DNA of 64,000 nucleotides. Source: a virus. Below are positions 1 through 64,000 of this stretch, piece by piece. The stretch is taken from IMG/VR virus record IMGVR_UViG_3300036944_000561, positions 64,525-128,524 of that record. One strand, 5' to 3'. The stretch's first letter is position 1, and each line of letters opens with the position of its first letter. Made by a program: the position numbers and the translations under genes. The notes below the pieces were generated by a model. That model made no database searches and was not told the origin of the DNA. It saw only the letters and a program-made list of their open reading frames with translations.

Positions 1-1382
1 AGCGAAGGAGATCCCCCGTTCAATATGCCCTTAGTCACCAAGGTTCCAGTGAAGACTGCTGAGTTTTTGGTTGCAGTCACTTTAACGGCATTGGACCAAG
101 ACTTCCCAGTATTGAAAGTTATATCACGCGCAACCAATCTACAAGCATTAGTTGATTGCTTGTTGGCTGACATAGTTCTGAATGTACCAATTTCCGCATT
201 AGTTGCATCAAGGATACTATACAGAATGTTGGCATCAATGATTGGTGTTCCCAATGTAGATTGAAGATCAACCAATGACCCATAGATTGAAGCGGTAGCA
301 GCGTTGTTAGCAGTAGCAGTATCGCGAGATTTCGGCATCTCAACGAACTTCGGTGTGCTATTTTCAATGCGATATCCATATACATAATGAACAGCCGGGG
401 AAACCACCACCACCACTTTGGATTCATCACCACCGGAAGCTGCATCGTAAACACCACCATTGTCATTTTCTAACAAATGTTCACGGATTTCAAATGATGG
501 TGCATTGACAGAATAGTTCCCTGATTCTTCATATGTACGCTGAGCCAAGATTTTCATAATCTCGTTGTATTGTACTTCGCTCAACATGCTCACAACATTT
601 CCACTATTGATGGTGGCCAATGTCAGGAAATTTGGATTCTCTGTTGCGGTGTCTTTGAAGCCTAATGTCAAAGTCAGCTTCAATCTATCCGCACCCGGTG
701 AACGAGCATTCGGAGTACCTAGGGCATTCGAAAGAAGATCAGTATCTTCGTTGGAAGTGATGATTTCTTCAAGAACTGTAAATCCAACATCAACAGAGAC
801 GTTTTCGGTATTGCTGAGGACTACTTCTTGGGCTTCACACCGAACCATCATACCCCTAACGAAGAAGATCCCTTCATCGACAGTAGCATATGAACCGATT
901 CCTGTTTCGGTCAGAGTTGTGGTTTCTACGAGAACTTCCGCTTCATTGGTATCCAAATAATAGAAAGTCAGCGTTTCACCGATTGTGAAATCTTGGGTTT
1001 CATTATCGGAACCGCTCTTCACAATATCACAGAAAGCATATGTGGTTGTTCCGGATGAGATATACGTGACTTTGGCTTCAATCCCTGTGGTTTCTCCTCT
1101 CACGAGTAGATTGTCAGTTGCTGCTAGAATTGAAGCATCAACCGAAACAAATCCGATTGAAAGAAGCTTGGTTTGAACTACAAAGTTCCCCGGAACCACC
1201 ACTGATCCATTTTTGAATAGATTGGTGCCCACTGATTCAATTTGATTCAGAAGGATATCCTGAAGTTCGTTGAGTTCACGACTCTGAACTGTTTGACCAG
1301 CCTTGAAAAGTATTTGATAGAACCGTTTCGCCGGATCATTATCATCAAAATATGGGCTGATGTTGAGGTCTGTCTGACGCAT
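1..1382 (-). CDS. DUF4815/VrlC-like virion structural protein (runs off the window; absent from the ORF track)
   Basis: Hand translation from ATG at 1382: MRQTDLNISPYFDDNDPAKRFYQILFKAGQTVQSRELNELQDILLNQIESVGTNLFKNGSVVPG, the typical DUF4815 N-terminus. Preceded by TTAAATA and a GAGGGT SD. Confidence 0.85.
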   Translation of the reverse strand, partial: MRQTDLNISPYFDDNDPAKRFYQILFKAGQTVQSRELNELQDILLNQIESVGTNLFKNGSVVVPGNFVVQTKLLSIGFVSVDASILAATDNLLVRGETTGIEAKVTYISSGTTTYAFCDIVKSGSDNETQDFTIGETLTFYYLDTNEAEVLVETTTLTETGIGSYATVDEGIFFVRGMMVRCEAQEVVLSNTENVSVDVGFTVLEEIITSNEDTDLLSNALGTPNARSPGADRLKLTLTLGFKDTATENPNFLTLATINSGNVVSMLSEVQYNEIMKILAQRTYEESGNYSVNAPSFEIREHLLENDNGGVYDAASGGDESKVVVVVSPAVHYVYGYRIENSTPKFVEMPKSRDTATANNAATASIYGSLVDLQSTLGTPIIDANILYSILDATNAEIGTFRTMSANKQSTNACRLVARDITFNTGKSWSNAVKVTATKNSAVFTGTLVTKGILNGGSPS

Positions 1383-1453
1383 AATAAAATACCCTCGCAG
1401 ATAAATTTGTTATCTTTGAGGGTATTTAATGAAAGATAATATCAGACGATGTG
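1371..1453 (-). repeat. 83-bp repeat copy A (late promoter + hairpin + DUF4815 start), inverted relative to 10582-10664
   Basis: Manual alignment gives 78/83 identity with 10582-10664. Confidence 0.95.
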
Positions 1454-1684
1454 ATAGTTAGAGCCATTTCATTGGGGTATTTCCAAATTCTTGTTCCAAA
1501 TGATAATACAAACCATTTTGTATAGAAATCTAATAAGGATAACTAAAAATCCATTTCTGGTTCTATTATATATTTCGACTATAATATATAAAAAACCCCT
1601 GTCAAGACAAGGGTTTAAAAAGACAGTATGATGAATATTGTCTTTATATTGTCGATTAAGAACAAATTTTTTATATTAAATCTA

Positions 1685-4357
1685 TTAACTATTTAACATC
1701 GATTTCAAAACTTCGATATCAAGAAGCGCTGCCTGCTCATAACGAATACCATATCTGTTACCAGCAGGTATGGTTTCTGACCATGATTCTTTAACTAAGA
1801 ATACTTGTTTTTCTTTTACAGTCATAGTTTGTTCTTTTTGCACTTCTACACCATCATTGTCATACAGAGCTGGAATTTTAACCTCTTTTTCCACCTCTTT
1901 TGTATCATAAATTGCTGGATGTTCTATAACTTGCTCCGGCCATTCGTCATAACACAGAACAGCATACTCTGTCGCGTCAAGCCCGTATTTTTCAAACGCA
2001 GCCACAACATCTTGCGCAATTTTACCGATGTGCCAACGTGCTTTGTCACCTTTTTTATTCACTGAGTCAACGTATTTAAAACGCTTTGTTGGGACTTCTG
2101 ACCATGCTTTTACTACTAAAGACGGAACATCCTCAATCTGCTCTTTAACTCGGCGGTCAGATTGATTGATAACGTTTGATGCAGCATAAACCTCTGTCCA
2201 TAATGTAGAGGCGTCACCCAAAGACTGAGCATTATTTATTCCGGCTGTTACAGCGCTGCTGCCAGATTTAACTTGCAGTCTGATACCACCAGAACTCACC
2301 ATCTCTATTGATGTTGCATCAGCACCCAATACACCAAATTGAAGTCCACTTGCAGTAGCATCAAAAAACCCAGCTTTGCCACCGACATATGCTCGATTGC
2401 TTATAGTCAACGGGACATTACCAACGGTTGTACCACCTACCGCCATATTTCCGCCGCAATGCCACCTACCTGAGTTTGGAGCATAGCATGTATATCCTGT
2501 GTCTTGATATGCTACTAACGCAGAATTTGATGCTCCGGCAGCCAAATTTTGAATGAGTATTCCTGTTTGCTCGGATAGTGTGCCCCCGCCGGTCACAGCC
2601 ATTGCTCCGATGTATGCGCCAACTCTTGATGATACTGTTCCGCTTCCTGAATGCGTTGGAAGTGACCAAAAACTCATCATTGCATCAATAGTAGCACTTG
2701 ATGAAAAATCATTTCTGTCTTGATATGCATGTAGGTGGTTAGCGTTGTTTGGTGAAGTCCATGAAACTTTAGCATCGAAAGACGCATACGTACCAACATC
2801 AGTATGGTTTGTAACTTGAGTGTTATCAGAGAAGCCGTGGCAATCAGTGTCAGTTGTTAGTTCTCGCTGAACCTGGTATGTGTCCCTCGGAAGTACCCCA
2901 AAAACAACATCACCAACGACAACTTTGTAAGGTACATGAGTCACTCCGTTTTCGTCAGCATAAATTGCATCACCTAAAGTTCTGCCATTACCTATTGATA
3001 TGTCGTCAGCATTATGAGCAGAACCATCACCTGGTTTTGAATCTTCCAAATGTGAATGTTTGAGAATCCCAGTTCCTTCGTCTACCCATGCATCTGAAGC
3101 AATTCCCCCATTTGTTTCTGGAGTTGCCCCTGCAGGAACTTCCTTCGGTAATGCCCCCGCCCAACGATACCAATGACTATCAACGGTGTTTTTCAATATG
3201 TGAGAGGCAGAGGTGATGGTTGCCCCGGTACTGAAATCCACCCCCAACAATTTGTAGTATGGAGAACGTGCAGCGTTCCCTACACTATCAACCCCGCCAA
3301 CAGCCCCTACAAGCTCCTCAGAAGCACTCTGGGGATTTTCTTCTACCCATTGAACCGAATCACCATCACCATATAGGATATAAGTTCTTCCGTCGTTCAG
3401 GTTGTACCAACGAGTCCCGGTAGCCACGTTCACTGGCATAACATCGGAGATGATGGTTGAACTCCCACCAACGGAACCACTAGTCATTTCGACCCAAGCA
3501 CCTTCACCCACACCACCAGTGGATTCTGGAGTAGAACCTAGGTCAACAATTTTCGGAATAGAACCAGACCACCTCCACAACCGACCAGTGTACAAACTCA
3601 ACAGAATCTGGCTGTTATCTGTAATTGTTGCACCATATTCGAATGAACCAGTATTCAAGACATATCCAGATGAAGCGGTCAAAATCTTCATCATTGGACG
3701 GGAAGGAATCACACCAGAAGACAATTTGAATGCGCCATCACCCAATCCCCCTGCATCGGCCACTGTTGATCCAGCGGTGATCGTCTTAGGAAATGAGCCT
3801 GTCCAATAATACCATTCACCATCAGAACCTAAAACTGATTGAGTTTTACGAACCAATGTACCACCAGAAGCAAATGTGATTTCTGGAACTTCAATACCGC
3901 CCGTAATAGGGGCAATCACCCAGTCTGTTTCTGTTAGGAAGTCTCCAGTTGTGGTATATGGGAGGGTTCCTGACCAATAATAGGTCACACCATCATAGAC
4001 AACTGTCTGACTGTGACGTTCAATATCAATAGCAGCAGCATAGAGAACAGCGGGTTCAAATCCAATGGTCAGCAAGTAATTGACAAAATCACTATCATAT
4101 TGAACCAATTTATCACTGATTTGAGTGTTATACCCGGTGATCGCATCGGCAACGCTTTGATCGCCCAATGCCTTCCAATCGGCTATCTGACCACGCAATG
4201 TTTTCAATGTTCCGGATTGCGTGTCAATAGTCCCATCTTCTGGACCTGTCACCCAATATTCGTGATTTGCGGTGGTTTCTTCTGCCCCAATAACAGCTAC
4301 TTGGAGTCTATCAGTAAACTCCTGTATTAATTGAATATTCGTATCAATGTCGGACAT
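1685..4357 (-). CDS. Tail fibre/tailspike A with ~4 tailspike N-terminal-type repeats and a C-terminal intramolecular chaperone (peptidase S74-like)
   Basis: Repeated TF.SG.T...WY.W.G..PK....GST....GG....AW modules; SDRRVKEQI...HIGKIAQDV...YGIRYEQ at the C-terminus; TTAAATA upstream. Confidence 0.85.
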   Translation of the reverse strand: MSDIDTNIQLIQEFTDRLQVAVIGAEETTANHEYWVTGPEDGTIDTQSGTLKTLRGQIADWKALGDQSVADAITGYNTQISDKLVQYDSDFVNYLLTIGFEPAVLYAAAIDIERHSQTVVYDGVTYYWSGTLPYTTTGDFLTETDWVIAPITGGIEVPEITFASGGTLVRKTQSVLGSDGEWYYWTGSFPKTITAGSTVADAGGLGDGAFKLSSGVIPSRPMMKILTASSGYVLNTGSFEYGATITDNSQILLSLYTGRLWRWSGSIPKIVDLGSTPESTGGVGEGAWVEMTSGSVGGSSTIISDVMPVNVATGTRWYNLNDGRTYILYGDGDSVQWVEENPQSASEELVGAVGGVDSVGNAARSPYYKLLGVDFSTGATITSASHILKNTVDSHWYRWAGALPKEVPAGATPETNGGIASDAWVDEGTGILKHSHLEDSKPGDGSAHNADDISIGNGRTLGDAIYADENGVTHVPYKVVVGDVVFGVLPRDTYQVQRELTTDTDCHGFSDNTQVTNHTDVGTYASFDAKVSWTSPNNANHLHAYQDRNDFSSSATIDAMMSFWSLPTHSGSGTVSSRVGAYIGAMAVTGGGTLSEQTGILIQNLAAGASNSALVAYQDTGYTCYAPNSGRWHCGGNMAVGGTTVGNVPLTISNRAYVGGKAGFFDATASGLQFGVLGADATSIEMVSSGGIRLQVKSGSSAVTAGINNAQSLGDASTLWTEVYAASNVINQSDRRVKEQIEDVPSLVVKAWSEVPTKRFKYVDSVNKKGDKARWHIGKIAQDVVAAFEKYGLDATEYAVLCYDEWPEQVIEHPAIYDTKEVEKEVKIPALYDNDGVEVQKEQTMTVKEKQVFLVKESWSETIPAGNRYGIRYEQAALLDIEVLKSMLNS
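2998..3108 (-). repeat. Fibre junction repeat copy A (encodes GGIASDAW...LKHSHLEDSKPGDGSAHNADDI)
   Basis: 22 consecutive identical aa and a 23-nt perfect core (3030-3052) shared with 7479-7501 on the opposite strand. Confidence 0.9.
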
Positions 4358-4398
4358 GATAATTACCTTTAAATCAAAGTGTTATGAATATTTAATCA

Positions 4399-5319
4399 TT
4401 ATGGCAACGCGATCATTGTCGTTGCAAATGGACCTTCAAAGAATTCTTTCCATATATCAATGAATGATGGAAGTTTCGAATAGTCTCCGGCCATTAATGA
4501 CCATTCCAAATCTGAATACACTCTAACAATACAACGGAAGCCACCAGGATGAAACGCTCTCAACCAAAGATTCACATATTGTTCGCCTATTTGGCCATAT
4601 TTAGAACCGACCAGATTGATTACATATGTGAATTCGTCATATTCGTAATCATCACGAAGAAAATTGTCACCATCCAATACAAAATTATCATCTAATCGGC
4701 TAATTTTCAATCTAGGAAGTTCATAATAGACTTTCCCACCATAGACGGCTTCAAAGAATATTTTAGCACATTGAATGCTTCCTCTGATTTTGAAAAGATG
4801 TCGGGCAATTTTAATCATCAAATTCAAATCTGGACCAACAGTGTATTCATCAAGATCGGCCAATTCAACCAAGCCCTTGTCTTTTAACCAACTTCTAATA
4901 TGAAAATCATTGCATTGTTGAAACTGCACTTCCCTTGATGATGTGTCTGTTTCGGTTGTTCCTAGGACATATCCATCAAGTGTTTCTAATCCCACCCATT
5001 CTCGTTCCAAAGATTTATCTTCAATCAACCGGGTAGGAGAAACAGAAATACCATAATGTTCACGAAATTTTTGCAAGTCTGCAATTTTAGTGAACAATCG
5101 AATATTGGCATCAGCAAACGGATAATCTTTTTTGTCCCACCAACTTTCATCATCCATTAACAGTTGAAGTTGGTCTGGTAACAATTTCCAGTCATATAAA
5201 GAATTGACATAGGCTTCCAAAAACTCTACCAAGTTTGGATAGAATTTCGAAAAATGAGCAGGAAGGATGCTTGCTGGATCTTTCACCCCGCTCAAACTTG
5301 GGTTTCCATCAAGTCTCAT
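4399..5319 (-). CDS. gp7: Baseplate wedge protein, gp7-like
   Basis: LVEFLEAY, LFKIRGS..CAKIFFEAVYG, LRDDYEYDEFTYVI and RAFHPGGF motifs; lies downstream of gp6. Confidence 0.7.
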   Translation of the reverse strand: MRLDGNPSLSGVKDPASILPAHFSKFYPNLVEFLEAYVNSLYDWKLLPDQLQLLMDDESWWDKKDYPFADANIRLFTKIADLQKFREHYGISVSPTRLIEDKSLEREWVGLETLDGYVLGTTETDTSSREVQFQQCNDFHIRSWLKDKGLVELADLDEYTVGPDLNLMIKIARHLFKIRGSIQCAKIFFEAVYGGKVYYELPRLKISRLDDNFVLDGDNFLRDDYEYDEFTYVINLVGSKYGQIGEQYVNLWLRAFHPGGFRCIVRVYSDLEWSLMAGDYSKLPSFIDIWKEFFEGPFATTMIALP

Positions 5320-5329
5320 GAGTTGCTCC

Positions 5330-7021
5330 TTATCCTATGGTCAATGTTTCAATAGTGATGTTCATGATTTCGTTTCGCATCGTTTGAATTTGAAGATCGT
5401 CACCACCCGCTGTAGCATAGGCCATTGAGAATGTTGCATCATCGAACACAATCCCTGTAATGTTGATGGTTCCAGCGGTATAATTCACAGTTGCCTGGAC
5501 ATCTTCAACATATACACCATTCAGATATGCTTGAATGACTCCTGTACCATCATCCTTGAATTGGTCATAATTGGTCAATCCTGTTACGTCTACAGAAAAT
5601 GATCCCACTTCGAATTCTCTATGAAAATCGAAATATGCTGTCTTTCTACTCACAGTAGGATCAACAGCCATTCGATATCCGATATAAACACGATCAACAT
5701 TCGAAACATTCGTTTTGATATAATCTTCAAGATCACCGGGTTCAAATTCAAGAGCAAAGTCAGTCTTGGTTTCGGCATAATTCTGAATGGCGATGGTCAC
5801 ATTTTGTTTGAGAGTGTTCTTTGTTGAAGAAAGTGTTGATGTTGAACCAACAAACACATCTAGAAGAATATCAAATTCACCCGGATCCACAATTTCTGTT
5901 AGAATAGAACCAACACAATACTTTGAAAGATATTCATTTCCTAATGTCTTTTCTTCAACAGTGAGCGCTGGAGAAACACAAAGAATTACATATCCCGGTT
6001 TCGCATAGGGGAGATTTTCTTCACCGCCCCATTGGGTGATCTTTCTACCCCCGAAATATGTTCTCAGTTTTTCACCGTATTCGGCTGTGGCTACTGCAAC
6101 TCCATCCATACCATAAGCGACTTCAGAATGTTTCTGTATGGTTTCGATATCTTCAGGATCTTCACCCCCGGCCGAAGCACTTTGAACTGTAACAGTGATA
6201 TCGCTATATCCACCAATTTCGGCGGTTGCAACCAGGCTAGAAACGCCGTTCCCGGATGCCCCGGAGTTTGTCATAGCCTGTACATAGATGATGTTTCCAT
6301 CTGCGAGAGCAGCTGAAATAGCATCATCACCAAATTCAACTTGGTAGAAACCTCTACGATTCATTGACAGATAATACAACTTTTCGGCAACACCTAATTG
6401 AAACGCTGATTCGAATTTAGTATATTCTTCAGTGGTGGTGTCAGTTGAAGATGCTCTAACAAAGACTTGCATTGTTGAAATGTCAATGTCTTTGTTTGGG
6501 ATTTCGAATATTTCGGGAGCTGAACCACTTTTTGTGAATGTTGATGTGACGAGAGTCCCTTCAATCAATTCAACAGTCGCAGTATAGACATCATTCACTA
6601 GATTGACATCGGTTGCCGCAAGAGGATAGAAAGTATAAGAAGTCCCATCAGAAACACCCATGGTGCTGAAACTTTTTGGGATTGTGAGAGTAGCAGGAGC
6701 CGTCCCGGTATCCGTTGGTGTGATAACTATATCAGCAGTCAATTTAGAAGATCGATATCCCATTGGGACATACCCGGTAGCCGCTGTCACTAATGCTTGA
6801 ACATTTTCAAGAATTTCGCTGGTCGAATAATGAGACTCAGCCAGCGTGAAATGTGAGCTGACACCTTGCGAAGAGCTAACAGTTGAAAGGAGTCTGATGA
6901 TGCTCACAAGACCAGATCCTTCAAAGTCAAAATCTTTGAATCTTGGATCCCCCTTCATCAATATCTGGAGCGCGGTCTTGAATCCGGCATAATCAACAGG
7001 CGTGATCTGTGAAGCAGCCAT
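5330..7021 (-). CDS. gp6: Baseplate wedge subunit gp6
   Basis: FKDFDFEGSGL, YQVEFGD, GGEDPEDIETI and WGGEEN motifs. Confidence 0.92.
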   Translation of the reverse strand: MAASQITPVDYAGFKTALQILMKGDPRFKDFDFEGSGLVSIIRLLSTVSSSQGVSSHFTLAESHYSTSEILENVQALVTAATGYVPMGYRSSKLTADIVITPTDTGTAPATLTIPKSFSTMGVSDGTSYTFYPLAATDVNLVNDVYTATVELIEGTLVTSTFTKSGSAPEIFEIPNKDIDISTMQVFVRASSTDTTTEEYTKFESAFQLGVAEKLYYLSMNRRGFYQVEFGDDAISAALADGNIIYVQAMTNSGASGNGVSSLVATAEIGGYSDITVTVQSASAGGEDPEDIETIQKHSEVAYGMDGVAVATAEYGEKLRTYFGGRKITQWGGEENLPYAKPGYVILCVSPALTVEEKTLGNEYLSKYCVGSILTEIVDPGEFDILLDVFVGSTSTLSSTKNTLKQNVTIAIQNYAETKTDFALEFEPGDLEDYIKTNVSNVDRVYIGYRMAVDPTVSRKTAYFDFHREFEVGSFSVDVTGLTNYDQFKDDGTGVIQAYLNGVYVEDVQATVNYTAGTINITGIVFDDATFSMAYATAGGDDLQIQTMRNEIMNITIETLTIG

Positions 7022-7048
7022 GAGAATTTCCTCTAAAGTCGTTTCATC

Positions 7049-7065
7049 TATTTAAATCATTAAAT
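7049..7065. promoter_or_regulatory. Back-to-back divergent late promoters (TTAAATA on each strand)
   Basis: tatttaa at 7049-7055 faces gp6; ttaaata at 7059-7065 faces fibre B. Resembles the T4 late consensus TATAAATA. Confidence 0.7.
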
Positions 7066-7097
7066 AACTTCAATTGATTTCTAAGGAGAATCACACC

Positions 7098-9509
7098 ATG
7101 GCTTTGCAATTTCCTAATAATCCGAGTCTTGGTCAGACTTATGAGTTTGCACCCTATATTTACCAATGGGATGGCGAAAAATGGAAAACCATCGGGATCG
7201 GGTACAATCCAATTTCTCAGTTATTTGTTGAAGGAGCAGTAGATTTAATTGGAAGTGCTGCTCGGTCTCCATATTTCAAAAACAAGACAGTTTCTCTTAC
7301 CACTGGGGGAACTCTGAATGCTTCTTCAGAATTAATCTACGACCCAGATACAGAATTGTGGTACAATTGGAACGGAACATTCCCCAAAGTGATATCCGCT
7401 GGAAGCACTATTGCTTCTTCAGGTGGTATTGCTTCGGATGCTTGGTTGGCTCAAGGAACGGGGGTTCTAAAGCATTCGCATTTGGAAGATTCAAAACCAG
7501 GAGATGGGTCTGCTCACAACGCTGATGATATAGGACGGGGGTCATCAACAGTTGATAATGACTTGGCATCGCTTGAATCAAGAGCTAATAACGCTGATAA
7601 TAATTTTCTGTTGCTCGGTAATGATATAGGTAGCATAAATAATCAAATATCAATATTACAATCAAAAAACTTACAGCAAGACGCATTAATCTTATTAGTC
7701 GAGTCAAAAAACTCTGAGCAAGATGCTGCCATAAACGCATTAGAAGCAGGGCAAGGCTCAAGCGTTTACGGCTATGCAACTCTTGCTGACTTAAATGCAG
7801 ATTTAGCTCCTAGTGATAAGTCTATCGCTTACGTTACAAATGACAGCACTGCAACAAATAACGGCACATATCGTAAAGTTGGCGCAACTGGAACCGGGTC
7901 ATGGATTCAAGCATCGTCAGACTTAGCGTCACTCGCGTACAATCTTGCAATAGAAAATGCCGCAGAACTAGACAACATAGGCATTGAGACAATATCTGCT
8001 GACGACCTAGCTCATGCTATCACAGATACAAACGGAAAAATGTTGTTAGGTATCAGAGAAAATGGTGATTTAGACAATCCGCAAATTAATCGCATTGCTG
8101 GTATAGAGTCGGAAACACTTAATATAATCCCTGTGTACGGCCAATCAAATTCAATAGGGGCAATAGATTATTCTCAGACTTGGCGTATTCCAATGCCTTG
8201 GGGGATGTATCCAACTGGTTATGCGGGTGATCTTGACGGTAGTAAGTATATAACAACAGTTAGGACTGGTGTTAACACTTGGACGTTGAATAACAACCTA
8301 TTGTCTTTTAACGTATTTTCAGGGGCAGCTTACGGGTCTGCTGGTGAGGGCATTTACCACGGGTTAGTTGATTCTGTGGCACAACGTAACCCATCACATC
8401 CCATGTGCATTTTCTCGCATGGTGTTGGTAGCTATACAATTGACCAACTAGACAAACCAACTCAAGCAGAGATATTGGCTGGTTCAGCCTCTGGGGTGGT
8501 GATACCCACAACCAGTGCTGAATACCTAATGAACTCTGCTGGTCGTAATATGTCATACATAAATCAGTATCCGTATTCTACATGTGCGACACCTTATTAC
8601 AAGGGCATGTGGCTGATTGCAAGAGCAAAAAAATTAGCTATTGAATCTTCGTTTAGTGCTGCAAAGGTTACCGCAGTACCTTGGTTGCAAGGTGAGGCAG
8701 ACCAATCAAATGCAAACTATGCAGCATCGCTTACATCGCTTTATGACAATTACAATGCTGATGTAAAATTAATCACTGGACAGATTGATGACATAGTTAT
8801 GATGTTTGAAACAATCAACTACGGCTCCGCGTTAGAGATATCAGGTCAATCGGGCTATGACACATGGGTATCTAGTGGTTACACTGACACCAGTGCATAC
8901 ATTCCAGATCAGTTCAGAGTTAACGCTCAGAAACTAATAGACAAAACCAAGTCTCTATTGCACCACAACGGGAATAGGAAAACTCCAAGACGAAAAATGT
9001 TTGCTGTGGCACCAAGATATTATGAAACGTCTTGGATTCACATGTTTCCACATGCTGCCAGAGCACTTGGTGAACAATTTGGCAAGGTTTACGAGCAAAC
9101 AGTTATCAAGAAAGAATCTTGGTCACCATGCCTAGCTCATAAGGCGTGGTATGACGATAAATATGTGTATGTTGAAATTGACGCGCCCGAACTACCAATA
9201 CAATTTAGAGCACCATCAGACTCTATTTATGGTACTGAGCAGTTAGTCTCTCGTCCGTATGGTATCAGTTATTGGGATGGTAGTACCATAGTTTCAATCG
9301 ACAAAACCAAGGTGAAGATAATCGGTGGCAACGTAGTACGTATTGAAGCTCCAACCATACCAGCGTCAGGGCATGAAATACGTTATGTTGTTGATGCTTA
9401 TTTTGGTTCAATATGTGATAGCGCCACGACTACTGCTAAGTTTACTCGTAGAAATGGACTATCAAATCAAATGTTTAACTATTGCCTACCGTTCCAATTT
9501 GTACTGTGA
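7098..9509 (+). CDS. Receptor-binding protein B with SGNH/sialate-O-acetylesterase-like domain
   Basis: AAGGAG SD before ATG 7098; MALQFPNNPSLGQTY N-terminus; one tailspike N-terminal module; coiled coil; GQSN, WLQGEAD and WIHMFPH esterase-type blocks. Confidence 0.8.
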   Translation: MALQFPNNPSLGQTYEFAPYIYQWDGEKWKTIGIGYNPISQLFVEGAVDLIGSAARSPYFKNKTVSLTTGGTLNASSELIYDPDTELWYNWNGTFPKVISAGSTIASSGGIASDAWLAQGTGVLKHSHLEDSKPGDGSAHNADDIGRGSSTVDNDLASLESRANNADNNFLLLGNDIGSINNQISILQSKNLQQDALILLVESKNSEQDAAINALEAGQGSSVYGYATLADLNADLAPSDKSIAYVTNDSTATNNGTYRKVGATGTGSWIQASSDLASLAYNLAIENAAELDNIGIETISADDLAHAITDTNGKMLLGIRENGDLDNPQINRIAGIESETLNIIPVYGQSNSIGAIDYSQTWRIPMPWGMYPTGYAGDLDGSKYITTVRTGVNTWTLNNNLLSFNVFSGAAYGSAGEGIYHGLVDSVAQRNPSHPMCIFSHGVGSYTIDQLDKPTQAEILAGSASGVVIPTTSAEYLMNSAGRNMSYINQYPYSTCATPYYKGMWLIARAKKLAIESSFSAAKVTAVPWLQGEADQSNANYAASLTSLYDNYNADVKLITGQIDDIVMMFETINYGSALEISGQSGYDTWVSSGYTDTSAYIPDQFRVNAQKLIDKTKSLLHHNGNRKTPRRKMFAVAPRYYETSWIHMFPHAARALGEQFGKVYEQTVIKKESWSPCLAHKAWYDDKYVYVEIDAPELPIQFRAPSDSIYGTEQLVSRPYGISYWDGSTIVSIDKTKVKIIGGNVVRIEAPTIPASGHEIRYVVDAYFGSICDSATTTAKFTRRNGLSNQMFNYCLPFQFVL
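7422..7532 (+). repeat. Fibre junction repeat copy B
   Basis: Counterpart of 2998-3108; differences within the 22-aa block are synonymous. Confidence 0.9.
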
Positions 9510-9521
9510 TGAGGATTAATA

Positions 9522-10391
9522 ATGGCTATCATAAATAAAGTTAATGCATTAATGCAGATTGGGTCTGCAAAAACAATCCCTGTTATAGAGCAGACGCTTC
9601 GTGTCCCTCATGTATGGACAGGATTACAAGCATGGTTTGATGCATCATATGGGTTTACAAACGATCAGTTCAGTGGGTCGTACTCAAATCCACAGTATCG
9701 AAATAATTGGTATTCACTACTAGCAGATTCGGCTGGCAGGGAATTTCAAAAAGATTATGTCGGAAATGTCTATAACGGGTTGCTTCGTGTGAATCTTAAC
9801 GGTTCAAACTCCGGGTTCCCAACTCCTACTGAAACAATAAACGGACTGACAGCAATGACTGCTCCAAGTCGCGGGACTGTCCACTATTTAAGCGGTGAGT
9901 CGTATTCAGATTCCACTGATAAGACAAGACAGAATACCAGAGCATACACCATATTTTTAGTGTTTAAAGTTCCTTCTGGTGCCGTTGGTGGTATTATCAG
10001 TCAGGCAGATTCACTAATAGCTACTAATGACGCCGCTGGCTTCCGAGTGGGTCTGTCAACGTCAGGTAATGAAGTGATAGTTCAACATAACTCAGGGAAC
10101 AGGTTATCTATTTCGCGTGATGTTAGGGATGACACACCAGTCATCATGTCTATCAGGTGCTCAGAATCACAAGCCATAAACTGTATGTTATGGCATGGAG
10201 GCTCTTTAACTACTCACTCTCAGCAATTTTATGACCAAGGGTTTAATGCTGCATCAAGTCTTGTGATTGGGAATTGCCATGATGTAGGTACAGGCGCAAA
10301 ATCATGGTCTATATTCGGCAAATATAATAAAGACATTGGTGAGGTAAATACCAACTATATTATAAGCATGTTGATGCAAAGATTTAGCTAA
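9522..10391 (+). CDS. Accessory fibre protein, LamG/ConA-like lectin fold candidate
   Basis: Beta-rich (AYTIFLVFK, SLVIGN); GAGGA SD; directly follows fibre B. Confidence 0.5.
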   Translation: MAIINKVNALMQIGSAKTIPVIEQTLRVPHVWTGLQAWFDASYGFTNDQFSGSYSNPQYRNNWYSLLADSAGREFQKDYVGNVYNGLLRVNLNGSNSGFPTPTETINGLTAMTAPSRGTVHYLSGESYSDSTDKTRQNTRAYTIFLVFKVPSGAVGGIISQADSLIATNDAAGFRVGLSTSGNEVIVQHNSGNRLSISRDVRDDTPVIMSIRCSESQAINCMLWHGGSLTTHSQQFYDQGFNAASSLVIGNCHDVGTGAKSWSIFGKYNKDIGEVNTNYIISMLMQRFS

Positions 10392-10497
10392 TCCCCATAT
10401 CTCAACCAGCTTACATGCTTCGGTAACGTAATGCTGGAAATCCATGTTACTAATGTCTAACCATCGTAGAGTATTTTCGATGGTTATTTTAACCCCT

Positions 10498-10528
10498 ACA
10501 AAGACGGTACTCATCATGCCGTCTTTTT
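10498..10528 (+). terminator. Rho-independent terminator, repeated at 50912-50942
   Basis: AAAGACGG-N11-CCGTCTTT followed by Ts; 30/31 identical to the second copy. Confidence 0.8.
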
Positions 10529-10581
10529 TATTATCCCGTCTCTCGATGAGTCGATTGAAGCCTAGATCTAGGCTTCAATTA

Positions 10582-10664
10582 CACATCGTCTGGTATTATC
10601 TTTCATTAAATATCCTCAAAGATAACAATTTTATCTTTGAGGGTATTTTATTATGCGTCAGACA
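10582..10664 (+). repeat. 83-bp repeat copy B (orphan copy of the DUF4815 promoter and first 4 codons)
   Basis: 78/83 identity to the reverse complement of 1371-1453; opens only MRQTTHLIRHHS*. Confidence 0.95.
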
Positions 10665-10670
10665 ACCCAT

Positions 10671-11300
10671 TTAATTCGACATCATAGTTAAGATTGAATT
10701 CAAACCTGACTTGGCTTTGCTTCTTCTCATACGAAACTCTAATTGTTCTTTGAGAGCCGCATCAATCAACTGATTTGAATATTCAACTTTATCTTGATAT
10801 TCTTCAGGAACGATTTCAGAATCAATATTCCGCAACAATACCCGAAGTGCTTCTCTGTTGAATTTAATTTCATATTCCCGATTGTAACGGAAAGTTTCAT
10901 ACTTGCGAACTTCTTTATCAGAACGATCCGTCAAAACTGCAAACCATTCGACTCTGTCGTCTTCTAAGAAAAATTCATAATCAACACCAGCTGAAGTGTG
11001 TTTGAGTTCTGGCATAATTGGACGAGTAAACCAATTCACCTTATCGACTGCCTCTACAAATAGCTCAACCCAACTCATATGCTTCGAATTAAACAACGCC
11101 AACGCTTCTATGTATTTGTGACCGTCCCTCTCAAATTCCTTCTGAGTCCCTTCGATAAATTGAATTGACCTATTCTTCAGATCATTTCCTACAGTATATC
11201 GACGACCAACAGAAATCACATCATAAATGGTTTCGCTGTTCAGCATAGCATCAACGGGATCTTGTATTTTGGATACCAATATCAATTCTTTAAAGTTCAT
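10671..11300 (-). CDS. Hypothetical protein
   Basis: 209-aa ORF on the local coding strand. Confidence 0.6.
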   Translation of the reverse strand: MNFKELILVSKIQDPVDAMLNSETIYDVISVGRRYTVGNDLKNRSIQFIEGTQKEFERDGHKYIEALALFNSKHMSWVELFVEAVDKVNWFTRPIMPELKHTSAGVDYEFFLEDDRVEWFAVLTDRSDKEVRKYETFRYNREYEIKFNREALRVLLRNIDSEIVPEEYQDKVEYSNQLIDAALKEQLEFRMRRSKAKSGLNSILTMMSN

Positions 11301-11314
11301 GATGATTACCGTTT

Positions 11315-11884
11315 CTAATTTCCAATAGTCAATTCAAATTTTTCTTTGAGGCTTTGCTTCAATATCCCATATCCCAACATGGTAAAGATATTGAAACAAG
11401 GGATTCCGCAATTACACCCGATCTGATATGCCCTGTTTGTTCAACCTTCAACTTGTCCAATTTTATTTGCAATGGGTGGAGCACACGCTATAACAAAATC
11501 AACAGGAGAATTCAAATCCTCGTCAAGAATTTCATAAACATTTCTCGTATGAAATTCTTGTTCACGGCGTGAGAGTTTGTTCCATGTTGGATGAACTTGG
11601 GACGCAATATATCGAGCTTCACTATAGTTGTCGAGTTCCCAAACATTTACAAATTTCAGTCGATTGTGTTGAGTGTATTCTATGAAGCCTGGAAAGGGAA
11701 CCATTGTTTTGAAATTCCCTCGTATCCCACACAATGAGCCTTCCTGAAAATTCTTATCAGAACCATCTGCTCCCCCGGAAATCCCATCAACTCCGAGATT
11801 GGACAATGCAACAGCAGTATTGAGAATCAACCTTTTATGAAAAGTCTTGATCTTTCTACTTCCAATCCCGGAATATTTCATCAA
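11315..11884 (-). pseudogene. DprA/SLOG-like protein interrupted by an in-frame TGA at 11441-11443
   Basis: YSGIGSR and ISGGADGSD motifs; the frame continues past TGA as (VEG*)TNRAYQIG...GIPCFNI to TAG at 11315, matching the family's GGT...IP.FN C-terminal motif. Confidence 0.65.
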
Positions 11885-11976
11885 TCAAATACCCAATCTA
11901 ATTCTGAAGAAATTTGTTTCAGAATTTCATTATGCGACATCGATCATTGTTCCGTCAAAGTCGACTGCTATAATCA

Positions 11977-12405
11977 TTACAATGGTTCCTTCATTTGTTC
12001 GATGATAGCGGCATACTGTGCAAAAAATGTTGTAATCGGCTCAAGAGATTCTTCACAGCTGGCAGCATAAATTTTCGGCATCAACTTGTTAGTCTTGTAC
12101 AAATTCATCCTACGCAAATATTCTTGCTTGATCATTTGAAGATTTGGTCGATATTCAACATACCCGGTTGTGAACACAATGTGCTTTGCAATGTTTCTAT
12201 AATCTTTGAACCCGACATTTGGAGTTACTTTCATACACACCAAAGAAATAATGGTGGCATTGTGCGCGAATTCTACAACATTGTACCCATCTACTTGAAC
12301 ATCATAACGGGAATCAGTGAAATCCAAGCTATCATCCGGTTCAGATGCCCGTGCTGGGATACAGAATAACAAACTCAACATAAATCCAATAATCAAATTT
12401 TTCAT
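11977..12405 (-). CDS. Exported hypothetical protein
   Basis: MKNLIIGFMLSLLFCIPARA signal-peptide-like start; GGAG SD. Confidence 0.55.
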   Translation of the reverse strand: MKNLIIGFMLSLLFCIPARASEPDDSLDFTDSRYDVQVDGYNVVEFAHNATIISLVCMKVTPNVGFKDYRNIAKHIVFTTGYVEYRPNLQMIKQEYLRRMNLYKTNKLMPKIYAASCEESLEPITTFFAQYAAIIEQMKEPL

Positions 12406-12454
12406 TTCACTCTCCAACAAATATTCTATAACAATATCATATCGCATATTGTAA

Positions 12455-12865
12455 TCATTCAAAACTGTTTTCAACTTCAATTATGTCATATGACCTATCG
12501 ATGGTCTCGATAACAATATCTACGGGATATGTTCCCCCAGATAATCTTCTAAAAATATTGGCGATTTGTGTCTTTAAAGCCGTTTTATCAACTTTCTCGG
12601 GACTCAAAGAAGGAACTTTCCTTTTAAACGAAATTCTAACAAAAATCGGCGTCGTGCAATTTCCTAAGAAGATTTTGTGAGTAGCATTATCTGATTGTTT
12701 ATTATCGAAAAATTCAATATCACATTGAATTAAACGGGGTAATTCTGTTGGAAACATATTTTTTCGTAGATGAACTTCCGGGTTCGTATCCTCGCTCATA
12801 TTTTCATATGGAACGAAAAATCTAAGGGATAAAGTATGATAATTGTTGAATGAAATAGTTTGCAT
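12455..12865 (-). CDS. Hypothetical protein
   Basis: ORF abutting the helicase stop. Confidence 0.5.
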   Translation of the reverse strand: MQTISFNNYHTLSLRFFVPYENMSEDTNPEVHLRKNMFPTELPRLIQCDIEFFDNKQSDNATHKIFLGNCTTPIFVRISFKRKVPSLSPEKVDKTALKTQIANIFRRLSGGTYPVDIVIETIDRSYDIIEVENSFE

Positions 12866-12867
12866 TT

Positions 12868-14601
12868 CTAGTACCCTCTCACCGCATCTAAAAACCAAGC
12901 CGGAATATATTCTTCACCTTGTGACAATACCCGGTCAAATGATTCATCTAGGATATATGTCACACCAAAATCATCAGTCCCTCTCGTAACTCTTCCCGCA
13001 CTTTGAACCACTCTCAAAACGGTGTCACGAATATACTGTCCTGGTAATTTATCACAGATATACTTCACCGCTGGATCCCCTAGGAACCCAAACGGAACCT
13101 TTGCAACCACCTGCCAAACACCCAACCGACCTTTGAGGTCATACCCTTCTTCCATAGAAGGAGACAAACAAATCACGCCTCCAGAATCTTTGCTCATTTC
13201 AAGAGATTTCATAGTCTGTGCTCTTTCACGTCCAACAAACATTCTACTCCGATGCTTAGACCTTGCCATCAATGCTTCGGCGAGTTTATAACTGGCCGTG
13301 TGAATTAGACCATTATCACCTTTATGTTCATCGGCCAATTCATCAATCGCTCTAACCATTTTCATGAGCCGATTTTCATCCGGGAATCCACCGCTCATTT
13401 TCACAACAGGGAGATAATTCACAATTCGTCTTTCAACATCAATCGGGTGTTTCATACTGATTTTGACATAGTCATCTTTTTCAATACCTATCTGTTTTGC
13501 ATAAGCATCTAGGCCACAAATGGTAGCAGACATGTGAACGAAATAGTCTGCTTTTCTGAATGCCCCGTATTCTGAAACATCAGCAACATTCACAGGTTGA
13601 AGAACAATTTCGGAATGTTCTGTTTCCAATTTCTGCACAATGAAATCTCTAACTCCGCAATCGGTCAAGATTTCACACACATCAGACAACCCCTGCATGT
13701 TGGTGATAATGCGCCAGCAAGTTTCAATAAATCTCTCTGGAATAGAATTAGTTTTCAATCTATCATTGATTTGATTAAGGAAAGCCTCAACATATTCATT
13801 GAGTTCTAACACTTTACCGATGAGTTCTTCCGGGAATGAAATCAGTTTACCAATTTTTCCTTTTAGGAAAACATATAGATGTTTTGAAATTTCGTCCAAT
13901 AGTGTATACGCCGGGTGAATACCCCCGGTTAACAGATTCAATGGTTGAAGATTTTCTGTAATGAAAGACAATGAGGTGTGATCTTTCAGGGTATCGGGAA
14001 ACTTATGACATTCATCAATAATCACCAAATCGGCCTGGTTTTCTGGAGCCATACAAAGCATCGGGCACATTTCAACGAACATTGCTGAATTGGTACACCG
14101 CCAATCACTAGCGTCAGTCCAGGTAATGCGACGTTTCACGTATGGACACATTTTACCGGGCGAACATTCTTTTTGAGAAATTGCTTTCTTACAACCCATT
14201 GTTGAAAAATGTTCGTGACCAATAGGACATTGATAATTTGTCTTTCCCTTCAAATCATACGTGTTGGTCTCACGCTCATATTGTGCTTGTAGTCCCTTGG
14301 TGGTCGTTGTCACTGTAGTGCGGAATCTCAGCCCGTTTAAGAGGCGAACGATGCTTCGGTGTACGGTAGCAGCAATGACAGTCTTACCAACGCCTGTCGG
14401 GGCTTCTAGGATCACGTGATGAACCCGTTTGTTCATCAAAGCATCAACCACTCCGATGATGGCTTCTTTCTGACCTTTGAAGAAGTTTTCATATGGAAAA
14501 CAATCAACAACGGCTTTTTCAATATCTTCGGTAGAAAATATCCCATTAAAATTCGCTAATATTTCGTCTGGCATTTGATTTCCCTCTATTTCTTTTGCCA
14601 T
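12868..14601 (-). CDS. DinG/Rad3-like SF2 helicase with Fe-S-type cysteines
   Basis: EAPTGVGKT, DECH, Cys cluster, QVVAKVPF and QSAGRVTRGTDDFGVTYILD motifs. Confidence 0.88.
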   Translation of the reverse strand: MAKEIEGNQMPDEILANFNGIFSTEDIEKAVVDCFPYENFFKGQKEAIIGVVDALMNKRVHHVILEAPTGVGKTVIAATVHRSIVRLLNGLRFRTTVTTTTKGLQAQYERETNTYDLKGKTNYQCPIGHEHFSTMGCKKAISQKECSPGKMCPYVKRRITWTDASDWRCTNSAMFVEMCPMLCMAPENQADLVIIDECHKFPDTLKDHTSLSFITENLQPLNLLTGGIHPAYTLLDEISKHLYVFLKGKIGKLISFPEELIGKVLELNEYVEAFLNQINDRLKTNSIPERFIETCWRIITNMQGLSDVCEILTDCGVRDFIVQKLETEHSEIVLQPVNVADVSEYGAFRKADYFVHMSATICGLDAYAKQIGIEKDDYVKISMKHPIDVERRIVNYLPVVKMSGGFPDENRLMKMVRAIDELADEHKGDNGLIHTASYKLAEALMARSKHRSRMFVGRERAQTMKSLEMSKDSGGVICLSPSMEEGYDLKGRLGVWQVVAKVPFGFLGDPAVKYICDKLPGQYIRDTVLRVVQSAGRVTRGTDDFGVTYILDESFDRVLSQGEEYIPAWFLDAVRGY

Positions 14602-14631
14602 TTTACCCGCTATTAAATATAGAAAATAGGT

Positions 14632-14910
14632 ATGAGGAGAGTTGTGATGAAATTAACATTCAAAACTCTGAACAATGGGTTCATTGTCCTCGTACACCCA
14701 TATTATCTGAAAAGTCCATATTTCGAATTAACTTGGTATGATGTTGGAAGATTAACGCAAAATGTAAACCCTAATGCTTCCATACCAAAAAGATTATTGT
14801 TCAAATTATTTTCTTTGGATAAAGAAGAGACCGTTAGAACATTGATGGAAATTGGAGACTTTTTAGCCGGACGAGAGTCCCTCAAATTAATTACCGGGAG
14901 CAAGCAATGA
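14632..14910 (+). CDS. Hypothetical protein (late)
   Basis: TTAAATA about 15-20 nt upstream; ATGA overlap with the next gene. Confidence 0.55.
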   Translation: MRRVVMKLTFKTLNNGFIVLVHPYYLKSPYFELTWYDVGRLTQNVNPNASIPKRLLFKLFSLDKEETVRTLMEIGDFLAGRESLKLITGSKQ

Positions 14911-15410
14911 GTATTCTAGGAAAAGCGCAGCTGTTGTTCAGCCTACAGACTCTTAATGATCTCTTAACTGCTCGCAATGGTATATTGATGCCCCCAGGCG
15001 GGAACCTTGGTATTCCAAGAACACAAATGCCCCAGATTTCTGATTGGAAAAGATTTGAAAATACTTTGAAGGAATATGGAATCAGTATCAAGAAGGTTAG
15101 ACGTCGCATCGGTGATTTGAAAATCATCCAAGGAGAAGTCAACAAAGATAAAGTTTTCAAATTGATGTTGAAATATCGAGAAGCCAATCAAAGAACCAGG
15201 GGTGGAATCAACATTCCTGGATTTCCTCCAGTGATTTCAAACGATGGTTATATTCTAGATGGGAATCATAGGCAAATTGCAATGTACAATGTCAATCGGC
15301 ATGCATATCAGGATTATACTATGATAGACATGCCGATCAAAGAACTTTACAGTTTCATTCGTGAAAACAATAGCGCATTCATGTTTTCAGTCAAATACAA
15401 ATCACTTTGA
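14907..15410 (+). CDS. ParB/Srx-like domain protein
   Basis: PPVISNDGYILDGNHR motif. Confidence 0.7.
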   Translation: MSILGKAQLLFSLQTLNDLLTARNGILMPPGGNLGIPRTQMPQISDWKRFENTLKEYGISIKKVRRRIGDLKIIQGEVNKDKVFKLMLKYREANQRTRGGINIPGFPPVISNDGYILDGNHRQIAMYNVNRHAYQDYTMIDMPIKELYSFIRENNSAFMFSVKYKSL

Positions 15411-16196
15411 TAAATCGAATTTTGAATAGTCAGAGAAATCTGGCTGTTCAAAATCAACCGACTTCAAAAATTTACCCGGCTTGACAGTCTTGTTTCCCAT
15501 CATGACACATTCACGTCCAACACGGACAACATACATATCATCACCAACATGATCATATTTCAAATCTGTGGTAGCAGGATCATATTCTTCACCGAATTTT
15601 GTTCCGGTCAGACCGTGTTCTTCATAATATTTGTCCATGGTTTCATTGAGAGCTTCAACCCCAACACAGATTTTGGACATGTTGCTGCGATGAACTTCAT
15701 CATAACATTTGTATGGGTCGATTCCCAGGAATTCTGAAACCCCTACAATCTGAACATGTAAACGCAACCACAAAGAGATAGCAAGATTTCGAACAACATC
15801 CGAATACCCGCTTTCGGCAACAACTTTTGAAAGTTCTCGGATATCGGCCAGATTTTGCTCAACCTTATCTGTTTGTGGGATATGGAGATTGTTGGCTCTC
15901 ATAGGAGAATCAGGGGTAGTCCACATGGTGTTTAAATGTTCAATTTCCTTAGGAGATAATTGGATCCCAAAATCGAATAGAATTCCATCAATAACGGTAA
16001 TCGAATCCCCGATAGCATCCAACACTTCTGTGGTGTTGTGTAACATATGGGCGTCGAAAAATTCATCTAGGAATTCTTCTTCCACTAAAGAGCATTGAGT
16101 ATCAACTTTCTGAACAATATTTTCAGGAGCGCAACCAAAAACATTCCCCATGCGCTTGTTCAATTCGTAAACTTTTTCAACTGATTCTGCAAACAT
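15402..16196 (-). CDS. MazG/PRA-PH-like all-alpha NTP pyrophosphohydrolase (candidate dUTPase/dTTPase)
   Basis: EEEFLDE, EVLDAIGDS and DEVHRSNMSK motifs. Confidence 0.8.
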   Translation of the reverse strand: MFAESVEKVYELNKRMGNVFGCAPENIVQKVDTQCSLVEEEFLDEFFDAHMLHNTTEVLDAIGDSITVIDGILFDFGIQLSPKEIEHLNTMWTTPDSPMRANNLHIPQTDKVEQNLADIRELSKVVAESGYSDVVRNLAISLWLRLHVQIVGVSEFLGIDPYKCYDEVHRSNMSKICVGVEALNETMDKYYEEHGLTGTKFGEEYDPATTDLKYDHVGDDMYVVRVGRECVMMGNKTVKPGKFLKSVDFEQPDFSDYSKFDLSK

Positions 16197-16204
16197 AACC
16201 CCTC

Positions 16205-16609
16205 CTAGAGAGCTCTGATAAATTCACCCACGTCTGGTGTCTTCACTAATTTTTGTCTTGGATCTGAATATTTCAAAACAGAAATTCCAAATTCTTTTGG
16301 CCGTTTCCCGTGAGAAGAAGAGAACCCGGTATCATCCGAAATGCGGCACAACCCCCAAGACTCTAACATTTGTGCAACAAATCGATTTCGTTTTATTTCA
16401 AAGTCAGTGATTTCACCCTCAATAACCAATGAAGTCGGAACAATGTGAAGTTGATTATCTACACAGATGACCACTGACACTTGCTCCAATTTCTTGGATT
16501 TAACTCCAACCAACCGACGAATAGTCTCTCTAATTTTCAAAAATTCTTCATGATCGATAGGATCGATTGTTACCTTACATTGTTCAAAGAACTCACGAAT
16601 CTTTGTCAT
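16205..16609 (-). CDS. regA: Translational repressor RegA
   Basis: EFLKIRETIRRL...LHIV...RNRFVAQMLESWGL resembles T4 RegA; syntenic after gp62. Confidence 0.8.
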   Translation of the reverse strand: MTKIREFFEQCKVTIDPIDHEEFLKIRETIRRLVGVKSKKLEQVSVVICVDNQLHIVPTSLVIEGEITDFEIKRNRFVAQMLESWGLCRISDDTGFSSSHGKRPKEFGISVLKYSDPRQKLVKTPDVGEFIRAL

Positions 16610-17006
16610 TTCGTTTACCGCCTCCAGATGTCCATTCTTTCAATGCTTCTATCTGAGCATTGGTCATCAGCCGTAGATAACTCTCACCAACTGATTGGTT
16701 GACTTTGTAGAAAGAACAGACCATTTTCAATTCTTCAGAAACAATAGACTTTTTAATCCATTTGTTATACCGTTTCTTTTTAGGTATCGCCGCCAACAAA
16801 TATTGGTATTGCATGTAAGAGTCAATATCGTGCAACTGATTCATGTTGGATGCTTCATAAAGAGTCTCATGATTCATCCCAAGACCCCGGCGAACCATAA
16901 ATGGGTCATATTTCGACTCAAGTAATTCGCTTGACATCAAATCTTGTTTGTGATGGTTGATAGAATTCAGCCAATCAAACAACCCAATTTCACCTTCTTC
17001 CGCCAT
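16593..17006 (-). CDS. gp62: Clamp loader small subunit gp62
   Basis: YDPFMVRRGLG and YLLAAIPKKKRYNKW; follows gp44. Confidence 0.88.
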   Translation of the reverse strand: MAEEGEIGLFDWLNSINHHKQDLMSSELLESKYDPFMVRRGLGMNHETLYEASNMNQLHDIDSYMQYQYLLAAIPKKKRYNKWIKKSIVSEELKMVCSFYKVNQSVGESYLRLMTNAQIEALKEWTSGGGKRNDKDS

Positions 17007-17017
17007 GACTCAACTCC

Positions 17018-18454
17018 TTAGATGAATTTGATCTCTGGTTCTGTCATGATGGATGTCAATGTGCTGAGAATATGAAGATATGGATCTGGCGTACCGGCAT
17101 GCCATTTCTGTTCTTCACCCAAAGTCGTTACCAGGTACGGTATTGAAGATTGTGTTACCCGAGCCGGGATTGTTTCTCTGATATTGACCGGGGGATATAG
17201 ATACCGGAAAAATCGTCCATAGAAATCTGGCCCAATAGTTTCAACATTGTCCATCACCCATTGTGAAAGATCTTTGAAGTTGTGTTCTTTCATGATCTTC
17301 AACAAATGGTCATATTGATCTCCTCCAAGAATTGAAATAATTCCTAGATCGATTTTTCCATTCTGTTGAGCATATGATTGTAGAGCACCCAATATAGACC
17401 GATTGTCTGGGTAATAATTTTGAACTACACCGAGAACAGCCTTCTTATCGAAGGGAACCCCTTCTTGAGTCAAGATTTCACAACATCTGAGACACATTTG
17501 AACCTTAAGAGAATCGGTGGTCTTTTTGTCCCAGATAAAATCTACCCGGCGACAACGGCTTACCAACGGCTTGACAATCTTTTGAATGCTGTTTGAGGTA
17601 AGAATGAATGAGCAATTTTTGCTCACACTTTCCATAATTCCCTTTAATGATTCCTGCGCGGCAACAGAAAGCCTTTCACAATTGTGGGTTACGATACCAT
17701 CTTCTGTCAAGAACGTATGGTTTTTGTTCACTGTTAGGTTCACCACACGTCTAACACCAACAAATTTAATAGATGTGATAAAATCCATCACGCGATTGTT
17801 AGATTCACCTCTAACAACCACCATATCGTACACAGAAAGTCCGGTTGAAATAGTTCTAGAAATAAAATCTTCATCTTCAAGTAAAATCATCGGATGATTT
17901 TCTGTTAAAAGAACGATTTTTCCAGAACGCAATTTGACTTCGAACACTTCAACTTCACGATCTTTGATAACTTCAGCGGTATCTTCCTCAAATTCGCCAG
18001 TTTCCATATTGAAAGAAGGAAGCGATAGTGTTTCACCAATATTCAAATCACCAATTCGAATAGAAACTTCATTCCCATTCTCGTCATAGGCAAGAATCTT
18101 TGTGTTTTCTTCCAAACATTCGTCAAGAATCACCACTTTCTGTTTAGCATTTCCAATAACTGAAACAGTGGTTGAATATTGAAGAACTTTGGTACGAATG
18201 TTGTCAATAGACGTGTCTAGTGAAGCATTGATGAACAATGGGGTACTACAACCGATTGCCGATGATAGAGCGCGAGCAGTGGTGGTTTTGCCTGTACCGG
18301 GTGTTGGGCTATACAATAAGAATGATGGAATACGACCTTCTGCTGCAAAGTTCAAGAATAAATCTTTTAATTCTTTTGGAAGAATGATATCTTCAATGTT
18401 GGTTGGACGATATTTCTGTTCCCAGATAAACTCATTTGGATTCGTTACTGACAT
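17018..18454 (-). CDS. gp44: Clamp loader AAA+ subunit gp44 containing an intein
   Basis: WEQKYRP, GTGKTT, NAS, VILDE and LVSRC motifs. Confidence 0.95.
   Translation of the reverse strand: MSVTNPNEFIWEQKYRPTNIEDIILPKELKDLFLNFAAEGRIPSFLLYSPTPGTGKTTTARALSSAIGCSTPLFINASLDTSIDNIRTKVLQYSTTVSVIGNAKQKVVILDECLEENTKILAYDENGNEVSIRIGDLNIGETLSLPSFNMETGEFEEDTAEVIKDREVEVFEVKLRSGKIVLLTENHPMILLEDEDFISRTISTGLSVYDMVVVRGESNNRVMDFITSIKFVGVRRVVNLTVNKNHTFLTEDGIVTHNCERLSVAAQESLKGIMESVSKNCSFILTSNSIQKIVKPLVSRCRRVDFIWDKKTTDSLKVQMCLRCCEILTQEGVPFDKKAVLGVVQNYYPDNRSILGALQSYAQQNGKIDLGIISILGGDQYDHLLKIMKEHNFKDLSQWVMDNVETIGPDFYGRFFRYLYPPVNIRETIPARVTQSSIPYLVTTLGEEQKWHAGTPDPYLHILSTLTSIMTEPEIKFI
17681..18118 (-). mobile_element. 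146-aa mini-intein (no endonuclease) inserted right after the Walker B DE
   Basis: Starts CLEENTKI; block B LTENHP; ends NLTV..NHTFLTEDGIVTHN followed by Cys+1. Confidence 0.95.
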
Positions 18455-18540
18455 GATGTGCCTTATAATGTCTGTTGAAGACGTGAAAATTGGGTGCCAA
18501 GCACGTTATGACACCCGACCAGCTTTCTGATTTGAAGATG

Positions 18541-19254
18541 TTAGTCTTCGATTTCACCACCAATTACATACAGAATCTTGTCATCCATGGTGCTGAATTT
18601 TGCATACTTCTGCTCAGAACTTGCTTCAATCTTATAATCACCGGGCATCATAAGCAAATAACTGGTTTTGAGCATGATGTATGCGTCTGGCTTGTCGGTT
18701 TCACCCAATTCAAGAACAAAGTCATTACTGGTGTCGACTCCTTTGGTTGTACCGACAAGGTACACTTTGCCTCCATCGTTCATCAGCTTGCAATATTCGT
18801 GACCCAGCAGTTTACATGCCCGATCGAAGCTATTGAATTGTTCTTCACTGATACATGCAACGATATCTCCGGGATCAAATTCCAAATCACCTTCTGGCAA
18901 TTCGACTAATGATTCGGCCGCTGCCCAGAAATTCATCTTGGTCTTTTTACCGTACAATGTAATCTTCTTTTCATCCATCTGAAGAATACAATCTTCATCT
19001 TTGAACTGCGGAAGTTTCAGAATACCCAAAAAGCTACTCAGGTCAGAAATTGGAAATGAAAATGGAATCTTTTCTTCAATTTCAGCAATCGCCAAAACAG
19101 ATGAATTCGCATTGGCTGTTCGTATCTGTTGTTTGAATCCAGTTTCTAAAGATGTATCTTCTACGGCTGCTTCTAATTTCATAGAAGGATTGATCTTTGA
19201 AAAGTTTGCAAGAATTGCGGTGGTACGGTTAGACAACGTCAATTTTTCTGACAT
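18541..19254 (-). CDS. gp45: Sliding clamp gp45
   Basis: LSNRTTAILANFSKINPS, FPISDLSSFLG and MMPGDYKI; precedes gp44. Confidence 0.92.
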   Translation of the reverse strand: MSEKLTLSNRTTAILANFSKINPSMKLEAAVEDTSLETGFKQQIRTANANSSVLAIAEIEEKIPFSFPISDLSSFLGILKLPQFKDEDCILQMDEKKITLYGKKTKMNFWAAAESLVELPEGDLEFDPGDIVACISEEQFNSFDRACKLLGHEYCKLMNDGGKVYLVGTTKGVDTSNDFVLELGETDKPDAYIMLKTSYLLMMPGDYKIEASSEQKYAKFSTMDDKILYVIGGEIED

Positions 19255-19348
19255 TTTGTTTTTCTCCTGAATGAAAATATGTCTTGTAGACGATTTACAT
19301 TATACGCTGAGCATTATTTGAAACAAATTTTTATTTCTCTTTGATCCA

Positions 19349-19386
19349 TTAAAATCATTTTCGGGCAAACCACGGGGTTTAGGGTA
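19349..19386 (-). repeat. 38-bp perfect repeat upstream of gp45 (other copy 52092-52129)
   Basis: Reverse complement is TACCCTAAACCCCGTGGTTTGCCCGAAAATGATTTTAA, identical to 52092-52129. Confidence 0.95.
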
Positions 19387-19451
19387 CTATCAAATCTCTA
19401 TTGAACAAAATGGTTTAAATAAAATAAATTGGATTAGAGAGATTTTATATA

Positions 19452-19883
19452 ATGGCTGTGTTAAAAACTTACAATGAGCGCCCGAATTTTTCGCGGTTGT
19501 CCGGGGATAAATTCGTCGATGTCGCTCTTGAATTCAAACGCCACCCGGTAACAAGTGATGTCACTGCTAAGACCGGACTCTCTGCTATTTCTCAGGCTAT
19601 CCGAAACATTTGTTTGACCAATCCTGGTGATATTGATGAGGAACCAGAATTTGGTGTAGGAGCTTCATCATACCTCGGGGAGAATATGAACCCCGTAGAT
19701 ATTATGAGTTTGAAGGAAAGAATACAGACACAATGTACCCGGTATGAACCGAGAGCTGAAGTGACTAGCGTGTTAGTCAATGCTGATTATGAAGGTCACA
19801 CGCTGAGTCTTAGAATCACCTATACCCCTGTCAACGTGGATACCGAAGAAACACTTACCATTGAAGTGACGAGGGTTCTGTAA
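19452..19883 (+). CDS. gp25: Baseplate wedge subunit gp25
   Basis: AISQAIRNICLTNPG..PEFG and YEPRAEV; TTAAATA upstream. Confidence 0.92.
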   Translation: MAVLKTYNERPNFSRLSGDKFVDVALEFKRHPVTSDVTAKTGLSAISQAIRNICLTNPGDIDEEPEFGVGASSYLGENMNPVDIMSLKERIQTQCTRYEPRAEVTSVLVNADYEGHTLSLRITYTPVNVDTEETLTIEVTRVL

Positions 19884-20884
19884 TGATCTCAGCAGATTGG
19901 TTCTACGGCGTTGTTGAAAATGTTGACGATGAAATGAAACTTGGTCGGGTTCAAGTCAGGGTGTATGGTGTTCATGATTCTAGAAAGGAGATTCTAGATA
20001 CTAAATTTCTTCCATGGGCACATGTAATGGTTCCTGCTACAAGTTCTTCTACAGCCGGAATAGGACGTTCTCCTACTGGTTTACAAGTTGGGTCAGAAGT
20101 CTTTGGTATTTCGTTAGACAAAACATACAACGAATTGAGAGTGTTGTTCAGTTGGTCTGCTCAGCAAGGTGATGTGAGCGATGTGAGTTTGCTGGCTACC
20201 GGGGGAGATGATCCTTTGGCCAAAGCCATCAAAGATGCATTGTTGAAAGACGTTCTCTTGAGCTCCTCTAACAAAATATCAGAGCCTGAAACTGAGAGGG
20301 CTGTTAAGTACCCATTGAACGATGTCTATACTACTAGAGCCGGATTCAAGCGCGAGAGCGATAGCTCAGACGGTAAATCAAGAGAAACAGAATTACATCC
20401 GAGTGGAATGTACGACGAATGGAGAACTGACGGCTCAAAACAACAGAAAATCAAGTCTTGGTTTAGAATTGTAACCAATAGAGCAGTTGACATTATCCTT
20501 GGTTCTAAGTGGCTGAAAGTTGCAGGGAATTTTGTTACCAGAGTTGAAACCAATTTGTATCAATGGGTGAACAATCAGACAACCATTTCAACCGACAAAT
20601 ATCTATTGAGATCAATGAGTGGAGTTGAAATCTCTACTCCGGAAGTTCGTATATCTCAAGACATGAGAGTTGGAAAAGCTATCTATGTTCCTGAAATTTA
20701 TGTCGGATCGTTGAAAGCCAATAGCATCAGTTGTTCTGGTTCTATTTCTGGTGTTTGTACTGGAGCGGAACAAGCGGGGATAGCCGGGGGATTGTCTAGT
20801 GTAACACTTAGCCCCGGTGAAGGGGCTGGTGATGTTACCACAAAGTTGGAATATAAAGACAATGGCGGGGATTATCCGTTGTGA
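19883..20884 (+). CDS. gp5: Baseplate hub/spike gp5 without a lysozyme domain
   Basis: WFYGVVEN.DD..KLGRVQVRVYG.H OB-fold; KYPLN.VYTTRAG and ELHPSG; only 333 aa. Confidence 0.88.
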   Translation: MISADWFYGVVENVDDEMKLGRVQVRVYGVHDSRKEILDTKFLPWAHVMVPATSSSTAGIGRSPTGLQVGSEVFGISLDKTYNELRVLFSWSAQQGDVSDVSLLATGGDDPLAKAIKDALLKDVLLSSSNKISEPETERAVKYPLNDVYTTRAGFKRESDSSDGKSRETELHPSGMYDEWRTDGSKQQKIKSWFRIVTNRAVDIILGSKWLKVAGNFVTRVETNLYQWVNNQTTISTDKYLLRSMSGVEISTPEVRISQDMRVGKAIYVPEIYVGSLKANSISCSGSISGVCTGAEQAGIAGGLSSVTLSPGEGAGDVTTKLEYKDNGGDYPL

Positions 20885-20886
20885 AT

Positions 20887-21282
20887 TCAACGAATACTAC
20901 CAAATAATTTCTCAACTTGCTTTTTGTCTAGAATGACAGTTTCTACGCCGTGTGGGGCTTTAGAAACTACAGTCACACTTTTGTCTGCGCCTATATTGAC
21001 AATATCTCCCCCGCCGATATTCAATTTCTTTACAGGAGTTTGTAGGCTATTCTTAATAATATCGACCTGAGTCTTGGTTAAAATGACGGTCTCGGGTCCA
21101 TGCGGTGTTTTACTCTGTATAGTGACCGTCCCGTCTTGGTCTATGACCGCCTTGTCACCACCAAGTTCTATAAATGTTCTCGTCGCTTCATTCAATTTGT
21201 TTCGGTTGTGCATCAGGCCGAAGCCTCTAGTCTGGATAGCCATGGTGAATCTCCTAATTTCTCGTCTAACGTTAATTGCCAA
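20887..21282 (-). CDS. Hypothetical protein with an internal duplication
   Basis: TIQSKTPHGPETVILTKTQV and TVVSKAPHGVETVILDKKQV. Confidence 0.6.
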   Translation of the reverse strand: MAINVRREIRRFTMAIQTRGFGLMHNRNKLNEATRTFIELGGDKAVIDQDGTVTIQSKTPHGPETVILTKTQVDIIKNSLQTPVKKLNIGGGDIVNIGADKSVTVVSKAPHGVETVILDKKQVEKLFGSIR

Positions 21283-21556
21283 TAGTGATCAAGATATTAC
21301 CATCTTCAACTTGGTATGATGTGTTGACTTTGTGTTTACGGTCGAAGTCTGACAAAATTTTACCCAATTTCTTTTCAGCAGATGGAAGAAAATCTTCATC
21401 TTCAACACCCCAATCAGAAACAACTAGCACCCCAGAATCTGAATCAGATTGATTATCGAAATCAGATTTTCTTGTAGCTTCTGGGTTTGTTGATTTCATG
21501 ATCTGGATCAATTCCATAGACAATTTTCGATAATTTATAGATGATTCCTTCTTCAA
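21272..21556 (-). CDS. Hypothetical protein
   Basis: ORF in a co-directional run. Confidence 0.5.
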   Translation of the reverse strand: MKKESSINYRKLSMELIQIMKSTNPEATRKSDFDNQSDSDSGVLVVSDWGVEDEDFLPSAEKKLGKILSDFDRKHKVNTSYQVEDGNILITIGN

Positions 21557-21577
21557 TATCTTATCAAATCCCTCGGT

Positions 21578-22321
21578 TCATAATTGTTTTCGAACTAATT
21601 TTAACTTCTGAACATCGTTTCCATTATTTGGTTTCAAGTAAATGAAAGAAGAATCGAGTTTCATTATGACAAATTCTTCTACCTTCTTAGTATGAATGTT
21701 GTAGAATTCTACAATTTCTCCAACAGATATTGGCTGCTGATGATTTTTATACCAGACAAAATCTTTATTTGAAACGTTGTTTCGAAGAATCAAAAATTCT
21801 CTTCGTTTTGCATATTTCTTCAATTCTTCATCATTTACACTTTCATTCACAGAATCGTCAAAAATGTGATCCTTTGATTTCACGTGGATCACGCTCATCT
21901 TAGATCCCGTCTTGGCTCCAACCACCACTGTGCCAGAATATCCGGCTTTGACTTCTTTTGCAAAAGCACGTTTCTGAATATCTGAATATGGTTGATATTC
22001 ACGTTTCATGAAGAACTTTTCTTTGTCACCGACTTTAGAATTGTTCATCATACCGTCTTTGAATCGAACAACTCTTTCAGTAGTTGATTCCTGGAACTTC
22101 ATATCAAATGAAGATTGTTTTCCAATTTCATAGCCATCCATCCAGGCACCAACAGCATCCTGGGAGAATTTACGGCCAATTTCGGCCGCATCAATCGGCA
22201 ACGACAATTGGAAGCCATATGTATAGCCGTCTTTGAAGGCGGCAGTTAAATCGGGGGAAGCTTCATAACAAGCCGGAACTTGGGGCATGGATGCTTCGAA
22301 TAATGAACTAAATGGTTTCAT
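21578..22321 (-). CDS. Hypothetical protein, candidate processed head protein
   Basis: N-terminus MKPFSSLFEA; GGAG SD; lies downstream of a late promoter. Confidence 0.5.
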   Translation of the reverse strand: MKPFSSLFEASMPQVPACYEASPDLTAAFKDGYTYGFQLSLPIDAAEIGRKFSQDAVGAWMDGYEIGKQSSFDMKFQESTTERVVRFKDGMMNNSKVGDKEKFFMKREYQPYSDIQKRAFAKEVKAGYSGTVVVGAKTGSKMSVIHVKSKDHIFDDSVNESVNDEELKKYAKRREFLILRNNVSNKDFVWYKNHQQPISVGEIVEFYNIHTKKVEEFVIMKLDSSFIYLKPNNGNDVQKLKLVRKQL

Positions 22322-22332
22322 GTTTGAATCTC

Positions 22333-22593
22333 CTACCGAATATCGTTATCGTGTGCCCATTCAGAAGAAGCAACTTTCCAATTTGAATCAGTTGCCGCAA
22401 TTTCTTTCGCGCTATCTCTCTTTAATCCAGCACAGCGAGTATTTTGGAATGTTACGATCTTTTTGGCGTGTATGTCATAGACAACATATGACTCACCCTT
22501 TTTTCTATCAGCTGTTGTTGCTTTCTTTATACTCACCGCTTCCATCAACATCTTACCGAAACCGCCATTCGCTTTAAATTGAAACCCAGACAT
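22333..22593 (-). CDS. Hypothetical protein, candidate processed head protein
   Basis: CTAAATA upstream; KMLMEA motif near the N-terminus. Confidence 0.5.
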   Translation of the reverse strand: MSGFQFKANGGFGKMLMEAVSIKKATTADRKKGESYVVYDIHAKKIVTFQNTRCAGLKRDSAKEIAATDSNWKVASSEWAHDNDIR

Positions 22594-22677
22594 GATTGTT
22601 CTCCTAATCAATTTTCAACATTATACCACATATTTAGGAAAAAGAAAAGGGGAACATTTGGTTCCCCTTGAAAATTT

Positions 22678-23811
22678 TCAAAGATGTTCAGGAATGGCTC
22701 CCAATTCAGGACAATTACATCGCATGGCATCGATTGAAGGTTTTGAACCTATGATCCAAAATAGAGATTCTTCATTGATAAGTTCTGGAATATTCTGTTT
22801 GAGATATTCCAACACTTTTCCTTCATATCTTGGATGCAGTTCTATTCCATCAAATTGGTTCGGGATGAGGTCACTATACTTCACCCAATTCGTGGTGTGT
22901 AGATCATAGTGGAACAATTTGAATTTGGGGTCTGTCACGATAGGAGAAGAACTCCCCCACAATTTCTTGGTTCCTATTTCAACATCTCCTGATAATTCAG
23001 GATTGTCTCTGTAGTGTTTTTCGAAATTCATAAGATCTTTGAATTTTTCTGGGTCTGTACTTTTGATCAATTCCAAACGATCTTGCATCCATTTGATACG
23101 GTTTGGACCGATACCGATCAGATGAACTTCTTCAATTTGTGGTTGAGGATACAATGCAAGGCCAGTTAAGATTGACATACAACTGTTACAACTCCCAGCA
23201 GGGATAATCAATCTCTTGACAGATTTGGGAATGTTTTGAACTTGTGGTGCTCCTACTTCATGGAAGGCTCTGATTCTACTTGCAGTGTTGGTTGGGATCT
23301 TTTGGTCAGTAGTTATACCATATTCTAGATAAAACGGACGAGAGGAGCTCTCAGCCACTAGAGACTTACATTTAGGTTGGATTGTAGAGTTGTACCCAGA
23401 ACCAACATATTCGAATGATGAACCAAACCACGCGCTCATCGCTACCATGTCGTGTTTGATGGCAGTAGCAGGTTTGGTAGCCCCCAGGACAGTAGTTGTA
23501 TGACCACCGAAATGACGAGAGACTGCTGTAGCCATAGGAGACTGAGGAGAACCCACTACAGTACCGTGAACGATATCTGGCGAACCACCTGAAGCAATAT
23601 GCTCTTTGAGCAACCAGATGGCAACACGAAGCTTGTCCCCGTTGATACCACCATATCCGAGGGGAGCAAAATAGTCACCCCGCTTGAACCACATTTTGGA
23701 AGTTCCTTCGGTTTTCAATTCTACCGGAGTGAGAATCGACAGATAATCTTCCCAATGAAGTTGAGATCTATCTAACGTCAGTTTATCAAATATTGTGTTG
23801 TTCATTGTCAA
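22678..23811 (-). CDS. PLP-dependent enzyme of thymidine hypermodification (ViI gp226-like decarboxylase)
   Basis: LTPVE, WFKRGDYFAPLGYGGINGDKLR, SPQ, PAGSCNS and FWIIGS fold-type-II motifs. Confidence 0.85.
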   Translation of the reverse strand: MTMNNTIFDKLTLDRSQLHWEDYLSILTPVELKTEGTSKMWFKRGDYFAPLGYGGINGDKLRVAIWLLKEHIASGGSPDIVHGTVVGSPQSPMATAVSRHFGGHTTTVLGATKPATAIKHDMVAMSAWFGSSFEYVGSGYNSTIQPKCKSLVAESSSRPFYLEYGITTDQKIPTNTASRIRAFHEVGAPQVQNIPKSVKRLIIPAGSCNSCMSILTGLALYPQPQIEEVHLIGIGPNRIKWMQDRLELIKSTDPEKFKDLMNFEKHYRDNPELSGDVEIGTKKLWGSSSPIVTDPKFKLFHYDLHTTNWVKYSDLIPNQFDGIELHPRYEGKVLEYLKQNIPELINEESLFWIIGSKPSIDAMRCNCPELGAIPEHL

Positions 23812-24404
23812 TCACCGATATATTTCTGAAAATATTCTTCAATTTTCTTATTGAAAATATATTCTACTCTTTTTTCTGTCACAGGTATAGGAGATTTTCT
23901 ATTCAATTCTGAAACGAAAAGATATTCTTTGAATTGCGCTCTCAAGACGGCTCTCCTATTCATCAACATCTTACCTAAATTGTTCGAACCAACATCATTA
24001 CAAACTCCCCAGAAACTATCTCCCCAATGATTTCCTTCTATTAGTTCAGAATCATTGGTAGCCAAAAGCATCTTTCCTGCATCTGTGTAAATTTGAAATT
24101 TCTTTTTCAATAATAGATACATTGTTCGGATTCTATCGAAATCTTGATCAATTTCATCCTTGTATTGGTTGGCTATCTTTTTACATGCACCCGGATTATC
24201 CTTGTTTTCATATATTTTGCTTGCAATTTCTGCGTTAACATAAAAGAATTTCATATATTGATATGCGGATTCTGTATTAGGAAATGTGAGAACAGCGATA
24301 TCTCCTGATAGATTTTCAGGATCCAAACAAATCCCTCCCATACAAGGAAAGAAATTGCTGAGGAAGCGGTATTTTCCACTGAAGGAATTGATGACGGATG
24401 GCAT
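23808..24404 (-). CDS. NADAR (YbiA-like) ADP-ribosyl hydrolase
   Basis: FLSNFF, FPNTESAYQYMKF, LLATNDSELIEGNHWGDSFWGV and GSNNLGKMLM. Confidence 0.92.
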   Translation of the reverse strand: MPSVINSFSGKYRFLSNFFPCMGGICLDPENLSGDIAVLTFPNTESAYQYMKFFYVNAEIASKIYENKDNPGACKKIANQYKDEIDQDFDRIRTMYLLLKKKFQIYTDAGKMLLATNDSELIEGNHWGDSFWGVCNDVGSNNLGKMLMNRRAVLRAQFKEYLFVSELNRKSPIPVTEKRVEYIFNKKIEEYFQKYIGD

Positions 24405-24449
24405 ATTGAGTACTCTTTCGTAGATGACATCCGTCTAGTATAGCGGGAA

Positions 24450-25298
24450 TTATTTCGATTTTAACTTTGAATCCCAAGATTTTTCAACATCAAAATTAGA
24501 TTTTTCACGGCCTTCGCGAGCATGAAAATGTTTTCCAAGTTCTTCTTCGTATCCCGGCTCAAGATCATCAATATAGAATCCATACAGTTTGGCTTCATCT
24601 TTTGATTTGAATTTCAACCCATCTATGTCGTATGTACCGTCAGGCATTTCATATCCATACCCGACAATTCTCCCTAGAGAGTATAACCCAACTTTCTTTG
24701 CACCTTTGTATTTTGGAAGTTCTTCATCTTCGTGAAGACTTTCATTTTTATGTTTTGAAATTTCTATTGCGGCCAATTGTTTCAGAGCATCTTCTTTATT
24801 GTCATGATGACCCAGGACTTTGGTCTTGTCGCTATTAGTTACATTCCAGCCACCGCCTGGTGCTTTGACAACATGTTCAGTGATATACTCATCTGGCATC
24901 TTGGTGCCGAAAAACATCCCATCTTTCATGAAAAATCGATGACGTCCCATCATCTCAAGTTTTTCAGCAGGTATGTCCATGTTGGCCATATAGAAGTGTT
25001 CGCCACTTGGGTCTTCTGGATCAGATTCAAGTTTCATCCCCTTGGTGTTGACTTTGATTACACTCATATCCTTGTGAGGCCATCCAAAATGATTTGGGAA
25101 TGGATCCGGGATATTGCTGAGAGAGTTTGTCAGATAAATTTTCCCTTGTGTTTGTGACCCAGAGGTTGAACGGGTAGATCCGCGCATAAGACCGTTCTCC
25201 ATGATCTTCTGGACTCGTTCTGTGGGTGTGATATGGAACATGAAGTTTGATTTCGGTGGAAATGAAACTCTGTTCAAGAAGCTGTCTGAAAATTTCAT
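24450..25298 (-). CDS. ADP-ribosyltransferase-fold protein (late; possibly virion-packaged)
   Basis: FHITP..RVQKIMENGL, KIYLT and VIKVN...DP motifs; GAGG SD; TTAAATA upstream. Confidence 0.55.
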   Translation of the reverse strand: MKFSDSFLNRVSFPPKSNFMFHITPTERVQKIMENGLMRGSTRSTSGSQTQGKIYLTNSLSNIPDPFPNHFGWPHKDMSVIKVNTKGMKLESDPEDPSGEHFYMANMDIPAEKLEMMGRHRFFMKDGMFFGTKMPDEYITEHVVKAPGGGWNVTNSDKTKVLGHHDNKEDALKQLAAIEISKHKNESLHEDEELPKYKGAKKVGLYSLGRIVGYGYEMPDGTYDIDGLKFKSKDEAKLYGFYIDDLEPGYEEELGKHFHAREGREKSNFDVEKSWDSKLKSK

Positions 25299-25346
25299 GA
25301 AGAGGCACCTCATTTATATGCTATGCCTCTATTTAAACGGAAGGGA

Positions 25347-26123
25347 TTATTCGGTAAATAGATCTTCAAATCGTTGAACTATTTTATCAACAGCTCTTTC
25401 GGATTGTCGATATACTGTCAACATTTCACGATTATCGAAGTTTTTACGAAGAATATCAATCACCGACAATTTTGTTAGGAACCCCCGGCCATACTTAGGA
25501 TTTTCTATTACAACATCAAACATCGACTCGCAATAATGAACAACCCATTGTTCAGATTCGGTGTTATCTCGACTGGCCGACAATTTCTGATACAAATTGA
25601 ACAACGAATGATCATGAAAAACTTCGGCTTTGTGTCTTGAAGACGTTTCTGACAACGAATCAAGAACATAATCAGGAATATCCTTCTGATATCTTTCAAC
25701 CGCTCCATAAGAAAGTTTGATCACATATGGGGTGAAATCAGAACAAACTACCGCCACCGGGCAATCTACAAATACACAACCATTGATTCTATTCTGAGGA
25801 TATTGACCAAAAGTTAGAATTCCAAATTCTGGTTTCAATTCACCAGGGATTCTAATTTCTTCAACCTGTCTGTTTGAATTTTCCGGAATAGTGTACTCAT
25901 CGCAAACAATAGTGTACACTCCCCGTTGTTCGTTGATGAGGATTTTATGATCATACCTTAACATGTATGGGGCTGGCCGATATCCGAGTGTTTCTAGGAG
26001 GAGTTCTTCTTCCGTGGTGGAAATTATCGCTGATTCTAACATTGAATATCGCAATCCATCGGTTTGAAAATCTTCAGGAGTACGATAATACACTTTTTCA
26101 CGTTGATCTATCAAAATTTTCAT
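25347..26123 (-). CDS. Hypothetical protein
   Basis: 258-aa ORF. Confidence 0.55.
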   Translation of the reverse strand: MKILIDQREKVYYRTPEDFQTDGLRYSMLESAIISTTEEELLLETLGYRPAPYMLRYDHKILINEQRGVYTIVCDEYTIPENSNRQVEEIRIPGELKPEFGILTFGQYPQNRINGCVFVDCPVAVVCSDFTPYVIKLSYGAVERYQKDIPDYVLDSLSETSSRHKAEVFHDHSLFNLYQKLSASRDNTESEQWVVHYCESMFDVVIENPKYGRGFLTKLSVIDILRKNFDNREMLTVYRQSERAVDKIVQRFEDLFTE

Positions 26124-26341
26124 TTTGTTTCCTTATAACAGGTGTTTTTGAATTGGTCATATTCCAATGATGTCAGATTACATTCATGAATTGATATAGC
26201 AGTTTTGATTGACGCTAGAAAGATTGATAATACAATCCAACCTAAGAACCAAAATATCATCTCTTTCTTGGTATCAACGTTCAGAACAAACCACAAAGCT
26301 ATTGGGGCAAGAAATCCAGAAAACAATAACAAATAAAACAT
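26120..26341 (-). CDS. Small membrane protein
   Basis: Two hydrophobic segments. Confidence 0.5.
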   Translation of the reverse strand: MFYLLLFSGFLAPIALWFVLNVDTKKEMIFWFLGWIVLSIFLASIKTAISIHECNLTSLEYDQFKNTCYKETK

Positions 26342-26342
26342 T

Positions 26343-26615
26343 CTATTTCTCCCATTCTAATTGTTCGATCTTTTTCTTTACATTTTCCAAGATATTCAAT
26401 TTGGTTTCTTTCCTGGTTTCATCCCTAATCCATTCACACATCCGAAGTATTTCGTTCCCTTGTTTGACGTTCTTTTCGACGATTGATTTGACCTTCCCAT
26501 TGACTTCTATTTCAATCAATCCTGTTATGGCGTTGTATGAGTTCAAGCGAGCCATCACGATCTCCCATAATTTTCTGGTGACACCCAGCGACCTTGTGAA
26601 TCTTTCAACAAACAT
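26343..26615 (-). CDS. Hypothetical protein
   Basis: ORF in the early cluster; true start uncertain. Confidence 0.4.
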   Translation of the reverse strand: MFVERFTRSLGVTRKLWEIVMARLNSYNAITGLIEIEVNGKVKSIVEKNVKQGNEILRMCEWIRDETRKETKLNILENVKKKIEQLEWEK

Positions 26616-26869
26616 TTCTGAGAAGTTGCATCGTATCTTGATTCAACTTCGTGAGCATGACCTTGAATTTTACAATGACCGAATCGGACACCATGATATA
26701 TACTACTCAGAGGTATCGAACACAAAAGAATAATGAATATTCTGTATGTGTTGGCTTTCCATAAGGGGATTTTCCCGCTTGGGAGACTAAACACAATAAC
26801 CGAGAATATTATGACAGAACCAATGAAAGACAACATAGAAGAAAACTCCAGCAAATGAATTTTTGTCAT
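26555..26869 (-). CDS. Small membrane protein
   Basis: Two TM-like segments. Confidence 0.5.
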   Translation of the reverse strand: MTKIHLLEFSSMLSFIGSVIIFSVIVFSLPSGKIPLWKANTYRIFIILLCSIPLSSIYHGVRFGHCKIQGHAHEVESRYDATSQKCLLKDSQGRWVSPENYGRS

Positions 26870-26902
26870 TATACTGGAGTTATTTTCAATTGAGTTTAAT
26901 TT

Positions 26903-27142
26903 CTAATTGAAGAAATGAATGCTGATGATCGCGTCTTTGTAGTCTCTAATCATTCTTTCTGAGGCTCGCTTTGCTTGAGCATCGAGGCCGGAAATGTTGT
27001 GTTGGGTTGCGGTATACTTGTCCAGGAGTTTCCCGTTTTTGTCGGCAGCTGTCACGATAACACTACACAGCTCAGCAGAAAACCAATTTCCTTCAGCAGT
27101 CAGTGTTGGTTTCACGGTACGTTTCAATTCGTTGTAAGTCAT
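26903..27142 (-). CDS. Early hypothetical protein
   Basis: GAGG SD; directly behind an early promoter. Confidence 0.6.
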   Translation of the reverse strand: MTYNELKRTVKPTLTAEGNWFSAELCSVIVTAADKNGKLLDKYTATQHNISGLDAQAKRASERMIRDYKDAIISIHFFN

Positions 27143-27187
27143 TTTCGTATCCTCTTAGGGTCAGGCGATGTTGCCTCATTGGAAACC

Positions 27188-27216
27188 ATTATACGCTTTT
27201 GAAAGTTCAAGTAAAG
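27188..27216 (-). promoter_or_regulatory. Early sigma70-type promoter CTTTAC-N17-TATAAT
   Basis: T4-early-like -35 element, AT-rich upstream tract and CGTATAATGG context. Confidence 0.8.
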
Positions 27217-27434
27217 CCTTTTTGAAAAATAATTTTCAAAATTTCTTTAGACGATACAAGGGTACATTTCGAACGAATTTCTTTGATTCGGTTCTTTGGA
27301 ATATCGTAATGGGAATGTGAACAAGAATGGAACCAACATCGTTTGATATTCAATTGATCCGCCATCTTGTGAAGGTTCTCTATTGAGTACGGAACACATA
27401 CAAGATGGCGTTTGTTATCGCAGTAAAATTTCAT
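27207..27434 (-). CDS. DUF4031-like protein
   Basis: HLVC...ENLHKMADQLNIKRCWFH...HYDIP. Confidence 0.65.
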   Translation of the reverse strand: MKFYCDNKRHLVCVPYSIENLHKMADQLNIKRCWFHSCSHSHYDIPKNRIKEIRSKCTLVSSKEILKIIFQKGFT

Positions 27435-27691
27435 TGAGAAAGTTTGTAGTATTCAACCGGGGAGAACCATTTTGATTTTTCTTTGTAGAAGAAACCATAG
27501 CAGAAGAACACGTTTAAAGATTGAGCGAGAACGAAGAAATCTGGGGCAGAATCTTCTTTGTCTAAGATATTGACCGGGAATGCCGTATAACCATCACCAT
27601 TGTCGTCAAGATAACACCCGAAATATTCTGTCCTGAAAGTTGGTATGAAATCCAAAACGACCAGGAATAACCATTTCAATATTTTCATCAT
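27431..27691 (-). CDS. Hypothetical protein
   Basis: ATGA overlap with the next gene. Confidence 0.5.
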   Translation of the reverse strand: MMKILKWLFLVVLDFIPTFRTEYFGCYLDDNGDGYTAFPVNILDKEDSAPDFFVLAQSLNVFFCYGFFYKEKSKWFSPVEYYKLSQ

Positions 27692-27758
27692 CTATATTCC
27701 TTTTGAGAGGTTGAAAATATTTAGCAGTTTCCTGTTACAGAAACCGCTCTGTTGGTTA

Positions 27759-28373
27759 CTACTTTTCTAACAATTTTGCTAGGTGATAACCTTCAAGCTC
27801 CCACAGTTTATCACGAGAAGAAGCTGAACATTTCTTGATGGCTTCTCTTGCGCCGATTTCTGGATTGAAATTTTTAGGATCAGCACATGATGTAAATTCA
27901 TTCGTGAGAGTGAACATCTTTTCACCAATCTTCAGCATTCCTGTTGCAACAATGGTCTGTGTTCCTTCAATTTGGTATGTTACGAAACTGGTCTGACGCA
28001 TCAACTCATCAATTTTCGAAACATCAACTTTCGGGTATACTGAGCCAGATTGTTCCAATTCTTGTTGAACTTTATGTTCATGTTGTTCTTTCAGAAAATC
28101 AAGATACTCTATTGGATCGTCGAAATAATTTCCATCTTCAAGTTCTATCCACCAATCACACCATAGTCCGTCTTCATCGAGAATTTGTAGACAATTCATA
28201 TTGCAATAGTCTGGTTTGATGTTATGATTCAGCTGAAATAGGTCATAATTAGCAAGAACATCCATAATATGAACGCCTTGCTCGACACTTTCAACCGGAA
28301 CCGTAAACGCTTCCATCGGTACTTGCGGAATGTGAAAAACTCGTAATTGTGGTTTCATTTCATCTTGTTCCAT
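27759..28373 (-). CDS. Fusion: P22 gp17-like anti-exclusion domain + Gp49-family domain
   Basis: LRVFHIPQVPMEAFTVPVESVEQGVHIMDVLANYDLFQ..IKPDYCN closely matches P22 gp17 as recalled; SCADPKNFNPEIG..LWELEGY is Gp49-like. Confidence 0.75.
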   Translation of the reverse strand: MEQDEMKPQLRVFHIPQVPMEAFTVPVESVEQGVHIMDVLANYDLFQLNHNIKPDYCNMNCLQILDEDGLWCDWWIELEDGNYFDDPIEYLDFLKEQHEHKVQQELEQSGSVYPKVDVSKIDELMRQTSFVTYQIEGTQTIVATGMLKIGEKMFTLTNEFTSCADPKNFNPEIGAREAIKKCSASSRDKLWELEGYHLAKLLEK

Positions 28374-28764
28374 TATCTTTCATTCGTTGGATGTTGAGGG
28401 CTATTGCTTCCTGGGTTGGATAATACTCACCAAACCACTCAGAAGGGATCTCAGCCTTTGCTGATTGTATTGCTGTCACCATCATACCCTCATTAGGAGA
28501 ATATCCCCTACGGATCATTTCAGAGTATAAGGAATCTATTCGATCGATGATATACTGTAATCGAGTATAGAAAAATGTCACATGACCAGACCCCAACGTA
28601 TATTTTTCCGGGGATAATACATCGGCAGGGGTATGCCCTTTTCTTACCCGGTCTTTCACATATCCAAAAACTCGCCAAATCTCTTTCCATTCTCCGGCAA
28701 GTTCTGGTTGGGTCATTTCTGATACAGGAACAACGTTGATGCGTGTCAATTGAAATATCCTCAT
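28360..28764 (-). CDS. denV: Pyrimidine-dimer DNA glycosylase (endonuclease V); true start may be TTG at 28752
   Basis: TRINVVPVSE, LGSGHVTFFY..L and EM.RRGY motifs. Confidence 0.9.
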   Translation of the reverse strand: MRIFQLTRINVVPVSEMTQPELAGEWKEIWRVFGYVKDRVRKGHTPADVLSPEKYTLGSGHVTFFYTRLQYIIDRIDSLYSEMIRRGYSPNEGMMVTAIQSAKAEIPSEWFGEYYPTQEAIALNIQRMKDNGTR

Positions 28765-28811
28765 AACGGTAATGTGTTATGAGGATACTAGGATAGATGA
28801 TAGAAGTAAAG

Positions 28812-29080
28812 TGAAAGGTTGCCGGGCTTTGCACCCGACTCGCTGGCTTGAGGGCGGTGAGAGACGCCACCTCATCTAGTATTATAAGACCCGTACATCA
28901 GAGTGTAGGTCAGCCCCTTGCGGGCAAAGCGTGTTTCATAGCTCAACTAGATTTTGCTCCACACACTCCGTTTTGTCATAACCAGACTTATTGAACAGAA
29001 GTCTTGACCACATTGGAATTCGGGCTTCTATTCTCACCCTTGTTTTAGACCAGACAAGTGTCGACTCAGTACAAGGGAAC
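28812..29080 (-). ncRNA. Unassigned structured RNA candidate
   Basis: GC-richer gap with no ORF on the coding strand; TATAAT at 29087-29092; several stems and a 3' T-loop-like hairpin. Confidence 0.45.
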
Positions 29081-29119
29081 GATTCTATTATAGCGGATGA
29101 TTCTTCAACATCTTACAAT

Positions 29120-29527
29120 TTAATTAAGATGATACCCGGCCAAATATTGTTCTCTGGTGATGATACAGGGACAATCATCTTTCATGCGAGCTTCAACTTT
29201 CTTTTCAATCAAATTTTCTTTGGTCTCTCCCTCTTCTAGATATCCGTCTGAAGCCATTTGGTCATAGAATCTATCCACCCATGCTGTGCATGATTCCACT
29301 GCAACCTTTTCGAAAACTTGAACAAACACCATTGTTGTATCATCAGGAATGGTGTCATGCGTCTTTTCTTTATTCCATGGTCCGATATGACACATATCCC
29401 CATCACATTTGGTGCATCCAATAATGAACGGAGTCACCCCGTCTCGTGAATTCCAAACCATTTCACTGTGACCACATTCTTGACAAACATATTTCATATT
29501 ACAAAAAGCTTCAGCATGTTGGTGCAT
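29120..29527 (-). CDS. Zn-ribbon protein
   Basis: CQECGH...RDGVTPF.IGCTKC. Confidence 0.6.
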   Translation of the reverse strand: MHQHAEAFCNMKYVCQECGHSEMVWNSRDGVTPFIIGCTKCDGDMCHIGPWNKEKTHDTIPDDTTMVFVQVFEKVAVESCTAWVDRFYDQMASDGYLEEGETKENLIEKKVEARMKDDCPCIITREQYLAGYHLN

Positions 29528-29538
29528 AATAACGGTTC

Positions 29539-29850
29539 CTATTCTTTTATTGAAATTCTTGGCATGAATGACAAATCAAAGAAACAGTCCCCCATCAGCG
29601 ACATACCATATCGAATTCTTCCATGTTCAGCAATATCTTGTTCTCCGGCCTTTGTCATTGCAAAGGTTTCAAGAAGTTTGTTGATCAAGTCGTCTGGTTC
29701 CCCAGCATCTTTCACCCAAGGAATAAAAATGATGTCAAAGTCCCGAGACATGCTTCCGTGTATAGCGGCAGCGTAGCCAAACGATCTAGCAATCTCGGCA
29801 ATTTGGGGATATATTGCACAGTAGTATGGAGCAAGGGTAGCGGGTTTCAT
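29539..29850 (-). CDS. Minimal nucleotidyltransferase-like protein
   Basis: GYAAAIHGSMSRDFDII (GS..D.D pattern). Confidence 0.55.
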   Translation of the reverse strand: MKPATLAPYYCAIYPQIAEIARSFGYAAAIHGSMSRDFDIIFIPWVKDAGEPDDLINKLLETFAMTKAGEQDIAEHGRIRYGMSLMGDCFFDLSFMPRISIKE

Positions 29851-30407
29851 TCGGCATTCCTCATATAATCATCATATTCTTGCTTTGTGACGATATACCA
29901 CCATCCGTCTCCAACAATCATTTGACTCATAGCACAAGGATCAATCCACTTTCCACACTGTAACATCACCGGGACGAATTCTTCACAATCTGATATTCCC
30001 TTCCAATTCGGAGATCTAACAGCGACACCATCAACTGATTTCCCTTCATTGAGCCTAGGCCAGTTATAACCAAAATGTTTTAGAACTTTCTCTACATAAA
30101 TGAAATCAATCGGAGGACGATTAAAGTGTAACCACTTTTCAACATCAACCAATTTCTTGAGCCTATTTGATTTCAATCTTGTTTTATCAATATCTTTGGA
30201 AGAAATCATCAATTCGATAGCGGCGGTCACATCACCCAATTCTTTCTCAAGAAGAGTTCTATTCGAAATATCCGGTGAATCTGGATGATACGATTCGTAA
30301 CCATGTCTGAGAATCTTACCACAAATTTGAATTACTTCGCCGCATTCCTCTAGCAATAATGCAATTCTTTCATTTTCTGCCTGGGTTAACCTTACAATTT
30401 TTGCCAT
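29847..30407 (-). CDS. MazG-like pyrophosphohydrolase
   Basis: LLEECGEVIQICGKILRHG...LEKELGDV. Confidence 0.75.
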   Translation of the reverse strand: MAKIVRLTQAENERIALLLEECGEVIQICGKILRHGYESYHPDSPDISNRTLLEKELGDVTAAIELMISSKDIDKTRLKSNRLKKLVDVEKWLHFNRPPIDFIYVEKVLKHFGYNWPRLNEGKSVDGVAVRSPNWKGISDCEEFVPVMLQCGKWIDPCAMSQMIVGDGWWYIVTKQEYDDYMRNAE

Positions 30408-30578
30408 GGTGTTCTCCTATGCTATAATTGTAGAATATTCGAATAATGTTTTCGTGTTTCTTCTGTTAGTGAAGTAACAATTTTCTTCTTGACTTGAACT
30501 AACATCTTTTCTTCAATATGATCGATTAAATTTTTAATCATATCGATATCAAACTGATTGGTTTCTGAGTCTTTCTGC

Positions 30579-30779
30579 CTATTCAGAACGCGGTTCATCC
30601 TCGTTATCAATCATTACTTCCACATCATATTTGTCAGCAAACACCGGAGTTCCATCACACCGTCTGATAATACAATAATCGTGAGCAACAAACTCAACTC
30701 TACCACTATTTTTCGAAATTGATAATGGGGTACATGTTCCGAAAACTTCCTGGCCGATTTTTAATTCTGATAATTTCAT
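30579..30779 (-). CDS. Early hypothetical protein
   Basis: GAGG SD; lies behind an early promoter. Confidence 0.55.
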   Translation of the reverse strand: MKLSELKIGQEVFGTCTPLSISKNSGRVEFVAHDYCIIRRCDGTPVFADKYDVEVMIDNEDEPRSE

Positions 30780-30811
30780 AGTGTTACCTCATCGAGTTAT
30801 CGTTGAGAACC

Positions 30812-30840
30812 ATTATACGGGGATTTTGTGGGAAGTAAAG
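30812..30840 (-). promoter_or_regulatory. Early promoter CTTTAC-N17-TATAAT
   Basis: Same consensus as 27188-27216. Confidence 0.8.
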
Positions 30841-30906
30841 GAGAAAGGATGTCGCTGTTTTTCCGACTGGCCATCCGGTTACGGGTTCCGGAGTCTTTCG
30901 ACCGAT

Positions 30907-31254
30907 TTACCGACTACGCTCTAGCGGGTGTTCTTCATTCCAGAAAGAATATATTTTCTCAGCAATAAAACCTATCAGATACGCCATGTGTTCATTGCTT
31001 GTTTCTGGTTGTAAAAGATTTCCGGTATAATCGAAAATCCTACTAGCAACATGAAATGATTCATGTGCCAATGTGTTGACATCAGTTGCATCCCTCATGA
31101 AAATATAGAATGTGCTCCCATCATGAGAAACTTGACCATGACATTCATCAACTGAAAATCCTGTATCCTTCGTATATTCTACATCATCGAAATATACTCG
31201 AACAACACAGTCATATAGATCTATACTGAAAGATTTCATTTCAAATCTTTCCAA
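30907..31254 (-). CDS. HExxH-motif protein
   Basis: TLAHESFHV...NEHMAYL. Confidence 0.6.
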   Translation of the reverse strand: MERFEMKSFSIDLYDCVVRVYFDDVEYTKDTGFSVDECHGQVSHDGSTFYIFMRDATDVNTLAHESFHVASRIFDYTGNLLQPETSNEHMAYLIGFIAEKIYSFWNEEHPLERSR

Positions 31255-31664
31255 TCAATAAAGCGATATCCATCAACCAAGATCTGCTCACGGTCATATC
31301 TATCCGCAAGGATGAAATTGTATCTAAGATTGTGTGTATCACCATCGATGTCAACACCGATTGTCGCATCATATTTCTTCAACAATTCCGAAAGTTCTTT
31401 TTTGAAAGAACCAACATCAATGTTTCTGTCTCGTGGTAGAACATTTACGCCGGGACGAGAATTGAATTTGTTAGCGGCTATGACTTTTGCATCATGAATG
31501 GTTTTAGCTGTGTAAGATTCTTCGGATATCATTTCGAAAGACATTTTACATTGAGTGCATATAATTACATCACATTCGTGATCTTGTGGTTCCATAGAAT
31601 CACACCAAACACATACACCCCCGCAACAAGGGCAAGATCCTAATGATGGAATATCTTGATTCAT
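31236..31664 (-). CDS. Lar-like Zn-ribbon protein
   Basis: LGSCPCCGG...ICTQC...ANKFNSR. Confidence 0.55.
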   Translation of the reverse strand: MNQDIPSLGSCPCCGGVCVWCDSMEPQDHECDVIICTQCKMSFEMISEESYTAKTIHDAKVIAANKFNSRPGVNVLPRDRNIDVGSFKKELSELLKKYDATIGVDIDGDTHNLRYNFILADRYDREQILVDGYRFIDWKDLK

Positions 31665-31689
31665 TTTATGTTCTCAATGATTGAATTTG

Positions 31690-31990
31690 GTTGGCCACCT
31701 CCTGTTCCCAACTCCAGAAAAATCTGGCGGTGGCCGTGTCGGTTCAGAGCTGTTTATTAAGCAGCTGCACGAACATCGTAAACGTTATCGTTTGCGGTTA
31801 GTTTATTTGCGCTGATTACGTCAGACGCCTCTCGTGCTGCCTCGTCTGTTCATGAACCCGGTCGATTCCAAGAACCGTCCCAATAATATAAGTCTTCCAT
31901 CTAAAGGCTTATATTGGTGGAACGGGAGGGATTCGAACCCTCGTGCCAAGCACAATTCCGTTCAAGGAATTACAGCAATTCTATATCAGT
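31690..31990 (-). ncRNA. ssrA: Circularly permuted (two-piece) tmRNA; outer boundaries approximate
   Basis: T-arm GAGGG-TTCGAAT-CCCTC plus CCGTTCC-A-CCA ends at 31915, upstream of the 5' strand GGGACGG-TTCTTGGAATCGA that starts at 31881; G3.U70 and A73; tag frame 31795-31754. Confidence 0.92.
31754..31795 (-). other. tmRNA tag reading frame (A)ANDNVYDVRAAA** with UAACC resume context
   Basis: GCA AAC GAT AAC GTT TAC GAT GTT CGT GCA GCT GCT TAA TAA. Confidence 0.9.
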
Positions 31991-32129
31991 TTCTTCCATT
32001 TCAATCAGTGATTGAAAATTGTAAGGCTCGCTGATATATTAGAATGATGTCTATCGGCAGCTTGCGATAGCTAACATTACGAAGAGGTGCCACTGTCACA
32101 TCGTACTAGACATACAACATTCAAATATA

Positions 32130-32426
32130 TCAGATTACAATCGCAGATCCAACCAAAGTGTGAGTTTTTACTGGAGAATCTATTTTATACCCGGTAATCA
32201 TCACAGAATCAGTAGACACGTCTACCAACAATCTTAAATGTACTCCTTGAACATATTCTACATTGTCTCTACAAACAACACGGAATCTAGCAGATTGTTG
32301 ATCCCCTGCTTGAGAGGTCAGTTTCCAAGAAACATTTGAACAACCACTAGAAATTTTTGCTAATTTCTCTAAATCTTTTACAGAAAACTTCATTCTAACC
32401 TCACATATTCGGGTTATGTCATACAC
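32130..32426 (-). CDS. Hypothetical protein (probable start MKFSVK)
   Basis: GAGG SD before the internal ATG. Confidence 0.5.
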   Translation of the reverse strand: MYDITRICEVRMKFSVKDLEKLAKISSGCSNVSWKLTSQAGDQQSARFRVVCRDNVEYVQGVHLRLLVDVSTDSVMITGYKIDSPVKTHTLVGSAIVI

Positions 32427-32549
32427 TTTCGCAGTAGGCAGCGACTCTGGACGTCTTCAGAGTACCTGGACGTGGATGAACAAGCCACATTGCTTGCCGT
32501 TACCACAACCAACAACATAATGATATTTAATAACCTTTCAAAAATAAAC

Positions 32550-32627
32550 TGGTGGTCCAAGGAGGATTCGAACCTCTCTACCTTCCGATTATGGGTCGGG
32601 TGCTCATACCTAATGAGCTTTTGGACC
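32550..32627 (-). tRNA. tRNA anticodon CAU (Ile2 or Met) with non-canonical C33
   Basis: GGTCCAA/TTGGACC acceptor, A73, encoded CCA; loop CC-CAT-AA; C4-G69 favours Ile2. Confidence 0.85.
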
Positions 32628-32647
32628 TCTTTACCTTCCGATTAATT

Positions 32648-32724
32648 TGGTCCCCTGTGGAGGATTCGAACCTCCGGATCTACTGCTTAGAAGGCAGTTG
32701 CCTTATCCGCTTGGCCAACAGGGG
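32648..32724 (-). tRNA. tRNA-Arg(UCU)
   Basis: CCCCTGT/ACAGGGG acceptor; ACTGC-CTTCTAA-GCAGT; GGAGG-TTCGAAT-CCTCC; encoded CCA. Confidence 0.92.
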
Positions 32725-33400
32725 AATTTCTAGCTTCTAACAACTTTTTAGCCCCATAATACCAGTGAGAATCTGAAGCGGGAAATCCCATCAGTTTGCA
32801 CACTTTGTTTATGTTGCGATGTGCGTCATACAACCCGTAAAATTCTTCTTCCCGACCATAAAACGGAGAATTTTTATTCCTGGATAATTGCATACCAATT
32901 TCTCGGTGCTGAACACAATACTTGTGATCAGTGGGTATCCTAGACTCACACAACGCGCACTTTTTACTATTTCTTCCTTTAAAATACCCGTCGGGTATTT
33001 TTGATCCTTTTAGAAGTTTTATCTTCTCACCATTAACGGGGTTGTGTATCCACATACTCCCAAACTGCGAATTCCCAGAACCAGTTTGTATTTCGCTCAT
33101 AGCAGTCGAAAATGCTTTTCTCGACCACGCATATTCTTTAGCTCTGATCTTCCGATTTTTGTGTGAATCAGTATTCATTAATGAGAACGCTATTGTCAAG
33201 CCCCTTTCTTTAGGAAATTCTTTTGCTAGCAATAAGTGACATATATAATGTTCTTTGGCAGTCAACCTGACCAAATTGGAAGCGTGGTCATTTCCACCAG
33301 TGCATCTCGGTTCTACATGATGCATTTCACTATATCCATCCACGCTGTCACGGTTCTTAGCTCTGTCCACTATACTGAAGTATATTTTAAAATAATTCAT
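32687..33400 (-). CDS. MobE-like HNH homing endonuclease
   Basis: MNYFKIY...EMHHVEPRCTGG.D..SNLVRLTAKEHYICH; the 3' end overlaps tRNA-Arg by 38 nt. Confidence 0.9.
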   Translation of the reverse strand: MNYFKIYFSIVDRAKNRDSVDGYSEMHHVEPRCTGGNDHASNLVRLTAKEHYICHLLLAKEFPKERGLTIAFSLMNTDSHKNRKIRAKEYAWSRKAFSTAMSEIQTGSGNSQFGSMWIHNPVNGEKIKLLKGSKIPDGYFKGRNSKKCALCESRIPTDHKYCVQHREIGMQLSRNKNSPFYGREEEFYGLYDAHRNINKVCKLMGFPASDSHWYYGAKKLLEARNSPVGQADKATAF

Positions 33401-33438
33401 AATTCGACTATCCTATTACGTCTCTATGAATTATTTAG
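33390..33438 (-). promoter_or_regulatory. 12-bp hairpin over the HNH start codon with an overlapping CTAAATA late promoter
   Basis: Arms at 33390-33401 and 33425-33436; promoter at 33432-33438. Confidence 0.8.
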
Positions 33439-33444
33439 CAATAT

Positions 33445-33494
33445 CGACCGTGCGCTTAGAAGGCGCATGCTCTATCCAACTGAGCTACAGGAGC
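33445..33494 (-). pseudogene. Truncated tRNA-Arg(UCU): about nt 1-49 only, T-arm and 3' acceptor strand missing
   Basis: GCTCCTG TA GCTC AGTTGGATA GAGC A TGCGC CTTCTAA GCGCA CGGTC G, then unrelated AT-rich sequence. Confidence 0.85.
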
Positions 33495-33501
33495 GAATAT
33501 T

Positions 33502-33672
33502 TCACTCTTTCGGAACAAATGTCAGAACAATTTCTTGTGGTGGTGTACCAGGCAATGCATCCTTCTTGATATAAACGGATGGGATAGGTGCATTGGGAGT
33601 TTCATCACCATACACGTGTGTTCCCTTGGTGGATTTTGTGAGCTTCATCACAACTGTTTTCACATCGGACAT
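33502..33672 (-). CDS. 56-aa protein (below the ORF-track cutoff)
   Basis: MSDVKTVVMKLTKSTKGTHVYGDETPNAPIPSVYIKKDALPGTPPQEIVLTFVPKE; AGGA SD. Confidence 0.6.
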   Translation of the reverse strand: MSDVKTVVMKLTKSTKGTHVYGDETPNAPIPSVYIKKDALPGTPPQEIVLTFVPKE

Positions 33673-34070
33673 TTTTATATTCCTGTTGTATTGGGTTCTT
33701 TTTCTGAAAACACCCTCACCGAAGATATTTTCAGAAAAAGAACCCCGTCATAAAAGTTCTCTTTCTGTCACAAACGAATTTGTGAATTTCATCAACCTGT
33801 GTATAAATTGTGTTCGTATCTTTGAAGATTACAGATCCCAATAATCTGCGCCTGAGGAATCACCCTCACCAGAGTTGATGGAATGTTGGCCATAGGCACA
33901 TCTTCAAAGTTGTCGGAAGATACGAAGTCCGACATGTTTTCTGAAACATCAACACATTCTACAGAAAGTACTGTTTTCAGAATTCTAACGAACACGGAAG
34001 ATAATAAGCATTGCTTCACATTCCCTCCCTGTTCAATCAAAACGGCTTATTTGCCCCTTCGATGGTTCCC

Positions 34071-34099
34071 ATTATACGCATTATTCCAATGAAGTAAAG
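34071..34099 (-). promoter_or_regulatory. Early promoter CTTTAC-N17-TATAAT
   Basis: Consensus match. Confidence 0.8.
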
Positions 34100-34170
34100 G
34101 ACTTTTTAATTTTTCCCAGGAAGAAGAATCATTCCTGGGCTAAATTCTAGAAATACAACATAATGCAATA

Positions 34171-34722
34171 TTATTTATATTCCGCGTTTTCTATGATTTT
34201 TAATTGTTCTGCTGATGCTTCCTCAGCAATCTTCAACATCACTTGTGTTTTATACGAAACATCTATGCTATGCACAAATTTTGAAAGAGGACTCTGATAC
34301 CCACCGGATGTGGTCGTATCCAATACATACAATCTATTGTTGAAAATGACGGTAGGAACTCTTCTTGACCAAATATCATCTACGGTATTCCAGTCAACTT
34401 CCAAAATTTTAGAGCATTTCGTTTTATTGTTGTGACAAAGTTCCAACAACCGTTCGAGAGTAGTATGTTCTCCGAGTTTGACGACCAATTTACCGTCTCT
34501 AAATTCGATGTCACCGATATCATAATTTTTCAGTTTAGGAAAACTTCGTTCTCTGGTTTTCAACCGTCTCTTGGTCTCCCAATATATCTGGTTGTCTATG
34601 ATAACATTTTTTCGTTTAGTATGTATGGAGTGGCTCAGGTTGCCTCTCTTGACACCAAGAATTCTCGCACATTTCGAGATATTCCCTCGAGTTTCTATCA
34701 GTAAATCATCTAATGTTCTCAT
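34171..34722 (-). CDS. Putative HTH DNA-binding protein with a duplicated module
   Basis: GNISKCARILGV and NNKTKCSKILEV repeats. Confidence 0.5.
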   Translation of the reverse strand: MRTLDDLLIETRGNISKCARILGVKRGNLSHSIHTKRKNVIIDNQIYWETKRRLKTRERSFPKLKNYDIGDIEFRDGKLVVKLGEHTTLERLLELCHNNKTKCSKILEVDWNTVDDIWSRRVPTVIFNNRLYVLDTTTSGGYQSPLSKFVHSIDVSYKTQVMLKIAEEASAEQLKIIENAEYK

Positions 34723-34789
34723 GATAATTATCTTAGCAATGATCGTTTTAAATAGGGTATATCAATCAAGTTCTCCATACTATTAAATT

Positions 34790-35131
34790 TTGAGGATTCA
34801 TAATATGAAAGGTCCAGTCGCGGTACTAACCAATGTCAATACAACAAAAGATCTGAGAACTCCATACGATTGCTCAGCGATACACGTTTTATGGGAAGTG
34901 TTGAACGCTTCTGATAATACACCTGTTGCCGATGCTTCTGTATATAGCCTAGATTTCAAAGTAATCCTTCCACATGGGACAGAAATTCCTTTTGATGGGA
35001 CACCTTTTGTTGGAAATTTGAATGAAGTTTCTCCATTTTCTATAGCCGGGGGCATACCTTTTAGAGTTACTGCAACTGGGATTACGGATGAAACCGTTAA
35101 AATCAACATTTATGTTATAGGAATATATTGA
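34790..35131 (+). CDS. Late hypothetical protein
   Basis: TTAAATA upstream; GAGG SD near an internal ATG. Confidence 0.55.
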   Translation: MRIHNMKGPVAVLTNVNTTKDLRTPYDCSAIHVLWEVLNASDNTPVADASVYSLDFKVILPHGTEIPFDGTPFVGNLNEVSPFSIAGGIPFRVTATGITDETVKINIYVIGIY

Positions 35132-35263
35132 TATGGAAGCGCAAAAATAGGGATATTACAAAACGATAAAATATTCCCGGTGATTTGGACCGAAGAGTAA
35201 ACTGATACTTCAATCAGTATCACCGATTTCATTATGACAGTTTCACAAACTGTTGCATAGAAA

Positions 35264-35285
35264 AAGAGCCTCTTTTGAGGCTCTT
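35264..35285. terminator. Bidirectional terminator candidate
   Basis: AAGAGCCTC-TTTT-GAGGCTCTT between convergent genes. Confidence 0.7.
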
Positions 35286-35393
35286 CTCATTCTTATCGAT
35301 CTTGATCAACATACCCAGGGGTTGCTTCACCTTCATCTTCTTCAATGATGGGTGGTCTGAAATCTTTACTCAGAATGGGTGGTTCTCTATCTT

Positions 35394-36224
35394 TCATATT
35401 TCCTCCCGGTCAAACATTTCAAGCATCCAACGGCAAATTCCACCACGGACACAATCTTCGCTGAAGAATTCAATCACTGGAACACGAATATCTTTCCAGC
35501 TTTCTTCTTCATAATCATCTTCTTCATCGACTTCTTTGTCAAGTTGCTCATTCAGATTTCGAACAGAATCAATATACCTGACAAAGTCTGTCGCTCCTCC
35601 AAGCCGTTTATTGCCTTGCTTGAAGTCACCATCTATGATAAGGTGTGATCCTTCTACAATACGCGTAGAAAGTGTTTTAAGGAGTTCTATGGTACACTCT
35701 TGAGCCTCTTCTACAATGATAGCTGCTCTACGAATGTTTGCTCCCTTGATTGATTCTAATTCCACGGCTTCAATCATGTCGTTGTTCTTGAAATATGTGA
35801 AGAGACCCGGTGATGCACAACATTCTGCTAAATTTTCGAGGATAGGTGAAACCCAAGGAGCAATCTTTTGATTGAGATCACCAGGCTTCAGCCCAGTGGT
35901 GTACCCGGTTGGGACTGGGTTCCTGGTAACATAGATTTTGTCAATCTGGCCGGATGCGAGGAGTTTGAGCGCAGCGGCTGCACTGGTTATTGATTTGCCT
36001 ACACCTGCTGGACCAATAGAAATAACACAGGGATTAAAAAGAATGGCTTTGAATAGTTGATCTTGCTTTTCATTGAGAGGTTGAAACCGATGAATTTCAA
36101 ATTCGCCTTTAGAATATTTTTCAGTGATTGATGCTTCCTCTTCCCTGCGATCTCTGCGATCTCTTTTTCTTTCTCTTGCGGTGGACTTGGTTCTTACTGG
36201 ATTGTTGAGGCTACCTTGAGACAT
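35394..36224 (-). CDS. phoH: PhoH-like ATPase
   Basis: GPAGVGKS, KPGDL..KIAPW, IKGA, EEAQ and IIDGD..Q. Confidence 0.92.
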   Translation of the reverse strand: MSQGSLNNPVRTKSTARERKRDRRDRREEEASITEKYSKGEFEIHRFQPLNEKQDQLFKAILFNPCVISIGPAGVGKSITSAAAALKLLASGQIDKIYVTRNPVPTGYTTGLKPGDLNQKIAPWVSPILENLAECCASPGLFTYFKNNDMIEAVELESIKGANIRRAAIIVEEAQECTIELLKTLSTRIVEGSHLIIDGDFKQGNKRLGGATDFVRYIDSVRNLNEQLDKEVDEEDDYEEESWKDIRVPVIEFFSEDCVRGGICRWMLEMFDREEI

Positions 36225-36300
36225 AGAACTTGCTCCTAGACAGTATGAACGGGGACAATGTGATACGTTATGTCCCCAACCCATTATTATCTAGCCCTGT

Positions 36301-36879
36301 TTATGGGAGATATATTGTTCCCTGACCATCTTCGAAAATAATAGCACCATCAGACGGTTTATCTTCGCTTTCCCCGTCATGACACCACGTAATTTTGAAA
36401 GACTGGTCATCGCTGGTTGAATATATTCGATAAATGTCTTCTGGTTCCTCATCAAAACCATTACCGACCAGATACACTATTAATCCGGCATCTAGAAGAA
36501 CTTTCAACCCATCGACAGACCGATAAAAGTCTTTGAAGAATATCGTCGTTGTTCCAGTATACGAAACAATGAAATTTGCACAATCTTCACAAGGGCAACA
36601 AGTGACATAAAGAGTCGTATCCTCAGAGGACTCGTGGCTCCTTAACAATTTAAGATAGGCATTCACCTCTGCATGGACAACATCGCTCTTAGTCTTCCCG
36701 TCTTCTTCTTCACAGGCATTATCTTTACCTGGGGGAGTACCGTTCCAACCATCTGCTATGGGATTGTTGTTCTTACATAACAATGCACCAACTTGACGAC
36801 GAGTTGCAAACGAATTGATGGCATATGCTTGAGCAGCTCGCATGTGCGCTAATGTGTGTCGATAGAATTTATTCTGCAT
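36301..36879 (-). CDS. cd: dCMP deaminase
   Basis: RRQVGA, GWNGTPPG, HAEVNA and PCEDC. Confidence 0.92.
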   Translation of the reverse strand: MQNKFYRHTLAHMRAAQAYAINSFATRRQVGALLCKNNNPIADGWNGTPPGKDNACEEEDGKTKSDVVHAEVNAYLKLLRSHESSEDTTLYVTCCPCEDCANFIVSYTGTTTIFFKDFYRSVDGLKVLLDAGLIVYLVGNGFDEEPEDIYRIYSTSDDQSFKITWCHDGESEDKPSDGAIIFEDGQGTIYLP

Positions 36880-37675
36880 GAAGTAGCCCCATAATATCTC
36901 TCCAGTTATAAAGATCATCCAAATCAACAGAAAAGTCTATATGATAACTTTTCAACGGAAATTGATTTGTATCTTCTTTGTTTGGATTGGCCGAATACAT
37001 TCCCTTGTCTTCGATTCCGGTATTCGGATCATATATCGACCAAGAATCATCATGACAAACTATCAGAATTTGGTGATTCATCCCTCTGATATTCAATGAT
37101 GGGACGGTTACGAATGAAACTGTCTCTTCGTCGAAAATTTGAGTGTGGTAGAATGGAAGAGCTGTTCTTTTTCTCAGATATTCTTCAATACCGATTTCGT
37201 GTTTTTGATATTGATCACGAAATTCTTCCATAACAATATCAATAGAAAGTCCAGTCATCATCGATATGCAAGCAGACACGCAAGAAGTATCTGTTGGTTG
37301 TGTCACCACTCTGAATAATTTTTCAAATTTTTCTTCAGCCAACGATGTTTCTAAATTGTATGTCTTTGAAAGTTTCCGGGTGCTTCTAGACAATAACCCT
37401 TCAACAATTTCAATAGCATCTTGACCAGTGGTTTCTTTCTCGTGTTTGAGATTTCTGAACATATAGTCCAAACACGCGACAGCGACATCACTGCATTTCA
37501 TAATGTCGATTTCGCCATCATCGTTCTGGCCAACAAGAGTAGAACGAAACTCTATCATCCTATCAAGAATTGTAGAAGATATATCTTTCGCTGTTCGATT
37601 GTCAGTGATAAGATTGGAAATCAATTCGATTTTTTCAATCGGGGACCAACCATCGGTTTTGATTTCTTCAGTCAT
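36869..37675 (-). CDS. Peptidase C39-like domain protein
   Basis: QPTDTSCVSAC, NHQILI and YDPN. Confidence 0.65.
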   Translation of the reverse strand: MTEEIKTDGWSPIEKIELISNLITDNRTAKDISSTILDRMIEFRSTLVGQNDDGEIDIMKCSDVAVACLDYMFRNLKHEKETTGQDAIEIVEGLLSRSTRKLSKTYNLETSLAEEKFEKLFRVVTQPTDTSCVSACISMMTGLSIDIVMEEFRDQYQKHEIGIEEYLRKRTALPFYHTQIFDEETVSFVTVPSLNIRGMNHQILIVCHDDSWSIYDPNTGIEDKGMYSANPNKEDTNQFPLKSYHIDFSVDLDDLYNWRDIMGLLHAE

Positions 37676-38309
37676 TTTGAGTTCCCATGAAATTTCGGGC
37701 GGCATTTTGTATTCTCAACCAATCTACCGCAGCATCATACCGGGGATCATGATATACAACTCCTGCCATCTTACGAATATCCATTCCACCATATCGCCCG
37801 GTTCCCCAAGCCTTTAGAGTTGATACAACATCGATGATATTATGATAATCCCAAGGATGTCTTTCGTGTAATGAAACTTCGATGATATGCTGTAGTTTTC
37901 TCATATCAAAAAGATTTCTATCACAATGAATTACTTTGAAAGGTTCGAATGGAATCTTGTGTGCCCACTTGACATATTCTGTGGCAAAGTCACGAACAGA
38001 TCGGTCTCTAGTGATGTCCGGATAATACGACATCTTTCTGGCTTCATCGGTCACTTTGCTCTTGTCATTCCACCAAGAAACTGTTCCTTTGTCAACCTTA
38101 CGATGTAATTCTTTGATCTGTTCCTTGGCATCAAATTTCATGAAGAATGTTCGTTCTTCAATCAATTGTTCTAGGCTTAGATCTTCTTTCAAATCACCAT
38201 ATGTCAGGGCAGCAGACAGGACGACTGCATCGTCCCATCTGTCTAGGGTTTCAGTATCTGCAACTACAAGTTCAGTTGTAGTTTCCAACAGTTGAAGTTC
38301 AAATCCCAT
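37668..38309 (-). CDS. dexA: DexA-like 3'-5' exonuclease
   Basis: ADTETL...VLS, FD, and HDPRYDAAVD. Confidence 0.8.
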   Translation of the reverse strand: MGFELQLLETTTELVVADTETLDRWDDAVVLSAALTYGDLKEDLSLEQLIEERTFFMKFDAKEQIKELHRKVDKGTVSWWNDKSKVTDEARKMSYYPDITRDRSVRDFATEYVKWAHKIPFEPFKVIHCDRNLFDMRKLQHIIEVSLHERHPWDYHNIIDVVSTLKAWGTGRYGGMDIRKMAGVVYHDPRYDAAVDWLRIQNAARNFMGTQND

Positions 38310-38312
38310 AGT

Positions 38313-38681
38313 CTACTTCTTCCGGAAAATTGCGTTGAAGGTTTGTTCGAAAATATCTTGAGAGAATAAGTTGTGTGATTTGAGTCTAGCTTTCAACAAA
38401 TCTGAGAAATCATACAATTTCTCAATTTTTGAAATTCTCTCTTTTCTTTCTTCACATGAATGAACAATCAAAGTAACATCAAAACCATTGGATGAAATTT
38501 CCACCCAATTTTCACCATCCTTCATTTCTTCACCCAAGTTTTCTTTCGTAATTGTTGATGAAGAATCGATCAGATGAAGCGAATAATCTTCGCACACTGC
38601 TACCAACGGAATTGAAAACAATTCCACAGTTTTCCCGGCTTCGGTTGTTACCATAATTGTTTCTTTCTTAGTGCATTTCAT
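38313..38681 (-). CDS. Hypothetical protein
   Basis: Co-directional ORF with an ATGA overlap. Confidence 0.5.
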   Translation of the reverse strand: MKCTKKETIMVTTEAGKTVELFSIPLVAVCEDYSLHLIDSSSTITKENLGEEMKDGENWVEISSNGFDVTLIVHSCEERKERISKIEKLYDFSDLLKARLKSHNLFSQDIFEQTFNAIFRKK

Positions 38682-39094
38682 TTTGTTTTCCTCATGGTTT
38701 CTTCAAATATTGTTATAACGTCACCAGTTGTTTTGATATTTGGGTTTTCTTCAAGAATATTAACAAGACAAGAAAACCCTTTCAATCTTTTGATTAAGTC
38801 TTCGGGAATATAAGAGCATAAAAGAGCTCCCATCATAGCACTAGAACCAAACTCTGATTCATCTAACATAGCGAATGCTGTCATGAATAAATCAGTTGGG
38901 TCAATAAATTTTGCTATCGCGGTAGTGTTGAACCACAATTTATTGTCAGAATAGCTGACACATTCGATGTTGTCCGAACAAATCTTTACAATTCTTGGTT
39001 CATCCGTTATAGCTATGATGGGGGTTTCTCCCAACACTATTTCGCAACCATCTTCTTTGGATACCGTAAATGTTTCTCTAACTTTGATTTTCAT
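38678..39094 (-). CDS. Hypothetical protein
   Basis: Co-directional ORF. Confidence 0.5.
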   Translation of the reverse strand: MKIKVRETFTVSKEDGCEIVLGETPIIAITDEPRIVKICSDNIECVSYSDNKLWFNTTAIAKFIDPTDLFMTAFAMLDESEFGSSAMMGALLCSYIPEDLIKRLKGFSCLVNILEENPNIKTTGDVITIFEETMRKTK

Positions 39095-39097
39095 TTT

Positions 39098-39424
39098 TTA
39101 CTCCCAAACCTTAAATCCTATGATTATCATCAAAAACTGAAAACAGATGAAAATCACATTTAATATCAACGAAACTAAGGATACTATCACACTAACAATC
39201 GAAAAACAAATTGCTTCCCGTTTATTCTGGTGAGATTCATATTCTTTAATGGTTGTTCTGACTAACAAACTGCACAATAGGAACATCAAGAAGCACCATT
39301 GAAGAAATCCCCGGCCAATAGATGTATACCAATCTTCAAAGGATGATACAAATTTTGAACCAGTGAGTTGGGCGGTATCGTACTCGCTAAATGCAAACTG
39401 TATTGTTTTTAGAAATTCATTCAT
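39098..39424 (-). CDS. Membrane protein
   Basis: Two to three hydrophobic segments. Confidence 0.5.
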   Translation of the reverse strand: MNEFLKTIQFAFSEYDTAQLTGSKFVSSFEDWYTSIGRGFLQWCFLMFLLCSLLVRTTIKEYESHQNKREAICFSIVSVIVSLVSLILNVIFICFQFLMIIIGFKVWE

Positions 39425-39954
39425 CTTGTGAACCTCACACAGTGTTTGAGATATTTTGCCTTTTTCAATATATCTTTAAGATATTGTTGTCCCTGATTAT
39501 ACCGCCAAGACTTTCCGGCGTTATATGCCGCAATGGCATTGTGTTTATTCCCAAGGCGATTCTCCCAATATATGAGTTCTTCCTTGGCAAGAGCTGCCGA
39601 AAATTTGAAATCTTTCAGCAATTTGGTTTTCACTTTACGACATGTTCTTGGGGAATCACATCCCCGGCGTGAAGCTGCTGTCCTCATCAAGATTTGGAAT
39701 GGCCCATAACTTTTCATGTCCCATTCTTCACTATCTGATCTGTACAAGTTCACCCCGGCGCTGGATTCTTTCCAAACAATAGCTGCTAAGGTATAGCCGT
39801 TCTCCAGTGTTTCTGCTTCATCGAATGCTCCCTGAAGCGTCCAAAGTTGATTCAGGGAGAAATCCACGTTACAACTACTTTCGGCGGAATACGATGGTTG
39901 GAGAAGGCTCATGAACAGCAGTAGGATCATACTGATTCGGGTTGTCATGAGCAT
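39421..39954 (-). CDS. SLT-family lytic transglycosylase with a signal peptide
   Basis: AAIVWKESS, YGPFQI and AIAAYNAG. Confidence 0.85.
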   Translation of the reverse strand: MLMTTRISMILLLFMSLLQPSYSAESSCNVDFSLNQLWTLQGAFDEAETLENGYTLAAIVWKESSAGVNLYRSDSEEWDMKSYGPFQILMRTAASRRGCDSPRTCRKVKTKLLKDFKFSAALAKEELIYWENRLGNKHNAIAAYNAGKSWRYNQGQQYLKDILKKAKYLKHCVRFTR

Positions 39955-39964
39955 TGCCCTCTTT

Positions 39965-40405
39965 CTATTTGAATATCATTCCATTAACGATATTGGTTAC
40001 CGTCGATGGTTTGAGTTGTTTGGTATGCTTGCTAACGAAATTTTCTTGAGAATGTAAGAAATTTCTATTCCCGTTTCGTTTGGCTCTTTCAGCATTTCGT
40101 TTGGCTTTCTTCATCGACTTCTTGCGACGACGTTCAGCCTCACGGTCTAACACCCGGCGCTCAGCTTCTTGGATGCTTGCTGAGACTTGATTGACGATTG
40201 ATACATCCCATACTCCCTTGATCACATCAAAATCTTTGAGAGCACGTCTGAGAGTTGATTCAGAAAATCGAAACTTTTCTTCTATTCCTTGAGTTTCAAA
40301 CATAACGCAGAATTTGGAATAAACGTCTGACACTTTGGTTTCATTTGTGAAATCTTTGAAGACCAAGCGTTCACCAGTTTTCATGGATAAAATTAAATCT
40401 TTCAT
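39965..40405 (-). CDS. Basic hypothetical protein
   Basis: K/R-rich C-terminal half. Confidence 0.5.
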   Translation of the reverse strand: MKDLILSMKTGERLVFKDFTNETKVSDVYSKFCVMFETQGIEEKFRFSESTLRRALKDFDVIKGVWDVSIVNQVSASIQEAERRVLDREAERRRKKSMKKAKRNAERAKRNGNRNFLHSQENFVSKHTKQLKPSTVTNIVNGMIFK

Positions 40406-40716
40406 AATATAAGACTCAAAATGATAGGAGTGAACAACAACCCGGTGATACCTAGTATCGCACCCAACGCAAACAACGCAGCACCGATTCTAAAACGAAA
40501 ATAATCTGAATAGAAACAACTCCATTCCTGTGTAACAGGATCAATTGCTCCCACTTCTTCTCCACATTTTGAGCATTTGATAATATCGTGAGGAGTTCCG
40601 TATACGAAATCTTCAACACCATGTTGTCTTATAAACTTGGTTTCTAAACAATTGGTGCAACGCTTTGGAGAGTCATCCTTTTCGAAGAAAATATTTTGAA
40701 TTTTGTCTATCAACAT
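40402..40716 (-). CDS. Zn-finger membrane protein
   Basis: CTNC, CSKC and a C-terminal TM segment. Confidence 0.55.
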   Translation of the reverse strand: MLIDKIQNIFFEKDDSPKRCTNCLETKFIRQHGVEDFVYGTPHDIIKCSKCGEEVGAIDPVTQEWSCFYSDYFRFRIGAALFALGAILGITGLLFTPIILSLIL

Positions 40717-40717
40717 T

Positions 40718-41062
40718 TTATTCTCCCGGTATATCGTATTGAATCTTCGTAATCGGCATCCCTCGTGAATCTTTCAGATCAAAAACACAAACAACATTAG
40801 AAAGGCGAGAACATAATTCTTCAACAATTTGTTTCCAATCTTCCGAAGCAATAATAGTAACTACTCCTTCATTGTACACGCCCATGAAGTGAAGTTCACC
40901 CCCATTTGCTTTGAAAATTTTGTTACGTTTTAGAACACAAGCAGAATTTTCACCAGCAGCTGTCAAAATCTTCCAAGGAGTTTCCTTTATCGCCAATGTA
41001 ACACTGAATTGAGAAAAATCATATTCGGATAAATTCTCTATTAATTCTTCTATTGATTGCAT
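40718..41062 (-). CDS. Hypothetical protein
   Basis: Co-directional ORF. Confidence 0.5.
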   Translation of the reverse strand: MQSIEELIENLSEYDFSQFSVTLAIKETPWKILTAAGENSACVLKRNKIFKANGGELHFMGVYNEGVVTIIASEDWKQIVEELCSRLSNVVCVFDLKDSRGMPITKIQYDIPGE

Positions 41063-41075
41063 ATGACCTTCTTAT

Positions 41076-41105
41076 AAAAATTCGCCGCTAGTGGTTAGCG
41101 GCGAA
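41076..41105 (-). terminator. Rho-independent terminator
   Basis: TTCGCCGCTA/TAGCGGCGAA 10-bp stem with a U tract on the minus strand. Confidence 0.8.
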
Positions 41106-41116
41106 TACAATGAAAT

Positions 41117-41623
41117 CTATTTCAACCCATGAACAATTTCATGTTCTTGCATGTTTCGAATTTTGGCGTACTGCACGCGTTCTTTTACAACTTCGAAGCG
41201 AGGTTTGATGGCATCAGCGTCAAGACCTTTCTTCGGGAAGAACATAACATTGAACAAACCATCTTTCTTCAATGGTGTTACTTGAATTCGGCCTTCTTCA
41301 ACTTTCAGAGTGGCATAACACGCAGTGGTGTCTTGTTTGAATTCTGTTTCAACCCCGATTGCTTTCAATTCAGCCATCAGATGACGTAGAGACTCAGTAA
41401 CATCAACCAAGCCACGATTTTCAGAAGCTTTTGGCAGTGTATCTATTTCTTTCAGAACATAACCACATGCTTCCTTGGTTTTTCCTGTCAGCAATTTGAT
41501 GAAAGAAGTTCTTCCGATTTCAGCACCCTTGGCGCAAACGTTGCGATGCATTTCAGAATTTGTGTCACCGGAAATAACGATAGCGATGTTGGTAGCGATG
41601 TTTACAAGGTTCAAAGTTTTCAT
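41117..41623 (-). CDS. Early hypothetical protein
   Basis: GAGG SD; monocistronic between a promoter and a terminator. Confidence 0.65.
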   Translation of the reverse strand: MKTLNLVNIATNIAIVISGDTNSEMHRNVCAKGAEIGRTSFIKLLTGKTKEACGYVLKEIDTLPKASENRGLVDVTESLRHLMAELKAIGVETEFKQDTTACYATLKVEEGRIQVTPLKKDGLFNVMFFPKKGLDADAIKPRFEVVKERVQYAKIRNMQEHEIVHGLK

Positions 41624-41678
41624 GGTAATATCCTCTTGGGTTCAAATTATGAGTGGTATCGTTCACTCGATGATTACC

Positions 41679-41707
41679 ATTATACGCCCGAAGTTCACAA
41701 AGTAAAC
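41679..41707 (-). promoter_or_regulatory. Early promoter GTTTAC-N17-TATAAT
   Basis: Exact T4-early -35 element with an AT-rich UP tract. Confidence 0.85.
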
Positions 41708-41734
41708 TGAAATTTTAAAATTTTTCAATAATTT

Positions 41735-42151
41735 TTAAAATCCAATGAACTTCAATAATTTACGCCACCATGTTACCGGAGGTTCAACTGAATCAGCTGT
41801 CGGAGTTGTGTCTATAGGTTCACCAGAAATCGCCATTTCTCGACTTGTGCTGGTTTCCCAAGGTTGAATTTCTTCAACCATTATGACGAATTGACCCCAA
41901 GTGGCTTTGTACTGCAATACAACTCCCGCATCGGTCAATTTACCCGCATCGGATCGTTTCAGATCAATTCGATATAACCCGGTGCGACTTGGTAAATCTG
42001 GAACATGTTCTTTCAGTACCCGATATATTGCCGAAACTGTGCTTCCTGGGGTTGGTTCATGTATGACAAGAGTCTGATTAGACTTCATCACATAAACACG
42101 ATAAGCGACATTTGGTTGTTGTACAAAATCATTCAATACTTTACTGTTCAT
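41735..42151 (-). CDS. Hypothetical protein
   Basis: GAGG SD before MNSKV. Confidence 0.5.
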   Translation of the reverse strand: MNSKVLNDFVQQPNVAYRVYVMKSNQTLVIHEPTPGSTVSAIYRVLKEHVPDLPSRTGLYRIDLKRSDAGKLTDAGVVLQYKATWGQFVIMVEEIQPWETSTSREMAISGEPIDTTPTADSVEPPVTWWRKLLKFIGF

Positions 42152-43166
42152 CGTCTTCGTTTTCCTCTTCGATTTCACTATTGTAGACATCGTCAAAAAG
42201 GTGAAGCTCCTTTTCAGTCAAAAATTCTTTGTTGAAAGTGAGCGCCTTTTTAGCGAATTTTACACCCGCAACATATGTTGCAATCGCTTGCTCTGTTGGA
42301 AGTTTGTTTCCATTCTGAGCAAGATATCCTTTGATCCGTCTCAATGCTTTTGTTTCTAATTGGCGAATTCGTTCTCTTGTGAGTTTTAGAATTGCACCAA
42401 TTTCTTCAAGAGTCTGGTTGTTTGAATCAAACAACCCGAACCTTCTAATCATGATGAAACGTTCTTTGGGTGGTAGAATATGCAATAATCCGGTTAATAT
42501 TTTTTCTATCTGTTCTTGATGAATAGATTCTTCCATAATAGCCGTGAAATCTTCTGAGGATATAAGATTGTGTAATTCCTCACCATCTTCTCCATCAGCC
42601 CCCTCGGATTCTTTATCCAAAGAAATAAGAGGCTTGAAAAAGTGTTGGCAAATCAACAAAAATGTCATCTCTGATTCATCGGGAACCAACTCATGAAATT
42701 CTTCATACGTTATTTTGGCCAGAGTCTTCTTGGTATGTAACTCTGAATTGAAAAATTGTTTGGTCAATGTTCTTAGGGTAGCCCAAACGTGAACAGGGAT
42801 CTTGATATCAGAATGGTCTGTCATCACACCCCGGTCAATAGATTGCATGACCCACCAGTTGGCATACGTTAGAAAACTCAGGCCTCTTTCATATTCAAAT
42901 TTTTGAATAGATGTCACAAGACCCAGCATACCATATTGAATCATGTCTTCTACATCAATGGTTCGTGACTTTGAATGATACATGCGATAAGCAATGTTCT
43001 TTACGAAAAAAGAACATTCAACAATAACGCGATCCATTGCCTTCCTGTCGCCTTGTTGTGCCTTATGAGCGAGTTCAGCCAATTCTCTGGAACCAATTCT
43101 AATGAATTGCTCATTGCCTGTCACTGCTCTATAGTTCCTTGAGTATGTATCATCAACCCTGGGCAT
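42141..43166 (-). CDS. RpoD/RpoS-like sigma70 factor (regions 2-4)
   Basis: DMIQYGMLGLVTSIQKFE..RG..FLTYANWW, ISLD and TLEEIG....TRERIRQLE.KAL. Confidence 0.92.
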   Translation of the reverse strand: MPRVDDTYSRNYRAVTGNEQFIRIGSRELAELAHKAQQGDRKAMDRVIVECSFFVKNIAYRMYHSKSRTIDVEDMIQYGMLGLVTSIQKFEYERGLSFLTYANWWVMQSIDRGVMTDHSDIKIPVHVWATLRTLTKQFFNSELHTKKTLAKITYEEFHELVPDESEMTFLLICQHFFKPLISLDKESEGADGEDGEELHNLISSEDFTAIMEESIHQEQIEKILTGLLHILPPKERFIMIRRFGLFDSNNQTLEEIGAILKLTRERIRQLETKALRRIKGYLAQNGNKLPTEQAIATYVAGVKFAKKALTFNKEFLTEKELHLFDDVYNSEIEEENEDDEQ

Positions 43167-43240
43167 CGGAATACGTCGCAACATATTTATCTCTATTCAA
43201 TTTTGATTGGATTTATTATGGCTCAAAAAGTTTCAATAAC

Positions 43241-43269
43241 AACCCCTGAGATGTTTATTCTCAGGGGTT
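43241..43269. terminator. Hairpin between gp46 and the sigma gene
   Basis: AACCCCTGAG/CTCAGGGGTT 10-bp stem. Confidence 0.65.
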
Positions 43270-43281
43270 CTCAAACGGATT

Positions 43282-46035
43282 CTAGAGGACTGTAGTAAAC
43301 CCTCCTCGTAATCCATAGCTGATAGTGTGATTAAAGTGCTCTGTAAATTCGGCGGCTCTTTGGGATACTACAAAGATGTTCATGTCAGTAAATTTTTGTT
43401 TGATCATCTCCGTTACTTCGCGAACCCCTCTTTCTGAAAGTGCTTCCAAGATTTCATCTAGAACCAACAAGTTGGTATTCACAGATGATTTCAAATTAGC
43501 CACATCCCTCAGGGCAAACAACACAGACAAATTCATTCGAGCCAATTGACCTTTACTTAATGAAAATGTGGTCTGTCCCTTTCTGTCCGGTGATGTAAAT
43601 TCAACATCAAAGTTTTCATTCATCTTGAAACCGACAAACAAGTTCATGGCTTCCAAGTATTCGTTGACCTTTGAATTTAGATAAGGAAGATATGCTTTGA
43701 TGATCTCAGCTTTTGCTGCTTTGTCTCCCAACTCATCAACGATGAATGATATTGAAGATCGTTCTTGAGTCAGATTGTCAAGTTTTTCATCAAGATTCTT
43801 GATAACAGACTCTAATGACTTGATCTTTGTTTTTGAATCGGCACTCTTTGTATTAACTTCCTGAAGAATAGAAGCGATTCTTGTCTTGGTATTTTCAATT
43901 TGTTTCTCAAGATTAGAAATCTGATCTTTAGAACGTTGAACATCAGAATGGTGTTTGTGTGTTACCTCAGACAATTCAGTTTTTAATTTATTAGATGTTG
44001 AAACGATATCCTGAGTTGCTTCACCAATAGCAACTTTCAATTCCTTATCAGTATTGTCTATCAATGTTCTGGCTTTTGCAATGGTATCCGAAAATTGGCT
44101 TTTAACAGCATATCTGTCCTTCTCAAGATCTGCTTCTAATCCATGCAAATTTTCTTTCAGTAAATCCATTGCTTCTCGATGTTTTTCAGAAAGTTCTAAC
44201 AATTTAGCCTTGGAGGTAGTTTTGAAATTTTCTATCTGAGAATTGATCGAAGCTTTCATATTATGGACTTCGATATCAATAATATTTTCAACTTTCTGCC
44301 GAGTAGACTCGAGAATGTTCTTGGCTTCTATTTGCAACTTCCCTATCTCATTGTTCATATTTGAAATAGAGATTTTCAATCGTTCTACCACTTCGGTGGA
44401 TTTGGTGATATTGGCTTCAGAGTTATCAAACATGGTTTGAAGTTCACTGGCTTCAACACACAACCGATCACTTTCTTCAATATTTTCAGACATCTTCCTA
44501 GCGTTGTCATCATATTCTGGTTGTAGTAGACCTTTGATCTCATCTATAGCTGCCGCATCAACCAATCGACCACAAGTCGGACAATTTCCTATGTGCTCTA
44601 GAGAACTCAACTTTGAATCCAATTTTTCTTTATCAGCGTTCAGCGTCTTTCTTTGTTCGGAAACAGAAATCTGTTTCGCTTTGCAAACATCTATCCGTCT
44701 GAGAAGTTCTTTTTGTTCTCCTTGTTCAAAAGACAAATGAAACTGTTCTTTTTCGAGATTTTCGCTGGCTTCTATAGCATCACCAGTGATTTCTCTGATT
44801 TTTTCGTTTAAGGCATCGGCAGAATGATTGATTTCATCTTCTTTCTCAGAACGAATTTTGTTCCGGTACTCCTCACATTCGGAATCAATCGTCTTCTGCT
44901 GTTCTAACAACATAGCATATTGTTGAGACAACGAAGACTTTTCAATATTGGTTTCGGTAGCATGTTCTTCTGCCAGTTTTTCAATAGTAGACTTGACATC
45001 AGAAATAGCTCCACCATAATTGTGTTCGATATCTTCCAAGGCTTCTGAAAGATTGTGTTCTGCTTCTTGTAGTTCCTTCTTGGCGATGTCGACTTTCTCT
45101 TTGAATTCTTCACGAACCGATTGTTCTATTTGTAAGATTTGGGAATCCAACTCCTGAAGAGTTTTCTTAAGAGGAACAATGTTTTCCTGGTATGATTTTT
45201 CAATCTCTGGAATTTGCTGGGTTAAAGCGTTTATCTCGACTTCATACTCGGCAATGTCATCTTGTCCTTGACCGACATACACCATCTTTGATTCAATTTC
45301 TTCAAGAACTTGTTTGGAATATTCAAGCTCAGATGTTTTAGAATCAAATTCAATCTCTGTTTCACTATACAATCGGGCGATGATAGCCAGTTTCTTCTTG
45401 GCTAGATCCAACATGATTGGGAAGATAGCCATATCCCAAATGGTTTCGACCACGTGACGACGACTAGGAGCATCCATTTCAATGAATGGTACAAATTTAT
45501 CCGTTCCCAGAACAATCACGTTTTCAATAATCTTTGAATCGAATCCAAGAAGACTTTCAAGATACTTCTGTTGATCTCCCATTGCGGCATCAGCTGGGAT
45601 GAGATTCCACCCGGCTTCTTCAAGACGGAATATTTCAAAGACTGATGGCTTATACCCCCGGCGAACCATCCACGTCGAACCTTTGGTGTTGAATTCTAAT
45701 TCTACAATACAATCTTTCTTAGTTGAAGAATTCACCAAGGCTGCAATCTTTTCCTTGGGCGCGTACGGGCGACCTGTCATGGCAAAATAGGGTGCCCAGA
45801 TTGCCAGTGTAGATTTACCGGATCCGTTATCATCAGAAACAATCAAGGTTGATTTACTACGAATGAAATCAATCTCCATAAAATTGTTACCGATACTCCT
45901 GAAATTCTTAGCACGACATTTCAAGAATGTAATCTTGTTGCTCACCGCTTTGTCACCGAGACCGAACGGGGCATCAGAGGATTCTTCTGGAGCTGTTTCA
46001 AGCATTTTCAGAAAATCGTCTAGATTCTCACTCAT
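43282..46035 (-). CDS. gp46: Recombination ATPase gp46 (Rad50/SbcC) with a very long coiled coil
   Basis: NFRSIGN, NGSGKST, CPTCG hook, LSKGQ signature and VLDE; 917 aa. Confidence 0.92.
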   Translation of the reverse strand: MSENLDDFLKMLETAPEESSDAPFGLGDKAVSNKITFLKCRAKNFRSIGNNFMEIDFIRSKSTLIVSDDNGSGKSTLAIWAPYFAMTGRPYAPKEKIAALVNSSTKKDCIVELEFNTKGSTWMVRRGYKPSVFEIFRLEEAGWNLIPADAAMGDQQKYLESLLGFDSKIIENVIVLGTDKFVPFIEMDAPSRRHVVETIWDMAIFPIMLDLAKKKLAIIARLYSETEIEFDSKTSELEYSKQVLEEIESKMVYVGQGQDDIAEYEVEINALTQQIPEIEKSYQENIVPLKKTLQELDSQILQIEQSVREEFKEKVDIAKKELQEAEHNLSEALEDIEHNYGGAISDVKSTIEKLAEEHATETNIEKSSLSQQYAMLLEQQKTIDSECEEYRNKIRSEKEDEINHSADALNEKIREITGDAIEASENLEKEQFHLSFEQGEQKELLRRIDVCKAKQISVSEQRKTLNADKEKLDSKLSSLEHIGNCPTCGRLVDAAAIDEIKGLLQPEYDDNARKMSENIEESDRLCVEASELQTMFDNSEANITKSTEVVERLKISISNMNNEIGKLQIEAKNILESTRQKVENIIDIEVHNMKASINSQIENFKTTSKAKLLELSEKHREAMDLLKENLHGLEADLEKDRYAVKSQFSDTIAKARTLIDNTDKELKVAIGEATQDIVSTSNKLKTELSEVTHKHHSDVQRSKDQISNLEKQIENTKTRIASILQEVNTKSADSKTKIKSLESVIKNLDEKLDNLTQERSSISFIVDELGDKAAKAEIIKAYLPYLNSKVNEYLEAMNLFVGFKMNENFDVEFTSPDRKGQTTFSLSKGQLARMNLSVLFALRDVANLKSSVNTNLLVLDEILEALSERGVREVTEMIKQKFTDMNIFVVSQRAAEFTEHFNHTISYGLRGGFTTVL

Positions 46036-47165
46036 GACAATTTCTCCATATTCATAGCAGTAGAATGAATCTCCTGCATCATTGTTATCGTTTTCGGTTT
46101 GTCAATGTTAGCCTCAGATTTTTGTATCCGGGTGGTCAGCACTTCCAAAATGTCGGTGTGTAGTGTTTCCTCGCTAACATCAACAGACTCTGAGGAGCCT
46201 TCTGACTCACTTGATGTTGTTTCTTGTACGGTCTTATCAATGGTCATATAATCGATCGTCTGAGAGGCTCTGAGAGCGTTACAGAAGTCATTATAATGAC
46301 GAGTGTTGTCCCTATTCATGACAATCACTTGTACAATTCGGTTTTTAAACCCAAAATCATTTTCAAGACAGTGGGGTTCTTTGAGTTTCAACATCATTTC
46401 ATTATTGTTTTCGATATTCTTCCAATCATAGATGAACAATTTGAACAACGTTTTGTCATCTGAGTTCTGAACAAATTCTACTTCATCGGTGTCTGTGTCA
46501 AGGATCCAAAATCCCCGCTTGTCCGGGTAATCTTGCCAGGTTAGATGATACGGGGTTCCGATGTATGTGATATTCCCTGACTGAGATATTGTGTGGTAAT
46601 GACCACTGAATACGTGTTTGAATTTCTTCAAGGTAGAAAGTTCAATCTGTCCTTCTTCGGAGATTGAATTCCTGTACATAGGAAACCCGGCCAATTCTAA
46701 ATGGGCAATGGCATATTTGGCATCAGTCGAAGCGATATGCGCAATGGTTCTTTCATAATTGTCTTTGTTGATCCAAGGAATCATGCAGAACTTTACACCG
46801 TTGATTTCAACATCAGTTGGTTCCTGATATGATTTAATAAAATCCATAGACATTCTTTCAATCACCTTGGTCCATGAAATTTTATTTGAATCTCGTAACG
46901 CGATATCGTGGTTTCCAGTCAAAATATGACCTGAGATGCCATATTCAAGATGAAAATCAACAAAATCGTTCATGATGAAATCCATATCATGAGCATTTAT
47001 CGCTTTTCTGACATCACATATATCCCCGGCCTGAATGTATGTGTTCAAATCGTGTTCGGCAAGATATTCAAAGAAATTTGAAAGATAGTCTTTGATGAAT
47101 TCACGAACATGAGGATCAGAACCTCTAGCTCCAATGTGAAGATCACCAATCAATGGAATTTTCAT
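46032..47165 (-). CDS. gp47: Recombination nuclease gp47 (Mre11/SbcD)
   Basis: GDLH, AGD, GNHD, HLE and SGHYH. Confidence 0.92.
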   Translation of the reverse strand: MKIPLIGDLHIGARGSDPHVREFIKDYLSNFFEYLAEHDLNTYIQAGDICDVRKAINAHDMDFIMNDFVDFHLEYGISGHILTGNHDIALRDSNKISWTKVIERMSMDFIKSYQEPTDVEINGVKFCMIPWINKDNYERTIAHIASTDAKYAIAHLELAGFPMYRNSISEEGQIELSTLKKFKHVFSGHYHTISQSGNITYIGTPYHLTWQDYPDKRGFWILDTDTDEVEFVQNSDDKTLFKLFIYDWKNIENNNEMMLKLKEPHCLENDFGFKNRIVQVIVMNRDNTRHYNDFCNALRASQTIDYMTIDKTVQETTSSESEGSSESVDVSEETLHTDILEVLTTRIQKSEANIDKPKTITMMQEIHSTAMNMEKLS

Positions 47166-47209
47166 AGTTGAGTCCTAAATTAGAATGAACTCAACCATTA
47201 TACTGATTT

Positions 47210-47878
47210 TTATTTCTTAAATAAACGTCTTAGAGAGGAATCTTTCTTTTTGGGGTGTTTAAGTTCTTCTAATCTCTTTTTCTCTTTGGCCTTTTCAGCC
47301 GATTTGATCGCTTTCTCCTTTCTCCTTTCTTCGTATGATGCAGCTCTTGAGATAAAATCCTGAGCCATATCAGAAGTGAGATTGGTATCCTTCATGACAT
47401 CTTCATCTTCTGAAAACGCAGCGAATCCACCCATATTTGAAAATGAAGCATTTTTGAAATATTCTTCTTGTTTTTCTAAGTTGATTGTGTTCCCGAATGT
47501 TCTATCAATAGTTGTAGTTGCCCAAGAATAGAAATTCACCCGCCCGGATCTTTCCCCGATTTTATCTGGATCAAAACAATGAACATATCTAACAAGATTC
47601 ATAATTGCATCACAAACCATATCTTCACGATAATGATAGTTTCTGAAATTGTAGCGGTATGAAAGATTTTCACAAATTCTCTTAATATGGTAGCCGAGAA
47701 TTTCTGGGACTGGAGCATCTTGAGGACGACCTTCTTTGATAGCATCTATTCGTTTTTGACGCCATTTCCTGATAGTTTCAATGCAGACTTGGTTGTCTTC
47801 TTCTGTGAAATATATGTTAGCTGATTCTCCTTTATCAACATATCGCATTCCCATTATCGAATCCTCATTGTGCTTCAA
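47210..47878 (-). CDS. gp55: Late-transcription sigma factor gp55
   Basis: ICENLSYRYNFRNY.YREDMV.DA, FDP and FYSWAT; syntenic with gp47. Confidence 0.9.
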   Translation of the reverse strand: MKHNEDSIMGMRYVDKGESANIYFTEEDNQVCIETIRKWRQKRIDAIKEGRPQDAPVPEILGYHIKRICENLSYRYNFRNYHYREDMVCDAIMNLVRYVHCFDPDKIGERSGRVNFYSWATTTIDRTFGNTINLEKQEEYFKNASFSNMGGFAAFSEDEDVMKDTNLTSDMAQDFISRAASYEERRKEKAIKSAEKAKEKKRLEELKHPKKKDSSLRRLFKK

Positions 47879-48386
47879 TTAGTTTATTTATTGATGTAAA
47901 AGCATCTTCTTTTGATTTAAAGAACTTTGTGGTATACCTGGGATCGTTGACTTCAGTTTTTAGTCTACCATATCTTGAAAATTTGTCTGCAAGTTCATTC
48001 CCCTCGATTCCTGAATGACCTTTCACCCAATTGAAGTCTATTTTACCGCGCAATTCATCACCGATAAAGCGTCCCAAATTTACAAAATCGTGATTGGTAC
48101 TTGCTTCCCAAGTGCTACCAGGACTCAATAAACCGATGCACAATTTGCTATCAGTGAAAATCTGACATCCATGAGTTTTATTGAATTGTTTGTTGAAAAA
48201 TCTTGAAAGTGCAAATGAGTAAATGACACCAAGAAGTTCTCCTTGGTTGTTAGTCGCCGGGGTTTCTAAATAACCATAATGAATAATGGGGTTCTTTTCA
48301 GGCAGATACAATATAGAAGCCCAGCCAGCATTCTTCTTTTTCACATTGTCTGACGAACCATCTGTGTAGAATAGGAAACTTGTCAT
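47865..48386 (-). CDS. rnhA: Ribonuclease HI (cellular RnhA type)
   Basis: YTDGS, TNNQGEL, TDSK and WVKGHSG..GNELAD. Confidence 0.92.
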   Translation of the reverse strand: MTSFLFYTDGSSDNVKKKNAGWASILYLPEKNPIIHYGYLETPATNNQGELLGVIYSFALSRFFNKQFNKTHGCQIFTDSKLCIGLLSPGSTWEASTNHDFVNLGRFIGDELRGKIDFNWVKGHSGIEGNELADKFSRYGRLKTEVNDPRYTTKFFKSKEDAFTSINKLIEAQ

Positions 48387-48424
48387 GACTAAATATTCCA
48401 TATTGGATTACAGGGGTAATTAAA

Positions 48425-50878
48425 ATGCCATCTCCGACTTATAGACTTGCACTAACAGCCCAAGAAGTTGAGCAGTTACTTGCAAAAATTCCGTTGATGA
48501 TCAGCTCAGATATCATCAGAACCAGCTTGGCTAATGCTGATGATTCAACCATACCCACTACAAAAGCCGTTCAGAATGCGCTCGATGTTATCTCTGGTGA
48601 CTTTTCTAGCCTTGGTGATTTAGCGTTCGATGATACTATAGATCTGACTTCGAACAAAGCGACAAATGTTTTGCCTATAACCAAAGGTGGAACCGGGTCA
48701 AACACGGTTGAAGGCGCTCAGTTGAATCTGGGAATCTTAACCGAAGCCGATGTTCAAGCATTGATTGATGAAAGCATCCCAACCATTCAATCGGTGGATC
48801 TAAGTTCTAATCAAGCAATCGGAATTCTTCCTGTATCTAAAGGGGGAACCGGGGCAAATACCAGTGGACAAGCACGAACCAATCTGGGGGTTTATTCCAT
48901 TGCTGAAACTAGATCTTTGTTCACCACTGTTCAATTGACATTGACAGATGCCGCTATTACCAAGTTGGCGGCAGCAACTGTTTCAGCTCCTGTAACAGTT
49001 TCTGAAATGGCGGTAAGTGATACATTGGGGACTATTGTTTCTTCACGGACTGCTTTGTCAAATGAAGTTTGGCGAGGAAATCTTTCCAACACCATTTTGA
49101 CCGATACCAACGATGACCTGTTGAAATATTTTGAAGCATTTATTCCAACCAACACTGCAGCATTCACAACTCTTGAAGTCGGATTATTCGATACTGAAGG
49201 AACGTTGTTCGCAATTGGATCAATACAAAATTTCAATAAAACAGCGACAACTTCATTGAAAATTCAAGCGGTTGTACCGTTTACTTCTAGTGCTCAGACA
49301 GATGTTTTTGTGAAACAAGAAATCAAGATGAAGCATTCTGAGTTAGATGAACTAAATGCTGTTGGTGCTCATGATCAGATTTATCGTAGAAAAACCACCG
49401 TTGCTGAGATTGAAAGCGGTGTGTTCTCTGTTGGTGATAGATTAGAAGTAACTGATAGAAATAATGCATCATTTGATGTGATTTCAGGCGGTACGTCTGA
49501 TGGTTATAGTGTTTTAGATGCTGGCAATGGTAACACTGCTGTATTATCTGAGAGAAATACAAAACGGTCAGTGATAGCGACTGGTGCGGTTGGTGATGGT
49601 GTAACTTCTGATTCAGCAGCAATCGCGGCGGCAAACATTTCGGGCGGGAATACGGTTGAGCTAGTTAGTAACTTCACCTATGCAATAGACTCCTCAATTT
49701 CCCTTGAAAGATTTAGCTCATTAACATCAGATGACCTACAGTCCTTTTCTCTTGCTACGGTAAAATGGATTGGTGCCACAAGTGGAACAATGCTTCAAGA
49801 AGAATCAAATCAAACTATCGAAGGAGTTAGTTTTGATGGTGATTCTAAAAGCGGAGTTAAAGGATTTTATGTCGGAAATTCTACGAAGTTCACAGCATAT
49901 TCAACATTGCGAAGAACACGCGCCGAAAATTTAGACATTGGCTACTATGTAGATAACTGTTTTGACACAAACCTTGAACAAATACGGTCTGCAAATAACC
50001 GTATCGGCATCCACATCAATCCTGCTGCATTCACCGGTGATGGTGGTTACGTAACAACTTTCAGGATAAAACGTGCTTATGTAACTGGTAACACTCAGCA
50101 GGGTTTGCGAGATTCATCATCAGTAAAAGCAAAAGTATTATCAGTTGAGGATAGTGTTTTTGAATTGAACGGTGACGCCACATACCCTCAAATTGATTTG
50201 GCTGAAAACCAAGCTGGGGTATTGGCAAAGCTTTATGTCGAAGATGGGACGCAAACAACAACAGCTATTAAGATGCAATCAGGAGCACTAAGAGATTCAT
50301 ACATCAACGGATTTGCTGTTGGTGTTGACCTTGGTAGCGGCTCAAGTAACATCATCATGGACAACGTTAAATTCGCGTCTGGGGCTGGTGCATCAGTGCA
50401 ATCATCTGGCGGAGCAAACGCTTCATACGCTGGCTTTAGAAAAGTTGAGTTCAGTGGCGCACCGAGCTTGCAAACAGTGTGCGTTGTATATGATGGTTGT
50501 TCAGGTGATATGCCGTCAGGAATACCAGCATATTCACACGTTGTAACTGGTACAGTTCCGAAATCTGGTGTGGGTACAACTCCCGCAATAACACGCAATA
50601 TTGAAGCATGGCTTGTTAGTAACGCAGGAACAACAGTTGATGCAAACAGCCAATATCGGTTCAATGGAACAATAACAGCATCACGTATAACAGATGGCAA
50701 TAGCGTGTTATCTGTTACGCCACAAACGCAGTTACCAACAGGGTTGATGGCGACAGTGGAGCGCAATACAGACACAACTGCAAGAATTGTTATATCAAAC
50801 GTAACAACTGCAAGTGTAGTATTGCCAGCTAATACCTATGTTGTACGAGTTGAACAGTTTTATCAGATGAACAGTTAA
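48425..50878 (+). CDS. Tailspike C: DUF3751/P2-gpH-like collar domain + pectate-lyase-type beta-helix
   Basis: LTDAAITKLA...MAVSD...EVGLFDTEGTLFAIG; KHSEL...AHDQI junction; GAVGDGVTSDSAAI; CTAAATA upstream. Confidence 0.82.
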   Translation: MPSPTYRLALTAQEVEQLLAKIPLMISSDIIRTSLANADDSTIPTTKAVQNALDVISGDFSSLGDLAFDDTIDLTSNKATNVLPITKGGTGSNTVEGAQLNLGILTEADVQALIDESIPTIQSVDLSSNQAIGILPVSKGGTGANTSGQARTNLGVYSIAETRSLFTTVQLTLTDAAITKLAAATVSAPVTVSEMAVSDTLGTIVSSRTALSNEVWRGNLSNTILTDTNDDLLKYFEAFIPTNTAAFTTLEVGLFDTEGTLFAIGSIQNFNKTATTSLKIQAVVPFTSSAQTDVFVKQEIKMKHSELDELNAVGAHDQIYRRKTTVAEIESGVFSVGDRLEVTDRNNASFDVISGGTSDGYSVLDAGNGNTAVLSERNTKRSVIATGAVGDGVTSDSAAIAAANISGGNTVELVSNFTYAIDSSISLERFSSLTSDDLQSFSLATVKWIGATSGTMLQEESNQTIEGVSFDGDSKSGVKGFYVGNSTKFTAYSTLRRTRAENLDIGYYVDNCFDTNLEQIRSANNRIGIHINPAAFTGDGGYVTTFRIKRAYVTGNTQQGLRDSSSVKAKVLSVEDSVFELNGDATYPQIDLAENQAGVLAKLYVEDGTQTTTAIKMQSGALRDSYINGFAVGVDLGSGSSNIIMDNVKFASGAGASVQSSGGANASYAGFRKVEFSGAPSLQTVCVVYDGCSGDMPSGIPAYSHVVTGTVPKSGVGTTPAITRNIEAWLVSNAGTTVDANSQYRFNGTITASRITDGNSVLSVTPQTQLPTGLMATVERNTDTTARIVISNVTTASVVLPANTYVVRVEQFYQMNS

Positions 50879-50911
50879 ACAAAAGCCCATTAATTGTGGT
50901 TATCCACTAAC

Positions 50912-50942
50912 ACAAAGACGGTGCTCATCATGCCGTCTTTTT
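50912..50942 (+). terminator. Terminator, second copy of 10498-10528
   Basis: 30/31 identity, including the loop. Confidence 0.8.
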
Positions 50943-50984
50943 AAAATACTTTAACCTTCGTATTGTATAGAATAAGGATTTATT

Positions 50985-51060
50985 ATGCCATTAGAAACAG
51001 TCACAACTCTCACTAAGTTGAATGAAGATTGACCGTTGGGGTCTGATCCAATGGTACAAG
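50985..51060 (+). pseudogene. Remnant start of a tail-fibre-like gene
   Basis: AAGGA SD; MPLETVTTLTKLNED*PLGSDP with TGA at 51030; collides with the convergent gp51-like gene. Confidence 0.4.
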
Positions 51061-51071
51061 ACAACCTTATT

Positions 51072-51242
51072 TCATTCTTCTTTCTGTTGTCTCTTAAATT
51101 CTAACAACAATTCAAACTGCCATGGCATCATATCATTAAATTCAGCCGGGGTCACACCAACCCCGGTCAGTTCATCTTTCCTTGTAATGAAAGCCAGTAG
51201 TTCAAAATACTCTTCCAATGAGCCTGGCATAACGATCGTCAT
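51072..51242 (-). CDS. Baseplate hub assembly protein, gp51-like (56 aa, not in the ORF track)
   Basis: MTIVMPGSLEEYF...EFNDMMPWQFELLL; ATGA overlap with gp26. Confidence 0.7.
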   Translation of the reverse strand: MTIVMPGSLEEYFELLAFITRKDELTGVGVTPAEFNDMMPWQFELLLEFKRQQKEE

Positions 51243-51997
51243 TGAAAAAGTTTTGAAACACCACTATCCAATTTCAATACATGTTCATGACCACAATCTG
51301 GGCAAGTTCCTTTCAAAGTCATAGAACATTTGGGCATATTCTTGACATACTTCTCAAGAACAAACAATTGAAAATCAGAACCAAGAAGTTTCATGAATTG
51401 ATTCTTCTCTTCTTGGGTATATTCATTCATGTACCAGGCATCATCTTCAGTGTACACGCAATCTATGAATCGGGACAACACTTCTTCAGATATATTTTCA
51501 AGAGATTCTAATTCAGCCAATTCAAGGGTTCCCCGGTAAGAAGGAAATCTTAGTTTGAAAGTATACTCACCCATCTTGAATTCATCTTGGAAATTTTCAT
51601 TTTCAATGATGGTGGCTTCATCCAGGTTTGTTGAAAGAATGACTCTTTCACATTTGCATTCTCCCTCACCACAAGGACGAACAAAGTCAACAGTTTCACC
51701 AATCGAAATTGCTCTGAGTTTCAACAACAAAAACTCACTCAAGAATACAGGCATCTCTAACGGATCCAGAGCCTTCCCGGTCTGATCAGTATAGGATACA
51801 ACGTTCTTCTCTATAATCTCCCTGAGAGCATCATATCGTTCCTCAGTAGTGACTGTACTATCCTCATCAGCAACCAGGCGCTGCAATAAAATAGATTGGT
51901 CGCCCAAACCCCAAGCATGATACGTTATATTGCCCCATTTGGTCTTCACCAATTTCTGAGTGCGAGGGATTGAAGTTGGTAATGGTTTTTTCGACAT
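51239..51997 (-). CDS. gp26: Baseplate hub subunit gp26
   Basis: EFLLLKLRAISIGE, FKLRFPSY and CPDCG. Confidence 0.8.
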   Translation of the reverse strand: MSKKPLPTSIPRTQKLVKTKWGNITYHAWGLGDQSILLQRLVADEDSTVTTEERYDALREIIEKNVVSYTDQTGKALDPLEMPVFLSEFLLLKLRAISIGETVDFVRPCGEGECKCERVILSTNLDEATIIENENFQDEFKMGEYTFKLRFPSYRGTLELAELESLENISEEVLSRFIDCVYTEDDAWYMNEYTQEEKNQFMKLLGSDFQLFVLEKYVKNMPKCSMTLKGTCPDCGHEHVLKLDSGVSKLFQ

Positions 51998-52091
51998 GAT
52001 GAAATCCTTATATTGAATCTGGCTATATTTACTGGCCAAAAATATTTTAAAAATTATTTTAAAAGTGGTTTTTTCAATAGCAAATCAATAT

Positions 52092-52129
52092 TACCCTAAA
52101 CCCCGTGGTTTGCCCGAAAATGATTTTAA
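52092..52129 (+). repeat. 38-bp perfect repeat upstream of the DNA polymerase operon
   Basis: Identical to the reverse complement of 19349-19386. Confidence 0.95.
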
Positions 52130-52150
52130 AAGATCAAAAGGAGATAAAAG

Positions 52151-52840
52151 ATGGGCAATAAAATGTCCCAGTTGGAAGGAAGAGTTCTTCCTATAGTACA
52201 TTCTATTCTTCGCCACCCGGCGGAAAATTCATCTGCTTTAGCATCTGACCTCAATGAGGCATTGTCAGGAGGTGTACCCGGTCAGGTGAAACTTCACAAT
52301 TTCATTCAGATTGTAGAGCTGGGAGAAAATGCAGCCACTCATGTTCTCAAGGAAATTACATCTCCTTCATTCTCGCTCAACATCAAGTTTGAAAATTGTC
52401 AAGGTCTGGTGTGTGAACAGTGGGATGTTTGGAATCAAAAAGTTCATAATCAGATCGATAGATTGACAATAGAAGTTTCAGGGGGTAAAACTCCTGGATT
52501 CTATGTATTCTGTTACAAAAATGTTCCTATGGTTGCTCTGATGATGTATTCTACCAATTTTATGCAGTGGGCAGAACGAATAGGATTGAAGATATCCAAA
52601 AACCAACGAACATCTGATCCTTCAACACATTATGTGAACAAGAAAGTTGCTGAAGAATGGGGTTTGTTGTGGATACACCCATTAGTTGAAAATCAGACAT
52701 TGGGGGACATTGTTTCAGAATTAGATGTTGAGATCGTTCCTTCTAATTGGAAAGATATGTTTGCAACTGTCAGGAAATCCGTCTCGGGAAACAGAATTAA
52801 TATTGAAGAATTGAAACAAGAATTAAACCATTTTGACTAG
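52151..52840 (+). CDS. Hypothetical protein
   Basis: AGGAG SD; 229 aa. Confidence 0.65.
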   Translation: MGNKMSQLEGRVLPIVHSILRHPAENSSALASDLNEALSGGVPGQVKLHNFIQIVELGENAATHVLKEITSPSFSLNIKFENCQGLVCEQWDVWNQKVHNQIDRLTIEVSGGKTPGFYVFCYKNVPMVALMMYSTNFMQWAERIGLKISKNQRTSDPSTHYVNKKVAEEWGLLWIHPLVENQTLGDIVSELDVEIVPSNWKDMFATVRKSVSGNRINIEELKQELNHFD

Positions 52841-52895
52841 CAAATAAAATGGTTGACAATATCCTCTAATCTTTCAACAGCATCATGGAATAATA

Positions 52896-55793
52896 ATGAC
52901 TGAAAGTAATAAACCTTTCCCGACTGGAATATACAGATCTGGGAATGATCTAGTTTTTCGCCTTTGCACTCAGGACGGAAAACGCAAAAAGTTCAAACAT
53001 AGATTCCAACCATGTCTCTTTCTTCCAGCGCCTCCGGATACTCCTGTAGAAGTTGCTGAACATTTTGCATTGCGCGGTGAACCAGATCCTCGTAACAAAA
53101 CCCCATTGGTCAAGCGCCAATTTGATAACATGTACGAGATGAAGCAATATCTTGATGAGAATTTCGATGTTCCTGGTGTCCGACTCTATGGTTCAAAGAG
53201 CCCAGTCATTCAGGCATATAGTGACTTCTTCCCTGAAGATATCAAACCGAATTTCAAACACATTCGTTGTATGAACCTCGATATAGAAGTGGTGTCTTCG
53301 TTTGAAAAGGATGGAATGATCGGGTTTGGACCTTTCCCTGAGCCAATTATCGAAGAGGAACAATACAGAAGCAACAGTTTCAACATCGACATTTATAGTG
53401 ACCACGTGACAGAATTCTATAAGTGGTGGAATGTTGAGTTTCCCAATTCTGTTATTCCTATTTGGACTAACATGAACGCTGCTTTCCCTATTGTTTCTCT
53501 ACAGCTTTCAGATAAGAACCTTAACAAACAAATCATTTGGGGTCTGCCGCTTAGACGTAACCGAAACAAATTCGTTTACAATCCGAAAGATGAAGAAATT
53601 TCTGGTCTTGATGTTGAATACCGTGAATTTTCAACTGAGCAGGATATGCTCAAAGATTTCATCAAATATTGGGCATCAAGAGACCCAGATTTATGGACAG
53701 GTTGGAACATATCACAGTTTGACGCACCATATCTTGCTGAGCGCGTGATAAAGATCCTTGGATCTGATTGGGTGAATTCACTTAGTACCATTGGTCGAGC
53801 TTATAAGAAGCTCGAGAAGCCTAAGAAGGGACTTCCGTACAACACTTGGGTGTTTGATGGTGTACCCGCTATGCCATATGATGATTTGTATCGCCGACAC
53901 CGCTTGGTAGAACGTGCTCGATATTCGTTGGATTTCATATCACATATCGAACTTGACGAACAGAAATTGAGTTATGCTCATGTGAAGAGTTTGAACACAT
54001 TGTGGTTCGTTGAATATGAAAACTTTATTCGATATGGTATCAAAGATATCAATCTGGTTGACAAATTAGACGCAAAACTCGGTTATCTGAATCTGACATA
54101 TATGCTAGCGGCCTTGTACAAGTGTAACTATTCAGAAACATTGTCTACTGTTACACCATGGTCATCTTTGTTGTATAGCTTCAATGCTAAGAAGAATAGA
54201 TATCCGTTGCTCAAGAGACACCAGACATTTACTGACAGCTTTCCGGGGGCATTTGTCCATGATCCTTTACCGGGCAGATATCTATGGTTGTTATCAGAGG
54301 ATCTGAATTCACTGTACCCGCACATTTTCCAACAATACAATCTGGGTCCAGAAACGATTGTTACTGAATCAGAACGTCGTGACATCATATATGAAATGAT
54401 TCAAGAAGTGGATGCTTTCAAGACTACAGATTTTCAACAGAATCGTGCAAAGACTGCGTTGCTGGATGCTTTACGAAACGAACGTGAAATCATCAACGAA
54501 TTGGTAGATTTTGGATTGTTTGAATTTCAATGCTTGAAAGATCATGGTGTATCCATGACTCCAAATCTTCAATTCTTTATCAACGACGAAATAAGCTGTT
54601 ACAGCGTGATCATGCGAGAGAAATACGCTACTCGTAAAACTTTCAAAAAATCTATGCTCAAACATGAACAAATCATGGTTGATTTGAAAACTTCTGGAAA
54701 GAAAAATTCACAAGAATATCATGATGCCGATTATCAGCATTCTAATGATGACACATCACAACATGGTGTGAAAATTTTATTGAATGCGGGATATGGTGCG
54801 GTCGGTACAGAATGGTTGACGGAATATTTTGATCCTAGGATTGCTCGAGCAACTACCGCTTCTGGCGAATTCATCAACAAGTGGATCACCAAGCAAGTGA
54901 CTGGGTATCTTCGAGATCTAACCAATGAGCCTAATCATAGATTTGTTGTATATGGTGACACTGACAGTTGTTATATTACACTGGAAAAACTTGCTAAATT
55001 GCGTGGTTGGGATAAATTAGAACGAAAAGAAGCCATATCCGAAGTCGACAAGTTTGAAAAAGAAGAACTGAAACCATTCATTGAAGAAAATTGTAAGCGA
55101 CTCGCTGATAGTGTCAACGCATTTGAACAACGTATGTTTTGGGGGCGTGAAGTCATATCCATTCACGGAGGAATTTTTCAAGCCAAAAAGCGTTATTGTT
55201 TGTTGGTAGATGACTCAGAAGGGGTTCATTATGAAACCCCGAAATTGAAAGTCACCGGGTTGGAAAGTAAGAAATCAACTACCCCGGAAATTTGTGTTGA
55301 CTGGTTTGAGACATGTTACAAATTAGCAATTTTGAACAAACAAGAAGAAATATATGAAAAGGTAAAGGAATATCGGGATATTTGGAATTCTCAATCACCT
55401 GCTGATATTGCAACTGCTTCAAGTTGCAGCAACATCACTAAGTTCATGAGCAATGGAGAATGGGTGCCAATCAAGAATACACCCTATCAGGCTTCCTCAG
55501 CAATGCTACACAATCGTTTGATCAGTGAGCGAGGGGGTAGAACACCCTTGATAGGAGACGGCTCTAAACTCCTTTTGGTCGTCCTGAAGAAAAACAATCC
55601 ATACAATGCCAATTACATTGCATTTCAGAATTTCTTCCCAGAAGAATTGGAAGATGTCAAGGCTTGGATTGATTATGAAGGGTTGTTTGAAAAGAACTTT
55701 CTAACCCCCTTGGATCTATTGTTAGGCGCGGTTAAAATGGATCACAAGAAAAAAGTCAACGTATTCAGTTTCATAAAGAAAAAGGCAGAATAA
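52896..55793 (+). CDS. gp43: Family B DNA polymerase gp43
   Basis: DIEV, GWNISQFD, DLNSLYP, KILLNAGYG and YGDTDS. Confidence 0.97.
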   Translation: MTESNKPFPTGIYRSGNDLVFRLCTQDGKRKKFKHRFQPCLFLPAPPDTPVEVAEHFALRGEPDPRNKTPLVKRQFDNMYEMKQYLDENFDVPGVRLYGSKSPVIQAYSDFFPEDIKPNFKHIRCMNLDIEVVSSFEKDGMIGFGPFPEPIIEEEQYRSNSFNIDIYSDHVTEFYKWWNVEFPNSVIPIWTNMNAAFPIVSLQLSDKNLNKQIIWGLPLRRNRNKFVYNPKDEEISGLDVEYREFSTEQDMLKDFIKYWASRDPDLWTGWNISQFDAPYLAERVIKILGSDWVNSLSTIGRAYKKLEKPKKGLPYNTWVFDGVPAMPYDDLYRRHRLVERARYSLDFISHIELDEQKLSYAHVKSLNTLWFVEYENFIRYGIKDINLVDKLDAKLGYLNLTYMLAALYKCNYSETLSTVTPWSSLLYSFNAKKNRYPLLKRHQTFTDSFPGAFVHDPLPGRYLWLLSEDLNSLYPHIFQQYNLGPETIVTESERRDIIYEMIQEVDAFKTTDFQQNRAKTALLDALRNEREIINELVDFGLFEFQCLKDHGVSMTPNLQFFINDEISCYSVIMREKYATRKTFKKSMLKHEQIMVDLKTSGKKNSQEYHDADYQHSNDDTSQHGVKILLNAGYGAVGTEWLTEYFDPRIARATTASGEFINKWITKQVTGYLRDLTNEPNHRFVVYGDTDSCYITLEKLAKLRGWDKLERKEAISEVDKFEKEELKPFIEENCKRLADSVNAFEQRMFWGREVISIHGGIFQAKKRYCLLVDDSEGVHYETPKLKVTGLESKKSTTPEICVDWFETCYKLAILNKQEEIYEKVKEYRDIWNSQSPADIATASSCSNITKFMSNGEWVPIKNTPYQASSAMLHNRLISERGGRTPLIGDGSKLLLVVLKKNNPYNANYIAFQNFFPEELEDVKAWIDYEGLFEKNFLTPLDLLLGAVKMDHKKKVNVFSFIKKKAE

Positions 55794-55794
55794 T

Positions 55795-56457
55795 ATGTAT
55801 CATACTGGAAGTGTTATCACTCGTGAGAAATTGTTCATTGTTGCATTTGATTGTGACCTCACATTATTAGAAACTCTAACACCGTGGCTGAACTTCTTTG
55901 GATTGTCTTTGGATGAAGTTCCTAGGGCAGAGCCAGGGGTAGTTTCGGACCTTAGTCCATGGATTCGTAAAAATCGTCGGAAGAATTTCGAAATTGAACC
56001 TACAGACTGGTGGAAAATGCCGGGAGTGTACAAGAATGCTCAGCCATTACCAGGCGTATTTCATTTCATTCAAGATCTTCAAGAGATGTTAGAGAAAGAG
56101 ACATCAAAAGAAGTTCGATTTGTAGTGGTGAGTTCATGTCATCCAGAGCACATCAATGAAAAATGGATGCGGATAGAAGAATTGTTTCCTATGATGTTTG
56201 ATGCAAAGATTCCTACTTCTTCAAAACATTATGTCGATTTCGATTTATTGTTTGATGATTCGTTGGGGGTTCTTCAGAATTGTGTGGACTCTGGAAAGCA
56301 TATTGTTGTTCATGAAACTGGACTGAGCAAAATTAATCCACAAATAGAAAATTGGTCATACATATACAACCCAACTAGATATCCTAAAACTTTTGAATAT
56401 TCCACCAGTATAATAAACGAATTGCGGTCAAAACTGAAAATTCTTGGGTGGATTTAG
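55795..56457 (+). CDS. HAD-family 5'(3')-deoxyribonucleotidase
   Basis: FDCDLTL, AQPLPG, K..VDFDLLFDD. Confidence 0.8.
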   Translation: MYHTGSVITREKLFIVAFDCDLTLLETLTPWLNFFGLSLDEVPRAEPGVVSDLSPWIRKNRRKNFEIEPTDWWKMPGVYKNAQPLPGVFHFIQDLQEMLEKETSKEVRFVVVSSCHPEHINEKWMRIEELFPMMFDAKIPTSSKHYVDFDLLFDDSLGVLQNCVDSGKHIVVHETGLSKINPQIENWSYIYNPTRYPKTFEYSTSIINELRSKLKILGWI

Positions 56458-57195
56458 ATGAAAACATTCAACATGCATATTCTCAAAGGGGCTTCAGGCA
56501 CTGGGAAAGGAACAAGAGTCAGTCAATTGATAGAATGGTTGAAGACTCAGGAAACCCCCATTGTGTGGACTCCTCAGAAAAAGCCGTTCGGATTACTTTT
56601 CCCCAAGCATGGGTTTATGTTCATCGGTTGTTATACAGAATCTAACAAGTCTGGGCTAACCTCCTGGTCTTCTATGGATATGGTTCACGCTACTGTGAAA
56701 ACAGCTGATGCTGGTCGTGAGATTCTTCGTAGAGCAAAAGAATATGCTATAGAAAATTCTTCATTTGATACGGTTTCCCTTGTCGTAGAAGGAGAACCAA
56801 TGTTTTTGTCTGACAAGTACAGACCAAAATTTATATCGGAATTCTACGAACCAGATAATTTGTACATGTCATATTTTGTTTATGCCTCAAGGGAACAATA
56901 TGACCAAAGAATCAGATGTCGTTCTGGTATAGATAAGGGTGGAGACAGTGGTTGGTCAAGAGCTGATGGATACCCGAAAGAATTTGAAAAATCAAAGCAA
57001 GAAGCGGTACTCTTAGACAAGCCTTCTTGCTTTATAACCATGCATCAATTCGATGAAGAAGTTTCTTTGTGGGGTTCAATTGCTCTCAATCGACAAGGTT
57101 TTGATCCCAAGGAATTTGAAATTTGGTCTGAGAAGAATAAAATGTTAAGATCTATAGGAACAGACCCCTTAAACAAATCAAGGAAACTTTGGTAA
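56458..57195 (+). CDS. P-loop kinase of the 5hmdU modification cluster
   Basis: ILKGASGTGKGT, IGCY and VVEG; ends RKLW. Confidence 0.78.
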   Translation: MKTFNMHILKGASGTGKGTRVSQLIEWLKTQETPIVWTPQKKPFGLLFPKHGFMFIGCYTESNKSGLTSWSSMDMVHATVKTADAGREILRRAKEYAIENSSFDTVSLVVEGEPMFLSDKYRPKFISEFYEPDNLYMSYFVYASREQYDQRIRCRSGIDKGGDSGWSRADGYPKEFEKSKQEAVLLDKPSCFITMHQFDEEVSLWGSIALNRQGFDPKEFEIWSEKNKMLRSIGTDPLNKSRKLW

Positions 57196-58364
57196 TGTTG
57201 AAAAAAGAAGGTTTTGTTAGACCGAGCCAGTGGCAATTTCCAATTGATACCAGTGTTGATTATCGATTACCAGAAAATCGGTTGTATATGGTGATGGCTT
57301 GGGCGGAAGCAATGTATCATACCGGGGAACTGAATCAGCAACTCCGATTAATGGACTGGGCTATTGATCATGATTCATTTCCCGGCTACGATAAAATGGA
57401 ATCAAAATTGTGGCTCGCCTTCTTGTGGGGGTGTTGTTACAATCTAACTGGACCATGGGTAATATTGAATGCATTCCCTGTCCCTCCAAAACTTGAAGAA
57501 ATTGACACAAAATTTTCAGAATGGTATAATCACAATTTCGACAATCTTCGTTTCGATACAGATTGTCGTTATAGAAAAGCAAACATGATCGCGTGTGTCA
57601 AGAGCTATGTTAAATGGTTGAATGGTCGCAGTCAGCAAACAAAAGTGTTAAAAGAACTAGAAGAATCATTTTCTTCTCCGCAAACTGCTTATCACCGAAT
57701 GTGGAGCCATGCGACAAATTGGGATTTCTATGGTCGTCTAAGTTCTTGGAACTATCTAGAAGCTGTTGCTCTGGTTACCGGGTGGAATTACCCATTCGAT
57801 TGTCAATCGTTCCTTCTAACGGACGTGACTGGGTCAGAAAGCAACCGAAACGGTGTTGCTTTCATGATTGATAGAGAAGATCTATTGACCAAGCATGGTA
57901 AATTGAAATCAACCGGGGTAGCAATTTCTCAGTCAGATTGTGAAATGCTCGAGATAGAAGGCGAAAAGATTTTCGGGTACATCAAGAAGAATTTGAATCA
58001 CATCGATCCAGTCTTGCGATTCAATGTAGAAACTATAATGTGCTGGACGAAGAAACGCTTCAGAGACTACAACACCCGTTATTTAGGGTGGGATTCTGAA
58101 AGAACATATGATGAAATAGAATATACCAGAAAAAATTGGTGTTATATTCCTGTTAAAATTTTATATGAAGCTAGGAAGGCATGGCTTCCCGAATATATTC
58201 GTTGTGAAGATGCCCCTGTAGGAGTTGTTCAGGGGGTAGATAAACGAAAAATGCCCGTGTTTTTTGAAACAGGAACTCCTTGGGATATTATTCATTTCCA
58301 AAGAGGTGAACGATGGGTTGTAGAGAAAGAAAAATTAAAATCTAACAGCAAGAGGCTTTGGTAA
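57195..58364 (+). CDS. Amino acid:DNA transferase (aGPT-PPlase clade 2 family)
   Basis: DYRLPENR, WLAFLWG.CY, RFDTD, FYGRLSSWNYLE and SNRNG; ATG overlaps the upstream TAA. Confidence 0.85.
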   Translation: MLKKEGFVRPSQWQFPIDTSVDYRLPENRLYMVMAWAEAMYHTGELNQQLRLMDWAIDHDSFPGYDKMESKLWLAFLWGCCYNLTGPWVILNAFPVPPKLEEIDTKFSEWYNHNFDNLRFDTDCRYRKANMIACVKSYVKWLNGRSQQTKVLKELEESFSSPQTAYHRMWSHATNWDFYGRLSSWNYLEAVALVTGWNYPFDCQSFLLTDVTGSESNRNGVAFMIDREDLLTKHGKLKSTGVAISQSDCEMLEIEGEKIFGYIKKNLNHIDPVLRFNVETIMCWTKKRFRDYNTRYLGWDSERTYDEIEYTRKNWCYIPVKILYEARKAWLPEYIRCEDAPVGVVQGVDKRKMPVFFETGTPWDIIHFQRGERWVVEKEKLKSNSKRLW

Positions 58365-59530
58365 TGAAGGATAAATTTTTTGATGTTCCGTATTGCGGAG
58401 TGCGGGAAGACAAGATCAAATCAGCAAATCCAGTTGTTGATGAAAAGATCAAAGGATACCTCAAGGAATTTATTGTAGACCGATACAATGTTCATTTGAA
58501 AAAAGATGTTCAAAAGCTTCCTGCTCCCTGGACAGATAATCCCATTTTTCAACAAGTGAAATTCACTAATGTTAGGCGGGAACACGATAGACAGTCCAGA
58601 TTCTACATCGAGCACATTGCTGAAGCCAATTGTGACTGGAATACCAAGTTCTGGAATACCGTGATGTTTCGAATGTTCAATCTATCCACAATTTGGGAAC
58701 ATTTGTCCGGTGGTGATGTCATTAGTTTGATAGACCTAGAATCGAAAGACTATCAGGACATGTTCCGAGCTGACCTCAAACAGTTGGAAAAGGAAGGACA
58801 TAAACTCTTCACGAATGCTTTCAACACCGGGGGACTCAAACAATCATTGGATCTTCCTGAATTTGATGTGGATACTTGCCGAGAGCAACGGAGAGGTGAG
58901 ATAATTCTTAAAGATGTGAACGGTAACGATGTCAATTATAAACTTGAGAGGGAACGCCTCTTGAGTGGAGAGATTGTATGTGAAGACTTTGAGCCATACA
59001 TGCCGATGAGAATCATTCGATATATTGCCAGGGCTTCAAAATATTTGTTTCCCGAAATGTCCGATGATATTTTGATTGTTAACTCTCAAGAAGATGCTTA
59101 TCAGATTTTGATGTGTATTCGTGGGTTCAGTCGCTTCTTGGCCTATCAAGTATTTGTTGACCTGACATACTGTGAAGAATTTCCATTCTCAGAAAATCAT
59201 TTCACTGTCAGTGGACCCGGTTGTGATGCTGGACTGAATTTATTGTTCAAGGATCGAGATGGTATGACATACGAAGAGTGTTTGTTCTGGTTGGTTGAGA
59301 ACCAGGATGAATTCTTCGGTATTGATTTCAAAAAACTTTTCAGTGATCTTCCAGAATATGATCGTCGGGCGAATGTGATGATGCTAGAGGACAACGCATG
59401 CGAATTGCAAAAATATGTGCGCTGCAAGGAAGCCATTGCCCAGGGGAAGAAACCCAGAGGAAAAGTGAGTGCTGACAAACTAATGATCCCTCCAAGATCT
59501 ATAACGAAAACAACCAAAAAACTTTGGTAA
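58364..59530 (+). CDS. aGPT-PPlase clade 1 / 5hmdU-DNA-kinase helical-domain family protein
   Basis: PWTDNPIFQQVKFTNVRREHDR, GFSRFLAYQVFVDLTY and GPG...GL. Confidence 0.88.
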   Translation: MKDKFFDVPYCGVREDKIKSANPVVDEKIKGYLKEFIVDRYNVHLKKDVQKLPAPWTDNPIFQQVKFTNVRREHDRQSRFYIEHIAEANCDWNTKFWNTVMFRMFNLSTIWEHLSGGDVISLIDLESKDYQDMFRADLKQLEKEGHKLFTNAFNTGGLKQSLDLPEFDVDTCREQRRGEIILKDVNGNDVNYKLERERLLSGEIVCEDFEPYMPMRIIRYIARASKYLFPEMSDDILIVNSQEDAYQILMCIRGFSRFLAYQVFVDLTYCEEFPFSENHFTVSGPGCDAGLNLLFKDRDGMTYEECLFWLVENQDEFFGIDFKKLFSDLPEYDRRANVMMLEDNACELQKYVRCKEAIAQGKKPRGKVSADKLMIPPRSITKTTKKLW

Positions 59531-59536
59531 ATTTAG

Positions 59537-59580
59537 CCATTCTGTGAATTACCTAAATACTTCTGTAATTCACAGAATGG
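59537..59580 (+). promoter_or_regulatory. 16-bp hairpin covering the HNH SD, with a CTAAATA late promoter in the loop
   Basis: CCATTCTGTGAATTAC / GTAATTCACAGAATGG; loop CTAAATACTTCT. Confidence 0.88.
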
Positions 59581-59590
59581 ATTTAATGAA

Positions 59591-60517
59591 ATGTTTGATT
59601 GGAAAACTGAGTTGAAACTTTTGGGTGTGGACGACAGATTAATACACAGATACGAAATGTTGTTGATTATAGGAGAGAAACAATCCAAAGGAGTTTGTTA
59701 TTCAGAAGTACACCATATTCTTCCTAAATGTATGTTTCCGCAATTCGCAAAAACTAAAGAAAATTTGGTTAAGATAAGTGGAAGAAGTCATTATCTTTGT
59801 CACATTTGCCTTAGCACTATGTTTCCTGACGAATTTGGTATTGTTATTGCATCTGTATTGATGAAATCTGGAGGAAGGTATAATGTTGACGGTATCAGAT
59901 ATAATTCTAAATTGTTCGAGAATCATAGGCTGAGGGCAGCACAAATGATTTCAGATAGAACAAAAGGGGTTTCTAAATCTGTTGGGGAACAAAACCCAAT
60001 GTTTGGGCGATTTGGAGAATCCCACGGTGCATTCGGCCATAAGAAATCAGAAGAATTCAAGACTATGATTTCAGAAGTTATGAAGAAAAGAATGAGTTCT
60101 AAAGAATATAGAAAGATCCTCTCCAACAAATTAAAAGAATATTTTTCAATACCAGAACACAGAAAAAGAGCATCAGCTCAAAAATTGGGTGAACTGAATC
60201 CAAATTATGGAAAGGATATAACAAATTCGTTTTCTGAAGAAACGAGAAAGAAACAATTTGAAAATCAGAAGAAAGTATTAAATGCCATGATGCCTTGGGA
60301 AAAGCCCAGATGGAAAGATGATAAGGATATGTATTGGTGTAAAGCAGTGGAATTTAAGATTTTGCTGGATAATAACACAAAAATGTCGGAAATATTGTTG
60401 GAATTATGGGGAGATAAGAGTATAGCGGTCTGGAATGCTGTAAGTTCTATGAAAGAAAGGATAAAGAATGGATGGGATCCAAACACTTGTGAAAAATGGA
60501 AATCTAGATATAAATAA
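59591..60517 (+). CDS. HNH homing endonuclease with NUMOD3-like repeats
   Basis: EVHHILPKC...ENLV...RSHYLCH; GEQNPMFG, KKSEE.K..IS and GELNPNYGK. Confidence 0.88.
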   Translation: MFDWKTELKLLGVDDRLIHRYEMLLIIGEKQSKGVCYSEVHHILPKCMFPQFAKTKENLVKISGRSHYLCHICLSTMFPDEFGIVIASVLMKSGGRYNVDGIRYNSKLFENHRLRAAQMISDRTKGVSKSVGEQNPMFGRFGESHGAFGHKKSEEFKTMISEVMKKRMSSKEYRKILSNKLKEYFSIPEHRKRASAQKLGELNPNYGKDITNSFSEETRKKQFENQKKVLNAMMPWEKPRWKDDKDMYWCKAVEFKILLDNNTKMSEILLELWGDKSIAVWNAVSSMKERIKNGWDPNTCEKWKSRYK

Positions 60518-60542
60518 TTTTTCAAAATATTTTAAAAAACCA

Positions 60543-60571
60543 GTTTACTTATTGAAAAAAGTCCGTATAAT
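60543..60571 (+). promoter_or_regulatory. Early promoter GTTTAC-N17-TATAAT
   Basis: Exact consensus with an AT-rich UP tract. Confidence 0.85.
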
Positions 60572-60614
60572 GGTTTCCAATGAGTTAGAAAACTGAACCT
60601 TCGAGGATACGACA

Positions 60615-61304
60615 ATGAACGACGACAAAATCTTCCGCAAATTAGAAAAACTCTTAAACCTTTCCAAATCTTCAAACGAGTATGAAGCGGCTCTGGCTCT
60701 TCAACGTGCTCAGAAATTGATGCAAGAACACAACATCGATGTCAAAAGCATTGCCATGAGCAAGATGGGAGAACATACTACAGACCAGGTGGTTAAAGCC
60801 CAGTATGTAGAAGCTTGGGTCAACAATCTTGCATGGTTGGTTGCCACCACATTTGGGGTTAAATGGTTCAAGACATACACTCCATCACGGGAATATAACA
60901 AGAACGGAAAATCCACTATCACGTTCTATGGCAACAAGCAACGTGCCGAACTAGCGATCTATTGTTATGAAGTCCTTTCCAAACAGATTCTGAAGGCTCG
61001 TCGTGAATACACCAAGACACTTCCTTCATATCTAAAAGATAAATGGAAGTGGTCTGATTCTTTTTGTTTAGGATGGGTTCAGGCAGTAGAATCAAAGGTG
61101 AAAGCTCTGTCGATTGACGAGGAAGAAGAATTGTTGATTGAAGAATATAAAACAAAGAATCTTCCGGCAATCCATTCATTCACACCACCCAAGGGTGATT
61201 TGAAAGTTTCTGCATTATGGGATGGGTATGACGATGGCCAGAATGCTGAACTTCATGCCGGGGTATCTGGTCAAGAAACTGTCAAGATTGGAATGGGAGC
61301 ATAA
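60615..61304 (+). CDS. DUF2786-domain protein
   Basis: KIFRKLEKLLNLS.SSNEYEAALALQRAQKLM.EHNI and SFCLGWV. Confidence 0.8.
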   Translation: MNDDKIFRKLEKLLNLSKSSNEYEAALALQRAQKLMQEHNIDVKSIAMSKMGEHTTDQVVKAQYVEAWVNNLAWLVATTFGVKWFKTYTPSREYNKNGKSTITFYGNKQRAELAIYCYEVLSKQILKARREYTKTLPSYLKDKWKWSDSFCLGWVQAVESKVKALSIDEEEELLIEEYKTKNLPAIHSFTPPKGDLKVSALWDGYDDGQNAELHAGVSGQETVKIGMGA

Positions 61305-61437
61305 CCATGTTTGAAAAATTCTGTAACAAATATTTTGCATTGATTTTGATTGTATTCTTCTTTTTTGGTCAGCTCGCAATTCATTATCTTTCGCTTGGAT
61401 TAGAAAATTTGATTGTATTCATAGGAGAATCTTTGAA

Positions 61438-61833
61438 ATGAACCAACCACTGAAATGTCTCCCTCTGAAATTAGAATTTGTCGGTTGTTGTTCGCCTCGT
61501 CCACATTACGTTGGTGCAAATAATAGAATTCTTAGTAGGGAACAAGTTTTGTTTCTTTGCAATAACGAAAAATGGGGTATTGCAAAAATTGATCAGCCCG
61601 TTGGACAGATTGTCAATAAAGAAACTGGAGAAGTTATACCTCCTTCAGAAATCTTAAAAGTCGTAAACGGTCAATCGCATATTGTATATGCTAAGTATGA
61701 AAATGGTTGTAGAACAGGTGTTGGAGTAGTCTCTGACATTTTGGGTAACTATCAGATTGTATTAGAAATACCAGGCGGACACATATATGATGATGTGTCG
61801 TTTTTTAAACGAATTGAAAAAATTTTATCATAA
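61438..61833 (+). CDS. Hypothetical protein
   Basis: AGGAG SD. Confidence 0.5.
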   Translation: MNQPLKCLPLKLEFVGCCSPRPHYVGANNRILSREQVLFLCNNEKWGIAKIDQPVGQIVNKETGEVIPPSEILKVVNGQSHIVYAKYENGCRTGVGVVSDILGNYQIVLEIPGGHIYDDVSFFKRIEKILS

Positions 61834-61921
61834 TTTAAAATTTCACTTTACTTTATAATTGAAACTCAGTAGAATGGGTTTCGTTGATTGAAAACTTAAC
61901 TTTGAAACAGGAAATAACATC

Positions 61922-62794
61922 ATGTCAAAAACATTGACCCTTGTAAATACCGATCGCAACGTATCTATCAATTTTGAAGCTGGTATCGAACCTCGTGATC
62001 TTTTGAAGAAAATTGCCGAAAGCGGCAACGCTGGTTCAATCGGTCTGATCAATCTTCGTTCACTGCTGGAAGATGGTAGCAAGGAACACAATGGTTATCT
62101 GATTATCGACCCCGAAGCCAGTGCAGATGCTGATCAGGACGCCGCTGTAACAGAAGCGCTAGAAGAAGCGGCTGTTGAAAAAACAGAACAAGCTGAAGAA
62201 TCCGAAGCTGAGTCTGTAGAAGAAACTTCTGAAGTCGAAACTCAAGAAGTTGCTGATGAAGTTCCAGCTGCCGAAGAAGCCGAAGACTACGTTTCTGAAG
62301 AACCAGTTCCTGAAACCCAAGAACCAGTTGAAGAGCCTGCTCCAGCAAAAGAAGTGACTGTATTTGGAATGAAAGTTTCAGATCTGACACCGAAAGAAGA
62401 CAAGGTTTCTGTTAAACGTCCTCGTCGTAATATGACAGAAGTCTTCAAGAAAGCGCGTGGTGGTAAACATGCTAAATTCTTGTCGCTGGCTGAAGCGGCT
62501 GGCTTTGGTCTGAACAATGTTCAGAAAGAAGAACGTTGGTTCTGTCTAAATCTTCCTGGTTATGATGCAGCAGATCGCAATGCTCCCCGCATTGATGTTT
62601 CGCCTCTTAAATCTGGTTCGTATACTTTGAGCCTTTATGTCAACGACCGTTCTCAGGGTGTGAAGGCCAAAATTGACCCAGTTGAAAACAAAGCTGTGAC
62701 TCCGGAAAGGGTTGTCGAAGCGATGCATGACGTCAAGTTCATCAAATCTCCATTGTTGGCGCAATACGTTCCAAAGGCTCCAAAAGCCGAATAA
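61922..62794 (+). CDS. Protein with a long Glu/Ala-rich acidic linker
   Basis: AGGA SD; promoter-like sequence upstream; terminator downstream. Confidence 0.7.
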   Translation: MSKTLTLVNTDRNVSINFEAGIEPRDLLKKIAESGNAGSIGLINLRSLLEDGSKEHNGYLIIDPEASADADQDAAVTEALEEAAVEKTEQAEESEAESVEETSEVETQEVADEVPAAEEAEDYVSEEPVPETQEPVEEPAPAKEVTVFGMKVSDLTPKEDKVSVKRPRRNMTEVFKKARGGKHAKFLSLAEAAGFGLNNVQKEERWFCLNLPGYDAADRNAPRIDVSPLKSGSYTLSLYVNDRSQGVKAKIDPVENKAVTPERVVEAMHDVKFIKSPLLAQYVPKAPKAE

Positions 62795-62812
62795 TTCAGT
62801 TTGTTTATGACG

Positions 62813-62847
62813 AAAAAGACGCCAAACTATAGGCGTCTTTTTGTTTT
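62813..62847 (+). terminator. Rho-independent terminator
   Basis: AAAAAGACGCC-N8-GGCGTCTTTTT. Confidence 0.85.
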
Positions 62848-62858
62848 GGAGATCCAAA

Positions 62859-63548
62859 ATGCATTTGATTAAGGAACGACTTCATAATAGTTTATTCAAG
62901 AAAATATCCCGGCCAGATATTTCAACGTTGAAGAAATTATCGCGCCCGGTAATTTTTGAAATTCGCGGAACTAATGGCTCTGGTAAATCAACTGTCCCTT
63001 TCAAGCTTCAATCATTAGATCCGGATGCTTTCATTCTTAAAGGTAAATCGGAACTGGGTCAAATCAAGATTACTGTATTGCCGTCATTCCGCACGTTAGT
63101 TGCTGGAGATTATCCAACAGGTAAAGCCGTTGGCGGATGTGACCGTATTAGTGGCTCAGAGCTCATAGAAGCAACGATCGTAGCAGCAGCTGGCTATCAG
63201 GAGGCGTTCCCTTCTTTATTTGATAGAATCCTTTTTGAAGGCATTATGACCTCTACCTCTAACACCCGTTATATCAGAACATTGAAAACTCAGTTGGAAG
63301 ATAGGTTCGATTATGTTGTGGCCTGGTGTAACACTCCTCTCGAAATTTGTATAAAGCGGGTAGCAAATCGAAGTTCTGGGGTGTTCAATGAAAAATTGGT
63401 CGAAGGTAAATTTTCACAAACCCAGAATCAGATAAAACCATTCAAAGAAGCATTCCCAGATGTGGTTGCTGTCGAATACGATTGTATGTGTTCTGTAGAC
63501 CAAATGGTTCAGAATTGGCTTGAGTTCGATTATAAAGAAATTGGTTAG
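62859..63548 (+). CDS. Second P-loop kinase, 5hmdU DNA kinase-like
   Basis: EIRGTNGSGKST, VGGCDRI, ILFEG and TPLEIC..RV..R. Confidence 0.85.
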   Translation: MHLIKERLHNSLFKKISRPDISTLKKLSRPVIFEIRGTNGSGKSTVPFKLQSLDPDAFILKGKSELGQIKITVLPSFRTLVAGDYPTGKAVGGCDRISGSELIEATIVAAAGYQEAFPSLFDRILFEGIMTSTSNTRYIRTLKTQLEDRFDYVVAWCNTPLEICIKRVANRSSGVFNEKLVEGKFSQTQNQIKPFKEAFPDVVAVEYDCMCSVDQMVQNWLEFDYKEIG

Positions 63549-63605
63549 TTCGTTATAATGTCTCAGGTAAGATTGTTAACAAATCAAACAAGGAGAATTC
63601 TCTCA

Positions 63606-64000
63606 ATGAATAAATCATATGCGCCAATAGCTTTTATGGCTGATAACGTGAATGAACTCAACATTTACGCTGTAGCAGATTTATGTGAAACTGGTATTGT
63701 TGTAGAAAGTCGGAACGGTCCAGCAAAATTCATCCCTCGATATGAATTGGTTCTTACCAATCCTCAGAATCGATACCTCAGTATTCCCGAAAGAAAATAT
63801 AACATTTTTCAAATTATGGCTGAAACATTTTGGGTGATGGCTGGTAGAACAGATGTCAAGGGATATTTGGAATTCTTTTTACCTCGTGCATTGAATTTCA
63901 GCGACGATGGTGTCAATTGGCGCGGCGCATACGGCGGCCGAATTTATGAACACGGTCAAATGCAAGATGCGGTTGATGCCTTCATTGAAGACGGGGCATT
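63606..64000 (+). CDS. Thymidylate-synthase-family dUMP hydroxymethylase (partial; not in the ORF track)
   Basis: Hand translation: ESRNGPAK...NPQNRYL..PERKYNIFQIMAETFWVMAGR...NFSDDGVNWRGAYGGR; AAGGAG SD. Confidence 0.88.
   Translation, partial: MNKSYAPIAFMADNVNELNIYAVADLCETGIVVESRNGPAKFIPRYELVLTNPQNRYLSIPERKYNIFQIMAETFWVMAGRTDVKGYLEFFLPRALNFSDDGVNWRGAYGGRIYEHGQMQDAVDAFIEDGA

Follow-up and report, generated by a model that had tools for sequence, protein, structure and literature searches.

Genes at the locus

Three consecutive genes in the window (the whole 64,000-nucleotide stretch of viral DNA analysed here) encode a 5-hmdU DNA kinase, an amino-acid:DNA transferase (ADDT) and a clade-1 protein, and each product ends in a peptide of the form [KR][KR]LW. 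A fourth copy lies inside a PLP enzyme encoded on the opposite strand (Table 1). Pfam assigns the three tailed proteins to three different families, and an hhalign comparison of the ADDT with the clade-1 protein detected no homology, so an origin of the tail by detectable gene duplication is not supported. The pathway of phage ViI comprises the gp67/gp243 kinases, the gp247 serine:DNA transferase and the gp226 PLP decarboxylase (PMC8989533). The same families are encoded here (PF18747, PF18748, PF18724 and fold-type II PLP). Relative to Kuttervirus-like orthologues, the PLP enzyme is ~55–60% identical and the ADDT and clade-1 protein ~42–50%. The second 5-hmdU DNA kinase, HMUD1, is the exception in the pathway, being tail-less. 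The nucleotidase encoded upstream of the first kinase is, to judge from its weak NT5C-like match, likely a nucleotide-pool enzyme.

The window also encodes a sliding clamp, a DNA polymerase and a late sigma factor. The clamp is 36% identical to that of Det7 by tblastn and matches phrog_223 (E 8.5e-47) and, in the PDB, T4 gp45 (1CZD, E 2.4e-11) and RB69 1B77/1B8H. The own-genome search with the Pfam gp45 families gave no match to this protein, which we regard as a false negative, since the protein is recognised as the clamp by tblastn, PHROGs and the PDB alike. A homologue of the late-transcription factor gp33 is encoded beyond the window. No match to a 5′-3′ exonuclease/RNase H (Pfam PF02739) was found in the contig, which is ~85% complete.

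Table 1. Coordinates of the motif-bearing genes, the candidate receptor and neighbouring genes in the window
Feature	Positions	Strand	Assignment	C-terminal end or motif
gp45-type sliding clamp, proposed tail receptor	18541..19254	−	tblastn, PHROGs, PDB	
Fold-type II PLP enzyme	22678..23811	−	orthologue class of ViI gp226 decarboxylase	internal GTKKLWGSS
TKKLW of PLP enzyme	22957-22971	−	disordered inserted loop	Leu codon TTG
Late sigma factor gp55 homologue	47210..47854	−	phrog_234, E 7.4e-42	SSLRRLFKK
gp55 RRLFKK codons	47213-47230			same [KR][KR]L[FW] core
DNA polymerase gp43	52896..55793	+		KKVNVFSFIKKKAE
gp43 tail codons	55755-55790			
NT5C-like nucleotidase	55795..56457	+	weak match, 20.6 bits, under Pfam cut-off 24.8	no tail
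5-hmdU DNA kinase, 245 aa	56458..57195	+	PF18747 HMUD2	KSRKLW
Kinase RKLW codons	57181-57192			
ADDT, ViI gp247 class, 389 aa	57195..58364	+	PF18724	NSKRLW
ADDT KRLW codons	58350-58361			
Clade-1 aGPT-Pplase / HMUDK_hel protein, 388 aa	58364..59530	+	PF18723	TTKKLW
Clade-1 KKLW codons	59516-59527			
Second 5-hmdU DNA kinase	62859..63548	+	PF18748 HMUD1	no such tail

A rare peptide on disordered segments

Across the 128.5-kb genome [KR][KR]LW occurs four times, three times as an exact C-terminus and once in the PLP decarboxylase, inside a disordered loop. All four copies lie where a sequence-only reading had placed them, and the PLP copy does differ in its Leu codon, as noted there. In a crude proteome of 163 ORFs from this genome, the motif is restricted to the four hypermodification enzymes. 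Amino-acid composition predicts 0.0025 exact C-terminal occurrences, compared with the three observed (Poisson P ~3e-9). The motif is therefore a real observation, far from chance, and not a peptide found at background frequency across the proteome. When the pattern is relaxed to [KR][KR]L[FW] and may lie up to a few residues from the C-terminus, the only additional carriers are gp33 (TKKLF) and gp55 (RRLFKK). The earlier view that the gp43 and gp55 tails differ from those of the enzymes stands for gp43 but fails for gp55, whose end includes the relaxed core.

The AF2 model of the clade-1 protein has a mean pLDDT of 85.6, with C-terminal residues 368-388 below 50 and predicted to be disordered. 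Among clade-1 homologues, the linker that separates the conserved GKKPRGKV from the motif differs in both length and sequence. Residues 273-290 of the PLP enzyme, which form the motif-bearing loop, are likewise modelled at a pLDDT below 50. The fold of this enzyme matches 4d9e and 1j0a, and the loop is absent from its remote homologues.

Conservation at the protein level

Megablast with the region found no match in the phage collection, whereas tblastn detected relatives. Aeromonas phage TSW001 and an IMG/VR genome (G001), 56–64% identical, carry K[KR]LW on the kinase, ADDT and clade-1 protein alike, so that orthologues keep the motif at the protein level. Among the 29 kinase homologues listed, 15 have [KR][KR]L[WF] no more than 2 aa from the end and a further 8 end in xL[WF].

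The nucleotide sequence of the tails calls for separate consideration. The Leu-Trp-stop codons of the kinase, ADDT and clade-1 genes are identical (CTT TGG TAA), and the chance of finding the same CTTTGGTAA on all three is ~0.005, a hint that the nucleotide sequence itself has had some influence in this one genome. The kinase and ADDT genes overlap the next start as TAATG, preceded by AAGGA or AAGAGG. It could be argued, then, that translational coupling produced the tails as a side effect, with the Lys/Arg codons forming the Shine-Dalgarno sequence of the next gene and CTTTGGTAATG a conserved junction; the first two junctions (AAGGAAACTTTGGTAATG and AAGAGGCTTTGGTAATG) have this form, and CTTTGGTAA is common to all three tails. 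Downstream of the third gene, however, lie a hairpin and a 60-nt gap, and the PLP loop copy also co-varies with the tails, so the earlier judgement that coupling cannot explain the third tail or the internal copy holds. In TSW001 and G001, moreover, the peptide is retained with Leu codons CTG, TTG or CTT, stops that are mostly TGA, and 3-5-nt spacers in place of the overlaps, and in Kuttervirus-like phages the tails are common to unlinked genes. We rejected coupling as an artefact of negligible probability. The motif is under protein-level selection and is no by-product of coupling.

Co-variation of tails among lineages

The enzyme tails change together with the C-termini of gp43 and gp33 across at least five lineages. 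In the Kuttervirus-like lineage, gp43 ends in RVNLLSMMGKKG and the enzymes in SVNLMSLMKK, SINLLERMKK and SSNVLAMMLRK; gp55 of these phages has no obvious tail motif. In G009, gp43 ends in SVMDFFS and gp33 in SLTDLFGV, alongside enzyme ends SLNDFFG, SVLDLF and NVFDIFGA. The gp43 of the G013 group ends in EVDEWL, and D/E-E-W-L/F-type ends are found on the ADDT, clade-1 protein, PLP enzyme, kinase and T4-type RNase H. In the sister clade L218, gp43 ends in TSALW and two kinases, the ADDT and the clade-1 protein end in SSLW, NDLW, NALW and NSLW, the five tails using four different Leu codons. The PLP loop follows suit, carrying the lineage's own motif elsewhere (KSVSLLGLL, ADIANFFDGG); the G013 enzyme lacks the loop and has the motif close to its C-terminus. 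In an assignment test, the best match for 9 of 12 representative enzyme tails was to the gp43/gp33 tails from the same genome (chance 1/5, P ~6e-5). Because the lineages are related to one another, these co-variation counts are not fully independent.

A tail that served as a non-specific DNA-binding anchor, or as a stability or degradation signal, would need no docking partner. Lys/Arg plus Trp could touch DNA, and DNA is what all four carriers act on. Elsewhere among the lineages, however, the orthologous tails have an acidic or a purely hydrophobic make-up (DEWL, LDLF, NLLxxM) and equal the polymerase tail, a pattern that does not fit charge-based DNA binding and leaves this explanation very unlikely.

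Tails are missing in some relatives. In two small complete genomes (G018 and G019), where searches found neither a clamp nor gp43, the clade-1 and ADDT proteins end at the core domain, as they do in many contigs of ~50 kb or less. These genomes bear on which clamp could be involved. Short linear motifs tether DNA enzymes to a ring clamp behind the fork in bacteria (the beta-clamp motif QL[SD]LF) and in eukaryotes (PIP boxes, e.g. of DNMT1). The logic would be the same here, a linear motif tying DNA enzymes (there including a maintenance methylase) to the clamp, but the consensus and the clamp family are different, and the phage tails contain no QL[SD]LF match. Docking on the host beta clamp is suggested by some related tails (LSLFDF, SLFD) that look like the bacterial motif. 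KKLW, however, lacks its Gln and spacing, tails are seen only where a gp45-type clamp or gp43 polymerase is found, and they are missing from the complete clamp-less relatives, which would rely on the host clamp. We judged the host clamp an unlikely receptor, somewhat less credible still than a DNA-binding tail.

A candidate epitope for the phage clamp

In T4, the C-termini of gp43, gp33 and gp55 bind gp45; they are interchangeable, are borne on variable linkers and are functional when placed internally (PMC2988020). The peptides described here resemble the T4/RB69 gp45 epitopes (RB69 clamp-peptide structure 1B8H) in several respects. They are short hydrophobic/aromatic peptides at the extreme C-terminus or in an exposed segment, they follow a variable unstructured linker, and they occur on several otherwise unrelated proteins of one phage, which encodes a gp45 homologue as well as its own gp33 and gp55 with the same core. 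By extrapolation from T4, gp33 tails of the Ackermannviridae type would bind the clamp. Because four enzymes share their peptide with known clamp partners, DNA modification is probably hooked physically to the replication clamp. We consider it likely that [KR][KR]LW is the epitope by which proteins of this lineage bind a T4-type gp45 clamp, and that the tails hold the enzymes of hypermodification on newly replicated DNA; we infer both the binding of the tails to the clamp and an effect on modification. The sequence-only reading had proposed a common linear motif recruiting the pathway to one platform, and conservation, disordered carriers, proteome specificity and co-variation all support this proposal. 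It had put the sliding clamp first among the platforms, and the co-variation with gp43/gp33 tails appears to bear this out, narrowing the choice among clamp, polymerase and packaging motor to the clamp.

There are also differences from the T4/RB69 epitopes. The carriers here are DNA-hypermodification enzymes, and one copy is in an internal loop. The enzyme motif is basic, [KR][KR]L[WF], and not hydrophobic-acidic as in T4, acidic forms being found only in other lineages. Although polymerase and enzymes share a tail type in L218 and four other lineages, in this phage the enzyme tails resemble those of gp33 and gp55, unlike that of gp43 (VNVFSFIKKKAE). Two tail classes thus coexist in this phage, and the gp43 tail is the second, polymerase-type tail of the lineage.

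This mismatch leaves some room for a genuine docking motif with another receptor, such as a partner of the gp33 tail in this family, the clamp loader or a dedicated metabolon scaffold. Clamp binding of the tails is itself a prediction, and work on T4 allows for two different gp45 sites (PMC2988020). In four other lineages with distinct tail types, however, the orthologous enzymes have the polymerase's own tail, as does T4-type RNase H in one lineage, and gp45 is the only known partner common to gp43, gp33 and gp55 (PMC2988020). We therefore regard another receptor as improbable.

The kinase, ADDT and clade-1 protein present the peptide at the tip of a floppy C-terminal linker, and the PLP decarboxylase does so in a flexible loop at its surface. 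If the clamp is the receptor, clamps that were loaded as the DNA was replicated would remain on the new DNA, and the enzymes could dock at the site or sites used by the gp33, gp55 and gp43 tails. Docking would hold them on fresh 5-hmdU DNA, and we propose that phosphorylation, amino-acid transfer and decarboxylation would in this way be coupled in space and time to replication. A more elaborate scheme is speculative and, taken as a whole, rather doubtful: the trimeric clamp could be a three-socket assembly line for kinase, transferase and decarboxylase at once, the lineage could have switched its enzymes from a polymerase-type to a gp33-type KKL[W/F] tail, and the clade-1 protein could, with its own tail, act as an adaptor recruiting the tail-less HMUD1 kinase to the clamp. 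With such a switch, modification would share or compete for clamps with late transcription and not with the polymerase.

Relation to known systems and significance

T4 alpha-glucosyltransferase binds gp45 (Sommer et al. 2004, as cited in PMC13216743, where a pull-down confirmed it). It is, like the enzymes considered here, a post-replicative enzyme that modifies phage DNA bases and is tied to the phage clamp, a tie that is presumptive in our case. The T4 example is a single enzyme acting on hydroxymethylcytosine, for which the relevant passages name no shared terminal motif (PMC13216743), whereas here a whole multi-step thymidine pathway has one co-evolving peptide. The account of the ViI pathway (PMC8989533) does not mention a clamp, replisome or shared tail, and literature searches on clamp and hypermodification, aGPT-Pplase and 5-hmdU kinase found no paper reporting clamp-type tails on these enzymes.

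Thymidine hypermodification follows replication and does not go to completion; in ViI and M6 the modified share of thymidines reaches about half at most (PMC8989533). So far there is no explanation of how a series of three or four enzymes locates new DNA and keeps up with it. A shared clamp tether, if true, would be a concrete and testable mechanism for coupling modification to replication, and under it the enzymes should compete for clamp sites with the polymerase and late transcription factors. Unknown DNA-modifying enzymes in large phage genomes could also be sought with a sequence signature taken from the same phage's polymerase or gp33 tail. With a motif that moves between loop and C-terminus in PLP orthologues and changes in concert in all clients, these phages present a clear case from nature of a short linear motif co-evolving with its receptor.

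Motif-bearing enzymes and their tails

The source phage contig (IMG/VR, 128.5 kb, estimated to be ~85% complete) has Aeromonas phage TSW001 as its nearest isolate (~64% protein identity), with Ackermannviridae such as Det7 as more distant relatives. The genes of the kinase, amino-acid:DNA transferase (ADDT), and clade-1 protein are three neighbors in a row, and the sequence-only reading that all three end in a common motif was confirmed, as was the internal copy with its different Leu codon in the PLP enzyme. The AlphaFold model of the latter matches fold-type II PLP enzymes, among them 1j0a, which published work has taken as the template for ViI gp226 (PMC8989533).

Features discussed in the text (window positions unless stated)
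Feature	Position	Strand	Family or remark	Tail or motif
5-hmdU DNA kinase (HMUD2)	56458-57195		PF18747	KSRKLW
ADDT	57195-58364		PF18724	NSKRLW
Clade-1 aGPT-Pplase (now HMUDK_hel)	58364-59530		PF18723	TTKKLW
PLP enzyme	22678-23811	-	TKKLW at 22957-22971, Leu codon TTG	GTKKLWGSS (internal)
HMUD1 5-hmdU DNA kinase	62859-63548	+	PF18748	
gp45-family clamp	18541-19254	-		
Clamp-loader large subunit (gp44 homologue)	17018-18454	-	478 aa	
Late sigma factor gp55	47210-47854		phrog_234	SSLRRLFKK
gp33-type late-transcription co-activator	genome 31705-31932 (outside window)		75 aa; phrog_254, E 3e-14	TKKLF
74-aa protein	L005:16244-16468 (own-genome locus; genome 35244-35468, outside window)			KTRSIFNFVKR
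HNH/NUMOD3 homing endonuclease	59591-60517	+		
Hairpin	59537-59580	+	perfect 16-bp stem, 12-nt loop	
Sigma-70 consensus match	57502-57530	+	12/12	
T4-type RNase H of genome G013	L188:11200-12297		PF02739 + PF09293	TDEWL
Two tandem HMUD2-type kinase paralogues	L218:7246-8688			TNDLW, KSSLW

In a crude proteome of 163 ORFs from the whole contig, [KR][KR]LW is restricted to the four enzymes and is not a background pattern, with 3 exact C-terminal copies against 0.0025 expected from composition (P ~3e-9). The relaxed [KR][KR]L[FW] gives eight matches, two of them internal background and two more near a C terminus; the latter pair, gp33 and gp55, is informative.

All three window tails are encoded by CTT TGG TAA (chance probability of this identity ~0.005), and both gene junctions carry an SD-like sequence plus TAATG. 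The relatives TSW001 and G001 (an IMG/VR genome) retain K[KR]LW on each of the three enzymes. Their Leu codon is CTG, TTG, or CTT, the stop is mostly TGA, and the genes are set 3-5 nt apart in place of overlapping. A nucleotide-level constraint as the source of the tails is contradicted by these codons, stops, and junctions, and the earlier contention that translational coupling cannot explain them stands. The clade-1 gene precedes a hairpin or terminator-like sequence in both the window and TSW001, and the closest clade of database homologues ends in TKKLW, TKRLW, TKKLF, or TKRLF after linkers variable in length and sequence. Because the motif persists through all of these differences, the comparison indicates that the constraint acts on the peptide.

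Co-variation with gp43 and gp33 tails

Tails of the clamp, gp43, gp55, gp33, kinase, ADDT, clade-1 protein, and PLP enzyme were compared across 22 related records. Tail type differs between lineages and changes in concert within any one of them.

C-terminal tails by lineage
Lineage	gp43	gp33	gp55	Enzymes
A (window, TSW001, G001)	VNVFSFIKKKAE / VNVLKFFK	TKKLF / TARLF	RRLFKK / VLRFIK	[KR][KR]LW
B (Kuttervirus, Limestonevirus and others)	RVNLLSMMGKKG	KSKKLI / KSKKIL		SSNVLAMMLRK, SVNLMSLMKK, SINLLERMKK, NLLNLFKK
C (G009)	SVMDFFS	SLTDLFGV		NVFDIFGA, SLNDFFG, SVLDLF
D (G011, G014)	SVMDWFA			VNLFDI, SVNLFEGF
E (G013, G015, G016, G017)	EVDEWL			ITEEWL, TLDEWAD / SIDEWL; in G013 also EIDEWLKESE (PLP), LDEWF (HMUD2 kinase)

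No gp33 or gp55 homologue was found in the lineage E genomes, and Kuttervirus-like gp55 showed no clear tail in this comparison. The G013 RNase H shares the tail type of that genome's polymerase and four hypermodification enzymes. On the sister-clade contig L218 (185-kb metagenome contig, 51-55% identity), gp43 ends in TSALW, the two kinases in SSLW and NDLW, ADDT in NALW, and the clade-1 protein in NSLW, with four different Leu codons among the five; this contig gives a direct link between LW tails and the polymerase. Of 12 representative enzyme tails, 9 found their best match among the gp43/gp33 tails of the genome they came from (chance 1/5, P ~6e-5), a count that is inflated by genome relatedness and involves at least five distinct motif types. 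Misassigned lineage A tails had paired with gp33 tails from lineage B, which are likewise KKL-type.

The PLP loop carries the lineage's own motif: GTKKLWGSS or TNKLWGRK in A, KSVSLLGLL, NTNVMHLLF, or AKNLLDIMK in B, and ADIANFFDGG in C. The G013 enzyme is without the loop and has its motif near the C terminus instead; in most of the remote homologues the loop is short and bears no motif. Residues 273-290 of the window enzyme have pLDDT <50 in an otherwise confident AF2 model, and disorder is also seen in the clade-1 tail, at residues 368-388.

Clade-1 and ADDT proteins stop where the core domain ends in G018 and G019, small, complete relatives in which neither clamp nor gp43 was found, and also on many contigs of ~50 kb or less; distant ADDT homologues have neither linker nor tail. 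HMUD1 is an exception in the pathway, being without a docking tail in the window, G001, and G009. An NT5C-like protein in the window (weak Pfam match), likely a nucleotide-pool enzyme, is also tailless.

Probable receptor and proposed mechanism

The hydrophobic C termini of T4 gp43, gp33, and gp55 are clamp-binding epitopes that sit on divergent linkers, are freely swappable, and function when internal (PMC2988020). In lineages B, C, and E and on L218, the enzymes bear the tail of gp43; in D there is a broad resemblance to it, and in A the tail they bear is that of gp33. Because of these matches and the T4 analogy, the clamp, which the window encodes, would be the most parsimonious common receptor. 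The sequence-only reading had named the clamp, polymerase, or packaging motor; tail matches favor the first, whereas the presence of such a tail on the polymerase itself is left unexplained if the receptor is polymerase or terminase. T4 alpha-glucosyltransferase, likewise a post-replicative DNA modifier, is reported to bind gp45 (PMC13216743, confirming Sommer et al. 2004).

We infer that the enzymes dock to the clamp. As replication incorporates 5-hmdU, clamps remaining on daughter DNA would recruit the kinase, transferase, decarboxylase, and clade-1 protein via their tails, which could concentrate the pathway on new DNA. The underlying chemistry has been described for the ViI-type pathway in PMC8989533, a paper that nowhere mentions the clamp; targeted literature searches found nothing relevant. 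The window motif is basic and of gp33/gp55 rather than gp43 type, and the phage therefore has two classes of tail side by side. Particular to the window are this basic gp33-type KKL[W/F] variant, the co-varying internal PLP loop, and the LW-tailed sister-clade polymerase.

Additional observations

Near residue 31 the clamp contains 11 additional residues (AVEDTSLETGF), an insertion missing in all nine aligned relatives. The gp44 homologue (329 aa in Det7) aligns with its Det7 counterpart in two pieces, with ~100 extra residues between, a pattern suggestive of insertion of a domain or mobile element. The 74-aa protein, with its gp43/gp55-like tail, could be another clamp client; an unrelated 74-aa protein in G009 ends in NSLFDFFEV.

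Directly 3' of the clade-1 gene lies the homing-endonuclease gene, which shares 44% identity with the MobE-like gene 37 of Det7. In Det7 and phiD3 that gene, too, comes after the clade-1 gene, even though the clade-1 gene has a different genomic neighborhood there; in TSW001 the endonuclease is missing at this position. The hairpin (-22.5 kcal/mol, z -5.65), located between the stop codon of the clade-1 gene and the start of the endonuclease gene, has no T-run after it and is a candidate terminator, processing site, or homing site. The sigma-70 match (TTGACA, 17 nt, TATAAT, with TG upstream) lies inside the ADDT coding sequence.
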